Source: Chiloscyllium plagiosum (lineage: Eukaryota). Taken from it: 62,640 bases of DNA. This document shows, one piece after another, positions 1 to 62,640 of the stretch; the stretch's first letter is position 1; every line of letters starts with the position of its first letter. The notes beneath the pieces are model-generated. The model saw only the letters and a list, made by a program, of their open reading frames with translations. It searched no databases and was not told where the DNA came from. The stretch lies in assembly GCF_004010195.1 (NCBI RefSeq), contig NC_057752.1, positions 10,010,512 through 10,073,151 on the forward strand, in the 5' to 3' direction. Both the position numbers and the translations under genes were made by a program.

Positions 1-320
1 CCCATCGGGGCCAGGAGATTTATCAATTTTAAGGCCTTTTAGCTTTTCTAGCACTTTCTCTTTTGTAATGGCAACCATACTCAATTCAGCCCCCTGACTC
101 CCTTTAATTGTTGGGATATTACTCATGTCTTCCACTGTGAAGACTGATGCAAAGTACTTATTAAGTTCTGCTGCTATTTGCTTATCTCCCATCACTAGGC
201 TTCCAGCATCAGTTTGAAGTGGCCCAATGTCTACTTTTGCCTGTCTTTTGTTTCTTATGTACTGAAAGAAACTTTTGCTATCATTTCTAATATTACTGGC
301 TAGCCTACCTTCATATTTGA
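1..320 (-). mobile_element. CR1 LINE ORF2 fragment (degenerate)
   Basis: The minus strand at 1-30 reads ...DKSPGPDG, the CR1 ORF2 pre-RT motif. The adjacent sequence resembles the ELNKYFASVFTVED region. Confidence 0.8.
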
Positions 321-787
321 TTGTTATCATCCAAGTGTCTATTTATCCCATCCTTTAGATTCTAGCAATTTTCCTTCTCCTGATATAAGGTCATGGGCCT
401 GTAGTTCCCTGTTATTTTTCTTGCTCCCTTTATAAATAGTGGAGAGTGACATTTGCTCCCTTCCAATTGGCAGGAATCATTCCAGAATCTATAGAATTTT
501 GGAAGATAATCACCAACACATCAACTGTCTCTATAGCCGCCTCCTTCAACCCTCTGGGATGAAGACCATCAGATCTTGGGATTTAACAAATTTCAGCCTT
601 TAATTTCTTGGGTACAATGTTCTTATTAATGCTAATATCCTTCAAATCCTTGTCCTTCCTAGCTGCTTGGATGTCTCATTGTGAAGATTTCAGGCATCTT
701 CCTCTGTGAAAACAGACAAAGGAATCATTTAGCTAAGTTCTCATTTCTCTATTCCCAGTTATAAATTCCCCTGATTCTGCCTGTAAT

Positions 788-1309
788 GGAGGAGAGAGTG
801 AAGTCTGTAGATGCTGGCGATCAGAGCTGAAAATGTGTTGCTGGAAAAGCGCAGCAGGTCAGGCAGCATCCAGGGAACAGGAGAATCGACGTTTCGGGCA
901 CCTCTGGGACACCCGGACCGACCAACCCAACCACCCTGTGGCTCAACACTTTAACTCCCCCTCCCACTCCAGCAAGGATATGCAGGTNNNNNNNNNNNNN
1001 NNNNNNNNNNNNNNNNNNNNNNNNNNNNNNNNNNNNNNNNNNNNNNNNNNNNNNNNNNNNNNNNNNNNNNNNNNNNNNNNNNNNNNNNNNNNNNNNNNNN
1101 NNATCTGTCCTATCACCCTCACCTTGACCTTTTTCCACCTATCACATTTCCGACGCCCCTCCCCCAAGTCCCTCCTCCCTACTTTTTATCTTAGCCTGCT
1201 GGACAAACTTTCCTCATTCCTGAAGAAGGGCTCATGCCCGAAACGTCGATTCTCCTGTTCCCTGGATGCTGCCTGGCCTGCTGCGCTTTTCCAGCAACAC
1301 ATTTTCAGC
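788..1309. mobile_element. Penelope-like element remnant with inverted pLTRs and a GIY-YIG C-terminal fragment (contains a gap)
   Basis: About 825-900 is the reverse complement of about 1236-1311. The interior encodes HLWDTRTDQPNHPVAQHFNSPSHS. A 12-bp TSD TCTGCCTGTAAT lies at 776-787 and 1310-1321. Confidence 0.85.
1220..1247 (+). ncRNA. Minimal hammerhead ribozyme motif in a Penelope pLTR (same family at 8330-8357 +, about 7123-7150 -, 20503-20530 +, 47156 +)
   Basis: The sequence reads CTGAAGA-A-GGGC-TCAT-GCCC-GAAA-CGTC: a CUGANGA core, a stem II hairpin, GAAA and a GUC triplet. Minimal hammerheads in Penelope-like LTRs are established. Confidence 0.7.
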
Positions 1310-2595
1310 TCTGCCTGTAATTGACTCACATTCATTTTCGCCAAACTGATTATTTTACTTACCTGTAGAAGCTTTAAGAGTTTTGTGCTAGATTGAATTC
1401 ATATTCTGTTTTCTCTTCCCCTTTTCTTCGTCCTCTTTTATTGTATTCTATAAACTTCCCAATCCTCAGATTTACTGCTCTTTCTGGCAACTTTGTACAC
1501 CTTTTGGGTTGGTAAATTAAGTGTTTTTAAATCTCTTTTGGCAACTTAGAGCAGAGAGGATGGAAGCTAGGCAGTTGCATGCTCCTCTTGCAGAATGTGG
1601 GAGATAGGGGTCACCACTTGTGTCCCTGCTGACTTCACCTGCGAGAAGTGCACCCAACTCCAGCTCCTCACAGACCGCGTTAGGGAATTGGAGCTGGATG
1701 AACTTCAGATCGTTAGTGAGGATTATGAGGAGGTAGTCACAGCTAAGTTACAGGATAAAGGTAGCTGGGTGACCATCAGGAGAGAGAAAGGGAAAAGGCA
1801 ATCAGTGCAGGAATCTCCTGTGGCCGTTCCCCTCAATAATAAGTGTACCGCTTTGGATACTGTTGGGAGGGACCCCACCAGGGGAAAGCCACAGTCGCCA
1901 GGTCTCTGGCACTGAGTCTGGCTCTGTGGCTCAGAAGGGAAGGTGGAGAATTGGAGAGTGATAGTGATAGGAGATTCACTCGTGAGAGGAACAGACAGGA
2001 GATTCTGTGGTCGCGAACGAAACTCCCGGTGGTGTGTTGCATTCTGGATGCCGGGATCAGAGATGTCTTGGATTGAATCTCCAGGATTCTTAAGGGGGAG
2101 GGAGAAAAGTCGTGGTACACATCGGTACCAATGACATAGCTAGGAAAAGGGATGAGGGCCTGCAGAGTGAATATAGGGAATTAGGTTGGAAGCTAAAAGG
2201 ACGAGCAGAGTAGTAATCTCAGGGTTGCTACCGGTGCCACAGGCTAGTGAGGCAGGAACAGAGACAGCAAGTGCAGCTGAACACGTGGCTGCAGAGCTGG
2301 TGTAGGAGGGAGGGCTTCAGATATGTGGATCATTGCGATACCTTCTTGGGTAGGTGGGACCTGTACACGGAGGACGGGTTGCCCCTGAACTGGAGGGACA
2401 CCAATATCCTGGGCGGGAGGTTTGCTAGAGCTCTTAGGGAGGGTTTCAACTAGTTTGGCAGAGGGATGGGAACCAGACCTATGGATCAGAGGATGGGGCA
2501 GCTGGTGAACAGGCAGATACAGCATGCAGAGAGACTGTGAGGAAGGATAGACAGTTGATAGGGCAAAGTTGCAGTCAGTGTGATGGGTTGAAGTT

Positions 2596-2911
2596 TAGAT
2601 TAGATTCTTTACAGTGTGGGAACAGGCCCTTCGGCCCAACCAGTCCACCCCGACCCTCCCGAAGAGTAACCCATCCAGACCCAGTTCCCTCTGACTAATG
2701 CACCTAGCACTATGGGCAATTTAACATGGCCAATTCACCTGACCTGCACATCTTTGGACTGTGGGAGGAAACTGGAGCACCCGGAGGAAACCCACGCAGA
2801 CACGAGGAGAATGTGCAAACTCCATACAGACAGACTTCCGAGGCTGGAATCGAACCTGAGACCCTGGCGCTGTGAGGCAGCAGTGCTAACCACTGTGCCA
2901 TCGTGCCACCC
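2596..2911 (-). mobile_element. HE1-type V-SINE (tRNA head, V core, CR1-like tail)
   Basis: The minus strand has a TGGCACAGTGG A box, a GGTTCGATTCC B box, the V core GGAGTTTGCACATTCTCC..GGGTTTCCTCCGGGTGCTCC and an (AATCT)n tail. Confidence 0.9.
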
Positions 2912-4848
2912 AATGTGTGTCTATTTTAATGCAAGAGGTGTCAGGAATGCGGGTGATGAACTTAGAGCATGGATCAGTACTTGGAGCTCAGGTGTTGTGG
3001 CCATTAGGGAGACTTGGATATCACAGGGGCAGGAATGGTTGTTGGATGTTCTGGTGTTTATATGTTTCAAAAGGAATAGGGAAGGAGGTAAAAGAGGTGG
3101 GGGAGTGGCATTGCTAATCAGGGATAGTATTACAGCTGCAGAAAGGGAGGTCGTTGAGGAGGGTTTGTCTATTGAGTTACTATTGGTGTAAGTCAGAAAC
3201 AGGAAAGGAGCAGTCACTTTATTGGGAGTTTTCTATGGACCCCCCAATAGTAACAGAGACACTGAGGAGCAGATTGGGATGCACATTTTGGAAAGGTGCA
3301 GGAAAAGTAACAGGGTTGTTGTCATGGGTGACTTCAACTTCCCTAGTTTGGATGGAGCAGATTCTGTCAGGTGTGTCTGGGAAGGATTTCTGTCTCAATA
3401 TGTAGATAGGCCAACTAGAGGGGAGGCCATATTGGATTTGGAGCTTGGCAATGAATCACGTCAGGTGTCAGATTTCTTGGTGGGAGAGCATTTTGGTGAT
3501 AATGATCACAACTCCCTGGCCTTTACGATAATGGAGAGGTATAGGAGCAGATGGTATGGAAAACTATTTAATTAGGGGAGGGGGAATTACAATGCTATTA
3601 GGCAGGAACTGTGGAACACAAATTGGGAACAGATATTCTCAGGGAAGTGCATGACCGAAATGTGGAGGTTGTTTAGGGAGCACTTGCAGCCAGTGCCGGA
3701 TAGGTTTGTCCCACTGAGGCAAGGAAAGGATGGTAGGGCGAAGGAACCTTGGATGACAAGAAATGTAGAACATCTAGTCAAGAGGAAGAAGGAAGCTTAC
3801 TTAAGGTTGAGGACGCAAGGATCAGGGCTGTAGAGGGTTACAAGGTAGCCAGGAAACAACTGAAGAATGAGCTTAGGAGAGCTAGAAGTGGACATGAAAA
3901 AGTCTTGGCGGGTAGGATTAAGGAAAACCTCAAGGCATTCGATGTGAGGAACAAGAGGATGGCCAGAGTGAGGGCAGGGGCAATCAGGGATGGTGGAGGG
4001 AACTTGTGCCCAGAGTTGGAGGAGGTAGGGGAGGTCCTTAATGAATACTTTGCTTCAATATTCACTGCAAGAGGGACCTTGTCATTTGTGAAGACAACAT
4101 GAAACAGGCTGATAAGCTCAAACAGGTTGATGTTAAGAAGGAGGATATGTTGGAAATAAGGATAGATAAGTCCCCTGGGCCAGCCAGATGTACCCAAGGT
4201 TGCTACGGGAAGCGAGGGAAGCAATGATCTTTGCGTCCTCACTGTCCACTGGAGTAGTACCAGATAATTGGAGGGTGGCAAATGTTATTCCCTTGTTCAA
4301 GAAAGGGATAATTGTTGGAATTACAGGCCAGTTAATCTTACGTCGGTGGTGAGCAAATTATTGGAGAGGATTCTGAGAGACAAGATTTACGATTATTTGG
4401 AAAAGCATAGTTTGATTAGAGATAGTCAGCATGGCTTTGTGAGGGGCAGGTCATACCTCACAAACCTTATTGAATTCTTCGAGGATGTAACAAAACACGT
4501 TGATGAAGATAGAGCAGTAGATGTTGTGTATATGGATTTTAGCAAGGTGTTTGATAAGGTTCCCCATGGTTGGCTCATTCAGAAAGTAAGGAGGCATAGG
4601 ATATAGGGAAACCTATCTGTCTGGATACAGAATTGCCTGGCCCATGGAAGACGGAGGGTGATAGTAGATGGAAAATATTCAGCCTGGAGCTCGGTGACCA
4701 GTGGTGTTCTGTTCTGGGAGCTCTGCTGTTTGTGATTTTTATAAATGACTTGGATGAGGAAGTGGAAGGGTGGGTTAGTAAGTTTGCTGATAACACGAAA
4801 GTTGGTGGAGTTGTGGATAGTGTGGAGGGCTGTTGTAGGTTGCAACAC

Positions 4849-6390
4849 TGTTAAAGTACAAACTTGAGATGGCCCAGGGAATCCCTCGTGGACCCAACCT
4901 GTAAGCCTCTCTTGATTCGTCCCGGAGATCGTACTCTTTGGTAGCCTGGAATAAAAACCTCTTACAGACAGTTTAGTTTAATTTTAGTCATCCCCTTTAT
5001 TCATTAATAGCATCACTGTTACAACAAAACACTGATATCCATAAGCTAAACTAACTAGGTTCTAACAACCCAGGAGAGTAGGATATCGCTCTTCCTTTAA
5101 GAGCACTCTCAGGCTACTCTGTCTTACTGTCACAAACAGGCTTCCTCTATATAAAATGGTTACAAAAAACACTGCATGTTCTTAATTAATCAGACAACAG
5201 TGAAAGACAATAATTCATAAGGAAGAGAAGTTAATTGACAGATCTGTGTGCACTTGACTGATCACTCCTACTGGCCTTGAGCTATCCATCAGGTGGGAGT
5301 AACAAATCCAGCCGAGTTAGGCGTCAGCTGGCGAGATAAGTTCCGATAAAGAAGTACCAGTCTAAATTAAGTAGGAGATGTCATAAGGTAACCTTGCACA
5401 GCTCACATGTCTGATACAATTGTTATACAAAATGGCTTCTTAGCAAGGAGGGCAAACTTTTGACCATAAAATGGCTTCCCAATAGATTGTGTCAGAATCT
5501 CTTCAGTGTTAGGTTTAGAATAATTTTGAGCTGGGAGCAGACTCCTGCTTTTTATCTTAAGCACAGAATCATTCTGTACCTGAGGCTGAAATGTTACCGC
5601 AAGGTTGCATTTAAATTGATTCATTAGTCTCGAATTAAACATGCTTTTTTTTCAAGGTTGTGATTCAAATTCAAATAAGACGTAAGATCTGACTAGTTAG
5701 AACTGACAGTGGGGCAGTCATGGTCTGTAAAAACAGCAAGTAAGTTAAAGCTTCGTCAATGTTACCTTTTACAGAGTTTGCATTTCAGAACCAGTAATGG
5801 CTACTCAAAAAATCATCATAAAGTCTCAAAATGCAATTCAATTCAATCCATAGCAAGTAAGCACAGAGTTAATTTTCTACTGGCTTCGGCAGTCCCAGCA
5901 CTAAAATGGTCTCTCTCTCTCTCTCTCTATCTAGTGTCCTTTTGAACTCTCAAGTCAGGGACTTGTAACAGAAAAGATGTTTTCCTTCTGTGTCTGCCCA
6001 GCTTGCAACGGGTAATAAAAATCCAATATAATTGATAGGACCTGACCGTCAATTACAAGGCTTTTGATGATACTGAGTTTCGTTTGGAGGTCAGAATCAA
6101 ACAGTCATTAATTTCATAAGGGAACCCCCATGAATATTATCACTCAGTATCCTGTTTACACAGATTCACTGATGTTAAGGCAAATATTCTTAATTGCCTT
6201 AGAGCATCCTGCTATCACTTAGTGAGAACAAATGTCTTTTTCTTCTGCATAATTTGGGTTTCCCCTTTTTCCATGGCCCTACCCTCCCTGCCTGTCTATT
6301 TTCTAGTATGCAGCAAATGTGTTCGATAATTCGAAGTTACATTTTAGCCTAAATGTTTAAGGACAAGTTTTAAGGCTATAGACTTTCTCA
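4849..6390 (-). mobile_element. Long (1542 bp) solo LTR inserted in CR1 RT
   Basis: It interrupts the CR1 frame GCCRLQ|QDIDRMQ. The ends are TG...CA with an imperfect inverted repeat (TGTTAAAGT / TGAGAAAGT), flanked by ACAC (4845-4848) and ACAG (6391-6394). The minus strand has a TATA-like element at about 5150 and AATAAA at about 5000. Confidence 0.75.
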
Positions 6391-7029
6391 ACAGGACATT
6401 GACAGGATGCAGGGCTGGGCTGAGTAGTGGCAGATGGAGTTCAACATGGAAAAGTGTGAAGTGATTCATTTTGAAAGGTTGAATTTGAATGCAAATTACA
6501 GGGTTAAAGGCAGGATTCTTGACAATGTGGAGGAACAGAGGGATCTTGGGATTCATGTCCATAGATCCCTCAAAGTTGCCACCCAAGTTGATAGGATTGT
6601 TAAGATAGCATTTGGTGTGTTGGCTTTCATTTACAGGGGGATTGAGTTTAAGAAGCGTGAGGTTCTGCTGCAGCTTTATAAAGCCCTGGTTAGACCACAC
6701 TTGGAATATTGTGTCCAGTTCTGGTCCCCTCATTATATGAAGGATGTGGAAGCTTTAGAGAGGGTGCAGAAGAGATTTACCAGGATGCTGCCTGGACTGG
6801 ACGGTGTGTCCTTTGAAGAAAGGTTAAGGGAACGAGGGCTTTTCTCATTGAAGTAAAGAAGGATGAGAGGTGGCTTAATGGAAGTGTACAAGATGATGAG
6901 TGGAATAGGTAGAGTGGATGGCCAGAAACTTTTCCCCAGGGTGGAAATGGCTATCATGAGGGGGTATCATTTTAAGTGATTGGAGGAAGGTTTAAGGGAG
7001 ATGTCAGAGGTAGGTTCTTTATACAGGAT

Positions 7030-8420
7030 AAAGTGAGGACTGCAGATGCTGGAGATCAGAGCTGAAAAATGTGTTGCTGGAAAAGCGTAGCAGGTCAGGC
7101 AGCATCCAAGGAGCAGGAGAATCGACGTTTCGGGCATAAGCCCTTCTTCAGGAATGAGGAGGGGGAGTTAAAGGTTGGGTCCAAATTTTGTTGGTCGGAA
7201 CGTAGTCCGGAGTCCATGCGGGGTCAGTCGGTTCCGTAGGCAGGTGCTGAGGAAGGAGATGTGGCTGTGGTAGCGAGTCTGTTTGAGGACGTGGCTGAAG
7301 AGCTTCAGGGCAGAGGAGATGACCTGGGGGGTGCAGTGAGAGAGGGACTCACTGAGGTCCTTGTAGAGGGAGGAAGAGAGCTTCTTCAAGGAAGGCATCC
7401 TTGCAAGAGGATTCGCAGTAGGTTAAAATCAACTAGGAGAAAGTGAAGACTGCAGANNNNNNNNNNNNNNNNNNNNNNNNNNNNNNNNNNNNNNNNNNNN
7501 NNNNNNNNNNNNNNNNNNNNNNNNNNNNNNNNNNNNNNNNNNNNNNNNNNNNNNNNNNNNNNNNNNNNNNNNNNNNNNNNNNNNNNNNNNNNNNNNNNNN
7601 NNNNNNNNNNNNNNNNNNNNNNNNNNNNNNNNNNNNNNNNNNNNNNNNNNNNNNNNNNNNNNNNNNNNNNNNNNNNNNNNNNNNNNNNNNNNNNNNNNNN
7701 NNNNNNNNNNNNNNNNNNNNNNNNNNNNNNNNNNNNNNNNNNNNNNNNNNNNNNNNNNNNNNNNNNNNNNNNNNNNNNNNNNNNNNNNNNNNNNNNNNNN
7801 NNNNNNNNNNNNNNNNNNNNNNNNNNNNNNNNNNNNNNNNNNNNNNNNNNNNNNNNNNNNNNNNNNNNNNNNNNNNNNNNNNNNNNNNNNNNNNNNNNNN
7901 NNNNNNNNNNNNNNNNNNNNNNNNNNNNNNNNNNNNNNNNNNNNNNNNNNNNNNNNNNNNNNNNNNNNNNNNNNNNNNNNNNNNNNNNNNNNNNNNNNNN
8001 NNNNNNNNNNNNNNNNNNNNNNNNNNNNNNNNNNNNNNNNNNNNNNNNNNNNNNNNNNNNNNNNNNNNNNNNNNNNNNNNNNNNNNNNNNNNNNNNNNNN
8101 NNNNNNNNNNNNNNNNNNNNNNNNNNNNNNNNNNNNNNNNNNNNNNNNNNNNNNNNNNNNNNNNNNNNNNNNNNNNNNNNNNNNNNNNNNNNNNNNNNNN
8201 NNNNNNNNNNNNNNNNNNNNNNNNNNNNNNNNNNNNNNNNNNNNNNNNNNNNNNNNNNNNNNNNNNNNNTCCCCCAAGTCCATCTTCCCTACCTTTTATC
8301 TTAGCCTGCTTGGCACACCCTCCTCATTCCTGAAGAAGGGCTTATGCCCGAAACGTCGATTCTCCTGCTCCTTGGATGCTGCCTGACCTGCTGCGCTTTT
8401 CCAGCAACACATTTTTCAGC
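7030..8420. mobile_element. Penelope-like element with inverted pLTRs and an ORF N-terminus (mostly gap)
   Basis: A 14-bp TSD TCTTTATACAGGAT lies at 7016-7029 and 8421-8434. About 7060-7165 is inverted relative to about 8318-8421. Minus ORF 7168-7398 (HSHISFLSTCLRNRLTPHGL) resembles a Penelope ORF N-terminus. Confidence 0.85.
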
Positions 8421-8521
8421 TCTTTATACAGGATGGTGGGTGCGTGGAATGCACTGCCAGTGGTGGTAGTACAGCCAGATACATTAGGGACACTTGGATA
8501 GGTACGTTGATGATAGGGTAT

Positions 8522-9227
8522 TATTACGACATGGGGTATACCCCTCTGCTAATTAAAACCCGACGCAGAGAAGCTCACCTCATGGCATAATCTGTTAAGT
8601 TTTGAGAGGCAAAGAACCATTCCAGATCTCACTAGTTAAAGTAAAAATTAAAACATTTATTCTCTTAAGTCCAAAAGACAACATTAAACAACTATTTACA
8701 ACTCCTTTCTCTTAAACCTATCTTTTATCTCCCACTCTACAATATTGGTCTGATAAATTCCCTCTTAAGTTCACAGCAAATCACTTTCAAACTTAGTTGT
8801 CATCTATGGATGTCGAACTTTCTCTGTAGATTTTTCTGGGTTGACTTTGGGGTTCTGCTGCACAAATTCCTTATGGATAAGTACCTTTCAGAGAGCTATT
8901 CTGCTAGTAGTCTATACTTGTTGGTGTTCTTGGCAGTTCTGCCCCTAACTGTTCAAAATGTCCAGTTTTATACCTCAAAACATTGGATCATTTCATTGGT
9001 TTGAAGACATTAAAAAATAAATTCAAATTCGATTGGATTTTGGACTCTGGGGCATTATTTATACTGATTGGCCGGATTTGAATTTGGTTTTGTACCATGG
9101 CAGCACAGCACCAGCTATGTCAACCAAATGTTACATTTTTAACTCGTTCAGCACACTCTGTGCTTTCAGTCCTTGCCAGCTTCCTCACTGCCTTAAAGGT
9201 ACAGTACACACCTACACCTTCATAACA
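8522..9227. mobile_element. Solo LTR (706 bp) inserted in the CR1 3' UTR
   Basis: A 4-bp TSD GTAT lies at 8518-8521 and 9228-9231. The termini TATTACGA...TCATAACA match TGTTA..TAACA LTR ends with one substitution. The CR1 tail resumes afterwards. Confidence 0.75.
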
Positions 9228-9637
9228 GTATGTAGGTTAGTTTGATTTTAGAGTAAGCTAAAAGGTCGCGCAACATCGAGGGCTGAAGGGCCTGTATTGT
9301 GCTGTACTGTTCTATGTTCTATTCTTTTAATCTTACACTGTCCTAAACTCCCTTTTTTAGCCATGCTTGATCGGCCTTTTTTGAATTTTTGTACCTTGAA
9401 AGAATGTTTAGTTGCTTTAAATCATGTAATGGTTCTTTAAAAGCTATCCATTGCCTTTGTAGTCATGACCTTTAATGTATTTCCCCAATTCACCTCAGCC
9501 AATTTCTGCCTCATGCCTTCTCAAATTTAATACCTGTGCTTCAGAATGAATGATTTCACTTTCAAACATAATGTAAAATTCCATCATATTGTAGTCACGC
9601 ATCCCTAAAGGTTCTTCAGAACAAGATTGTTATTTAG

Positions 9638-12600
9638 CAGGGATGGCAAACACAGCCCCGTCAACCATGCAAAGTCTGCCTTACCAACATCTGGGGCCTA
9701 TGCGAAAATTAGGAGAGGTGTCTCACATACTAGTCAAACAACTGACATAGTCATATTCAGGGAATCATACCTTCTGGACAACGTTCCCCATATCATCACC
9801 CCAGGGTATCCCACCTGCAGGACAAATCCAACAAAGGTGGCAGCACAGTGATATATATTCAGAGGGAGCTGCCCTGGGTGGCCTCAACATTGACTATATG
9901 AAGTCTCATGGCATCAGGTTAAATATGGGCAAGGAAACTTCCTGCTTATTAACACATACCTCTTCCCTTGGCTGATGAATCAGTACTCCTCCATACTGAA
10001 CACCACAGACTAAGGCTGGCAAAATGGGGGAATTTCAATATGGCTCTGCAGCAGCGCTGCTGATTGAGTTTGTTGAATCCTAAAGGACATAGCTGCAAGA
10101 ACGTGACTGTCACAGGTGGTGAGGGAATGAACAAGAGGGAAAAACATACTTGACCTTATCTTGACCAATCTGCTTGATTCAGATGCATCTGTCCATGACA
10201 ATATTGGGAAGAGAGACCACCTCACAGTCCTTGTGGGGATGAAGTCCTGAGAATACCCTATCCTGTTGTATCACACTATCACTGTGCTAAATGGGACAGA
10301 CTTCGAACAGATCTAGCTACTCAAGACTGGGCATCCATGCGGTACTGGGGGTCATCAGCAGAAACAAAAGTGAACTCCAAACAATCTGTAGCCTCGTGGC
10401 TTGGCATATCCCCCACTCTGCCATAACTTCATGTCAGGAGATCAACCCTGATTCAATGAAGAATGCAGGAGAGCATGCCAAGAGCAGCACCAAGCACACC
10501 TAAAAATGAAGTGTCACCATGGTGAAACTACCAAACTGGACTACTTGAATGCCAAACAACAGAAAGAGGAAGCAATATACAGAGCTAAGTGATTCCACAA
10601 TCACTAGATCAGATCTAAGCTCTGAAGTCTTGCCACATCCAGTTGTGAATGGTGATGGTCAATTAACTGGAGGAGGAGGCTTCACAAGTATCCCCATCCT
10701 CAATGATGGGAGTGCCCAGCATGTCAATGCAAAAGATAAGGCTGAAGTATTCACAGCAACCATCAGTCAGAAGTGATACATCGTGCCTTTCTCCAGAGGT
10801 TCTCACCAGCACAGGTGCCAGTCTTCAGTCAATTCAATTCACTGCACATGATATCAAGAAACAGCTGGAGGTGCTGGATATTGAAAGGTGGTGGGTTCTG
10901 ACAACATTCTGGCAAGAGCACCGGAGACTTGTGCTTCAGAACTTGCTGTTCTCCGAGTTAAGCTGTTCCAGTACAGCTACAACACTGGCATCTACCTGAC
11001 AATGTGGAAAATTGCCCAAGTATGTCCTGTACACAAAAAGCAGGTCAAATCCACTCCAGCCAATTATTCACCCATTAATCTACTCTTGATTATCAGTAAA
11101 GTGATGGAAGGTGTTATCAACAGCGCTATCCATCAGCACCCTGTTCAGCAATAACTTGCCGACTGGCGCCCAATTTGGATTCCATCAGAGCCATTCAGCT
11201 CCTGATGTCATTACAGGCTTGGTTCAAACATGGACAAAGAACTGAATTCCAGAGGGGAGGTGACAGTGACAGCCCTTGACATCAAGTCTCATTTGACTAA
11301 GTGCATATCAAGGAAGACTTGCAAACAATGAGTCAATGAGAATCAGGGGGAAAACTCTCCATTGATTGAAGTCATACTGAGCACAAAGAAAAGTGTTTGT
11401 GGCTGTTGGAGGTCAGTCATCTCAGCTCCAGGACATCTCTGCAGGAGTTCCTCAGGGTAGTGTCCTAGGCCCAGCTATTTTCAGCTGCTTCACCAATGAC
11501 TTTTCCTCCATCATAAGGTCAGAAACATATTCAGGACTGATTCTTGACTGCTCAGAAACTGAAGCAATCCATATTGAAATGCAGCAAAACCTGGACTGAT
11601 AAGTACCCAGTAACATTCACACCACACAAGCTAAACAGTAATCATCCAAGAGAGAATCTAACCATCACCCCATGACAAATCCAACCCAGCCAATGACCAT
11701 CCCATTCTTTTACTCTTGATCATCAGTAAAGTGATGGAAGGTGTCATCAACAGGTGCCATCAAGTAGCACCTGGTCAGAAATAACCTGCCCCCGATGCCC
11801 CATTTGGGTTCTACCAGGGCGACTCTGCTCCTGACCTCATAATAGCACTGCTTTAAACATGGACAAAAGAGCTGAATTCTAGAGGTGAGGTCAGAGTGAC
11901 AGCCCTTGACATCAAGGCAGAATTTGACCAAGTGTGGCATCAAGGAGCCGTAGCAAAACTGGAGTCAATGGGAATTGGGGAAAACTCTGGTGGTTGGAGT
12001 CATAACTGGCACATAGGAAGATGGTTGTGGTTGCTGGAGGTCAGTCATCTCAGCTCCAGGACATCTCTGCAGGAGTTCTGGGTAGTGTCCGAGGCCCAAC
12101 CATCTTCAGCTGCTTCAACAATGACCACCTCTCCAGCATAGGGTCAGAGGTGGCAGTGTTCACAGATGATTACACAATGTACAGCACCATTCACAACTCC
12201 TCAGATACTGAAGCAGTCCATGTTTAAAATGCAGCAAGACCTGAACAATACCCAGGCTTGGGCAGAAAAGTAGCGTGTAACATTCATGTCAAATAAATGC
12301 CTTGCAGTGTCCATCTCCAAGAGAGAATCTAACCATTCTCCCTTGACATGCAACTGCAATGAACATCACTGATCCCACCCCAACTATCAACATCCTGGCT
12401 ATTACTGTTGACCAAAAACTGAACTGGACTAACCATCTTAATACAGTCATTGCAAGAGCAGGTCAGAGGCTAGGAATTCTACAGTGAGTAACTCACCTCT
12501 TGCCTCCCCAGAGCCTGTCCACCATCGACAAGACAGAAGTCAGGGGTGTGGTAGAATACTCCCCACTTGTCTGGATGGGTAAAGCTCAGACAACACTCTA

Positions 12601-12968
12601 GAAGCTTGACACTATCCAGGACGAAGCAGCCCGCTTGATTGACACTGCATCCACAAGCATCCACTCCCTTCACCACTGATGCTCAGTAGCAGCATGATGC
12701 ACTATTTACCAATGCACTGCAGAAATTCACCAAAGATCCTCAGGCAGCACCTTCCAAACCCATGACCACTTCCATCTATAAGGACAAGGGCAGCAGATAA
12801 TATGGGAACACCATCCCCTGCAAGTTCCCCTCCAAGCCATTCACTATCCTGACTTAGAAATATATTGCTGTTCCTTCACTGTCACTGGGCCTTGCTCAAA
12901 GGCACCTAGGGTTGAGCAATAAGTGCTGGCCCAGCCTGCAAGCCCCCATCCCATGAATGAATGCAAAA
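9638..12968 (+). mobile_element. Decayed non-LTR retrotransposon (APE + RT, CR1/L2-group but distinct from CR1) with a duplicated RT segment
   Basis: Motifs DIVIFRESYL (APE), [36 protein letters not shown] and FTDD are present. The 3' end is CCCATGAATGAATGCAAAAA. Confidence 0.85.
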
Positions 12969-14993
12969 ATAGTCCTTTTCATTGCATCATAGTAGATCTA
13001 AAATCACATGTCCTCGGGTTATCTCCTCAACATACTGCTCTAGAAATCCATCCCTAACACATTCCAGAAATTCATCCTGTACAGTTTGAGTGCTCAATTC
13101 GTTTACCCAGTCTACATGCAGATTGGAGTCACCCATGATAACAGTGTTGCCCATGCTGCATGCTTCTCTAAGTTCTTGATTAATAACATGTCCCACACTA
13201 GCACTACTGTTTGGTGGCCTGTAAATAACTCCAACCCATTGTGCTGTCCTTTTTTGTTTCTTAGTTCCACCCAACCAGATTCCACAAATTGTTCTTCCAA
13301 TCTGAGATCCTCACTTACAAAAGTACTGTGTCTGTCCCCTATTTTCAGTGCAACTCCACCTCCTTTTCCTTCTTAAGCCTCAAATATCCTTTGGTAATTC
13401 AGTTCCCAGTCCTGGTCACTGTGCAGCCATATTTGTTTCATGGCAATTAGATCATTCCCATGTATCTCTATACATGCCTTTAACTAGTCTACCCTTGCAA
13501 ATGCCACATCGTTCAGGTAGAGTATCCTTAGCTTTGTGTTGACATTATTCTGCTTTCAAAGCATATTTGATGCTCAGCTTAGTTTCTCCTCCTCCCAAGT
13601 ATCTTCTCAACTTCCTGTTACCATCTTTACTTCCTTCCGATTTGTGTTACCCTACTGGTTCCCATCCCCCTGACAATTAATCAGTTTAAATTAATCTCAG
13701 CAAATCTCCCTGCAAAGATATCAGTCCCAGTCCCGTTGCAGTGTGACCTGTCCAGCTTGTACAGGTCCCACCTGCTCAGAACCGGACCCAATTGCTCAGA
13801 ATTCTGATGCCCTTCTTTATCCACCTGTTCCCTGGCCACATATTCAATTGATTAGTCCTTGTATTCACTAGCATGTGGTACTGGGAGTAATCCTGAGATT
13901 CTGTGTTCCTGCTTTTTTAAAATTTCCTTTCTAGCTGCCTGAAATATGCCTTCAGCACCTCATCCCTCTTCCTGCCTTGCTTGTTGGTACCAATGTGGAC
14001 CACGACTTGTGACCGATCCCTCTCCCACCAGAAGAATGTCATGCAGCTGCTCTGTGACATTTTTGACCCTGGCACCAGGGAAGCAACACACCTTTCTGGA
14101 ATCAATACGCTTTCCTGTAGTCCCATCTACTACCACAAAAATACCTGTCTGATCCCCTGACTATGGAATCCCCTCGAAGTATTGCTCTTCTATTATTTTT
14201 CCTCTTCCGCTGTACAGCTGAACCTTCCACAATGTCATGAGATTGATGGCAGACCACTTGGAAAGCAGTGACAGGATTATATTGCATGCTTTGTGCCAGT
14301 GTTAAAGACATCCCCGGGCTGGAGAGGAAGTTGCAGTGGAGGGGAAGGATCTGAGTTTTGTCTTCCAAGTTGGTACCAACAACATTGATAGGACTAAACA
14401 AGTGGTTCTGCTGACAGATTTTGAACAGTTGGGACCGAAACAAAAAAGCTGAATCTCCAAGGTAATAATCTTGGGATTACCACTTGAGTCACAGGCAAAC
14501 TGGTATAGGGTAAAGAATGTGGATCTCAAAGATTGAGGTGGGAGGAATGGGTTTCAGTTTCTGGAAGGGTGGTACCAGTACTGGGGTAGAAAGCTTTTCC
14601 AATGATACAGGTTTCAATGTAGTCATCTGTGGAGAGAAAACAGAGAAAGGTCACTGAACTCGAAACATTAACTAATTTTTCTCTTCACAGCTGCTGCCAG
14701 ACCTGCTGACATTTTCTAGCAATTTCTGATTTTTATTTCAGATTATCAGACCCGCAGTTTCTTGTTTTGTTCACTTTAACCATGCTGGGACCAGTATTCT
14801 GGCAAATTAAATAACTAGGGCTGTAAAGATGGCTTTAAACAAAATAGAGGGAAAGAAGGGTTGGAAGAGGAGAAATGTAGGTTTCCAAAGTTTAGTGATT
14901 GGAACCGAGTGAACGTCATTGACTGAGGTCCTTGCTTGGGGTTGTTAACCTGGGCCAATTAGGAAAATTGTGGCTGACCACTGGAAACAGGAG

Positions 14994-15871
14994 CGGAGGT
15001 ATGTCAGGGTGGACTGAGAGCCAGCAGCGGCATGGGGTGGACTGAGAGCCGGCAGGGGCATGGGGTGGACTGAGAGCTGGCAGGGGCATGGGGTGGACCG
15101 AGAGCCAGCAGGGGCATGGGGCGGACTGCCTTAGAGTGGCCGGAAGGTGGGAGGGATGGGCAACTTGCTGGGGTGGGGGGGTTACCTGTATTCTATGCAC
15201 TGTTTCTCATTTGATTGGACTGTCCTGTATGTATTTGGTACTATTAATTTTGTAATGAATGAAACTGGGATTTGAGGTTGTGGTGTAAAATTCCAAGCAG
15301 TGGAATGTGGTGAAACGGTTAAAAGTTATGTCCCAATACATGTGTGAATCTAACCGGAATGGAGGTGTTGCTTAGTCCCGTGTGAATCTTCTTATCTGTA
15401 TGTAACCAGAATGGAATGTGTTTTTCTGCTGTTCACATGAATGTTTATATCTGGAAAAGAGTATATCAGCCGGAAAAGTCTCCAGTTCGGTGAGTCTGCT
15501 CCGGGGTTACGTTTAACCGCCGAGCGTGGGTTGTTGGCAACCGCTCTACGAGAACTGACGGCTCCCAGTTTTTGTAACATGTAGAGTGAGTATAAGCCAG
15601 ACCCGTTGTGCGACGCTGCGGGGAATAAAATGCCCATATTCTAGCAGTCTCGCCTCTTGGTCGTTTGTTCTGTGTCAGACTACTCTCCTACGAACCTGAC
15701 CTTGAGAATTTTTTAAAACAGAGGTTTGTCCTCATTTCCCTGTAAACTGGTTGAACGGTGGGGTTTGGGGCCTGTCTTTGCTGCTCCTCTCCCTTGTAAA
15801 ATTGCTGTTTCCCTGTATACAGCTGTTAATGTTAACTGTTTGTTTGTAATTTGTGCTGGTTAATAAAAAAA
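14994..15871 (+). mobile_element. Non-autonomous Tx1-related element, unit A (carries a nested solo LTR)
   Basis: Its 5' region is shared with units B and C and includes about four copies of a 28-bp repeat (GGACTGAGAG at 15011, 15039, 15067; variant at 15095). It ends in AATAAAAAAAA followed by ATAAACAGGAG. Confidence 0.7.
15279..15720 (+). mobile_element. Solo LTR (442 bp)
   Basis: It has TG...CA ends and a perfect 5-bp TSD GAGGT (15274-15278, 15721-15725). TATAA lies at about 15591 and AATAAA at about 15624. The empty site GGATTTGAGGTTTGTCCTC is visible in unit B at about 16528. Confidence 0.9.
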
Positions 15872-15882
15872 ATAAACAGGAG

Positions 15883-16705
15883 AGGAGGTGTGTCAGGGCA
15901 GACTGAGAGCTGGAAGGTGGGTAGGCCGTCCTGATTAGATTAGATTACTTACAGTGTGGAAACAGGCCCTTCGGCCCAACAAGTCCACACCGACCCGCCG
16001 AAGCGTAACCCACCCATACCCCTACATTTACCCCTTTACCTAACACTACGGGCAATTTAGCATGGCCAATTCACCTAACCTGCACATCTTTGGACTGTGG
16101 GAGGAAACCGGAGCCCCCGGAGGAAACCCACACAGACACGGGGAGAACGTGCAAACTCCACACAGTCAGTCGCCTGAGTCGGGAATTGAACCCGGGTCTC
16201 AGGCGCTGCGAGGCAGCAGTGCTAACCACTGTGCCACCGTGCCGCCCACTAAGTCCTGAGTTCGATTGTCCAGAGGAAGGAGCGGGATGCGCTGTCCTAG
16301 AGGTGGCTGGAAGGTGTGTCAGGGTGGACTGAGAACTGGAAGGTGCATGGGGTGGACTGAAAGCCAGAAGGGGCGTAGGGGTGGGCTGCCTTAGAGTGGC
16401 CAGAAGGTGGGATGGACAGGTTGCTTGCTGGGTTGCTGGGGGGGCGGGGGTCTGTATTTTATGCACTGCTTTTTATGTAATTGGACCGTCTTATGTATTT
16501 GTTACTATTTTGTGATGATGGAAAGAGGGATTTGAGGTTTGTCCTCATTTCCCTGAAAACTGGTTGAACGGTGGGATTTGGGGCCTGGCTTTCCTGCTCC
16601 TCTCCCTTGTAAATTTGCTGTTTCTCTGGAAACAGCTGTTAATGTTAATTGTGTTGTAAACTGTATTATTTAATAAAATACTGGTTAATAAAATAAAAAG
16701 AATAT
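15883..16705 (+). mobile_element. Non-autonomous Tx1-related element, unit B (carries a nested V-SINE)
   Basis: It is flanked by ATAAACAGGAG at 15872-15882 and 16706-16716. The 5' end is nearly identical to unit C, the 3' part is homologous to unit A, and it has an A-rich tail with AATAAA. Confidence 0.75.
15935..16248 (-). mobile_element. HE1-type V-SINE, full length
   Basis: It has a tRNA head, V core and (TAATC)n tail, with TSD GTCCTGA at 15928-15934 and 16253-16259. Confidence 0.92.
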
Positions 16706-16716
16706 ATAAACAGGAG

Positions 16717-18955
16717 AGGAGGTGTGTCAGGGCAGGCTGAGAGCTGGAGGGTGGGCAGGCTGTCCTGAGCTCCATTGTTCAGAGGAAGGAGCAGGACGGG
16801 CTGTCCTTGAGGTGGCCGGAAGGTGTGTCAGAGCGGGCTGAGTGCCGCAGGCTGCGTCGCAGCAGACGACCTTGTGGCCGGAAGGTGGGAGGGCTGGGTC
16901 ATTTGCTGGGTTGCCGGGGGTGTCTGTGTTATGTGCACTGTTTTATTGTTGGGTTGATCCAACTGTCTTGTATGTGTTTGTGTCTATTGTTTTCACTTCA
17001 GTGAGTTAAGGTTTGTTTGCGTTTCACTGTAAATTGTTACATGGTTGGGTTTGGGGTTTGGCCTTGCAGCTCCTTTCCCCTGGACCTTCCACCTTTGCTG
17101 CCGCCACCTGGACCTTCCACCTTTGCTGCTGCTGCCGTCACCTGGACCTTCCACCTTTGTTACCCTCACCTGGACCTTCCACCTTTGCTACCCTCACCTG
17201 GACCTTCCACCTTTGTTACCCTCACCTGGACCTTCCACCTTTGCTACCCTCACCTGGACCTTCCGCCATTGCTGCCCTCACCTGGACCTTCCACCTTTGC
17301 TGACCTCACCTGGACCTTCCACCTTTGCTACCTTCACCTGGACCTTCCACCTTTGCTACCCTCACCTGGACCTTCCACCTTTGCTGCTGCTGCCCTCACC
17401 TGGACCTTCCATCTTTACTGCTGCTGCCATCACGTGGACCTGCTCCCACTCTCAGCAGGGAGAAGGGGGAGGCAGCAGAGGGCGACCGCCCAGAGGAGGG
17501 TTCGGCTGGGTTTGTCTTCAATGAGGTTTTAGTCTTCCTTGTGCCCCCAACCAAGATTCCCCTTCTCTCATTCGAGGAACTCCGGGACTTTATTGCGAAT
17601 ACCTGTGATCGCTATAATAGGATATCGTTGGTTCTCGACTGCTGGCAAGTGTTTTGGCTGGTCTTCTCGTTCACACGTCCTGCTGTCCATACACCCAGTC
17701 TGGCCCAGAGTGACCGGCAGCAGTTCAGAACGTTACTCTCTGCATGCAGAGGGAGAGCGAGGGATCTTTATGCCTCTTCCCCTGTCCTCCCAGTAAGTCT
17801 TTTCACAGTTTCTCTGCTCATGGTTGCACACTGAAGACTACCATAGGTAGCCTCAACATCAACGGCAGCAGGGAGTGTCAATCCAGATTCCTGACCTTGG
17901 GCCTTCAGAACGGGAAGTATGCAGTGTGCTTCCTGCAAGAAACCCATACCACCCAGGAAGAAGAAGCCTGACTCCATCGCCTTCGCTTTTGGAGCGTCTA
18001 GCATCGACAGCTTGTGTGTTTTGTGGGCGTACGCCTCCTGCATTCTAGCAGCCTCCATGCCGCAGGTGTTGTGCAATGGCCATCACCTGGTGTGGGCGGA
18101 ACTCCTTCCCCCCGTTCGGGACCTGGCTGGGATCCGCGTACTGGCACTTCAACAACCTGCTGCTCGAGGACGAGCGGTTCCGGGACTCGTTTTGTCAGTT
18201 CTGGGCCGGCTGGAGAAGGAAGCGGGGGGGGCATCCCCCCCCTTAAGATGGGACATGGGCAACACTCACGTCTGTGTCTTCTGTCAGGAGCACGTGGCGG
18301 GGTCAACAAAGAGGCGGAAATCCAGGATCAAGGAATTGGAGAAGAAGATGTTTGATCTGGAGTCATGTCTCAGTCAGCCCGATGTGGGCCCGGCTGGTGG
18401 GGCTGTGTGTTGTGGGAGGGGGTGGCGGTGGTGGTGTCGTGATGATGGTGATGGTGGTGGTGTATGATGAGAAGAAGGCCTCGCTCTGAGACCTGCAGCT
18501 CGTTGAGTCCTGGGGCATGTACATGGGGTCACGGATCTGGCTCCTCCAAGACCTGGATCGCAGCTTCCCATTCTGCTCACTGACACCCATCAGCAGCTCC
18601 TGGCCGACAATGGGTCCCTTGTCTTGGACCTGGACACCATCAGGGCCCAGATTCACATCTATTGCACAGCTTTGCTCTCTCCAGATCTGTCCAGCGAGGA
18701 TGCTTTTAGAGTTTTGTGGGAGCTCAACCTGGAGAATGCTGGAAGGCTCAACACTCCCGTCATGTTTGAGGAACTGACTGGCACCCTCGACCGGCTCTCG
18801 CGAGGCACGTCCCTGTGGCTGGATGGGCTGACTGTAGAGTTCTTCAGGGCATTCAGGGATGTCCTGAGGGGCGACTATGCGAAGGTCTTTACGTCTGGAG
18901 AGCCGCCCCTTTTTTGGTGGAATATTAATAAAGTTATTTACAACTGGGAAAAAAA
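16717..18955 (+). mobile_element. Tx1-clade (L1 group) non-LTR retrotransposon, 5'-intact and internally deleted, unit C
   Basis: ORF2 remnants are TIGSLNINGSR and FLQETH (APE), GSAYWHFNNLLLEDERF, WDMGNTHVCVFCQEH..IKELEKKMFDLES and LDGLTVEFF, all closely resembling Xenopus Tx1 ORF2 as recalled. The 3' end is GGTGGAATATTAATAAAG...GGGAAAAAAA. Confidence 0.85.
17079..17440 (+). repeat. 28-bp minisatellite (CCTGGACCTTCCACCTTTGCTACCCTCA), roughly a dozen copies, inside the Tx1 element
   Basis: The unit recurs at 17169, 17197 and onwards. Some units carry GCT expansions. Confidence 0.95.
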
Positions 18956-20244
18956 TATAACCAGAATCCCCTCAGTTAAGGGACTGACTCCAAGCTGGCT
19001 GGCCACAGCCAGTGTACTGTGCATAAGTAAATAAAGGGTGACCTGGTGATGGGATACCAGCCTCTGCAGTTATTTCACAAAGCAAAAGCATATGGCAGCA
19101 TTCCAGGAAAAATTCAGAAAAGTATATTCAGGACAGTTTAACAGAAGAATATGTTGTGGATCCAAGCAGGAATCAGGCCATTTTAGCTCTGGTAATGTGT
19201 GATGAGGCAGATTTAATAAATGACCTCAGAGTAAAAGATTCCCAAGCAAACAGTGACCACAAAGAGGTGGGATTTAGTGTTTAATTTGAGAGTGAGAAAA
19301 TTAAGTCAGTAACAGCTGTACTAAAGGTATGGTAATTCCTTCCAAGGGAAGGTGGGCAGAGATGGCTAAAGTAAACTGGGAAAGAAGTTGAGCAGGAATG
19401 ATAGTTGAGGAACAATGGCAGATGTTTGCAAAATAGTTCATGACTGACAGTGAAGATATATCCCAGTGAAAAAAGAAGATTCTAGAAAGGGAACAATGGT
19501 TTGCTAGAGAAGTTAGGGATAGTATCAAATTGAAAGAAAAAGAAACATACAATATGGCAAAGGTTAGTGGTATACCAGAGGTTTAGGAGAGTTTTTGAAC
19601 CTAACAAAAGATGGCAAAAAAATAGAAATGGTCAGTAACAGCTCCCTTAAATATATAGAAAGGAAAGATGAGACCAAAATGAACATGGGCCTCTTAGAGA
19701 ATGAGGCTGGGGAAAATAATAATTGGAAACCAGAAAATGGCAGAAAAATTGAATAGATACTTTGCATCCGTCTTCATAGTACAAGATGCTAATAATATTT
19801 TCAAAAATATCAAACAATCCAAGGGCAAAAGGAGAAGAGGAAATAACTACAGTAACTATCACTGGAGCAAAAGTAATAATGAAACTAATGATGCTAAAGG
19901 CTGATATGTTCCTTGGACCTGATTGGGTGCATTCTAGGATATGAAGGGGAGTAGTAACTTTAGACAGCGGATGCACTGGTAGTAATCTTCCAGGAATCCT
20001 TAGATTCTAGAAAACTCCCAGAAGCTTGAAAATTGCCAGTGTAACACCCTTGTTCAAAATGGGAAGAAGACAAAACAAAACTGGCAAAGATAGGCAAGCT
20101 AGCAAAACGTCTGTCATTGGGAAAATGTTTGAGTCTATTATGAAGGATGTAATTGTAGAACATTTAGAAGCACATAATTTAATCAAGCAGAATCAGCATG
20201 GCTTATGAAATGGAAATCATGCTTGAAAGTTTTATTCGAATTCG

Positions 20245-20735
20245 TTTGGTCCATCAAGTCTGTACTGACCCTCCAAAGAGCACCTTACCTAAACCCCGAC
20301 CCTATCCAAAAACCCTGCATTTATCATGGCCAGTCCACCTAACCTGCACATCTTTGGACTGTGGGGTGAAAGGAGAAAGTGAGGGCTGCAGATGCTGGAG
20401 ATCAGAGCTGAAAATGTGTTGCTGGAAAAGCGCAGCAGGTCAGGCAGCATCCAAGGAACAGGAGAATCGATGTTTCGGGCATAAGCCCTTCTTCAGGAAG
20501 CCCTGAAGAAGGGCTTATGCCCGAAACGTCGATTCTCCTGTTCCTTGGATGCTGCCTGACCTGCTGTGCTTTTCCAGCAACACATTTTCAACTGTGGGGT
20601 GAAACCAGAGCATCTGGAGAAAACCCATGCAGACACGGGGAGAATGTGCAAACTCCATACAGGCAGTCGCCCAAGGCCAGAATTAAACCCAGGTCTCTGT
20701 TGCTATGAGAAAACAGTGCTAACCACTGTGCCAAG
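20245..20735 (-). mobile_element. V-SINE interrupted by a Penelope hairpin
   Basis: The V-core halves flank the 20372-20590 insertion. Confidence 0.85.
20372..20590. mobile_element. Penelope pLTR-derived fold-back (about 89-bp arms, 4-nt loop)
   Basis: 20409-20497 is inverted relative to 20502-20590. A 14-bp TSD ACTGTGGGGTGAAA lies at 20358-20371 and 20591-20604. Confidence 0.9.
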
Positions 20736-20755
20736 CAGAAATCTATAAACTCCCA

Positions 20756-20826
20756 TTCTCTGACTAGGAAACAAACCCACACTGCAGTGGTAAAAGCGCA
20801 GATCCTAACCACTAGAACACCAGGGT
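20756..20826 (-). pseudogene. Degenerate tRNA-Glu pseudogene
   Basis: The minus strand ACCCTGGTGTTCTAGTGGTTAGGATCTGCGCTTTTACCACTGCAGTGTGGGTTTGTTTCCTAGTCAGAGAA aligns to vertebrate tRNA-Glu (TCCCTGGTGGTCTAGTGGTTAGGATTCGGCGCT.TCACCGCCGCGGCCCGGGTTCGATTCCCGGTCAGGGAA), with CpG decay and a damaged B box and anticodon. Confidence 0.75.
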
Positions 20827-20924
20827 AGGCATTAATTTATTTGGGCTTTTAAAAGACTTTCAATACAGTACTGCACAGAAGGCTACTTAGTAAGATAAGA
20901 GCCCATGGTGTTGGACTAATACAT

Positions 20925-21325
20925 GAATAATACCCTGCAAGGACTGCAACAAACATTACATTGGACAGACAGGCAGGCAACATGAGCACCAACTAGCACC
21001 AAAAAAAATGATCAACTTTCATTGGTAACCATACATACAGATGAAGAGGGACTGGGACAATACATCCATCCTGGGACAAGCTAAACAAAGACACGCACGG
21101 CAATTCCGAGAGACCTGGCATTCAAACCAGAACTCAATATGCAAACATATTGATTTGGAACCTCTCAGAAGTGATATCATCTGCCACAGAGCAAGACACA
21201 TAATTAGCAAACGGGACGGAACACCAGCGCTTCATTGGAGGTTCACTGATGATGTTACCTAGTCTGGTGACAGAACGTCTGAAAACAAATCTACCAGCTC
21301 AGCGAGTAAACTTACAACCTGGCGT
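20925..21325 (+). mobile_element. Penelope-like element 3' fragment (GIY-YIG endonuclease + hammerhead-like motif), second family
   Basis: It encodes IPCKDCNKHYIGQTGRQ and RQFRETWHS..SICKHIDL. A motif TTCA-CTGATGA-TGTTACC..GGTGACA-GAACGTC-TGAA lies at 21242-21283. Confidence 0.8.
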
Positions 21326-21479
21326 TCATAATGTTTACAAGTATGGAAATGAACAGTCTCTTACTTAAGTTGGTTTGCAATTAGTTTCCTTCTCTCGACC
21401 TGTAACTCTATCAACATTTCCCCAATATGAATAAAGCTAAAGGCCAAAGTATAGGACGCTATGAGTTCCAGGAGAGAAG

Positions 21480-22260
21480 ATAAGGGAGTTGGGACATCAT
21501 GTTGAGGTTGTATAGTATGTTGGTGAGGCCACTTTTGGAGTATTGTATACAGTTCTAGTTATCATGCTATAGGAAGGAATTTTTTTCCTTTTTTAATATT
21601 TTATTAAACCGTACACAGTTTACAAACAATTGACATTAACAGCTGTATACAGAGAAACAGCAATTTACAAGGGAGAGGAATGGCAAATCCAAACCCCAAA
21701 CCCTACAGTTCAACCAGTTTTCAGCGAAATGAGGACAAACCTCAAATCCCACTTTCAGTAGGAAGGATATTATTAAATTGGAGAGGGTTCAGAGAAGTTT
21801 TACCAGGGTGTTGCCGGGACTAGAGGGTTTGAGTTATAAGAAGAGGCTGGATAGGCTGGGTTCTTTTTCACTGGAGCATAGGAGGTTAAGGGGTGATCTT
21901 ATGGAGGTTAATGAAATCATGAGGGGCATAGATAAAGTGAATAGCAAAGGTCTTTTCCTGAGGGTGGGGGAGTTCTAAACTAAGGGGCGTACTTTTAAGG
22001 TGAGAGGAGAAAGATTTAGAAAGGACCTGAGGGGTAACTTTTTCTCACTGTGTGGTTCATATGTGAAATAAACTGCCAGAGGAAATGGTAGATACAGTTA
22101 CAGTCACAACATTTAAAAGACATTTGGACAGGTGTATAAATAGGAAAGGTTGAGAGGGATCTGGGCCAAATGAAGTCAAACGTGACTAGTTTGGGAAACT
22201 TGGTCAACATGGACAAGTTGGACCAAAGGGTCTGTTTCCATACTGTATGAGACTGTAATC
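21480..22260 (+). mobile_element. CR1 3' fragment
   Basis: It encodes LVRPLLEYCIQF and ERVQRSFTRVLPGLEGLSY..RLRGDL, followed by a CR1 3' UTR. Confidence 0.85.
21580..21757 (-). mobile_element. 5'-truncated copy of the unit A/B 3' end, inserted in CR1
   Basis: The reverse complement matches GGGATTTGAGGTTTGTCCTCATTT...CTCTCCCTTGTAAATTGCTGTTTC plus an A tail. A TSD TAGGAAGGA lies at 21570-21578 and 21759-21767. Confidence 0.85.
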
Positions 22261-22767
22261 TATTAGCATGAATGAAGGATTGGCTACCTAGTAGAAAAGA
22301 AGAGTTATGATAAGGGGGGCATTTTTAGGGTGGCAACCTGTAGCTATTAGAGTGCCACAGGGACCAGTGTTGGTCCACAATTATTTACAATGTATTTTAA
22401 TATCTTAGCTGAGGGAAGTGAATTTGCTGTTGCCATGTTTGCAAATGACACAAAAATTGATGGGAAGACAATTGTTGAGGATGACACAACGAGTCTACAG
22501 AGGGATGTAGACAGGTTAAACCAGTCGGCAAAACCTTGGCAGAGAGAATATAATGTGGAAAAATGTGAGGTTATGCACTTTGACAGAAAGGAGATTTGAT
22601 TATTATTGAAATGGGCAAAGGCTTCAGCATAGATGGATTTGGGGCTCCTTGTGCAATAATTGACAAAAGCTAACATTCAGTTTCATTGGGTAATAGAGAA
22701 GGCATGTGGACTGTTGGCCTTTATATCAAAAGGAATAGACTATAAAATATGGTGGTCTTGCTTCCTT

Positions 22768-23070
22768 AGGGTAACACGGTGGCTGTGTCTAGCATTCTGT
22801 CAGGGACCCGGGTTTGATTCTAGTCTCAGGCGATTGTGTGGGTTTCCTCCAGGTGCTGTGGTCACCTCCCACAGTCCAAAGATGTGCAGGTCAGGTGAAT
22901 TGGCTATGCTAAATGCCTATAGTGTTCGGGGATGTATCGGATAGGTGCATTAGTCAGGGGGAATGTAGAGTAATAGGGTAGGGGAATGGGTATGGGTGGG
23001 ATACTCTTCGGAGGGTCGATGTGAACTTGTTGGGCCAAATGACCTGTTTCAACACTGTCGGGATTCTATG
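22768..23070 (+). mobile_element. V-SINE (diverged)
   Basis: It contains the V core GGGTTTCCTCCAGGTGCT..CCCACAGTCCAAAGATGTGCAGG and a CR1-like tail. Confidence 0.8.
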
Positions 23071-24426
23071 ATAAAATCACACAAGACAACAATCAGATCA
23101 CAACGAGAAAACTGTGAACAGATATGGAGGGGTTTCTTATGAGGAGAGGTTGTGTAGGCTGGGCTTGTGTTTATTGGAAGAATGAGAGAAGATCTTATTG
23201 AAATGCATGCGATACTTGGCATGGTAAGTATTGAGAAGTGATTTCCCCTTATGGGAGAGTCGCGGACCATCGGGCATAATCTCAGAATAAGAGGTCATAC
23301 ATTGAGGACAGAGATGAAAAAAGTGTCTCGAGAAAAGCAATCAATAAATGGTCATGTTCTCCCTCAACTGCTTTGTCTCTGCATTTTTTCAAAGAGAAAT
23401 CTGCTATTTTCTGATATATGTACTTCCTTAGTAACTTACTGTTCCTTCAGAATCTTTCATTGATTGATATTTCTTGTTGAGATTAAAACAGGAAAGCACA
23501 TAAGAAAGCATTTACAGTAAACAGCAATCCACAGGAGACAGGATATGGAACAAAATGCCAAGTCCACAATAGTCGTTACAAGTTGATAGAAAGGTTGTTC
23601 CATTACTAACCTAAAAGCTCAGCAAGTCCATTTTCCCAAGTCTTGCTTTCTTATTTAAGGTTATCAACATCCTGTTTTTTTGGCCTAACGCCCATAAATT
23701 GTTTTGGGATGGGTCAGGGTTCTAGTTTTAACTTGCAACAAGACAGAATCCTTTCTTTGCCTTTGTGTGTATGCCTCCACGTGCCTCCATCTCCTTTTTT
23801 GCCTTCCCTGTGTTTCTGCCTCTGATCAGCTGTTCCATCCACTCCTTGGAGCTGATTATTTGGTCCCATCACAGTGCTTCGACAGTACATTGCAAACATG
23901 TATGTCCCAGATGCAATTCAATACAAAGAAATGCGCAAATTGCGTTTTCGAAAAAAATAACAGTGAAAGGAAGTAAATCCCAAACAGACTTTTGACAGAA
24001 TGTGACAAAAGAAACATGAAGGTATATGAATCTACAAATACTAATGCAATTAAATCATTTATCACATTGTATTAAATATTTTTGTCTGCAATGGATTTTC
24101 TACACATGAATACATTCCAATGTACTGTTTCACATATTAAGCTTTTTAATTTCCACTCCTATCATACATGAACTTCCACAATTAAATAAGATCTTCCAAA
24201 TGCAAGTTCATGTCATTTTTTCTGTTATACTACATTTCTTTATAATTTACCTCTTGTACTTTATTTATACTGTATATTTATCTCTCAGTTTTTCACAAAC
24301 ATTCCTATTCATAAAAACAGTAACAATTGTGCATACTCCATTGCAACACACAATTGTCCTGTATTAAACATAGCCTCCAGTTTCCTTGAAGCAACATGAT
24401 GAGAAATCAGTTTTATCAAATGCATA

Positions 24427-24533
24427 TAGGGCGACCCCCATATCCCACGGTTTAATTTACCCACGGTTTATCGCGGCTCGAACATATCATAGGAAACGTT
24501 CTAGAACCAGGGACCAAGAGGCTGCCAGGAATT
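24427..24533 (-). mobile_element. Tigger/MER2-like MITE end fragment
   Basis: It is the reverse-complement homolog of the right part of the MITE at 29576-29796 and is preceded by TA. Confidence 0.65.
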
Positions 24534-25371
24534 TCATCTGAGATAAGAACCTATACACTTTTACGGTAGTAATTAATGCACATTCTGAAAGGGCAGTGGA
24601 TACAGATTAAGTAACAATTTTCAAAGGGGAAATGGGTATGTCCGTGAAGGGGAAATGCTTGGCTGACTATGGAAAAAGTTCAAAGTAATTGAATAGTTTC
24701 TTCAAAAGCCAGTACAGGTACAACTGGCCAAATGGTTGTGTGTCATTTTGTGATTCTATGAATCTCCTTCTCTCCTTGCAAAAAGTCTTGGAAAATCTAA
24801 TTTTTGGTATCAATAGAGTATACACCTGGAATGCCATAGAGTGTATCACATTTCCACACCATTTAATTAGATCTCCCCACTTGCCATCTACTGACTTATA
24901 AAATATATGCCGAGAATTTTAACAGGAGATCTCCAGAAATTTGTTCAAAGTTTCTATCAGTTATAGAGGGTGATTAGTAGAATCCAGTGGAAATGCTTCC
25001 ATTGTTTCTAATAGAACTTTCTGACATTACAGGTTTCACAATAATATGATTAAGCCTTGATATGAGTTTGCATTTTTGAGATTCTTCATTAGCCTTGTCG
25101 TTTAAAGGCGTCAGTCTCAAAACCTCAGAGGTATTACTTTGTACCTGGATATCCCAGTCAGAGCATGTGCAGTACTTCTCAGCATGTACAACACATTTTG
25201 CTTTCAACTAGCAGAGTTGGTAAAGGGGAACACTAATAGTCTTGTCCCAAGATGCCAACTAAAAAACAATTTGCTTCATTGTTTCTCAGTAAAATCCCTA
25301 GTGACCTCTTTGAAGAAGATTTAAGCAGCCTTCCCCATTTCCGCAGCTTAGTATCCATATGAAAACAGCAT

Positions 25372-25960
25372 CTATACCACTTATGCTCACATCCAAATCA
25401 TTTATATGAATGATGGAAAGTAGTGGACCCAACACCGATCCTTGTGGCACTCCTCTGGTCACTGGCCTCCAGTCTGAAAAACAACCCTCCACCACCACCC
25501 TCTGCCTTCTACCTTTGAGCCAGTTCTGTATCCAAATGGCTAGTTCTCCCTGTATTCCGTGAGATCTAACCTTGCTAACCAGTCTCCCATGGGGAACCTT
25601 GTCGAACACCTTACTGAAGTCCATATAGATCACATTGACCAATCTGCCCTCATCAATCCTCTTTGTTACTTCTTCAAAAAACTCAATCAAGTTTGTGAGA
25701 AGTGATTTCCCACACACAAAGCCATGTTGACTATCCCTAATCAGTCCTTGCCTTTCCAGATACATGGACATCCTGTCCTTCAGGATTCCCTCCAACAACT
25801 TGCCCACCACCGACGTCAGGCTCACTGGTTTATAGTTCCCTGGCTTGTCCTTATCACCTTTCTTAGACAGTGGCACCACATTAGACAACCTGCAGTGTTT
25901 GGGCGCCTCATCTGTGACTATCGATAATACAAATATTCTCAGTAAGAGGCCCAGCAATCG
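25372..25960 (-). mobile_element. CR1 RT fragment
   Basis: ORF 25298-25957 contains [26 protein letters not shown] and [10 protein letters not shown]. Confidence 0.92.
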
Positions 25961-25974
25961 GTTCCCTATGTTCC

Positions 25975-26122
25975 CACCAGGTTACAGTCCAACAGGTCAC
26001 CTGGAAGCACCAGCCCTTGGAGCGCCATTCCCACATCTCCCTGATGAAGGAGCGGTGCTCCGGAAGCTAGTGCCTCCAAACAAACCTGTTGGACTATAAC
26101 CCGGTGCTGTGCGATTTTTCAA
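25975..26122. mobile_element. Penelope pLTR fold-back with a decayed hammerhead
   Basis: GGTTACAGTCCAACAGG is inverted relative to CCTGTTGGACTATAACC. CTGATGAAGGAGCGGTGCTCCGGAAGCTA lies at 26041 (GAAA changed to GGAA). Confidence 0.75.
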
Positions 26123-26399
26123 CCTAGTTTCACAGTTTTACATATATTCATACAGTTTTTGAGAAAAGTAAAATATAATTCTGCAAAAACAAATTCACCC
26201 CATAAGCTTATATGTGTGTGCATGTTGGAGCAACAGATTGAGTGTGAGTGTGACTGTGAGTGTGAGTGTGTGTGTGGGTGCATGTGATAGAGTATGTGTG
26301 TAAGCTTGGTTCAGCGTGTGTGGGAGTGTGATGGGGTATTGTGAGAGGGTGTGTGTGTAGGTGTGAGTGGGAGGGGTATACCTGTATGCATATGAGAGA

Positions 26400-27162
26400 G
26401 AAAGATTGAGTGCTTCGCGGCATGGTGTAAAGATAACAATCTCTCCATCAATGTTAGCAAAATGAAGGACCTGATCATTGACTTCAATAAGTGGAGAAAA
26501 GGACATGCCCTGCCTGCATCAATGGTGCTGAGATGGAGATGGTCGAGAGTGTCAAGTTCCTGGAATGATGATGACCAACAATCCGTCAACATGATGGCCA
26601 AGAATGCACAAGAACAGCTCTAATTCCTCAGGAGGCTAAGGAAATTTGGCATGTCCACAAAGACTCTTATCAATTTGTATAGATGCACCATAGAAAGCAT
26701 CCTATCTGGATGCACCACAGTGTGGTATGCAACCACTCTTCCCAAGACCACAAGAAACTACAGATAGACGTGAACACAGCCAGTCCATCATGCATACCAG
26801 CCTTCCATACATTGACTCCATCTAGACTTCTTGTGGCCTCAGGAAAGCAGCCAACATCATCAAAAACCCCTCCCACTCCAGTTATACTCTCTTCCACCTT
26901 CTTCCATTGGGCAGAAGATATCAAAGTTTGAATATACGCATGAACTGATTCAAGAACAGCTTCATCCTCACTGTTATCAGACTTTTCAACAGGTCTCTCA
27001 AATGTTAATTCTGATCTCTCTCTCTACACCTTCTCTGCAGCTGTAACACTAAATTCTGCACTCTGTTCTGCTACCCTGATGCACTCTGTATGATATGATC
27101 TGCCTATGTAGCACACAACACTTTTCACTGTATCTCGGTACATGTGACAACAATAAATCAAA
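26400..27162 (+). mobile_element. Rex1/Babar LINE 3' fragment
   Basis: It is homologous to 42780-43530 (WCKDNNLSINVSK.K.LIIDF, FLRRLRKFGMS..TL.NLYRCTIESIL) and has the same 3' end GTGACAA.AATAAATCAA. Confidence 0.8.
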
Positions 27163-29575
27163 CAAGCATCAAGCATTATGGTATGCCCTCTCTTGGTAGA
27201 CGGCTCGATAATGCTGAAGACCCTGGTTCTCCTCTTCATGCACTGCTTGCTTGTTCATAGCTGCAGTGCCCTGAGCCACATGCCTCTGGTTCTGATTATG
27301 TTGCCCATTCCTCTTATCTTCCTCCACTTTCTTCTTAACCTTAATAAAGTTAATACAGCTGCTGGGTTAAATTGGTCAAATATCTGGCATGAAAGTACTG
27401 ATCTGTAAATAAATATCAGAAGTGTCAGAATTTCCATTTGAACTCTTGACATAGGGGTCCAAAGGATATATTCACTATCAGGTTGCTCATGTCTTGGGTG
27501 AAAGCCTAGCTTACATATGGTGAGGTACATCTTGCCAGTGTTTGCATTCTATATCCGTCTGCTTCATCTGGCCCTATTATCATGTTCTTTTATTTCTTTT
27601 GTTCCTTGTGTTTATCTGGCATCCTTGAATGTGTCTACATACTGTTTGCCTCAATCACTCCCTGTGGTAATGGGTTCTACCGCTGTCCATGTGAAGCATC
27701 TTCTCCTGAATTCCCTATTGGATTTATTAGTGACTATCTTATATGGATGCACCCTGGCTATGGTATCCCCCTCCAAATGAAAATGCCTTCTCTTCTGCCA
27801 TGTAAGTGTCCACCTAGGGAAAGGGGAATCACTGAAATAACAAGTTTTCAATTGATGGAAAAAAGGATAGGATTGTGAATATCTCCTCTCACATTAAAGA
27901 GCTTTATTTCTTTCTCAAGTCTTCACTCATACTCTCATTTAGCCACTGAGTCATGTTGGGTTACAATTCCATGGGAACCAGTAGCACCTCGTGCTTGTAA
28001 GATATTTTATCACAGGAGTAATCACAACTGAGACCAATCGTCTTCACAGCTTAGGGGACCTGTGAGAAAGTATAAAATCCATTGATATCTTAGTTGAGAC
28101 CAACTAACTAAATACAGCCCAAGGATCCAACAAGAGGTTGTGAATTTAATGCCAGACCACACAGTATGTTTATCTACTAGATTTTAAGGGCATTAATAAA
28201 TTGAAGAGTTATAAACTATTTTCATTTTGAAAAATATCCAACCCAATTTCCCAGTGTTTTAAAAGGAACAACTTCCTCTATCAGTTTATTTCTTGGTTTT
28301 ATCCAGTATACAATTAGCGAGTTAATGGTTACTTGGCTCATATTGGAAATTAATTATGCTAACTTTTCAAAGAAAAAGCCAAACAAGACATCCATTATCT
28401 TACTACACCTTCTTCACCCAGACATTTGATTACATAATCTTAGCTCCCATATTTTCCTGTTTACAGCAAAATCTCCCCTCGTATTCCTTCCTCCCTGCAA
28501 CGCACACCAATAAATGTCAGAGTTCACAATGAAACGGTCATTGTTTGGAGAGCTTCTTTTACTGTTGGAGTAAATTGTTGGGCACAGTGCAAGGAACATT
28601 TATCCAGGTCAGTGACAATTTTCTTACTATCTGTAACAATTTAAGAGATGAATATTCTACATTATGGGGATTATAATGAGATATGTTCTGTATGATTTTC
28701 TTCACATTGCACAATGTAATGATCTCCATAACAGAAAAGGTACATTATTAACCTTTTGAAGGAACTCAGTACAACACAATAACAAAGTGAAGTCTTTGGT
28801 AGAAAGAGATAGAGGGAGATATTTGAGTCACTGATTAATTTAAAGAGAACCTGACGACATTGAAACTGTGTATTTGTCATGATGTTCTGCTTTTCTCCTG
28901 TAGTTTTAATTCAAACTGAAGTTCAATTCAAAATTGATTTAATTAAAACCCTTACAGCATGAAATAAAAACCTGCCTGATTACTTCATTCATTTTGCTTC
29001 TGAGTCCATTTTGAATCCAGTTCTGAAAGATTTTGTCAACTCCAGTGGTAAATTTCTATGCATGATTCTCCACACAGCAGCCATCTCCCATTCTCAATTG
29101 TGATTTATACTCTTGTTGAGGTGTTTCCAGAGCTCTTATGTTGAAGTGACAGGAGACGTTCAGGAGATCAATCTCCATCCCCCACCACCACCATCACCAC
29201 CACCCACTAGCAGAAGCTCACCCTTTTTAATCACTCCTCTCTTTCTCTCCTTAATGCTTTGACCTCAATGTTGAGGTACAGTTTAACAGATAAGTCATCT
29301 TCTGGTCCCGCGATCAAGTGGAAGATTTTCATTTGTGAGTCTAAACAGTAGGTTTCAGCAGGCTATTCCACAATCAAGGCCATCACAATTGTGCCTGATC
29401 CAGTCTCCAACAAATATTCACACATTTGGTCTTTCCAGTAAGGAGTCACTTGATCATCATTAGTACTTGTTGTACAAGCCTGGTTAAGGTTTGTCCTTCC
29501 CTATCCAACTGTGCTCAAGCCAATTGTGGCAAATTTTCTAAGACTTAGATCACCTAGCTCAGCACAGCCCAGGTA

Positions 29576-29796
29576 CAATAGTCCCTCTGTACCCTTGGGG
29601 GATATGTTCCACAACTAACCGGGGAAGCCCGAAATCACGGATAGAAGTGAACCCATTCATTTCAATGGATGATTTACCTTCCTGGCAGCCTTCTGGTCCC
29701 TGGTTCCAGAAGGTTCCCTGTAGTATGTTCTGGCCACAGTAAACCCGGTTAACTGAAACCGCGGAAAACGATTCCATGGAAACGGGGGTTGCCCTG
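29576..29796 (+). mobile_element. Tigger/MER2-like MITE (Tc1/mariner superfamily)
   Basis: TA lies at 29574-29575 and 29797-29798. The left end CAATAGTCCCTCTGTACCCTTGGGGGATATGTTCCA resembles MER2, and the right end CCATGGAAACGGGGGTTGCCCTG is an imperfect inverse. Confidence 0.75.
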
Positions 29797-30319
29797 TACT
29801 GTCCAATCCGTACATCTGTGGGTAGTATGCCTTTTGGAGGAGCTTACCCAAAAAGCATGAACTGCTTGCAAACCTGTCCTAATATTACTGTCAATCCCAC
29901 CTTTTCATACAGTATCTGTGCTCAGACCAATTGTGGCAAATTTTCTAAGACTTAGATCACCTAGCTCAGCACAGACCAGGTACAGTGGTCCCTTCGTACC
30001 CATGGGGGATATGTTCCACGACTAACCGCAGAACTAACTTCTGACTCCATTGAGAGAAAGGAAATTTCACTCAATACCCTTAACTGAGTATATATTGCTC
30101 TCTATGTAAAGTCGAAGTATAGTTATTTAATCAGACTTTCACTCCAAGTTGTGAGAGATGTTCATAAACTAATATATCTTTACAAATGGGAAAAAAAAAT
30201 AGCAAAAAAGCTTATCCCACTTCAGTCTTAGATTGGAGTCACTCACTTCCTTTCAGTAGAAAGTCAAAGGAAAAGTAATTCTTGGATTTCAAATTGCAAA
30301 ATACAACAGTTGTTAAAAA

Positions 30320-30485
30320 AATCAGAAATAAAAACAGAAAGTGCTGGGAATACTCAGCAAGTGTGGATGCATCTATGGAGAGCAAAACAACATGAAAGTT
30401 AGAAAGTTCATCGACTTGAAAACATTTCCTCTGTTTTTCTCTCCATAGATGCTGCCTGACCTGGTGAGTATTTCCAGCAATTTGG
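30320..30485. mobile_element. Old Penelope-type pLTR fold-back (a related fragment lies at about 14625-14765)
   Basis: TGCTGGGAATACTCAGCAAG..GCATCTATGGAGAG is inverted relative to CTCTCCATAGATGC..CTGGTGAGTATTTCCAGCA. Confidence 0.6.
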
Positions 30486-30939
30486 TTGGGGTGGATGAAT
30501 TCACAAGACCGGTCCTGAGTTTTTGAGTTGAACTAGATAACTGCCTTTTTAGTTTAATATTTTGATTTCCTGGCCAAAATCATTATGAAGTGTTTTTGGT
30601 GATTTTTATTTTCTGTCTCTCAATTACACAGATGTGATGACATAGTTAACTTGCAAAGCATTTCAGTGTTTCACACAATAAACCCCGTTGTGTTCCTAGA
30701 TTCTCTGCTATCTTCCTTCACTAAGCCCAAAGCAGTGGTATCTTTTATTCCCTCAAGTGTTTTCCCCCTCTTCTGAAGATGTTGACTCTTGATAACTTAT
30801 AGTTTGATGGGAGCTCATCATTGTGTGCTGCTTTTCTGATGAGATGTTGAACTGAGGTCTGGTCTTCCCTCTCAGGTGGATGCAAAAAGTCCCATGGAAC
30901 TGCTTTCAAAAAGAAACAGTAATGGCCTGTTGACCCTGA

Positions 30940-33053
30940 AAAGTCCTATTTACTAAGAGCTGAGGGTTTGTGCCAAAGTTGGGAGAGCTGTCTCACAGAC
31001 TAGTCAAGAAACAGCCTGACATTGTCTGTAGGGCATGATCTCATGAGTATGACTATGCCCCAGACACCACCATCCCGGGTGTACCCTACTGACCAGAAAG
31101 TCAGACCCATCAAAGATGGTGGCACTATGGCATACAGTCAGAAGGGAATTGCCCTGGGAGTCTTCAATCTTGACTCCAGACACCATAAAGTCTCATAGCA
31201 ACAGGTCAAACGTAGATACAGAAATCTCCTGCTAATTACTACCTGTCACGCCTCTCAGAGCTAATGATTCAGTACTCTTCAATGTTGAAGGTCACTTTGA
31301 AGATATTCTCAGGATGGCAAGGTAAATACACCCTGAGGAGAGGACTTTCACAGCCATGACCAAGATTGGCCTCAGTAGCACTACTACTGACTGAGAACTA
31401 AAGGACATAACTAGTAAACTGGGCCTGCCACAGCTGACAGACAAAGAAAAAAACCTACTTGACCCCATCCGCACCAGCCTACCTGCTGCAGATGCATCTG
31501 TCCATGACAGTATTAGTAGTAGTGACAACTTCGCAAGCCTGTCTTCACTTTGAGGGTACCTTCCATCATGTTGTGTGGTATTACCATCTTGCGAAATGGG
31601 ATAGATTTCAAATAGGGGCTGTGGGCCATCAGTCGTAGCCAAATTGTATTCAACCACAATCTGTAATCTCATGGCTCAGCCTATTTCCCACTCTATCGTT
31701 ACCATCAAACCAAGGTGGGGGGGGGGGGGGTCAATACTGATTCAATGAAGAGAATCAACTTATCCCACAATCAACTTATCATATGGAACCCCTACAATTC
31801 TATGTCCTATCACATCCAGTCATGAACAGTGATGGACAAATAAACAAGTAATAGGAAGAGGAGTTTCCATAAATATCCCCATCCTCAATGATAGGGGAAC
31901 CCAGCACATCAGTGCAAAAAGTAATGCTGAAGCATTTGCAACCACTTCTGCCCAGAAGTACCAAGTGATTGGTCCTTCTCAGCCTCTTCCTGAGATGTCC
32001 AGCATTATGGGGAGATGATAGTGTAGTGGTAATAATCACATGTCTCGTAACCCAGAAGCTCAGGTTAATGCTTTGGTGAGGACTGCAGATGCTGGAGATC
32101 AGAGCCCTTCGTCAGGTTCCCGAAACGCTGATTTTCCTGCTCTTCGGATGCTGTCTGACCTGCTGTGCTTTTCCAGCACCACACTCTCAACTCTGATGCT
32201 TTAGTGACACGGGCTCAGATCTTTCCATGGTGGTTGGTGGAATTTAAATTCAATTAATAAATATGGAATTGTGAGTGATTTGTTTGTGGTTTTATTTTAA
32301 TTTTATCTGGAATAATAGAATGTCTCTTGATGGTGACCATGAAAGTATCATTGATTGTTGAAAAACCCCATCTAGTTGACTAATGCTTTGAGGGAAAGAA
32401 ACTAGCAATTTTTATTTGGTGTGACCTACATGTCACTTCAGACCCATAGCTATGTGGTTGACTCTTTAGTGCCATCACAAATAGCCTAGTAAATCATTCA
32501 GTTCATGAGCATTTAAGGTCAGGCAACACATGCCAACCTTGCCAGTGACATGTATCCCTTGCTAGACTAAGAAAAAAATGTATATCTCCATTCACAATGA
32601 TGAGGGAGCCAGCACATCAGTGCAAAAGACAAGGCTGAAGAGTTGCATCCATCTTCAGACAGTGGTGCCAAGTGGATGATCAATCTTGGCTTTCTTCTGA
32701 GGTCCCCAGCTCCACAGATGTACTGCAGAAACTTGCCAAGGCTCCTTAGACAGCAGCTTCCAAAGCTGCAGCTTCTGCAACTTCGAAAGATGAGCAGCAG
32801 ATGTGTAGGAACACCACCACGTGCAAGCTCCCTTCCAAGCCATGCACCATCCTCACTTTGAACTGTATCACTGTTCCTTCGCTGTCATTAGGTCACCGTT
32901 CTGGAACTCCTTTCTTAATAACACTGTGGATGTAGCAGCACCACATGGACTGTAGCAATTCAGGAAGGTAGCTCGCCATCAATTTCTCAAGGGCAATTAG
33001 GGATGAGCAATAATGAGCAGTGGCATCTTACCCTATGAAAGAGTAATAGAAAT
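30940..33053 (+). mobile_element. Internally deleted copy of the same LINE family as 9638-12968
   Basis: Shared blocks are GGAGAG.TGTCTCACA.ACTAGTCAA, AGATGCATCTGTCCATGACA and ATCCCCATCCTCAATGAT, with the 3' end GGGCAATTAGGGATGAGCAATAA. Confidence 0.8.
32010..32578 (+). mobile_element. tRNA-derived SINE sharing its 3' tail with the APE-RT LINE; contains a small Penelope insert at 32080-32195 (second copy on the minus strand at about 34150-34645)
   Basis: It has an A-box-like TAGTGTAGTGG and a tail similar to the LINE 3' end. The insert TSD ATGCTTT(G/A)GTGA lies at 32068-32079 and 32196-32207. Confidence 0.6.
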
Positions 33054-34502
33054 ATTGGTCAATATTTATCCCTCAACCAATATCTAAAACATGATGTGGA
33101 GATGCCGGAGTTGGACTGGGGTGGACAAGGTCAAAAATCAAACTACACCCGGTTATAGCCTCACAGGTTAATTTGAAATTGCAAACTTTCAGAGCTCAGC
33201 TCCTTCCTTCGACGTGGTATGATAGAGAGGCATAGGGCACAATATTTATCAGCAGAAAGTTCACAACTTTAAAACCAGTTACCTTTGTTGAATCCTTTAA
33301 TTAGTTAGGAGATAGACTGCTGATAAAAATGCAAAATCCAGATTCATTTCTAGTCTTTATCCCTAGATAATTAAGGGTTTTATCAACGTACAAGAGGTGA
33401 CATACAATGCACTTTTGGTGTGAGGTCCCGCTTTGAGAGAGAGAGAGAGTATGTGTGTGTCCGTGTGCGTGTGCGTGTGTGCCCGTGAAAGACAGTGTGT
33501 GTGTGCACATGTGAGAGAGTGTGTTTGTCTCTGCATGTGAGAGAGAGAAAGTGTATTTGCGCATGTGAGAGAGAATGTATGTGCAAATGTGTGAGAGGGT
33601 GTGAGTGTGTGTGCATTTGAGACTCTGTTTGTGTGTGTGTGTGTATGTGCAATTGAGAGCATGTGTGTATGTGTATTTGAGAGAGTGTGTGTGTGTGCGC
33701 ACTTGAGAGAGTATTTGTGTCTCCGTGTGAGAGAGAGAAAGTGTGTGCACATGTGAGATACAATTTCTGTGTGCACATGTGTGAGAGAGTGTGAGTTTGT
33801 GTACATTTGAGAGAGAGAGTGTGTGTGCACTTGAGAGCTAAAAATCACACAACACCAGGTTATAGTCCAACAGGTTTAATTGGAAACACACTAACTTTCG
33901 GAGCGACGCTCCTTCATCAGGTGATTGTGGAGGGCTCGATCGTAACACAGAATTTATAGCAAAAATTTGCAGTGTGATGTAACTGAAATTATACATTGAA
34001 GAATTGATTGTCTGTTAAGCCTTTCATCTGTTAGAATACAGTGATAGTTTCACTTCTTTCATGTGTAAATCACAAAACCCTTTTTTTAAAAAGAAACATA
34101 TCTATTTCTTTCTTGTATCTGTTGGTTGAATCTCCCTCCTTTCTGCCTTACTTTCTATTCATCCATTAGATAAGGGTGTCACTGTCTAGGCCATTATTTA
34201 TTACTCATCCTTAGTTGCCCAGAGAACAGTTAAGAGTCAACCGCATTACTGCAGTCGCATGTAGTCCAGATCAGATAAGGACGGCAGTTTCTTTCATTAG
34301 TGAGCCAGTGCGATTTTGTTTTTTTTAATAAATTTTATTTTTGTTTCCTCCCTTTTTTTTCCCCCCCCAATAATCAGCAATAGTGTCATGGCCATCGCCG
34401 AACCTATTTCCAGATTTTTATTGAAATTCAAACTCTACCATCTATTATGGTGGGATTCCAACCCAGAGCCCCAAGGCATTACCAGGTTCTCTTGGATTAA
34501 TA

Positions 34503-34597
34503 CTGGAAATGTGTTGCTGGAAAAGCGCAGCAGGTCAGGCAGCATCCAGGGAACAGGAGAATCGACGTTTTGGGCATAAGCCCTTCTTCAGGAAGGG
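34503..34597 (-). mobile_element. Short Penelope pLTR insertion
   Basis: A 14-bp TSD CTCTTGGATTAATA lies at 34489-34502 and 34598-34611. The family is the same as 788-1309. Confidence 0.85.
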
Positions 34598-35508
34598 CTC
34601 TTGGATTAATAGTCCAGTGGTACTACCACTAGGCCACTGCCTTCACCTTCCCCCTCCTTAAGTAGAGCTCCTGGAGGCAAGAAAGCTAAGAGATCAGCAA
34701 TAGATATTTTACCCATAAACAAATTATATTCCTATATAAAATGTATATACCTATATAATTGACATATTGAATCATTAGGTGGTTGTTTGTGACCAGAGCA
34801 GATTTTTCGGTGTTGTAGACCTCATTGACTCTGAAGCATAAATGCTTCCAGTTCCTCTTTTGTTGCTGCTTTGATATGGTCCTTAAATATCTCTCTGACC
34901 TTATTTTTTTTCATTTTCCCTTGTTTTATTTGTTTCATCGCATTTTATGTCAGACTCTTGATCCCATCCATTGATGCTACTGTTATACATAAATCCCTGA
35001 TTTCCCCTGTTTTATATCCAATCCTGATCCTACTATCTGAATCCTACTCTGCTCCTGTTAAGACCATAAGAAATAGGAACGAGATTACACGATTTGGCCT
35101 CCTTGAGCCTGCTTCACCATTCAGTTGGATCACGCTAATCCAACTACCTCATGTCTACTTTCCTGCCTTTTCCCTGTAACTTGATTCCCCTACTGTCAAG
35201 AATTTATCTATCTCAGCCTTAAATGCACACAAAGAATTCCAAAGACACTCCACCTTCTGAGAGAAGAAGTTGTTCCTCATCTCAGTCTTATTTTTATGTT
35301 CCTTTATCCTGGACTATGCCCTCTGGTACTCGACTCTCCCATGTGGGGAAACGTTCTCTCAGCATTTACCCTGTCAAGCCCATTAAGAATCTGTGATGTT
35401 GTGATGAGATCACCTCTCATTCTTGTAACCTGCAGTGAGTAGATTTCAGTTACATCACACTGCAAATTTTTGCTATAAATTCTGTGTTATGATCGAACCC
35501 TCCACAAT

Positions 35509-35543
35509 CACCTGATGAAGGAGCGTCGCTCCGAAAGCTAGTG
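35509..35543 (+). ncRNA. Minimal type I hammerhead ribozyme motif (mirror copy on the minus strand at about 33888-33923)
   Basis: The sequence reads CAC-CTGATGA-A-GGAGC-GTC-GCTCC-GAAA-GCTA-GTG: stem I CAC/GTG, stem II GGAGC/GCTCC, a short self-complementary AGCT stem III region and a CUA triplet. Confidence 0.75.
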
Positions 35544-37657
35544 TGCTTCCAATTAAACCTGTTGGACTATAACCTGGTGTTGTGTGATTTTTAACTTTGT
35601 ACACCCCAGTCCAACACCAGCATCTCCGAATCACCACTTGAGAGCGTGTGGGTATGTTCATTTGAGAGCGAGAGAGTGTGTGTGTGTGCATTTGAGAGAG
35701 TGTGAATGTGGGTGCATGCACTTGAGAGAGTGTGAATGTTTGTGGAGAGGGTCTGTGTAAGGGTGTGTGAGTTGGTGTGTGGGAATATATAGTGTGGTGG
35801 GGTTACCTGTAGTGTGACATGAACCCAAGATCATTGTTGAGACAATTTGCATGGGTACGGAACTTAGCTATCAGTCTTTGCTCAGCGATTTTGCATTGAT
35901 GCATATCTCGAAGTCCGCCTTGGAGGATGCTAAACTGAAGATTGGAGGCTGAATGTCCTGGACCGTCGAAGTGTTCCCCCACTGGGAGGGAGCTCCCTGT
36001 GTGTTGATCGCTGTGGTGTCCATTCATCCACTGTCGTAGCATCTGCATGGTCTCACCAATGTACCATGCCTCAGGTCATCCTTGCCTGCAACATATAAGA
36101 TAGACAACATTGGCCGAGTCACATGTGTACCTGTCGTGTATGTAGTGGGTGGTGTTCCCACCACTCGGCCAATGTCATCTATCTTATATGTTGCAGGCAA
36201 GGATGCCCCAAGGCATGGTACATTGGCAAGGCCATGCAGATGCTACAACAATGGATACGCGCAACGATCAACACATGGTAGGGGCGTGGCGGAGGGGGGG
36301 CATTCCCTCCAAGTGGGGAACACTTCGGCGGTCCAAGACATTCAGTTTCTGATCTTTGGGTGAACATCCTCGAAGGTGGACTTGAGATATGCAACAACGC
36401 AAAATCCCCGAGCAGATGCTGTTTGCTAAGTTCTGTACCCATGGGGAGGGCCTCAACTATGTGCTTGGGTTCATGTCACACTACAGGTAACCCCACCACA
36501 CTATATACTAGCACACACAGACTCACACACCTGCACACTTGTACAGATCCTCTTGCACATGCACACACACTCGCACTCTCTCAAATACACACACACACAT
36601 GCTCTCTCTCTCTCTCTCACACACACACACAAATTATCTCATTCAAGATTCCTTTCTGTCAAAAATATTAAAAAAACTCGACTTCAGCTTAAAACATAGA
36701 CAGATTTGAAGCAGCACCTCACACCAAAAGTGCATTGTATGTCACCTCTTGTACGTTGATAAAACCCTTAATTATCTCGGGATAAAGACTAGAAAGGAAT
36801 CTGGATTTTGCATTTTTATCAGCAGTCTACCTTCTAACTGATTAAAGGATTCAACAAAAGCAACTCGCTTTAAAGTTGTTAACTTTTTGCTTATAAATAC
36901 TGTCTTATGTCTCTGTCATACCACGCTGAAGGAAGGAGCTGAGCTCTGAAAGCTTGCAATTTCAAATAAACCTGTTGGACTATAACCGGGTGTAGTTTAA
37001 TATCTAAAACCAAACAGTTGTCATTATTTTGTTGCTCTTTGTGGGAAACTCATTATGAGCAAATTGGCTGTCCTATTTCCTCCATTACAATAGTGACAAC
37101 ACTCAAATAGTATCTAATCATCTATAAAACACTCTCGGACATCCTGAAGTTATGAACGATGCTGTACAGATGCAAGTTCTTCTTTCTTTCCTTCGGTTCT
37201 TAATCCCCTTGTCTATCAAAGTCTGTCAATCTCAGTTGTGAAATTTCCATTTGAAGCTTTTTGTGGGAAAAGATTTACAGATTTTTACTATCCTCTGTGT
37301 AAAGGAGTGCAAAAGCCATTTGTAGCTCCCTTTACAGATGTCTCAGCTAACATAATTTATCTCAGCAGAGTATGGGGACTAAACCTTTGTGTCTCTATAT
37401 TTTACTACTACGCCATGTAGTTAAGATACTTACTCAGTCTTCAGAATGGTAGTGCAGGTGACAAGCAGCTGCCAAATCCTATTGAAAGAAAGAGCTTCTG
37501 ATATCAACCAGACGTTAGACACGAAATTAGACTTTTGAAAAAAGAAGTCTAACACTGGCAGACAAGGAATAAATCTATTTTCTCCACATCCGAAAGCAGT
37601 AAATTACGCAGACATATCGCTTAATTCGTTCACATACTCTTTTAGTTTATTGCCCAG

Positions 37658-37963
37658 GTGAGTATTCTTCTTGTGCAGGCTAGATGGTGAATATTGGCAG
37701 GGTAGTTGACTGAGGGAGCATCATAACTGTCTTTGATCATATTGTCGTTTCCAGCAGGCAGTTTCCTGATTGTTTATTGCCTCAGGGATACTCAGGCAAC
37801 TTTTAACAACCCTGCTACCGAAGTCATCACAGACTGAATCTGGGATTTTCCTGGTTTATTTAACTTAACATCAATCCAGGCAAGTTACACTCATGAGGCA
37901 GTTCATGGATTCTGTATTTGATCTAAATACCTATTTTATTATAAATTGTTCTCATTTCTGCAG
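37658..37963 (+). other. Putative 5'UTR intron of the GPR182-like gene
   Basis: A consensus donor CAG|GTGAGT lies at 37655-37663. An acceptor TTGTTCTCATTTCTGCAG ends at 37963, 22 nt before the GCCATG start. Confidence 0.65.
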
Positions 37964-37985
37964 ATTCTACAAGGAGAGCTCAGCC

Positions 37986-38993
37986 ATGATGACTCCTAAC
38001 ATCAGCTTGCATGTCAACAACAGTGATGACTGCTATGGTTATAACTGCAGGTGTTTGATATATTTGGATTACAAGACAATGGACATGACAATGTTTTCTT
38101 TCTATCTATTCTTTCTTTTGGTAGGTCTGATAGAAAATATCATTGTCATTTGGATAAACTGGCGGTTGGAAGGGTCCAGGAAAGAAAGCAATCTTTACAT
38201 TTTTAATATGGCTATCGCTGACTTGTGTGCTGTTTTATTCATCCCATTAAGGATGGCAGAGACCTTTTACAATTACCACTGGATCTGGGGAGACTTTCTG
38301 TGTAAATTTGATTCCTTCATTTATTTTGTTACTCTGTACAGCAGCATTTTCTTCCTGGCCTGCTTTAGCATTGACAGATACGTCTCACTGCGATATCCAT
38401 TCCAAGCCCAGGGATCACGAGACCGTCATATCCGTAGGATGGTGTGTGTGTGCATGTGGACTGTGGCAATACTACTATCTGTACCACAGTTTGTGCATTC
38501 TGAAATTTTTGGTATTGTGTATATTTATTGCTACTTATCTCATGCGTTATCGTTGTATGTTACAAACTCTCTGACTTTAGTTCTTGGATTTATCATTCCT
38601 TTGCCTATAATTATACTGAGTAATATTTTCACTGCAAGAGCTATGAAAAATTCCAGTAACACAGAAAGCATAAAAACCAGTAAAATAATATATGGTTACA
38701 TCATAGCATTTTTGATATGCTGGTTACCATTTTACATAATTGTACTTCTTTCCCTACTGGATATCTTTCTTGACTGTATTGTGCTCGAGTTTATATATTT
38801 CTTTTATGACATGGTGGAGTGCCTCAGCTTTTTCCACTGTATCGTAAATCCCATTCTGTACAACTTTATACACAAAGATTTTCGGGATCATTTAACAGCC
38901 AGTGTTGTGAAGTACATGCCCAAACAATATGTCAAGGAGGATGATGATGTTTCCATTTCTTCAGACACCAGGCATATCGTGGTCATTACATGA
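37986..38993 (+). CDS. GPR182: GPR182 (ACKR5)-like class A GPCR / atypical chemokine receptor, 335 aa, single coding exon
   Basis: The intact 7-TM ORF has the GPR182-type motifs VGLIEN..VIW.NWR, NLYIFNMAIAD, YSSIFFL.C.S.DRYV.L, CWLPF and FFYD..C.S..HC..NPILYNF, plus the C-terminal TRHIVVIT (human TQHSIIIT). The start is placed at the Kozak GCCATG (37986) because the ORF-track ATG at 37893 lies upstream of the splice acceptor. Ortholog versus paralog is not resolved. Confidence 0.9.
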   Translation: MMTPNISLHVNNSDDCYGYNCRCLIYLDYKTMDMTMFSFYLFFLLVGLIENIIVIWINWRLEGSRKESNLYIFNMAIADLCAVLFIPLRMAETFYNYHWIWGDFLCKFDSFIYFVTLYSSIFFLACFSIDRYVSLRYPFQAQGSRDRHIRRMVCVCMWTVAILLSVPQFVHSEIFGIVYIYCYLSHALSLYVTNSLTLVLGFIIPLPIIILSNIFTARAMKNSSNTESIKTSKIIYGYIIAFLICWLPFYIIVLLSLLDIFLDCIVLEFIYFFYDMVECLSFFHCIVNPILYNFIHKDFRDHLTASVVKYMPKQYVKEDDDVSISSDTRHIVVIT

Positions 38994-39270
38994 TTTAATC
39001 CTTTGACAAGCAGGAGAAAATGAGGGGTGTTATTGATTTGGTCAAAATGATCTGCCATTTTTTTTCTTCTATTGCTGTTCTTATTTCAATGTTATTTTTT
39101 ATGATCCGAGTTGATGGTAATACTGGACATCTCAAATCCCAGATTGAAACTTGGTTTGATAGATCACATGTTTAATGTTTGCAGTTGGTTCTGTGGTGGT
39201 TAATCGCTGAAACGTATCTGCATGAGGTTGCAAATATTCTTTGATAACAGAACGTAAGTTTAAACCACAA

Positions 39271-39342
39271 AATAAAGAAAACAAACAAAGCTATATGTGT
39301 ACACATGCACACAAATAAAATTGGGAGAAAGATCTGAATAAA
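39271..39342 (+). terminator. Candidate polyadenylation signals for the GPCR gene
   Basis: AATAAA occurs at 39271, about 39314 and about 39337, 280-350 nt after the stop codon. Confidence 0.4.
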
Positions 39343-40264
39343 AATATCAGAACAAAATTTCAACCTGATTCCCAGTCCTGTCCTTTTACTGATACTCAAT
39401 TCCATAGTGATTTTACTCCTTTCAGAACTATTTAAGTTCTTACTGCAGTTTCTGCAGTCACATGCTTTCTTGGAGTTAATGCACTTAGGTCACTATTCCA
39501 AAGTACTTTATGACCTGTTTAAAAAAAATTACTTTCACAGGTCTAACCCAAATAAAAACCCCAAAATTGATATAGTACACCTTTCACCACAAATGAAAGT
39601 CATATGAGCATCTTATTGCTGTAAAATATTAAATAGTTCCAATTAAATATTTTGTTAGAAGAAGGATGCAAATGAGGCAAAGAATGTGGCTCCATGTCAC
39701 ATGACGTCGCTTCGCAAATATAGAACATTCCCAAGGTTTCATCTCATTATGTGTTGCCTCAGTCTCAGAAATTTCTTGGAATCGGACTTTGGAGTTTTTC
39801 ATCCATAAGTACCAAAAACAACTCCTTCTCAAGCCTTCAGCCTACTGGAGTCATTTAGCACAAATTTCAGAGTTAGTAGTAAAATCTTGAAAATAATTGA
39901 GTTGTGTGGGATTTGTGGGTTGTTTTGTCATGACCATGTGTTGAAAATTACCATTGTTTGGAAACCCCTGTATTATTGTATTGAATATAGAATATTGAAT
40001 ACCCAGTTTGTGGAAGGATTCAGCTCCCTGAGCACATTGTGCATTCCTAGCAACCTAGAGGCTCCAAGCCACTTGTACACAGACAGGAAGGGGTTGGGGG
40101 AACAACAGTGTGCCTCTTCCTAATTAGTTTCACAATAGCAGTTGACTTTTCTCTTATCATTTGGTGGAGGAGGTATGGATCTGAGTTGGTGGAAACCAAA
40201 TGGATAATGATGAAAATAAGACAAATTAAATGCACAAACTTCATCCATGAGTCTGATTAAAAGT

Positions 40265-40660
40265 TGGGTTTGGTTCAGTTAGTAACAGTCTCACCTCCAA
40301 GTTTGAACATTGCAGCTTCATACCCTTGTTCAAAATTTGAGTACAATAATTCATGCAAATCATTTAGTATTGTGGTGAGGAATATCACCTTATCGGAACT
40401 GTATGAGCTAGTAAACAGAGACCTGATCTATTAGGTCAGGTAGATGTTAATGTATTACGTAAGGACAAATGAGTTTTCAGGAATTTTCCCAGCATCCTAG
40501 TTCAACTCCTGATCCAATTAACTGATCTTTGATTGCTTAGCTGTTTGTAAATCACTGCTGTGCATAAAATGGTTATCATATTTGCCTACATAAGTGAATA
40601 TACTTCAAAAAATACATCATTGTAAGGGAAGTATTTTGAGGGAGATGTGTTGTATAATCA
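40265..40660 (+). mobile_element. Highly diverged Deu-type SINE
   Basis: It has the head TGGTTCAGTTAGTAACAGTCTCACCTC, the core TCAGGTAGATGTTAA and the 3' part GCTGTTTGT..TGCTGTGCATAAAATGG..CCTACAT..TACTTCAAAA. Confidence 0.55.
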
Positions 40661-40699
40661 CAAAGCTTTCTGTCTTACACGTTGCCCTCCTTATACCTC

Positions 40700-40865
40700 T
40701 TTGCCTCATTTCCTCTTTTAAGATGCTTCTTTAAACCAACCTTTCTGACCAAGCTTTTGAGTATTTCCTCTAAAATCTTGTTTGGTTTGGTGTCATGTTC
40801 TTAACAATACTCCTGCAGTTGCGGAATATTCTATTTAATTAAAAGCGCTATATAACTAGGTTTTC
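40700..40865 (+). mobile_element. L2-like LINE 3' end
   Basis: It reads TTTAAGATGCTTCTTTAAACCAACCTTTCTGACCAAGCTTTTG...AAAGCGCTATATAA, a typical L2/Deu-type terminus. Confidence 0.55.
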
Positions 40866-40882
40866 TTATTCATGCATTATCC

Positions 40883-41100
40883 TATGGCTCAGTTGGTGAA
40901 TGCAGCACAATTATTACAGACCATATAGCCTCTGGTTCAATTCCTGGTATGTGCTGATTTAGCTGCTTTCAGCGAGAGCACTATTAGCTGTGCTGCAATA
41001 AACCTCGGCTGCTATAATTAGCAAAAAATCAAACAGGGATACTGCACTCAACAGGAAAGCACATAAATGAGGGCAGGAATGGTCTTGACAGCAATGTTTT
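40883..41100 (+). mobile_element. Ancient tRNA-derived SINE, AmnSINE2-like
   Basis: It has the A box TGGCTCAGTTGG and B box GGTTCAATTCC, followed by TGGTATGTGCTGATTTAGCTG..TCAGC and AAAAATCAAACAGGG, matching the recalled AmnSINE2 consensus. Confidence 0.6.
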
Positions 41101-42199
41101 CATATGGCATACTTGAAAAGATATGATAAGTCGCTATATGTCTCACAGTTGCCATGCTAATTGCTGAGTTAACAGCTGAATGCAGCACTTGAGCAAGCTC
41201 ACGAAATCAAACAGTGACCTTCTGATGGGGTGGGAAAATAGCTGTCTCTTTATTATCAAATAAAAATTATGAAACTGTGATTGTGTTCGGAATATGTGTC
41301 AATTTCCACATTGATCAAATCTGTTTTCTTGTTTCTTATTGATTATGATTTGTCCCAGTCTTAATGCTCACTAATCATACTTCATTGAACCATTCTCCTA
41401 CATTTACCCTTCTCCAGAAAACGTTCTGCCCAATCAAATTATAACAAAACAAAAAGCACTCAAAAACACACATGGCAACTCCTCACAGAAAGCACTCCAA
41501 AATCTACAAAAATAATGTTTTTTTTTAAGGTCGTTATCACTGTAGTAAAAATACATGGCTAATTCCAAACCTGTAACTGAAATCTTGAGGTTTGGCTTAA
41601 TTGCCACTGGTTAGGCTACTATTGTTATTTCTGATTTGCACTGCGCTAATTCAGTACAATTCCTGGGAGGCAACAGAGGCTCAGGAGCTTAACAAGTGAC
41701 AATAGCAGGGGGGGGGGGGGGTGTCCCTCTGCATCCTCACTGCAGGAACCTGGCAGTCATCAAAAACAAGTTCCACAGTTTAGCTTTCACAAGAGGTTTG
41801 GACAGAACTGCTGCAAGTTTTGTGTTGAATCTATGATGTGGGATATTAAATATTACTCTGTGAATATTCCACAATATGCGTTTAAAACAAACAATTTAAA
41901 ATCTTATAAAAATAAATATATAAGGGCGAAGAGTGTCCCAGACGATAGTTCATGATGCAATAAGGTTTTATGCATAACAGATATACAACCCACTTTAAAT
42001 TTAATGTCCTGGTCAACACACTTTCCCAGTCTTCGCACCTGAACATCAATTGGGGTGTACGATTCATCACTGGCTGTCTCTCCAAGGTTGAAAAGATTGG
42101 GAATGACTCAGGTTCCATGGTGGTGTTGTTTCACTTGATTCTGGTGCTGGTATACTTGCTGCAACATTGCCACCACAATTGCAACCATTATCACCACCT

Positions 42200-43532
42200 T
42201 ACTGCCATCATCCTGGTACCAAAGAAAACACATGTGATACGCCTTAATGACTACTGCCTGGTGGCTCTGACCTCCATAATTTTGAAGTGCTTTGAGAGGT
42301 CAGTCATAGCTCATATGAACTCTAGCCTCCCAGCCTGCCTTGATCCTTTGCAATTTGCCTACCGGTGCAACAGGTTCATGGCAGATGCCATTCTCCCTAG
42401 CCTTGGAACATCTGGACAAGAAGGACATCGACGCCAGTCTTCTACGTTTTGACTACAGCTCCGCCTTCAACACTATAATCCCAATCAAACTAATCTTCAA
42501 ACTCCGAGACCTAGGTCTCTGCTCCGCCCTTTGCAACTGGATCTTCAATTTGCTGACCCACAGACCACAATCTGAGGATAGATAACAGCACCACCTCCAT
42601 GACAATTCTCAATACCGGCACCCTGCAAAGCTGCGTCCTCAGCCCCTTACTGTACTCCCTGTATACTCATGATTGTGTGGCCAAATTTCATCCAAACTCC
42701 ATCTATAGGTTCGCTGATTACACCATGGTTGTAGGCCAGAAATCAAAACAATGACAAGACAGAATATAGGCAAGAGAGAGAGTGCTTGGTGTAAAGATAA
42801 CAATCTCTCCTTCAACGTCAGCAAAACCAAAGAGCTGATCATCGACTTCAGGAAGCAGGAAGGAGGGCACGTCCCCTATCTACATCAATGGAAGTAGTTG
42901 AGAGCGTCAAGTTCCTAGGTGTGACAATCGCCAACAATCTGTTCTGGGCCACCCAAGTTGATGCGATGGTCAAGAAGGCACAACAATGCCTCTTCTTCCT
43001 CAGCAGACCAAGGAAATTCAGCATGTCTAGAAGACCTCTCACCAATTTTTACTGATGCACCATAGAAAGCATTCTATTCGGATCCATCACGGCTTGGTAC
43101 GGCAACCGCACTGCCCAGGCCCATAAGGAACTACAGAGAGTTGTGAACACTTCCCACTCTATCACACAAGCTAACATTCCATCCATTTACATTCCTCACT
43201 GCCTTGGAAAGACAATCAACATCATTAAAGACCCCTCCCACCCCGGTTATAATCTCTTCCAACTTTTCCATTGTCCAGAAGATACAAAAGCTTAAACACA
43301 TGGACCAACAGGTTCAAGAACAGCTTCTTCCCCACTGTTATTAGACTTCTGAATGGACCTCTCAGATTTCAAATCTGATGTTGATCTTGCTTTTTGTGCA
43401 ATTTTGTGTAACTTTGTATTTTTCGCTCTTTTCTATCACCCTATGATCTTTATGTGGTATGATCTGCCTGTACTGCACGCAAAACAAAACTTTTCACTGT
43501 ACCTAGGGACATGTGACAATAATAAATCAAGT
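42200..43532 (+). mobile_element. Rex1/Babar LINE, 5'-truncated (RT + 3' end)
   Basis: It encodes [53 protein letters not shown] and VLSPLLYSLYTHDC..FAD. Confidence 0.9.
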
Positions 43533-44227
43533 CAAATATTTCAGGTAGGCCATTCAACCAATGCAAATTAAGCATCTGTTTCCCATTGCAGTGATGCTGT
43601 TATAGTCTCAGAAATGGAGGGTATGATATTCAAGTAACATACAGATGAATAAGTTATCCAATCCTGAGTGTGCCACAATTTCATTTTGAAACTTGGCATT
43701 TTGCGCTTCTAGCAACTCCATCCACTCTATGACACAGGACTGCTCTTTGCTTTCAAGCTTTCCTCTGTGCAGTGCAATGCTGCATGTTTGTCTTTCAGCC
43801 TGCTGATCTTTTTGTCCTTCTTCTGTAAATAACAGCACTCAGAAGGCAAAGGAGCTAGCAAGTGATTGGGTTGACCATTTGTGGCAATTCAGGTCTGGCC
43901 ACTTATTCCAGCGCCAGGGCCCAGGAGACTGCTTCTGGGCCCAGGAGACTGCTGCAAGCATCCATGTTAGAATCACCTTTCGCTAGTGTCTCATTCATTC
44001 TCGTCTCAGGCCACTGTCATTTGAGCAGACTTGTCCTTCCAGAGAGGAAATTGAACATTTAGAAAATGTGAATTCACAACTATCACACTTGAGCTCTGAA
44101 ATACTATTTGCAGTGAGAATCAACATTTCTAGAGAACAGTTTTCCTGGATGTATTTACACTTCTCGTGCCCTATTCACCCTCATGTGCAGGGGACATTGT
44201 CACCGCTGTCTCAACAATGGTGTCAAT

Positions 44228-44300
44228 CAGTGGTTCCCAACCTCTTTAGTAACAGGGCACACTCCACAGAGACAAACAATTCCACAACATGCCCACTGTT
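44228..44300 (+). mobile_element. Possible hAT (Charlie-like) terminal fragment
   Basis: CAGTGGTTCCCAACCT is a typical hAT TIR start. No partner TIR was found. Confidence 0.35.
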
Positions 44301-46792
44301 TCAGGGGATCATGGTTGTTGGGGGAAGGCAGGAGAATGGGGTCGAGAAACATATCAGCCACGATCGAATGGTGGAACAGAGCCAGTGGGCCAAATGGCCT
44401 AATTCTGCTCCTACATCTTATGTTCTTATGAACTAATTGCTCATAAACATAAGATGTACTTTCATTTACTATGGTCTTAGTAGAGAGGTTTGCAACATAA
44501 TGCATACAAGCTAAAGAAGGATCAACTGCATTCATGTTTCAAATCCACTGGGAAAAACATACAAGCTTTGACTGTGAGCACAGACACATTTTCAAAATCT
44601 ACTCAATTCAATTATTTCGAACTATTCTTGATCCTAAATCTGTCTCACAAACTGTACTTGGTTCAGGGGTCTGAATTTTGCAGATGACGTTTCATAATTA
44701 AAGCAGTATTTTTAAAAGGATAATTTGAATTAAATAATCGAATAGATTCTGAAACAACTCCACAGAGGTTGGTATCCTCTGTGTATAGTACTTGCCACTG
44801 ATCCAGCTCCCTCAGAGCCAGCTCTCAGAGTAAACAGAACCTCTGATACTCCTGCTTCTGTCTGTCAGCCAGTGCTCTCAGATCAGGTTAACAGCCCCCA
44901 ATCAGGCAACTCATTTTATGAGGTCCACCTGGCTGACCTCGGTCTAAGACTGGGGACGTGGACCTGTTCTTTATCTTGTAGCTCCTCCTGAGATGTTTTT
45001 GCACAAAGTCCAGTTCCTCTGACTCAGCCTCGGATATGGGCGGTGTGTACCAGACCGTAGCCTGCCTCTTGCACCTGGAGCACCTCGGAAGAAATTCATC
45101 CTCTTCTTCAGACGGTAAAGGCATTAAAGCTGCGATATCCACCGTGTCCATCTCGGACTGCAATGTTTCTTCGATACTAGACAAAGGGGGAGAACCCACA
45201 GGTTCTGACAACCTTTCAAGCTGTTATGAGGGGCTGAGCATGTTTTATTCCTGCCCCATTTGCAAGTTTGCAGCTTTCATGTCATCCATGTGCTTGTTCA
45301 GGACTGTCTCACCTAGCTGAACTTTGTACACATCATGGGACCTGACCTCGTGTCAACCATACCTCTTACCCATTCATTTCCATGGTTTCTGCACCAAACT
45401 TTGTCCCTTGAAGTAAACTGTCCCTCTTGCTTAGAGGACTTCTGTGTCCCGCACTGGTTTCCTGATGCTGTTTCAGCCGTCCCCCCAGATCAGATTTAAC
45501 CTGGTACAGAGTCTTCTCCCCATTAGCAACTCTGCTGGAGCTAACCCTGTGGATGCACGAGGGGTGGTCTTATAATAAATAGGAACTGGGACAGTTTGGT
45601 ATCTAGTGAAACTGTAGGCTGTTTCTTTAAGCCTGCCTTCAAACGTTTGGGCTGCTCCTTCCACCAGACTATTGGATGATGGATGTTATGGAGCTGTACT
45701 TATATGCTGAATGCCTGAAAATACCTGAATTTGCTGCAAGTAAATGATGGCCCGTTGTCTGTGACCAACACTTCCGGAGCCCGTGTATTGCAAAAGATGC
45801 TCAGTTTTTCCATTGTTGTCCCCGTGTTTGACAAATGAATTCTATACATGTCCAATCACTTTGAGTAGCTGTCCACAATGACGAAGAACACTGTGCCCAC
45901 GAAAGGGTCGGCAGAGTCGACATATAACCGAGTCCAGGGGTCATCCAATCACTCCCCCTGTGGGGAGATGCTGGTGGTAATTTTTGTCCTTGTTGGCACT
46001 CTGGGCACTGCCCCACCAGCGCGGCCATATCTGCATCCAATCCTGGCTGCCAGATTTAACTTCTCACCATCATCTTCACTTTGGACATTTCTGGATAACC
46101 CTGGTGGAGCTCAGCCAGATGGTGACTTTTGCTTGGGGCAATCACTCTTGCTCCTTATAATAAAATGCCGAATCTACAGTGATCCGGTCTAACCAGGTCT
46201 AGAAAGGTTTCAGTTCTGGTTGAGATGGCCCTTTTGTTCCTCCCAACAGCCCCACCAGCTGTTTTACTTTTGCCAGGACCAGATCTTTCTGCAGTAAACA
46301 GTCTGATATTGTCAGCTGTGACTGGGTGTCCAGAAAGTTTAAAAACAGAGCAGACCCTTCCAGTACTGGCACCCCTTGATGGTCCATCCGCTAGCGGGTG
46401 GCAGCTCAATGCATCCACATTTGCTACTTGTCCTCCTGGACAGTGTTCCAACTTGTATGCACTCAGTGAGAGCCCACTGCTGAATTTGGCCTGAAGCTAT
46501 GGGTGGCATAGCCTTGTCCTCTTTGAGTAGCCCTAGCAGGGGTTTGTGGTCTGTTACTGTTACAAACTTACATCCATAAAGGTATTGGTGGAATGTTCTC
46601 ACACCAAAGATGACCACCCAACCTTCCTTGTGTATCTGGGTGTATTTGCACTCTGCATCAGCCAAAGTTCAGGAAGCATGCACTATTGGGTGTTTCTCTC
46701 CATTGGACCATCTGTGAGCCAACACTACCCCAATACTGTGTGGGGAAGTATTGCATGCCAGCACCAGATCTTGCTTGGGATCACAGTGTCGT

Positions 46793-47280
46793 GAGTGTGG
46801 TGCTGGAAAAGCACAGCAGGTCGTGCAGCATCCGAGAAGCAGGAAAATCGACTTTTCGGGCAGGAGCCCTTAATCAGGAATGAGGCTTGTGAGCCGAGAG
46901 GGTGGAGAGAAACTGGATTTCACTCGTCTCCTCATTTCCCCTCCCCCCACCTTATCCCAGTTCCAACCTTCAAACTCGGCCCTCATGATCTGTCCTACCA
47001 GTCCATCTTCCTTCCCACCTGTCCGTTTTACCTTCCTCTCCGACCTATCACCATCATCCCCACTTCCATCTCCCTATTGCACTCTCAGCTACCTTCCTCT
47101 CAGCCCCACTCCCTCCCATTTATCTCTCCACCCCCTCAGCTCACAAGCCTCATTCCTGATGAAGGGCTCTTGCCCGAAACATCGATTTGCCTGCTCCTCA
47201 GATGCTGCCTGACCTGCTGTGCTTTTCCAGCACTCCACTCTCAACTCTAATCTCCAGCATCTGCAGTCCTTACTTTCCCC
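46793..47280. mobile_element. Penelope-like element with inverted pLTRs inside Gypsy pol
   Basis: About 46795-46900 is inverted relative to about 47135-47240. A hammerhead core CTGATGA lies at 47156. Confidence 0.85.
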
Positions 47281-47366
47281 TACAATCAGTGGGACCTGAA
47301 GAGTCTGGAACCAAAGTTGTACCCTTAATCTGTAAAGGTTCCCCGGTATAGATTCTTAGTCTAGCT

Positions 47367-47685
47367 GTGGGCGGCACGGTGGCACAGTGGTTAGCACTGC
47401 TGCCTCACAGCGCCAGAGACCAGGGTTCAATTCCCGCCTCAGGCGACTGACTGTGTGGAGTTTGCACGTTCTCCCCGTGTCTGCGTGGGTTTCCTCCGGG
47501 TGCTCCGGTTTCCTCCCACATCACAAAGATGTGCAGGGTCAGGTGAATTGGCCATACTAAATTGCCCGTAGTGTTAGGTAATGGGTAAATGTAGGGTTAT
47601 GGGTGGGTTTCGCTTCGGCGGGTCGGTGTGGACTTGTTGGGCCGAAGGGCCTGTTTCTACACTGTAATCTAATCTAATCTAATCT
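47367..47685 (+). mobile_element. HE1-type V-SINE, full length and young
   Basis: It has the head GGGCGGCACGGTGGCACAGTGG, a GGTTCAATTCC B box, the V core and an (AATCT)4 tail. Confidence 0.93.
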
Positions 47686-48912
47686 GAGGCCTAACGCAAA
47701 CATAAGGATTGGATTCCAGAGTGAATTTCGTTAAAGACAGGTTCTGAACTCACTGATACAGTATTAACCTCCATTTGAACTGGGTGACCACTTAACCAGA
47801 TGATTATTTTGCTTGGTTCTGATTTGGATGTTGCTAAGCAACTTAACTGTTGCAAACTACTTGGAGGTGTGCTTTCCAGGGCGTGCATTCTCCAGGATAG
47901 CGGCCTATGTGTTCACTTACTCAATTCAGAATGAGACTCCACTACCGGGACTCTTTTGCTGTCTGGAATCTGCACACTGGCAGCAACGATAATGGCTTGC
48001 TGGCGTACATTCTGAAGAACACGTCAACCGTTTGGCTGAGGCTTGGTTTTGTTTTGGGGTTTTGCTGTGCGCTGACCGAGAGTCCCTCTGTTCAGGATAT
48101 GTCCTGAGTGAAGCTGTGCAGTGGTCTTCACTCAAGTGTGGTCCCCAAGTTCAGTCAGACTGGCGAGGGTGTCCACTTCCATTGGAATACCCTGCAAATC
48201 ATATGCTCCACTTGCTGCATTCTCCAATGACAAAGCCAGTTGTGGTGCCTGTTTGAAGTCGAGTTGGGCTTCAGCTTGCAGGGACTTTTGTATGGTTACA
48301 TCATTAATCCCACATACCAAATGGTCTCTCAGCATTTCATTACGGGTTAAACCAAAGTCACATGCCTTTTCAAAAATCCCAACACGGAATCCCCTAGTTC
48401 TCAAACTGATGAGTAAAAACTATAGCACCTCAAAGTTAGAGGAGGCTTGGAGTCGTGATATTCCTTAACTAAATCCATCAACTCTTGAAAGGTTTTAGTG
48501 TCTGGTGCCTCAGAGAAAGTTAGGCTCCTAATAATCAAAAAAGCTGCAAGTCCACAAGCTGTCAGGAGAATTACTCATTGCTTTACATCTGCCCCAGTGT
48601 CATCTGCCTGGAAAAATATAATGCATTCTTTCCACATACTGGACCAAGTCTTCAACAGCAGGGTCAAAAGAGTCAAGCTTCCCAAATAAAGGCATGATGC
48701 CAGAAATGTTTACCCCAACTCAAAGATAACTGTTACAAGCAAATTTCGTCAGAAGCACTTTATTTCTGTCATTGCCACTGACATTATTCCACAAAGGCCG
48801 GTATCCTGTCACCAAGTTACCCTTTATTTACATGTGCATAGTACTTGGCACTGGTCCAGCTTCCTCAGAACCAGCTCTCAGAGTGAGCAGACCCTCTGAC
48901 ACTCCTGTTTAT

Positions 48913-49167
48913 TTTTTATTTGTGACAGGAGGTCTGACATTCCTGTTTATTATTTTTCTTTTTTAAAACTTTTCCCCACACTACCGCCTAACAGGAGTAG
49001 TGCTTATTTTTCCCCAGCACCCATGTCGTGTGTGTGCAGGTGTAGGACATAGTGAAGAACAACAAGTGCATAAATCTTTATTTATATTCCACCACCAGGA
49101 AGAAAGGAAACACCAGACTGGCCAGTGACAAGCAGTGCCTTTCTCGACAAAGGGCAATGCTGCGTGA
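48913..49167 (-). mobile_element. Two stacked 5'-truncated Tx1-type 3' ends inside the Gypsy 5' LTR
   Basis: The target GACA(C/T)T(C/T)CTGTTTAT appears three times: 48898-48912, 48936-48950 and 49168-49182. The longer insert has GGTGGAATATAAATAAAG on the minus strand, like the unit C 3' end. Both have A-rich tails. Confidence 0.75.
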
Positions 49168-49549
49168 GACACTTCTGTTTATGTCTGTCAGTGAGGGCTC
49201 CCTGATTGGATCAGGTTAACAGCCCCAATCAGAGAACTCATATTCTATGAGGTCCACCAGGCTGACCTCGTTACAATGACTACACATCCACAATTGAAAT
49301 GTAATAGAGCAGAGCAAAAGTTGATTAAATTGCAAGAGCTTCAAGGAGAAGGCAGGTGAATGTGGCTGAGAAACATATCAGCCAGGACAGTATGGGGCAA
49401 GAATCGCTTAATTCTGCTCTTATATCTTATGGTCAATTTACCAGGTTAGTCAGATTTATCCTCCCAATCACTCAGGGCATCACATTTCCAGGCAAATGTA
49501 CAACATGCTTTTGATAGAAGAACAAATGCTGAGATCTAAAAATCTTCAC

Positions 49550-52500
49550 AGCCATAGAGTCATAGAGATGTACAGCATGGAAACAGACCCTTCAGTCCAA
49601 CTTGTCCATGCTGACCCAGATATCCCAACCCAATCTGGTCCCACCTGCCAGCACCCGGCCCATATCCCTCCAAACCTTTCCTATTCATACAGCCACCCAG
49701 ATGCCTTTAAAATATTGCAATTGTACCAGCCTCCACCACTTCCTCTGGCAGCTCATTCCAAACACACACCACCCTCTGCATGAAAAAGTTGCCCTTTAGG
49801 TCTCTTTTATATCTTTCCCCTCTCACCCTAAACCTATGCCCCCTAGTTCTGCACTCCCCCATTCCATGGGAAGAGACTTTGTCTATTTACCTGATCCATA
49901 CCCATCAGGATTTTATAAACCTCCATAAGGTCACTATGAACCTGCACTCCAAGGTCTCTTTGTTTAGCAACACTCTCCAGGACCTTACCATTAAGTGTAT
50001 AAGTCCTGCTAAGATTTGCTTTCCCAAAAATGCAGCACCTCACATTTATCTAAACTAAACTCCATCTGCCACTTCTCAGTCCATTGGCCCATCTGATCAA
50101 GATCCCGTTGTAATCTGCGATAACCTTCTTTGCTGTCCACTACACCTCCAATTTTGGTGTCATCTGCAAACTTACTAACTGTACCTCTTATGCTCGCATC
50201 CAAATCATTTACGTAAATGATGGAAAATAGTTGACCCAGCACTGATCCTTGTGGCACTCCACTGGTCACAGGCCTCCAGTCTGAAAAACAACCCTCCACC
50301 ACCACCCTCTGTCTTCTACCTTTGATCCAGTTCTGCATCCAAATAGCTAGTTCTCCCTGTATTTTGTGAGATCTAACCTTGCTAACCAGTCTCCCCTGGG
50401 GTATCTTACTGATGTCCATATAGATCACGTCCACTGCTCTGCCCTCACCAATCCTCTTTATTCCTTCTTCAAAAAACTCAATCAAGTTTGTGAGACAAGA
50501 TTTTCCACACACAAAGCAATGTTGACTATCTCTAATCAGTCCTTGCCTTTCCAAACACATGTACATCCTGTCCCTCACAATTCCCTCCAACAACTTGCCC
50601 ACCACTGATGTCAGGCTCACTGGTCTATAGTTCCCTGGCTTGTCCTTACTACCCTTCTTAAACAGTGGCACCATGTTAGCCAACCTACGGTCTTTCGGCA
50701 CCTCACCTTTGACTACCGATGATACAAATATCTCAGCAAGAGGCCGAGCAATCACTTCCCTAGCTTTCCACAGAGTTCTTAGGGTACACCTGATCAGGTC
50801 CTGGGGATTTATCCACTTTTATGTGTTTCAAGACATCCAGCACTTCCTCCTCTGTAATATGGACATTTTTCAAGATATCACCATCTATTTCCCCACATTC
50901 TATATCTTCCATGTCCTTTTCCACAGTAAATACTGATGAAAAATGCTCGTTTAGTATCTCCCCCATCTTCTGCGGCTCCACACAAAGACCACCTTGTTGA
51001 TCTTTGAGGGGCCCTATTCTCTCCCTAGTTACCCTTTTGTCCTTAATGTATTTGTAAAAACCCTTTGGATTCTCCTTAACTCTATTTGCCAAAGCTATCT
51101 CATGTTCCCTTTTTGCCCTCCTCATTTCCCTCAAGTATACTCCTTTATACTCTTCTAAGGATTCACTTGATCTATCCTGTCTACACCTGACATATACTTC
51201 CTTCTTTTTCTTAACCAACACCTCAATTTCTCTCATCATCCAGCATTCCCTTTATCTACCAGCCTTCCCTTTCACCCTAACAGGAATATACTGTCTCTGG
51301 ACTCTTGTTATCTCATTTCTGAAGGCTTCCCATTTTCCAGCCGTCCCTTTACCTGCAAACATCTGCCCCCACTTAGCGTTTGAAAGTTCTTGCCTAATAC
51401 CGTCAAAATTGGCCTTCCTCCAATTTAGAACTTCAACTTTTAGATCTGGTCTATTCTTTTCCATCACTATTTTAAATCTAACTGAATTATGGTCGCTGGC
51501 CCCAAAGTGCTCCCCCACTGACACCTCAGTCACCTGCCCTGCCTTATTTCCCAAGAGTAGGTCAAGTTTTGCACCTTCTCTAGTAGGTACATCCACAAAC
51601 TGAATCAGAACATTTTCTTGTACATACTTAACAAATTCCTCTCCATCTAAACCCTGAACACTATGGTAGTCCCAGTTTATGTTTGGAAAGTTAAAATCCC
51701 CTACCATAATCACCCTAGTATTCTTACAGATAGCTGAGATCTCCTTACAAATGTGTTTCTCAATTTCCCTCTGACTATTCAGGGATCTATAATACAATCC
51801 CAATAACGTGATCATCCCTTTCTTATTTTGCAGTTCCATCCAAATAACTTCCCTGGATATATTCCCAAGAATATCCTCCCTAACTACAGCAGTAATGCTA
51901 TCCCTTCTCAAAAATGCAACTCCCCCTCCTCTCCTGCCCCTTTTCTATCCTTTCCCATAACATTTGTATCCTGGAACATTAAGCTGCCAGTCCTGTCCAT
52001 CCCTGAGCCATGTTTCTGTTATTGATATGATATCCTAGTTCCATGTTCCTAACCATGCCCTGAGTTAATCTGCCTTCCCTGTTAGGCCTCTTGCATTAAA
52101 TAAAAGCAGTTTAATTTATCAGTCCTACCCTGTTCTCTGCTTTGTCCCTGCCTGCCCTGACTGTTTGACTCACTTCTTTTATCAACTGTACCAGTCTCAG
52201 ATTGATCTCTTTCCTCACTATCTCCCTGGGTCCCACACCCCCACCTTACGAATTTAAATCCTCCTGAGCAGCTTTTGTAAATCTCCCTGCTGGTATGTTA
52301 GTCCCCTTCCAGTTCAGATGCAATCCGTCCTTCTTGTACAGGTCACTTCTACCCCCAAAAGAGATTCCAATGATCCAAAAATGTGAATCCTTCTCCCATA
52401 CACCAGCTCCTCAGCCATGTATTCATCTGCTCTATCCTCCTAATCCTGCCCTCACTAGCTCGTAGCACCGGGAGTAATGCAGATATTACAACCCTTGAGG

Positions 52501-53530
52501 ACCTCCTTTTTAAATTCCTGCTCGGAATTCTCTGTAATCTCCCTTCAGAATCTCAACCTTTTCTCTTCCTATGTCATTGGTTCCAACGTGTGCAATGACC
52601 TCCTGCTGGGCCCTGTCCCTCTTGAGAAAATTCTACCCCCTCTCTGAGACATCCTTGGTCCTGTCACCAGGGAGGCAACATACCATTCTGAATTTTCACT
52701 GCTGGCCACAGAAACGTCTGTCTCTGCCTCACACTAGAGAGTCCCCAAACACAATCGATCTCTTGGAACCTGATGTACACCTCATTACATTAGAGCCAGT
52801 CTCAATACCAGAAACTTGGCTATTCGCACTATGTTCCCCCAAGAATCCATCAACTCCTACATTTTCCAAAGCAGCATACTTGTTTGAAATGGGAATAGTC
52901 ACAGAGGACTCCTGCACTAACTGCCTACCTCTCCTAACTTTCCTGGAGTAAACCCATTTATGTGACTGTATCTGCAACTTTTCTCCCTTCCTATAACTGG
53001 CATCCATCACATCCCCTTGCTGCTGTAAATTCCTCAGTGCCTCTAACTGTCTCTCCAACTGATCATTCAATCTGATAGGAATCGCAAGCAATGGCATTTA
53101 TTGCAGATATAATCCTCAGTAACATGTAAACTCTCCCTAAATGCCCACAATTCAACAAAAAGAGCATATCACTCTACTCAAGGCCATTTTTGCTTCTTTC
53201 AATCTACAGACCCAGAAAATAGCCCCGTCTTATTCTTCTACAAAATACTGCTCCCGGCTAACTTAATACTTATGGCTTATTAATACTTATAAAACATATA
53301 ATCAGGAAAGAGCCCACTCTACTCACTACTGCAGACTTACTTAAGGCCACACTTAAAAATATCCACTTATCTGTTTCTGTGCTATGATCTCTCCCAAACA
53401 GGTTCCTCCAAGATTAGTTGTGAATTTCACTGTTTGCTAATTTTCCCAGATGCACTCCGATGTCCAGTGGTACATGAATTCAAACAGCAAAGGTGGTAAC
53501 TGTGCAGGTTCACTGCCCTGTCAGTTAGCA
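49550..53530 (-). mobile_element. Near full-length CR1 LINE with an internal deletion near the 3' end
   Basis: ORFs are 52729-53097 (ORF1), 51252-51911 (APE), 50760-51239 and 50009-50755 ([18 protein letters not shown]). A (CTCTATGA)n tail lies at about 49552-49567. Confidence 0.93.
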
Positions 53531-54599
53531 GTGTGGGCCCTTTTGAGGAAGGCAAATTTTCTTCTCATCTTTGAAATTTACTTGAGAATGTAAGGATCTG
53601 AGCTTTGTTGAACTCATTATCCTCAGTGTTGTAGTTTTCCTTCGAGAATTGTAAGACCACCATTTTGCCATTCAGGATCCATCACACTAGGTACACTTTA
53701 CCCTCCACATATCATGAGGGGTTGAAGGTTTTTGACATCCCTTTCAATGTCTACAATTTGCTGGATCTTATTCTGAAAGAATCTAAGGTGGGCGAATTTG
53801 TATCCTGCTGTGATGTTAAAGTTGTCTTAGCTAAAATAAGGGTGAAAGAAACAAAACAAAATAAAATCATCTAATTTGTTAGAGGTGTTCTCAAAGCAGT
53901 GTACAGCAATTGAACATCTAATTTGTCTTGAGGTATCAACAAAGCAAAGTCAATGTTCTGAGAAGCAAAACAACTAATGCTCTAAGTTCTCTGATGTCAG
54001 CTCGTTGCAAGTGTTAAACTGTCTCAGCCCCTCAAGCGTTAGCTCTTATTTCTTGATCAAACAAAAATGAATGGACAAAACAGGGAGGCAAAAAATTAAA
54101 GGATGTTAAAAGTCAATGATTGAATTGTGTGGCTCACATTACAGAAATCCATTAAATTCCTTATAAGTGAGTAATCAAACTCAGGGGCAATGAAAATGTG
54201 GAATTGGATAAAAGTGATGCTGATGCATCGAGGAATGGTGACCAGACACATAATTGGAGCAGAGTAAGGAATGTCACGCTCCAGATGACTTGGGAGTGTT
54301 TGATTTAAGAAGCACTAAACTCTGTCCTTTATATATATATATATGCCTACAGTTTTGCATTGAGGGAATCTTCTGTCACTACTGGGAGAAAACTGAGCAA
54401 ACTTCATTCAGGAGACAACTTGTGTTTTACCTGACTTGATGCTGCATCAGACTTTCCCTGCTCCTGTGCCTTCTATCAACGTTACTAACTTTTACCTTGA
54501 GCACAGCCTTCAACAAAATAGCAACTTCAAGAATGCTTTAAGGTTGGCCATTATTGCAATGGAGCTTTTAATCCTGTTTTCATGGGAATGTTAAATATA

Positions 54600-55200
54600 C
54601 AAAAGAACAACATGCATTGGCAATGTGCCTCGAACATCCAAACAGGTCCCATAGCACTTCAGAGAGGAAGGAAAAACTGATGTCAAGCCTTTGAGAGAAA
54701 CAAGACCATTGCCTCATGATGTGTTTAAAGAGAAGTTTTTAAGGGGAAGAGTGAGAGTAGAAAATACAGATAAACATTCAGAGGACTGGAGGGAAATAAG
54801 AACCACAAAGTTACACAGATAGGATGGGGGGAGGACTTGTCGTTGAAAGGTAGGATTTCAAATGCGGTTAAGAGGGACAAGAAGCCATTATGGAAGTGGC
54901 AGAGGTTTAAACAATGTAGAATTAAGTTGAGAATTCACCTAGTCGAGAAATCTGACATTTTGCTCGATCTGATTCAGCCTGAGTATGTGATTCAGGAGAA
55001 GGATGGAGATAGAGCTGAGGCAGACACTGAAACCAATGGCTTCACTCTTCCTAATATTGCTGCAAGTAGCTCTGTCTTGGTACTTAATGACGGTAGCATA
55101 GAAGTAGTCTTCGAGTCTGGCTGGGGATGCTTTCTTTGTCAGAGCTGGCAGTGATTTCAGTACAAATAAAGACTAAACCTGGACTATTCCAGCAGAGTCA
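54600..55200 (-). mobile_element. Very old L2-like LINE 3' portion
   Basis: It shows weak similarity to L2 3' ends on the minus strand. There is no ORF. Confidence 0.4.
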
Positions 55201-56772
55201 GATGGAATGAAAGACTTATGTTACATTCGAGACTGGAGATTCACATTGGATAAAGAGGAATTCCATGTATTTAGAAAATTGACAACACAATGAAGAGAGC
55301 ATACTAAATTTTGCGTATGCCCAAACAATATGTCAGACAATGTGCTTTCATTAAGCTAATGGATGAGCGGCACTGGCTGCGGAAGTCAAGTTGTCTGTGC
55401 ATAAACTGTTGCCATTGCTGACAGCCTCTCATCTTCTGTATCACCGCAACAATCGTTCCATAGTCAGGAGATTGAAATGGGCACTGTTAAGATTGTATGT
55501 TTTTACTTTTCTGTATTTTTGATTGTGGACTGAAATGGGTAAAGGACTGTTTTAAAAACCAAGGACTATTGAAGGATTGCTGCACCTTTTAAAGGCAAGT
55601 AACCTGACACTCTGTACATGCTGTTTACACAGCTGTGTGTCCATGCAGTGGTGAATGCCTAGTTTGCAGAAAATTGGAGCCAAAGCGTGTGTACGAATGT
55701 AGCTTTGACTGGCAACAAGTAGCAGATCGATCTGTGGACGAGTGACCAGTTATCGATGACAAAGTCCTTCTGCCCGACAACAACTATGTGATTGGTTCCC
55801 AGGAGCCACAAACTCCTCAGCATCACGGATGCTCCAAAGTGAGTCCATCCGCAGCTTTTGTTAGATCACATGATGGCTCTGGAGCTGCGGACAGACTCAC
55901 TTTGGAGTATACGCTATGCTGAGGAGGTATTGGATAGCACATTTAGCAAATTGGTCACACCACAGATTAAGATTGCTGAGGGAGACAGTGAATGGGTGAC
56001 CAAAAGACAAAGAAAGAGTAGGAAGGCAGTGCAGGTGTCCCCTGCGGTCATCTCCCTCCAAAACAGGTATACCATCTCCAAAACAGGTATACCATTTTGG
56101 ATACTGTTGGGGGAAGATGGCTCACCAGGGGAAGGCAGCATGGCCAGGTTCATGGCACCATGGCTGGCTCTGCTGTTCAGAAGGGCAGGAAAAAGAGTGG
56201 AAGGGATATAGTCAATTGAGATTCAATTGTAAGGGGAGTAGATAGGCAGTTCTGTGGTCAAAAATGAGAATCTCCAATGGTATGTTGCTCCCAGGTGCAC
56301 GGGTCAGGGATGTCTCAGATCGGCTGCAGAACATTCTGAAGGGGGAGGGTGAATAGCCAGTTGTCGTGGTGCATATAGGCACCAATGACAAAGGTAAAAA
56401 AAAGGGATGAGGTCCTACAAGCAGAATTTAGGGAGTTAGGAGCCAAGTTAAAAAGTAGGACCTCACTGGTAGTAATCTCAGGGTCACTACCAGTGCCATG
56501 TGCTAGTCAGTAGAAATGAAAGAATAGGCAGGATGAATGCATGGGTTGAAAGATGGTGCAGGAGGGAGGGGTTCAGATTTTTGGGACATTGGGACTGGTT
56601 CTGGGGGAGGTGGGACTATTACAAATTGGAAGGTCTACACCTGGGCCGGACTGGAACCAATGTCCTTGGAGTGCTTTTGCTAATGCTGTTGGGGAAGGTT
56701 TAAACTAATGTGGCAAGGGGTCGCAAACCAAATGAGGAGGTTAGTGGACAGTCAGGAGGTAGTAACTAAAGC

Positions 56773-57172
56773 TGAAAATGTGTTGCTGGAAAAGCGCAGC
56801 AGGTCAGGCAGCATCCAAGGAGCAGGAGAATCGATGTTTCGGGCATGAGGCCTTCTTCAGGAATCAAGCCCGAAATGTCGATTCTCCTGCTCCTTGGATG
56901 CTGCCTGACCTGCTGCGCTTTTTTAGATTAGATTATATTACAGTGTGGGAACAGGCCCTTCGGCCCAACAAGTCCACACCGACCCGTCGAAGCGAAACCC
57001 ACCCACACCCCCACACTTACCCCTTACCTAACACTACGGGCAATTTAGCATGGCCAATTCACCTGACCCTGCACATCTTTGGACTGTGGGAGGAAACCGG
57101 AGCACCCGGAGGAAACCCACGCAACACATTTTCAGCTCTGATCTCCAGCATCTGCAGTCCTCACTTTCTCCT
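56773..57172. mobile_element. Penelope pLTR fold-back with a nested V-SINE fragment (56924-57122, minus)
   Basis: A 16-bp TSD AGGTAGTAACTAAAGC lies at 56757-56772 and 57173-57188. Confidence 0.88.
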
Positions 57173-57291
57173 AGGTAGTAACTAAAGCCTGTAAGGAACT
57201 AGATCATGATGTCAGCCTGACTAAGGGAAAGAGTAGGCAGGCAGCAGATGATGAACCCCAGGGGACAGATGGTCTGAGGTGCATTGGTTTT

Positions 57292-58250
57292 ATGGCTTTG
57301 TGTGTGAGAAATCATGTCTCACAAACTTGATTGAGTTTTTTGAAGAAGTAACAAAGAGACTTGATGAGGGCAGAGCAGTAGATGTGATCTATATGGGCTT
57401 CAGTAAGGTGTTCGACAAGGTTCCCCATGGGAGACTGATTAGCAAGGTTAGATCTCACGGAATACAGGGAGAACTAGCCACTTGGATACAGAACTGGCTC
57501 AAAGGTAGAAGACAGAGGGCGGTGGTGGAGGGTTGTTTTTCAGACTGGAGGCCTGTGACCAGTGGAGTGCCACAAGGATCGATGCTGGGTCCTCTACTTT
57601 TTGTCATTTATATAAATGATTTGGATGCGAACATAAGAGGTACAGTTAGTAAGTTTGCAGATGACACCAAAATTGGAGGTGTAGTGGACAGTGAAGAGGG
57701 TTACCTCAGATTACAACAGGATCTNNNNNNNNNNNNNNNNNNNNNNNNNNNNNNNNNNNNNNNNNNNNNNNNNNNNNNNNNNNNNNNNNNNNNNNNNNNN
57801 NNNNNNNNNNAGGGAGAGGCTGAACAGGCTGGGGCTGTTTTCCCTGGAGCGTCGGAGGCTGAGGGGTGACCTTATAGAGGTTTACAAAATTATGAGGGGC
57901 ATGGATAGAGTAAATAGGCAAAGTGCTTTCCCTGGGGTCGGGGAGTCCAGAACTAGAGGGCATAGGTTTAGGGTGAGAGGGGAAAGATATAAAAGAGACC
58001 TAAGCGGCAATTTTTTCACGCAGAGGGTGGTACATGTATGGAATGAGCTGCAGAGGAAGTGGAGGAGGCTGGTACAATTGCAACATTTAAGAGGCATTTG
58101 GATGGATATATAAATAGGAAGTGTTTGGAGGGATATGGGCCGGGTGCTGGCAAGTGGGACTAGATTGGATTGGGATATCTGGTCGGCATGGACTGGTTGG
58201 ACTGAAGGGTCTGTTTCCATGCTGTATATTTCTATGACTCTATGACTCTA
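57292..58250 (+). mobile_element. Young 5'-truncated CR1 (RT + 3' UTR; contains a gap)
   Basis: ORF 57279-57869 has RT motifs, and the tail is CTATGACTCTATGACTCTA. Confidence 0.92.
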
Positions 58251-59854
58251 AGTGTAGTAGGTAAGGCAGATGAACTTGGATAAGTACCTGGGAGTTTGAT
58301 GTTATTGTCATTACTGAGACTTGGTTGAGGGAAGGGCAAGATTAGGAACTAAATATCCCAGGATATAAATGCTTCAGGTGGGATACAGAGAGAGGTAAAA
58401 GGAGTGGAGGAGTTGCATTACTGGTCAGAGAGGATATCACAGATGTGCTGAAGGAGGGAAGCATGGGGGACTCGAGCAGTGAGGCAATATGGGCAGAGCT
58501 CAGAAATAGGAAGGGTGCGATAACAATGTTGGAGCTGGACTCCCAACAGCGAGCGTGAGATATGGGTGCAAATATGTAAACAGATTATGGAAAGATGCAG
58601 GAGCAACAGGGTGGTGGTGATAGGAGTTTTTAATTTTCTCAACATTGCCTGGGATTCACTTAACGTTACATGTCTAGATGGAGTAGAATTTGTAAGGAAC
58701 ATCCAGGAGGGTTTTATAGAGCAGTATGTAAATAGTCCAACTCGGGAAGGGGCCATACTGGATCTGCTGTTGGGGAATGAGCCCAGCCAGGTGGCTGAGG
58801 TTTCAGCAGGGGATTACTTTGGGAATAGTGATCACAATTCCGTAAGTTTTAGAATACTCATGGACAAAGACGAGAGTGGTCCTAAAGGATGTGTGCTAAA
58901 TTGGGGGAAGGCCAACTATAGCAAAATTCAGCAGGAGCTGGGGAATGTGGATTGGGAGCAGCTGTTTGAAGGTAAATGTGAATGTGAGAGGCTTTTAAAG
59001 AGAGGTTAATTAGAGTGCAGCTCAGACATGTCCCTGTGAAAATGAAGGACAGAAATGGCAAAATTAGGGAACCATGGATGACAGGTGAAATTGTGAGACT
59101 AGCTAAGAGGAAAAAGGAAGCATACATAAGGTTTAGGCAACTGAAAACAGACGAAGCTTTGGAAGAATATTGGGAATGTAGAACCACTCTGAAATGAGGA
59201 ATTAAGAGGGCTAAAAGGGGTCATGAAATATCTTTAGTAAACAGGATTAAGGAAAATCCCAAAGCCTTGTATTCGTATATAAGGAGCAAAAGGGTAACTA
59301 CAGAAAGGGTTGGTCCACTCAAGGACAAAGGAGGAAAGTTATGTGTGGAGTCAGAGAAAATGGGTGATTTCTTAATGAGTACTTCGCATTGGTATTCACC
59401 GAGGAGAGGAACATAACGGATGTTGAGGTTAGGGATCAATGTTTGATCACTCCTGGTCAAGTCAGCATAAGGAGGGAGGAAGTGTTGGGTATTCTAAAAG
59501 GCATTATGGTAAACAAGTCCCCAGGTCCAGATGGGATCTATCCCAGGTTACTGAGGGAAACAAGAGAGAAAATAGCTGGGGCCTTAACAGATGTCTTTGC
59601 AGTATTCTTGAACACAGGAGAGGTCCCAGAGGATTGGAGAATTGCTAATGTTTTCCCCTTGTTTAAGAAGGATAGCAGGGATAATCCAGGTAATTATAGA
59701 CAGGTGAACCTGACGTCAGTGGTAGGGAAGTTGCTGGAGAAGATACTGAGGGATAGGATCTATTTACATTTGGAAGAAAATGGGGCTTATCAGTGATAGG
59801 CAACATGGTTTTGTGCAGGGAAGGTCATGCCTTACCAACTTAATAGAATTCTTT

Positions 59855-60123
59855 GGGGCAGCACTGCTGCCTCACAGCCTCGGGCGACCGTCAGCGTGGA
59901 GTTTTCTCCCTGTGTCTGCATGGGTTTCCTCCGGGTGCTCTGGTTTCCTCCCACAGTCCAAAGATGTGCAGGTCAGGTGAATTGGCCATGCTAAATTGCC
60001 CATAGTGTTAGGCACATTAGTCAGAGGGAAATAGGTCTGGGTGGGTTACTCTTTGGAGGGTCGGTGTGGACTGGTTGGGCTGACGGGTCTGTTTCCACAC
60101 TGTAGGGAATCTAATCTAATCTA
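59855..60123 (+). mobile_element. V-SINE (partly deleted)
   Basis: It has the V core and an (AATCT)n tail, and interrupts CR1 between LIEFF and KVTKLIDEG. Confidence 0.88.
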
Positions 60124-60569
60124 AAAAATCTGATCTAAAAAAGTGACAAAGCTTATTGATGAGGGAAGGGCTGTAGATGTCATATACATGGACTTCAGTA
60201 AGACGTTTGATAAGGCTCCCCATGGTAGGCTGATGGAGAAAGTGAAGTTGCATAGGGTCCAGGGTGTACTACGAGATGGATAGAGAACTGGCTGGGCACC
60301 AGGAGGCAGAGTAATAGTGGAAGGGAGTTTCTCAAAATGGATGCCTGTGACCAGTGGCGTTCCACAGGGATCTGTGCTGGGACCACTGTTGTTTGTGGCA
60401 GACATAAATGCTCTGGAGGAAGGAATAGGTCGAATCTATGAACAAGTTTGTAGATGACACTACGATTAGTGGAGTAGCAAATGGTGAAGGGGACTGTCCG
60501 AGAATGCAGCAGAATATAGATAGATTGGAGAGTTGGGCAGAGAAATGGCAGATGGAGTTCAATATCCCT

Positions 60570-61905
60570 TCATACCTATCCCATCCATGTACCTGTCTTA
60601 ATGTTTCTTAAATGACAAAATTGTACTTGCTTCTACCACTATGTCTGGCATCCATTCCAGGCACTCACCACCCTCTGTTAGAAAACTGGTCACTCTGGAC
60701 CCTTTTGTATCTCTCCCCTTTCTCCTTAAATCTTTGCCCCTTAATTTTAGACTCCCAAATCATGTGGAAAAGCTGTTGACTACCTACCTTATCTATGCCT
60801 CTCATGACTTTATAGACCTCAGTCTCCTGCGCTCCAGGGGAAAAAAGTCTCAGCCTATCCAATCTTTCCTTCTAGCTCCAACCTTGCAGTCCAGGTAGCA
60901 TCCTAGTAAATCTTTCTAGTTTAATAATATTATTTCTTTAGTCGGGCAACCAGAACTGCATAGAGTAGTCCAAATGTGGCTTCACCAATATCTTGTACAG
61001 CTGCAACAAGACATCCCACCTCCTCTTTTCAACGCTCTGACCAATGACAGCAAGCATGCCGAAAGCCTTCTCACCGCCCTGTCTACCTGTGTCTCAATCT
61101 TCAAGGAGCTATGAACCTGTCCCCACAGATCTCTTTGTTCTATAACGCTCTCCAGGGGCCTACCATTGACTGTGTAAGTCCTACCCCGGTTTACTTTACA
61201 AAAATGTAACACCTTTCTAAATTTAACTCCACCTGCCATTCCTCAGCCCAGTGGCCCATTTGATCAAGTTGTCGCTGCTTTCCCAGATAACCACCGCCAC
61301 TGCCCACCAATCTTAGTGTCATCCACAATCTTACTAACCATACCTCCTAAATTCCCATCCAAATCCTTTATATAAATGATGAATAACAGTGGACCCAGTA
61401 TTGATCCCTGTGGCACACTGCTGGTCACAGGCCTCCAGTCTGAAAAACAACCCTCTACCACCACCCACTGTCTTATACCGTCAAGCCAATTTTGTATCCA
61501 GTTGGCTAGCTCTCTTTGGATCCCATGAGATTTAACCTTACTCAACAACCTACCATGCAGAACATTGTCAAAGGCCTTGACAAAGTCCATGCAAATAATG
61601 TCAACCACACTGCCCTCATCTACTTTCTTGGTCACTCCTTCAAAAAACTCAAACAAGTTCGTGAGTCACAATTTTTGACGCACAAAGCCATTGCCAACTT
61701 TCCCAAATGAGTCTTTGTCTCTCCAAATGCCTGTAGATCCTGTCTCTCAGAATCTCCCCGAACAACTTACCCATCATGGAAGTACTGGTCTGCAGTTCCC
61801 AAGCATTTCCCTGCAGCTTTTCTTAAATAATGGCACAACTGTAGCCACTCTCCAATCTTTGGGCACTTCACCCATGGCTGTCGATGATACAAAAATCTCC
61901 ACTAA
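60570..61905 (-). mobile_element. 5'-truncated CR1 (RT + 3' end)
   Basis: ORF 61264-61656 contains [17 protein letters not shown] and VDDTKIGG. Confidence 0.9.
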
Positions 61906-62299
61906 TAATTGATAATTCTGAAGTACAGTAACCTGGTTCATGCTTTCTATCAACATGGGTCTAAAAGACAGGAAAATTGGTGCATTTGCATTCTTTTTAA
62001 AACCTTTAAATTTTGTGATGACTCTGGCAATAGCAGGACTTGATTTTCAGCACATTACCCCAGTGGGGATAACACTGTATATTTTCACATTTCCATTGCA
62101 CTTCTGCTATAATGCGTGTTTCTTCAATGTGAATTAGCTTTAATGCGATTGAAGAATTTAGACCGTTATTTGTAGAATGTGAACTTTCCTTATCTGTATT
62201 GGCTATAATGTGATTTCAGCCCTCATTAGATTAAATGGCGCAGCTATTGTGTGATTTTCTTATAATGTAAGGTCACAGGAGAACAGAACTTTCACGTTA

Positions 62300-62640
62300 T
62301 ATCAGAACCGACTGTATCTGCTAGCGACGTCGAACAATTCTTCCATCGCCTCCGCCTCCGAGCTTACTTTCACAATCAGGATTCCCGCCCACCTTCCGAG
62401 GACCCCTTCACCCACCTCCAACACACTGCATCCACGTGGACTATTTCCTGCCCTCGACCTCTTCATTTCCAACTGCCGCCGGGACATTAACCGCCTCAAC
62501 TTGTCTACCCCCCTCCCCCACTCTAACCTCTCACCCTCACAATGCACAGCCCTCCAATCCCTCTGCTCCAATCCCAACCTCACCATCAAGCCAGCGGATA
62601 AAGGGGGCGCAGTGGTAGTTTGGCGCACTGACCTCTACAC
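62300..62640 (+). mobile_element. Penelope-like element RT fragment running off the window end
   Basis: The plus strand encodes DVEQFFHRLRLRAYF and NLSPSQCTALQSLCSNPNLTIKPADKGGAVVVW, including the Penelope ADKG motif. Confidence 0.88.

Follow-up and report, generated by a model that had tools for sequence, protein, structure and literature searches.

Background

Tx1L of Xenopus laevis is among the few LINEs with an endonuclease specificity shown biochemically, and in vitro its enzyme nicks hardly any DNA other than its own target (PMC1950540). According to the main text of Kojima 2015, a Tx1 family counts as target-specific when one repeat type occurs in >20% of its flanks, two crocodilian families, Tx1-8_Crp and Tx1-4_AMi, prefer LTR retrotransposons, and transcription of the SINEU passengers is proposed to start from the flanking target (PMC4494074). 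Homing into LTR repeats is thus already on record for crocodilian relatives and is not a new principle, although a reading of the present DNA from its sequence alone had presented such a "parasite of a parasite" as apparently undescribed.

Here we analysed 62,640 nucleotides of Chiloscyllium plagiosum DNA, called the window throughout, together with related copies in the genome. Our results make it likely that an autonomous Tx1L-lineage LINE homes to a single site in a Gypsy LTR and moves other A-tailed RNAs there in trans.

Results and discussion

Organization of the window

The features of the window are listed in Table 1. All target-site and duplication coordinates that the sequence-only reading had placed in 14886-19082 were confirmed on the sequence, and in a BLAST comparison the LTR halves 14891-14993 and 18957-19077 both matched 48779-49284 on its reverse strand, at 75% across 57 nt and 80% across 70 nt. 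The two LTRs differ in subtype, the first (14891-19077) being Q and the second (48779-49284) R.

Table 1. Features of the two LTR loci and of one off-target copy in the window
Position	Strand	Feature	Evidence
14886..14890	+	Target-site duplication CAAAG (5 bp) of host solo LTR, left copy	sequence
14891..14993	+	Host Gypsy LTR (Q subtype), left half up to target site 14985-14993	alignment to 48779-49284 and to empty genomic copies
14985-14993	+	Target-site copy AAACAGGAG	
14994..15871	+	Unit A: 5'-truncated passenger copy with A-tail	maps to 3' part of natural full-length copy L235
15279..15720	.	TG...CA element, solo-LTR-like, 442 bp, unrelated, nested in unit A	5-bp duplication GAGGT; partial match in L123
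15872..15882	+	Target-site copy ATAAACAGGAG, units A/B	
15883..16705	+	Unit B: non-coding passenger, 5'-truncated, with A-tail	
15935..16249	-	SINE nested in unit B; many copies in window	7-bp duplication on flanks
16706..16716	+	Target-site copy ATAAACAGGAG, units B/C	
16717..17082	+	Unit C1: passenger copy, same starting base as unit B, 3' end lost	
17079..17441	+	28-bp tandem array, C1/C2 junction	
17435..17830	+	Unit C2: remnant upstream of ORF2 (ORF1 side)	70-76% identity, in patches, to long copies
17831..18911	+	Unit C2: Tx1 ORF2 remnant, endonuclease to start of RT, frameshifted and internally deleted	72-82% identity to long genomic copies
18912..18956	+	Short Tx1 3' UTR-like piece with AATAAA, then A-tail	28-nt matches at 89% to Tx1 3' UTR copies
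18957-18966	+	ATAACCAGAA, start of LTR right half	
18957..19077	+	Host LTR right half (Q subtype), AATAAA inside, CA at end	
19078..19082	+	Target-site duplication CAAAG of host LTR, right copy	
21580..21757	-	Off-target passenger 3' fragment inside CR1-type element	
44750..44943 (approximate)	-	Third LTR copy (R subtype), empty, partly deleted	
44944..48778	-	Decayed Gypsy internal region, RNase H and integrase fragments, SINE-interrupted	Pfam RT_RNaseH E 2e-11, rve E 0.015
48779..48910	-	R-subtype 5' LTR right half, then primer-binding-site-like sequence	
48911..48950	-	Body-less insert: 27 nt of LTR-like sequence from target site, and A-tail	
48951..49167	-	Autonomous Tx1 family 3' UTR and A-tail, 5'-truncated, target duplication of 13-15 nt ahead	
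49168..49284	-	R-subtype 5' LTR left half, CCAAT and TATA-like box	

The first array had been read as three tandem Tx1 elements, A to C. It consists of at least four pieces: units A and B, taken earlier for Tx1 ends, and the start of C are copies of a non-coding passenger retroposon, which makes unit C a composite. Units B and C1 are identical at 47/51 nt from their common start base. As expected from that reading, unit C holds Tx1-type ORF2 remnants, which matched Xenopus Tx1L ORF2 at aa 1-47, 246-370 and 286-503 (E 2e-5 to 5e-15); a Pfam scan of seven window frames of the unit returned nothing useful. The 28-bp array had no match in the other loci compared and probably arose by expansion of a repeat in the Tx1 5' region. 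The related fragment at 21580-21757, also noticed earlier, does lie off target in CR1-type sequence, with a 9-10 bp duplication, an AT-rich junction and no CAGGAG.

At the second locus, both A-tails reported for the LTR are present, but one of the two inserts lacks an element body. The other has a 3' end that also closes long ORF2-bearing genomic copies. We rejected this LTR as a solo LTR; it is the probable 5' LTR of a decayed element whose 3' LTR is probably the third copy, with 3/5 bases matching between their flanks. The internal region between them also occurs in other LTR-flanked loci.

The host LTR is ~230 bp long with TG...CA ends and 5-bp target-site duplications, and RT_RNaseH precedes rve in the host element, which is a Ty3/Gypsy LTR retrotransposon and, we presume, of the Mag clade. 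Its full-length protein matches with names were mostly K02A2.6-like pol proteins, and no env was seen in its copies, which are decayed.

The autonomous family groups with Tx1L

The ORF2 product of the autonomous family is 49% identical to Xenopus Tx1L ORF2 (P14381) over 82% of the query, with 57-67% identity in the RT region and 45-47% in the endonuclease (aa 1-233). In an RT phylogeny, a placement that the earlier reading had proposed, it grouped with Tx1L and with sequences from sturgeon, turtles and a stingray (support 100/99; 38 rows, midpoint root, without L1 outgroup). Pfam recognized RVT_1 in locus L124 (E 8e-33) and Exo_endo_phos below the cut-off (E 0.001); in the upstream ORF1, zf-CCHC was weak (E 0.038, one copy) and the frames were broken. 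Family copies have an A-tail, 5' truncation and a target duplication. The autonomous element is thus a Tx1-clade non-LTR retrotransposon that groups with Tx1L. The hairpin loop tied to target choice lacks the RDGH tip of Tx1L, being three residues shorter, and Tx1L data therefore carry over only by analogy.

Insertions are concentrated at one LTR site

Genome-wide samples comprised the best 30 of 2,527-4,142 candidates per query and are not a census. Among these top copies, a same-strand LTR half lay within 1.5 kb of 24/29 passenger 3' ends and 23/28 Tx1 3' UTRs, both exceeding the 20% rule for target-specific families. Together this amounts to 47/57, compared with 0/29 for CR1 controls (p 9e-15); opposite-strand matches were present at 2/57 loci. 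An 11-mer of the site followed the A-tail within 60 nt at 26/57 top 3' ends and at 3/878 background A-tracts, and an exact 8-mer did so at 19/57 and 2/878, respectively. These tighter motifs were used in place of a first one, dropped as too loose (background 335/878, controls 17/29). The genome-wide copies agree with the earlier proposal that a Tx1-clade system targets one LTR site in fixed orientation, and among top copies the enrichment exceeds a generic AT-rich preference. When LTRs were taken as the starting point, 8/29 R and 21/29 Q copies (corrected by eye) were interrupted at the target site, figures that are inflated because the queries derived from occupied LTRs. Approximately 6/57 sampled 3' ends had neither motif nor LTR; with the off-target window copy, this indicates that targeting is strong but not absolute.

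From its sequence context, the target site is probably the TATA box of the LTR. An Inr-like motif lies 29 nt downstream. Among the empty R copies (17 listed), 11 retain TATAA, and 10 of these place the Inr-like A 28-30 nt from it, an arrangement consistent with TATA function. Across four runs, the LTR-head junction drew 134 reads in one RNA run, nearly all in the LTR left half, and none in a second. No pile-up of RNA starts was seen at this junction, a test that is uninformative in either direction.

A non-coding passenger and LTR-derived heads

The passenger is a ~1.85 kb non-coding retroposon, of which L235 is a natural full-length copy. SINEs are short and have a tRNA, 5S, 7SL or snRNA head; the passenger, at ~1.84 kb and with an LTR-derived head, is not one of them, and Rfam gave 0 matches at E 0.1 on five loci (three passenger). 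Apart from its LTR-like head, the L235 element resembled none of four long Tx1 copies, and tblastn of Tx1L ORF2 found no match within it. We rejected an internally deleted LINE, as the passenger ends did not come from a partner among the Tx1 copies sampled; a partner in an unsampled Tx1 subfamily is conceivable. No sequence shared with the Tx1 3' UTR was detected, so the partnership rests on site, tail and one chimera. That chimera is L116, from which units A and B might have been explained as an alternative Tx1 3' UTR; this was rejected because 14/15 copies have other upstream sequence, which identifies L116 as chimeric.

Both families carry LTR-derived 5' heads. An LTR-R motif followed by a 9-41 nt GT-rich spacer was present at 28/30 Tx1 5' ends, compared with a spacer of 2-3 nt in 29/29 R LTRs. 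Passenger 5' ends started with the Q site in 18/25 cases, and 14/25 had a variant absent from Q LTRs (0/29). Rfam, applied to 20 loci selected in part because they carry tailed inserts other than Tx1, detected only U6, in L237. A U6/Tx1 chimera appears to have been re-mobilised at the LTR site, and four U6 chimeras share both junctions.

Proposed mechanism and alternatives

We propose that the LINE (ORF1, ORF2 with APE endonuclease and RT, A-tail) would insert by target-primed reverse transcription. By analogy with Tx1L, its endonuclease may recognize the LTR site and, judging from junctions with a spread of 1-3 nt, would nick the TATA box within ATAT/AAA on the bottom strand. The freed T-rich end could then prime on the A-tail of the RNA. 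A second cut would usually duplicate ~10-19 nt and restore the site, so that head-to-tail arrays would accumulate. The same machinery may carry cargo in trans: the 1.85-kb non-coding family (A, B, C1), the U6/Tx1 chimera and pieces read through from other arrays. The heads derive from an earlier target and show that transcription of master copies began in upstream DNA; they probably aid 5' joining by homology. The LTR may act as a promoter for the inserts.

A bolder version, to which we give somewhat less credence than to its opposite, is promoter piracy. The Tx1 family and a new kind of long, LTR-headed non-coding retroposon would both lack a promoter and depend on an endonuclease retargeted to the TATA box of the LTR. 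Every new copy would land in sense directly downstream of an intact CCAAT-TATA promoter, thousands of dead LTRs would serve as landing pads and power supply, and the U6 chimera would keep moving.

Promoter state could direct insertion without the reading of bases, if TBP-bent or nucleosome-free TATA DNA, or protein tethering, were combined with a loose AT-rich nick. On the bottom strand the nick context, TTT/AT, is indeed L1-like, the junction of the off-target copy in the window is AT-rich as well, and both LTR subtypes are hit despite differing just past the site. TAA[AC]CAGG sites outside LTRs had an A-tail in 0/13 cases in 146 kb, indicating that the short motif alone may not suffice, although 13 sites are a small sample. 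Against promoter state, the motif is rare beside other AT-rich tracts (3/878), old and diverged LTRs (mean pairwise identity 86%) are hit, and the endonuclease is sequence-specific in the nearest relative to have been characterised. We consider this explanation unlikely.

Much less probable, and largely refuted as the main cause, is that Gypsy replication, gene conversion or duplication multiplied one or a few insertions in a master LTR. Some copies are related in this way or appear so, and the five window hits, once counted as independent, are not all so: one lacks a body, B and C1 begin at the same base, and contig C24 carries a ~94% copy of 339 nt of the second LTR (48845-49182), both junctions included. 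The four U6 chimeras likewise have both junctions in common. The C24 copy, however, has gained its own terminal A-tail at a different target site and is therefore itself a retrotransposition; such read-through copies belong to the system. At least 12 distinct truncation lengths (167-732 nt) adjoin an intact LTR left half, and this many 5' truncation points indicates independent insertions. Two LTR subtypes and several inserted families are involved, and the two LTRs of one element (L197) carry different inserts. In top-hit samples Tx1 ORF2 copies (95% pairwise identity) look younger than LTRs (86%), and 0/8 LTR-flanked stretches had a sense-strand open frame >161 aa. Age polarity within arrays was 9 versus 5 of 15, with one tie (p 0.42).

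That L1-like inserts at any TT/AAAA merely survive in neutral LTRs can practically be dismissed if the top-hit samples are at all representative: insertions in dead LTRs are neutral and off-target copies exist, but CR1 controls gave 0/29, and one position and one orientation are used in a 230-bp repeat (opposite-strand matches 2/57).

Significance and comparison with known systems

Homing of the LINE to this site would give the Tx1L lineage a further, precisely mapped target, in this case a core-promoter motif for Pol II inside a Gypsy LTR. The shark and Tx1L proteins are close (49%) but differ in target and hairpin loop, and the pair thus offers a direct test of APE retargeting, a change that bears on builders of site-specific insertion tools. 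If the LTR promoter does drive the elements, this would answer the transcription question left open by Kojima 2015 for promoter-less Tx1 passengers. The system makes up a large part of the genome's repeat content, with thousands of candidates per query, and its copies risk misannotation as LTR subfamilies or satellites.

The papers reached by our literature search contained nothing on the shark family or a TATA-site target, nor did they describe the TATA box as the precise insertion point, heads taken from an LTR in the two families, or re-mobilisation of a U6/Tx1 chimera there.

Tx1L is the closest named protein and, like the shark family, combines an APE endonuclease and RT with a single site in another transposon. 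Its host Tx1D is a piggyBac-type element, whereas the shark target is a Gypsy LTR, probably at its TATA box; the shark family also differs in its loop tip and its LTR-derived 5' head. For Tx1-8_Crp and Tx1-4_AMi, the main text of Kojima 2015 gives no site, orientation or LTR class and describes both in the Keno-clustering group (PMC4494074). The same text describes SINEU-1/2/3 as non-autonomous passengers that share the transposon target of their partner Tx1-Mar, often in tandem; their heads derive from U1/U2 snRNA and most families are <500 bp, in contrast to the 1.85 kb and LTR head of the shark passenger (PMC4494074). The shark loci also hold a U6-headed chimera, unlike the U1/U2-headed SINEU. 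R2 has a restriction-like endonuclease and joins its 5' end by homology. In 28S rDNA it resembles the shark system as proposed here in being transcribed from its target and carrying target sequence at its 5' end, as summarized in the main text of Kojima 2015 (PMC4494074). R2 targets a host gene, however, and the shark element, which has an APE domain, does not belong to R2.

The host LTR and its occupied site

The sequence-only reading's window coordinates proved correct on checking, and the two halves of the Q-subtype Gypsy LTR aligned at 75-80% with the reverse strand of the R-subtype LTR. The latter is not solo but belongs to a decayed element, of which it forms the 5' LTR. Unoccupied genomic copies are about 230 bp long, with TG...CA ends, and fall into the R and Q subtypes. 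The internal region, common to both, contains RNase H followed by integrase fragments; most of the named proteins related to it are K02A2.6-like Gypsy pol proteins, and the best match for the RNase H is a catshark protein.

Features compared in the window and at U6 chimera loci
Feature	Position	Remarks
Window		contig C43 of the 3.56-Gb genome
Q LTR	14891-19077	halves 14891-14993 and 18957-19077; CAAAG at either end
Units A, B, C1	14994..17082	passenger pieces
TG...CA element	15279-15720	442 bp, lies within unit A; 5-bp duplication; L123 holds a partial relative
Unit C2	17435..18911	Tx1 remnant
RT fragment of another LINE	25412-25939 (-)	25% to Tx1L ORF2; belongs to a repeat with several window copies
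Third LTR	~44750-44943	empty
R LTR	48779-49284
Tx1-type insert	48951-49167	matches 3' UTR of long Tx1 copies
U6/Tx1 chimeras	L237:356-462, 707-813, 2781-2887	three full-length U6 copies
U6/Tx1 chimera	L230 (C89242:5822-5959)	fourth copy, at LTR site

TATAA was kept in 11 of the 17 empty R copies listed, and 10 of these 11 had an Inr-like motif 28-30 nt past it. Many LTR copies carried CCAAT upstream and AATAAA downstream. The TATAA/Inr-like geometry suggests that the site has promoter function. At 98 tailed junctions, either no base, T or TAT remained before AA[AC]CAG; from this variation the bottom-strand nick can be located, to within 1-3 nt, in the probable TATA box. At 5' junctions, the overlap with LTR-like sequence was mostly about 10-19 nt, as read by eye from a list with spurious rows.

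Targeting across the genome

Two queries were run against the genome, the unit 3' end (2,527 candidates) and the Tx1-type insert (3,583 candidates), and the best 30 loci of each were used; after removal of two self-hits and of a locus that overlapped another, 29 and 28 remained. Among these best matches, a same-strand LTR half lay within 1.5 kb at 24/29 and 23/28 loci, respectively, compared to 0/29 CR1-type control loci. Enrichment of the LTR site in the flanks, on which the sequence-only reading depended, was likewise observed: an 11-nt site motif followed the tail at 26 of the 57 best-match 3' ends, compared to 3 of the 878 A-rich tracts examined in control DNA. Neither motif nor LTR was present at about 6 of the 57.

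Occupancy was assessed in best-match LTR samples, which are biased upward. An A-tailed insert was scored at the site by script in 7/29 R and 20/29 Q copies; by eye, 8 R copies were occupied, 20 empty and 1 other, and for Q the counts were 21, 7 and 1 (n = 29 each), two of the Q loci having one junction in common. The system is real, abundant, target-specific and of Tx1L lineage. Targeting of the LTR site itself is close to certain, and the endonuclease probably chooses it through base reading.

Hitchhiking is not the main cause of these occupied sites, because intact LTR left halves are followed by inserts of 12 or more different 5' truncation lengths, and a single element (L197) has different inserts in its two LTRs. 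Within the window, the hits are less clearly independent than originally claimed: units B and C1 begin at an identical base, the second insert of the R LTR lacks an element body, and a 339-nt block of that LTR recurs as a ~94% copy at a target site on contig C24, closing with a new A-tail.

The autonomous element and the passenger

Long Tx1 copies consist of an LTR-derived head, a repeat-rich 5' region, ORF1, ORF2 and a 3' UTR. The shark ORF2 was 49% identical to that of Xenopus Tx1L over 82% of the query. In an RT tree (38 rows, midpoint-rooted), nine shark RTs formed a clade with stingray, sturgeon and five turtle proteins and Tx1L (100/99), the stingray protein being sister to the shark LINE; the proposed Tx1-clade placement is thereby borne out. 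A-tails after the repeat-rich 5' region (L134, L158) suggest early polyadenylation or internal priming. At L221, at least four near-identical 228-bp 3' UTR units stand in tandem, by either local amplification or assembly artefact.

Units A-C had been read as copies of one Tx1 element. C2 is an older, deleted relative of the long copies (72-82%); A, B and C1 represent 3' portions of another family. Sequence upstream of the passenger middle segment was non-Tx1 in 14/15 copies, a complete copy between LTR halves measured 1.84 kb, and the longest ATG frames in four copies were 32-74 aa. No similarity to Tx1 ORF2 and no Rfam match was detected. Since the passenger has site, orientation and A-tail in common with Tx1, it would most simply be mobilised in trans. 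Its internal repeats (L235 element) resemble LTR sequence immediately past the target site, and the 5' starts of units A, B and C1 each fall at such a repeat; homology to the LTR may guide 5' truncation.

LTR-derived heads and transcription

The LTR-R motif followed by a GT-rich spacer of 9-41 nt was found at 28/30 Tx1 5' ends (query's own locus counted), and this spacer was 2-3 nt in 29/29 R LTRs. The Q site begins 18/25 passenger 5' ends, and a head variant occurred in 14/25 of them versus 0/29 Q LTRs. The RNA thus carries the heads along with it, and master copies were read through from upstream DNA. Tx1 5' ends stood directly after the target site in 13/30 cases and, in another 13, after sequence from the ORF2 end and 3' UTR of the element itself, truncated to varying extents. 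A Tx1 subfamily (L112, L114, L119, L122, L127, L128 and 13 of L199-L228) carries its ORF2 end and the first ~65 nt of 3' UTR before the head, with variable truncation, a nearly fixed joining point and no A-tail; at L119, two of these junctions follow each other in tandem.

Full-length U6 is joined to the terminal ~100 nt of the Tx1 3' UTR at target sites of one array and, with both junctions identical, on another contig; this appears to be one chimera that kept moving. In both the C24 block and the U6 chimera, the junction sequence retained comes from only about 10-13 nt past TATA. Transcription of their RNAs must therefore have started further upstream, whether in an array behind an LTR promoter or at another promoter. 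These junctions speak against transcripts that simply begin at the LTR initiator. The elements may plausibly depend on the LTR promoter. Eight further loci (L135, L138, L147, L149, L153, L156, L040, L152) hold A-tailed inserts at the target site that match neither family nor any model in Rfam; these may be cellular RNAs or other repeats brought there in trans.

Comparison with known systems

Literature searches, Repbase and Dfam aside, brought up no description of the TATA site, LTR-derived heads or a long non-coding passenger. The notion of a parasite of a parasite, for which the sequence-only reading named no precedent in LTR elements, is already in print, even for these: PMC4494074 describes two crocodilian Tx1 families that prefer LTR retrotransposons, Tx1 in Tx1D is named as a safe-haven strategy in PMC6719617, and LINE targets include other TEs according to PMC8869645. 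PMC4494074 also reports Tx1-Mar families with SINEU passengers that target a Mariner element, as well as insertion in tandem and transcription that may come from the flank. An endonuclease hairpin loop is tied to target choice in PMC1950540; compared to Tx1L, the shark loop is three residues shorter.

Follow-up and report, generated by a model that had tools for sequence, protein, structure and literature searches.

Non-LTR units stacked at the TATA-like word of a Gypsy LTR carry 5′ heads that resemble the LTR sequence downstream of their target

Three same-strand units (A, B and C) lie between the two halves of a solo LTR in the window, the whole stretch of 62,640 nt analysed here. They are inserted at the TATA-like word of the LTR, they are stacked by duplication of that word, their 5′ heads match the LTR family in register, and the head motif is repeated inside the units. 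Head and LTR are genuinely alike, but only modestly and over a short stretch. On balance, we lean towards the reading that the head is sequence from downstream of the target, captured once, inherited and then repeated in the 5′ UTR; we hold it to be somewhat more probable than all else. The anatomy of the stack is based on the window and one mapping of public runs, and the origin of the head is judged from the three heads in the window, B and C not being independent.

The stack and its target

The features are listed in Table 1. Head positions are numbered so that ATAAA begins, with its first A, at position 1. Many LINE and SINE remnants are present in the window, which is vertebrate DNA, and it contains runs of N at 988–1102, 7457–8269 and 57725–57810. 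Long frames at 7386–8386 are artefacts of the N gap at 7457–8269.

Table 1. Coordinates of the stacked units, the host LTRs and related features in the window
Feature	Position	Strand	Description
Host solo LTR, left half	14899–14982	+	Identical at 71/98 positions to the LTR at 49274 (left half); left edge approximate
Unit A	14983–15871	+	Short non-coding tailed element; head motif present four times, as 28-nt copies; most of module 1 absent
Head of unit A	14983–15024	+	Target word 14983–14993 and 31 nt in LTR register; these match the LTR at 48912 at 9/11 and 15/31 positions
Later insertion in unit A	15279–15720		TG...CA ends, 5-nt duplication
Unit B	15872–16705	+	Tailed, short and non-coding; module 1 gives way to module 2 at about 16308
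Head of unit B	15872–15913	+	Target word of 11 nt, followed by a 20-nt spacer and an 11-nt motif with the exact sequence of the LTR motif
SINE-like repeat inside unit B	15935–16252	−	7-nt duplication
Unit C	16706–18956	+	Internally deleted, putatively Tx1-type non-LTR element; 5′ UTR, ORF2 remnants, A-rich tail
Head of unit C	16706–16747	+	With the tail of B in front, has the letters of a full TATA box
Host solo LTR, right half	18957–19077	+	Motif 8/11, 20-nt spacing as in the LTR at 48912
Unit D	21582–21756	−	5′-truncated copy of the A/B short element; 9-nt duplication; site without the LTR word
3′ LTR of decayed Gypsy element	44750–44945	−	Empty site
5′ LTR of decayed Gypsy element	48780–49274	−	The LTR quoted in the sequence-only reading; split at the target word, three copies (49182, 48950, 48912)
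Second piece, 23 nt	48913–48935	−	A-tailed; target words on both sides
Headless tailed fragment, 217 nt	48951–49167	−	Flanked by 15-nt duplications; resembles the 3′ end of unit C over a short stretch

The halves of the host solo LTR were compared with the LTRs of a decayed element at 49274–44750 on the minus strand, and the right halves agree at 98/128 positions. The host LTR is a variant of this Gypsy LTR family (49.3–44.8 kb). The decayed element has two LTRs, and RNase H stands before integrase, which is the Ty3/Gypsy order (RT_RNaseH with E 2e-15; Integrase_H2C2 and rve below the curated cut-offs). The host repeat is therefore a Ty3/Gypsy LTR retrotransposon. The two LTR variants in the window have the 20-nt spacing between word and motif in common, and their spacers are alike at only 5/20 positions. 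A duplication flanking the host solo LTR was looked for, and no clear one was found.

The 5′ UTR of unit C is common to units A and B, and A and B are probably short non-coding relatives of C. We call unit C Tx1-type provisionally, as the name comes from the label of one distant relative (transposon TX1 149 kDa protein, the member name in one of ten looked-up clusters, E 1.4e-4). Stops, frameshifts and deletions interrupt the ORF2 remnants at 17837–18917, and the proteins to which these remnants align contain Exo_endo_phos and RVT_1 domains, in the order APE before RT; the RT core is deleted in C. A profile search with one frame of unit C gave 42 relatives at E values up to 0.001, and in ten of them that were scanned an endonuclease domain was detected in four and a reverse transcriptase domain in five. 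The closest protein relatives are predicted proteins of the whale shark (56–64%), which makes a shark or ray the likely source of the DNA. A Pfam search of three frames of unit C gave nothing relevant, and a word-index protein search with the last ORF2 piece gave none among 420 candidates. Using a 69%-identical protein, a related-locus scan returned 12 loci from metagenomes at 21–39% identity, none useful, and none from viral contigs. The head pattern had no match in viral contigs, and the LTR junction pattern had none in metagenome contigs.

Several minor features of the units were recorded. The 442-nt insert in unit A is single-copy in the window and is probably a solo LTR of another family. 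We take the SINE-like repeat in unit B to be HE1-like. Unit C contains a 28-nt tandem array at 17074–17441, in which several frames are open; its period is that of the 5′ UTR units, and its sequence is different. Over 16801–17070 of unit C, a contig of organism B shows 8 differences in 270 nt and that of organism A shows none; according to these differences, unit C probably predates the split of the two organisms.

The sequence-only reading had held that the head, by mimicking the LTR, recreates a target and so explains the stacking. Such mimicry is unneeded. In the 5′ LTR of the decayed element (49182–48912), three 15-nt target words, at 49182, 48950 and 48912, enclose two headless tailed pieces, which shows that ordinary duplication of the target site suffices to renew it. 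Aligned globally, the larger piece agrees with the 3′ end of unit C at 42/71 positions, and the likeness has its core in about 25 nt. In the window, five insertions were found at the word in two LTRs, and one copy of the short element, unit D, lies elsewhere. As unit D occupies another kind of site, the preference for the LTR is not absolute. The outer duplication at the stack is imperfect (7/12) and not decisive. The idea that the word travels with the element was considered from this mismatch (5/12, p 0.02–0.16 depending on divergence), and was set aside as not decided by it. A hairpin that contains the reverse complement of the target word could form at the 3′ end of the headless fragment (48960–49020, minus strand), and it folds no better than shuffled sequences (z −0.45). 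The 23-nt piece (48935–48913) contains 7 nt of the reverse complement of the word.

Register match and internal repeats

The quotations of heads B and C in the sequence-only reading are exact. Head A is similar, as claimed, but starts with GG and not AT. The LTR text set beside them was taken to be that of the LTR at the stack; it occurs only at 48912–48871 on the minus strand, 33 kb away. Against this LTR, heads B and C match without gaps at 11/11 positions of the word, 9/20 of the spacer and 11/11 of the motif, and then at 2/8; the match ends at position 42. Over positions 12–42 both heads thus score 20/31. In a background of 114,614 31-mers from the window outside the stack, with the LTR at 48912 included, this score is matched by one 31-mer in the case of B and two in the case of C. 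The 15/31 of head A is reached by 451. When the offset was varied from −10 to +10, the peak was at 0 (20 matches), and the next value, 14 at −8, corresponds to the gapped alignment of the sequence-only reading. With two CpG-type positions removed, 18/29 remain, a level reached by 1–2 of 114,110 background 42-mers. Local alignment without the anchor is much weaker, with shuffle p values of 0.007–0.044 for B and C and 0.04–0.20 for A.

The other LTRs match less well. The right half of the host LTR (18957 onwards) agrees with B and C at 8/11 positions in the word and at 14–15/31 beyond it (15 is reached by 553/114,614 for B), and the 3′ LTR at 44859 agrees at 17/31 (51/114,614 for B). The resemblance of head to LTR thus holds above chance for B and C in register; it is weaker for A, and poorer against the local LTR. 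As far as sequence comparison goes, homology between head and LTR is supported.

The size of the match may be inflated by CpG decay. At module 2, C is present at the second base of the motif in about half of the summed contig depth (2454.6/4408.5 in X1 and 4646.4/8955 in X9), and five bases before it in two thirds of the depth in X1. According to these variants, the family unit was formerly CpG-richer, and its decay may add to the LTR match. A match of 18/31, allowing for such decay, would be reached by 17/114,614.

The head motif also occurs internally, at 15042, 15070 and 15098 in A, at 16329 and 16357 in module 2 of B, and at 16838 in that of C. These copies sit in units of 28–29 nt. A CCGGAAG-type word occurs ten times in the units when two mismatches are allowed. 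The 5′ UTRs of the units have 62–66% GC, as against 43%. The 20-nt spacing is kept in the heads of A, B and C, whereas it is 21 in the internal modules. The units had been described as keeping the same 5′ end. All three heads do start at the same position, but the next 40 nt of unit A match the second (internal) module of B at 34/40 and the head of B at only 26/40, with the head-type spacing retained. It is as if most of module 1 had vanished between two repeats.

Between B and C, identity is 57/61 in the head, 73/88 in the next 88 nt (p 0.08 against the head) and 148/202 in the distal part (p 0.0007 against the head). Reads were also considered. Four of the 24 listed public runs were mapped onto 16252–17070 at 80% likeness. 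The summed contig depth is 27–118 (X1) and 170–505 (X9) at the head of C, and 7,706–11,090 and 14,476–20,277 at module 2, this being a rough measure and no copy number, since head-like contigs are possibly placed on module 2. With that limit, the depths hint that the exact head of C is a minority form in the family.

Promoter geometry and the origin of the head

A CCAAT box had been claimed near 14955, and it is found at 14955–14959 in the left half of the host LTR. The TATA-like box placed at the insertion is also present, but it is the target word itself, and it is degenerate at the left junction of A. In the LTR at 48912, CCAAT stands at 66 and ATAAA at 93, followed by CA 28–29 nt on and by a poly(A) signal 85 nt on. 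From general knowledge of Pol II promoters, the target word is probably a TATA box with a start site near +29. The dinucleotide at head positions 28–29 is CA in B and C and TG in A. Upstream of B and C, a tail takes the place of CCAAT. The geometry, with an element directly behind CCAAT and a TATA-like word and with the 20-nt spacing of the LTR kept, is suggestive.

A TATA box at positions 0–5 would start the RNA near +29, inside the head, and the RNA would lack positions 12–28. These positions are kept by all three copies. The head spacer matches the LTRs of the window at only 5–9/20 positions; therefore duplication of either LTR variant could not supply 12–28. Whatever their order of arrival, at least one unit of the stack would then have brought positions 12–28 on its own RNA, barring later conversion, and the transposing RNA would start at or before +12. 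Thus the TATA box of the target would be unable by itself to hand the head on. This argues against a simple hijack of the LTR promoter, and not against help from upstream elements of the LTR.

As assembled contigs cannot show RNA starts, the evidence on starts comes from one raw RNA run, a poly(A) single-cell run. About 2/100 of this run gave 140 reads, nearly all in the 3′ part and strand-biased over the 3′ part of B. In the same run, the depth over 16700–16783 (head of C) was 0–0.57 with no start cluster, the library probably favouring 3′ ends. None of the 24 loose ends listed from the mapping on 16252–17070 has an LTR flank. In 14850–17100, Rfam gave two weak matches, neither of them a ribozyme; the copies are old. 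The fold of the head of C has a z value of −1.3 to −1.6.

In the capture reading that we favour, a Tx1-type endonuclease would prefer the TATA-like word in LTRs of this Gypsy family, and each insertion would duplicate the word and renew the target, as seen in the window. An ancestor would have taken up about 30 nt of the LTR just downstream of the cut, through an unusually long duplication or an aberrant 5′ join. The captured piece would have entered the RNA; it may have drifted, or may derive from a sister LTR variant. It would then have been repeated as the 28–29-nt unit of the GC-rich 5′ UTR. Inheritance would pass through a transposing RNA that starts at or before position 12, supplied by an internal promoter or by read-through from further upstream, and not by the TATA box of the target. 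The exact register, the peak at offset 0, the end of the match at position 42 and the common start of the three heads all speak for capture. The 9/20 of the head spacer is within the range of the LTR family, as the two LTR variants of the window differ even more in theirs. Against capture stand the best match being to one LTR copy, with less to the 3′ LTR and the local LTR, and the lack of any RNA start in the one poly(A) run. A neutral fossil would also leave the conservation of the B and C heads above the distal part unexplained.

That conservation, with the heads as the best-conserved part of B versus C, would be accounted for if the head were under selection. In such a refined hijack, the LTR would give CCAAT and TATA, and the head would keep an initiator (the dinucleotide at 28–29) and the motif (32–42) at the right distance; about 17 nt lost per cycle would be restored from the neighbouring head in the stack or from internal repeats. 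We regard this as unlikely. The order of CCAAT, ATAAA and CA in the LTR at 48912, the CA in B and C, and the 20-nt spacing of the heads against 21 in the internal modules all agree with it, and if the gapped alignment were right, its 8-nt gain would balance the losses exactly. However, at least one stack unit must have carried positions 12–28 on its RNA by the argument above, the TATA word is degenerate and the dinucleotide is TG at A, and B and C have a tail upstream instead of CCAAT. The absence of a start cluster in the 140 reads counts weakly against it, given the small part of the run and the probable 3′ bias. It is also quite doubtful that the promoter is split, in the sense that a LINE cuts the host LTR at its TATA box and carries the rest of the core promoter (start site and downstream motif) at a fixed spacing; a working promoter would then be restored only by copies that land on the proper target, and tandem spares would replace the bases lost in each cycle.

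Rather than depending on the LTR, the element might have an internal promoter of its own, of the monomer type known from mouse L1, with the motif born in the element and the LTR match partly due to chance and raised by CpG decay and a shared G-rich composition. The six further copies of the motif and the ten CCGGAAG-type words fit this, as do the GC-rich 5′ UTRs, the family-wide C variants that point to a CpG-richer module 2, the unanchored p values of only 0.007–0.2 and the position of unit D outside any LTR; in the accessible text of PMC6454616, the 5′ ends of mouse L1 fall together at a single place in the monomer. The exact register, however, persists without the two CpG-type positions (18/29; 1–2/114,110), and we consider a chance origin quite unlikely; an internal promoter is in itself compatible with capture, and only the chance origin is disfavoured. 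Least probable to us is copying within the stack, in which a newcomer inserts before the head already in place and uses that head to complete its own 5′ end, by a long duplication or by cDNA annealing, so that the head of B would be a copy of that of C and the three heads would reflect one event. The identity gradient from the head outward (57/61, 73/88, 148/202) and the apparent rarity of the head of C relative to module 2 (27–118 against 7,706–11,090 in X1, by the rough depth measure) would follow from it. The drop in identity between the head and the following 88 nt lacks significance (p 0.08), the other LTR has duplications of just 15 nt, and the origin of the first head would be left unexplained.

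Comparison with known systems and other observations

LTR targeting by Tx1 families is already known. According to the accessible text of Kojima (2015, PMC4494074), the crocodilian families Tx1-8_Crp and Tx1-4_AMi prefer specific LTR retrotransposons, related short elements are often in tandem, and transcription from the flanking target was suggested; a family was termed target-specific when over 20% of its flanks fell in one repeat. The present stack is similar in having Tx1-type units in an LTR with short relatives in tandem. It differs in the site within the LTR and the target-derived head, neither of which appears in the main text of that article as accessible, and the head of Tx1-4_AMi is U1-derived. 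SINEU-2B_Crp has a 5′ extension weakly similar to its target transposon, which was read as transcription from the flank (PMC4494074, accessible text); there the extension is upstream flank, whereas here the piece comes from downstream of the cut.

A comparable pattern is that of R2 in the earwig Forficula auricularia, as described in the accessible text of Eickbush et al. (2013, PMC3774820). Each of its 5′ junctions holds a 22-bp stretch of 28S from downstream of the target, altered by three substitutions, which the authors trace to an aberrant junction that became part of the RNA template. Both cases are site-specific non-LTR elements with a uniform 5′ end holding a drifted copy of downstream target. 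Earwig R2 belongs to another clade, targets rRNA and has an HDV-like ribozyme cutting upstream, whereas the piece here is about 30 nt, far more diverged and internally repeated, with no ribozyme match in Rfam. The monomer promoters of mouse L1Md likewise consist of tandem GC-rich 5′ UTR units that offset 5′ loss, but those monomers are about 200 nt, have no target specificity and are not target-derived (PMC6454616, accessible text; monomer promoters are also treated in PMC5381506, seen to the same extent). Copies of Drosophila HeT-A are likewise arrayed head to tail, and one of them can be driven by the sequence that precedes it; HeT-A differs in being telomeric with the promoter in its own 3′ UTR, to which nothing comparable was seen here (PMC5537684, accessible text). 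The accessible text on Utopia and Keno (PMC4640811) contains nothing on promoters. Among titles and abstracts of the open-licence literature, none was found that describes a Tx1 head with copied LTR promoter sequence, Repbase and most subscription papers being outside the search.

If the head is a fossil, the pattern of earwig R2 would also hold for a Tx1-type element with an LTR target, and the target itself would be one source from which a LINE can gain 5′ UTR repeats. A functional spacing would instead tie transcription to correct targeting. How Tx1-type elements and the short elements that accompany them are transcribed, a question left open for SINEU in the accessible text of PMC4494074, could then be addressed directly by start-site mapping. 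A split promoter, if true, would mean the dependence of one transposon on another.

The short A/B/D element has the look of a large family of SINE-like type, with a body related to the 5′ UTR of Tx1. Its very abundant 3′ part (16504–16670, 15721–15871 and 21582–21756) reaches a summed contig depth of 504,444 in X1. Look-alike copies of this part are transcribed, with a strand bias of 95 versus 6 at 16532–16559 in one poly(A) run. Elsewhere in the window, a 374-codon open frame at 37869–38993 on the plus strand contains a rhodopsin-family seven-transmembrane receptor domain (E 3.5e-48). A near-perfect inverted repeat is located at 20403–20596, with 95-nt arms 4 nt apart, and the repeat recurs many times in the window.
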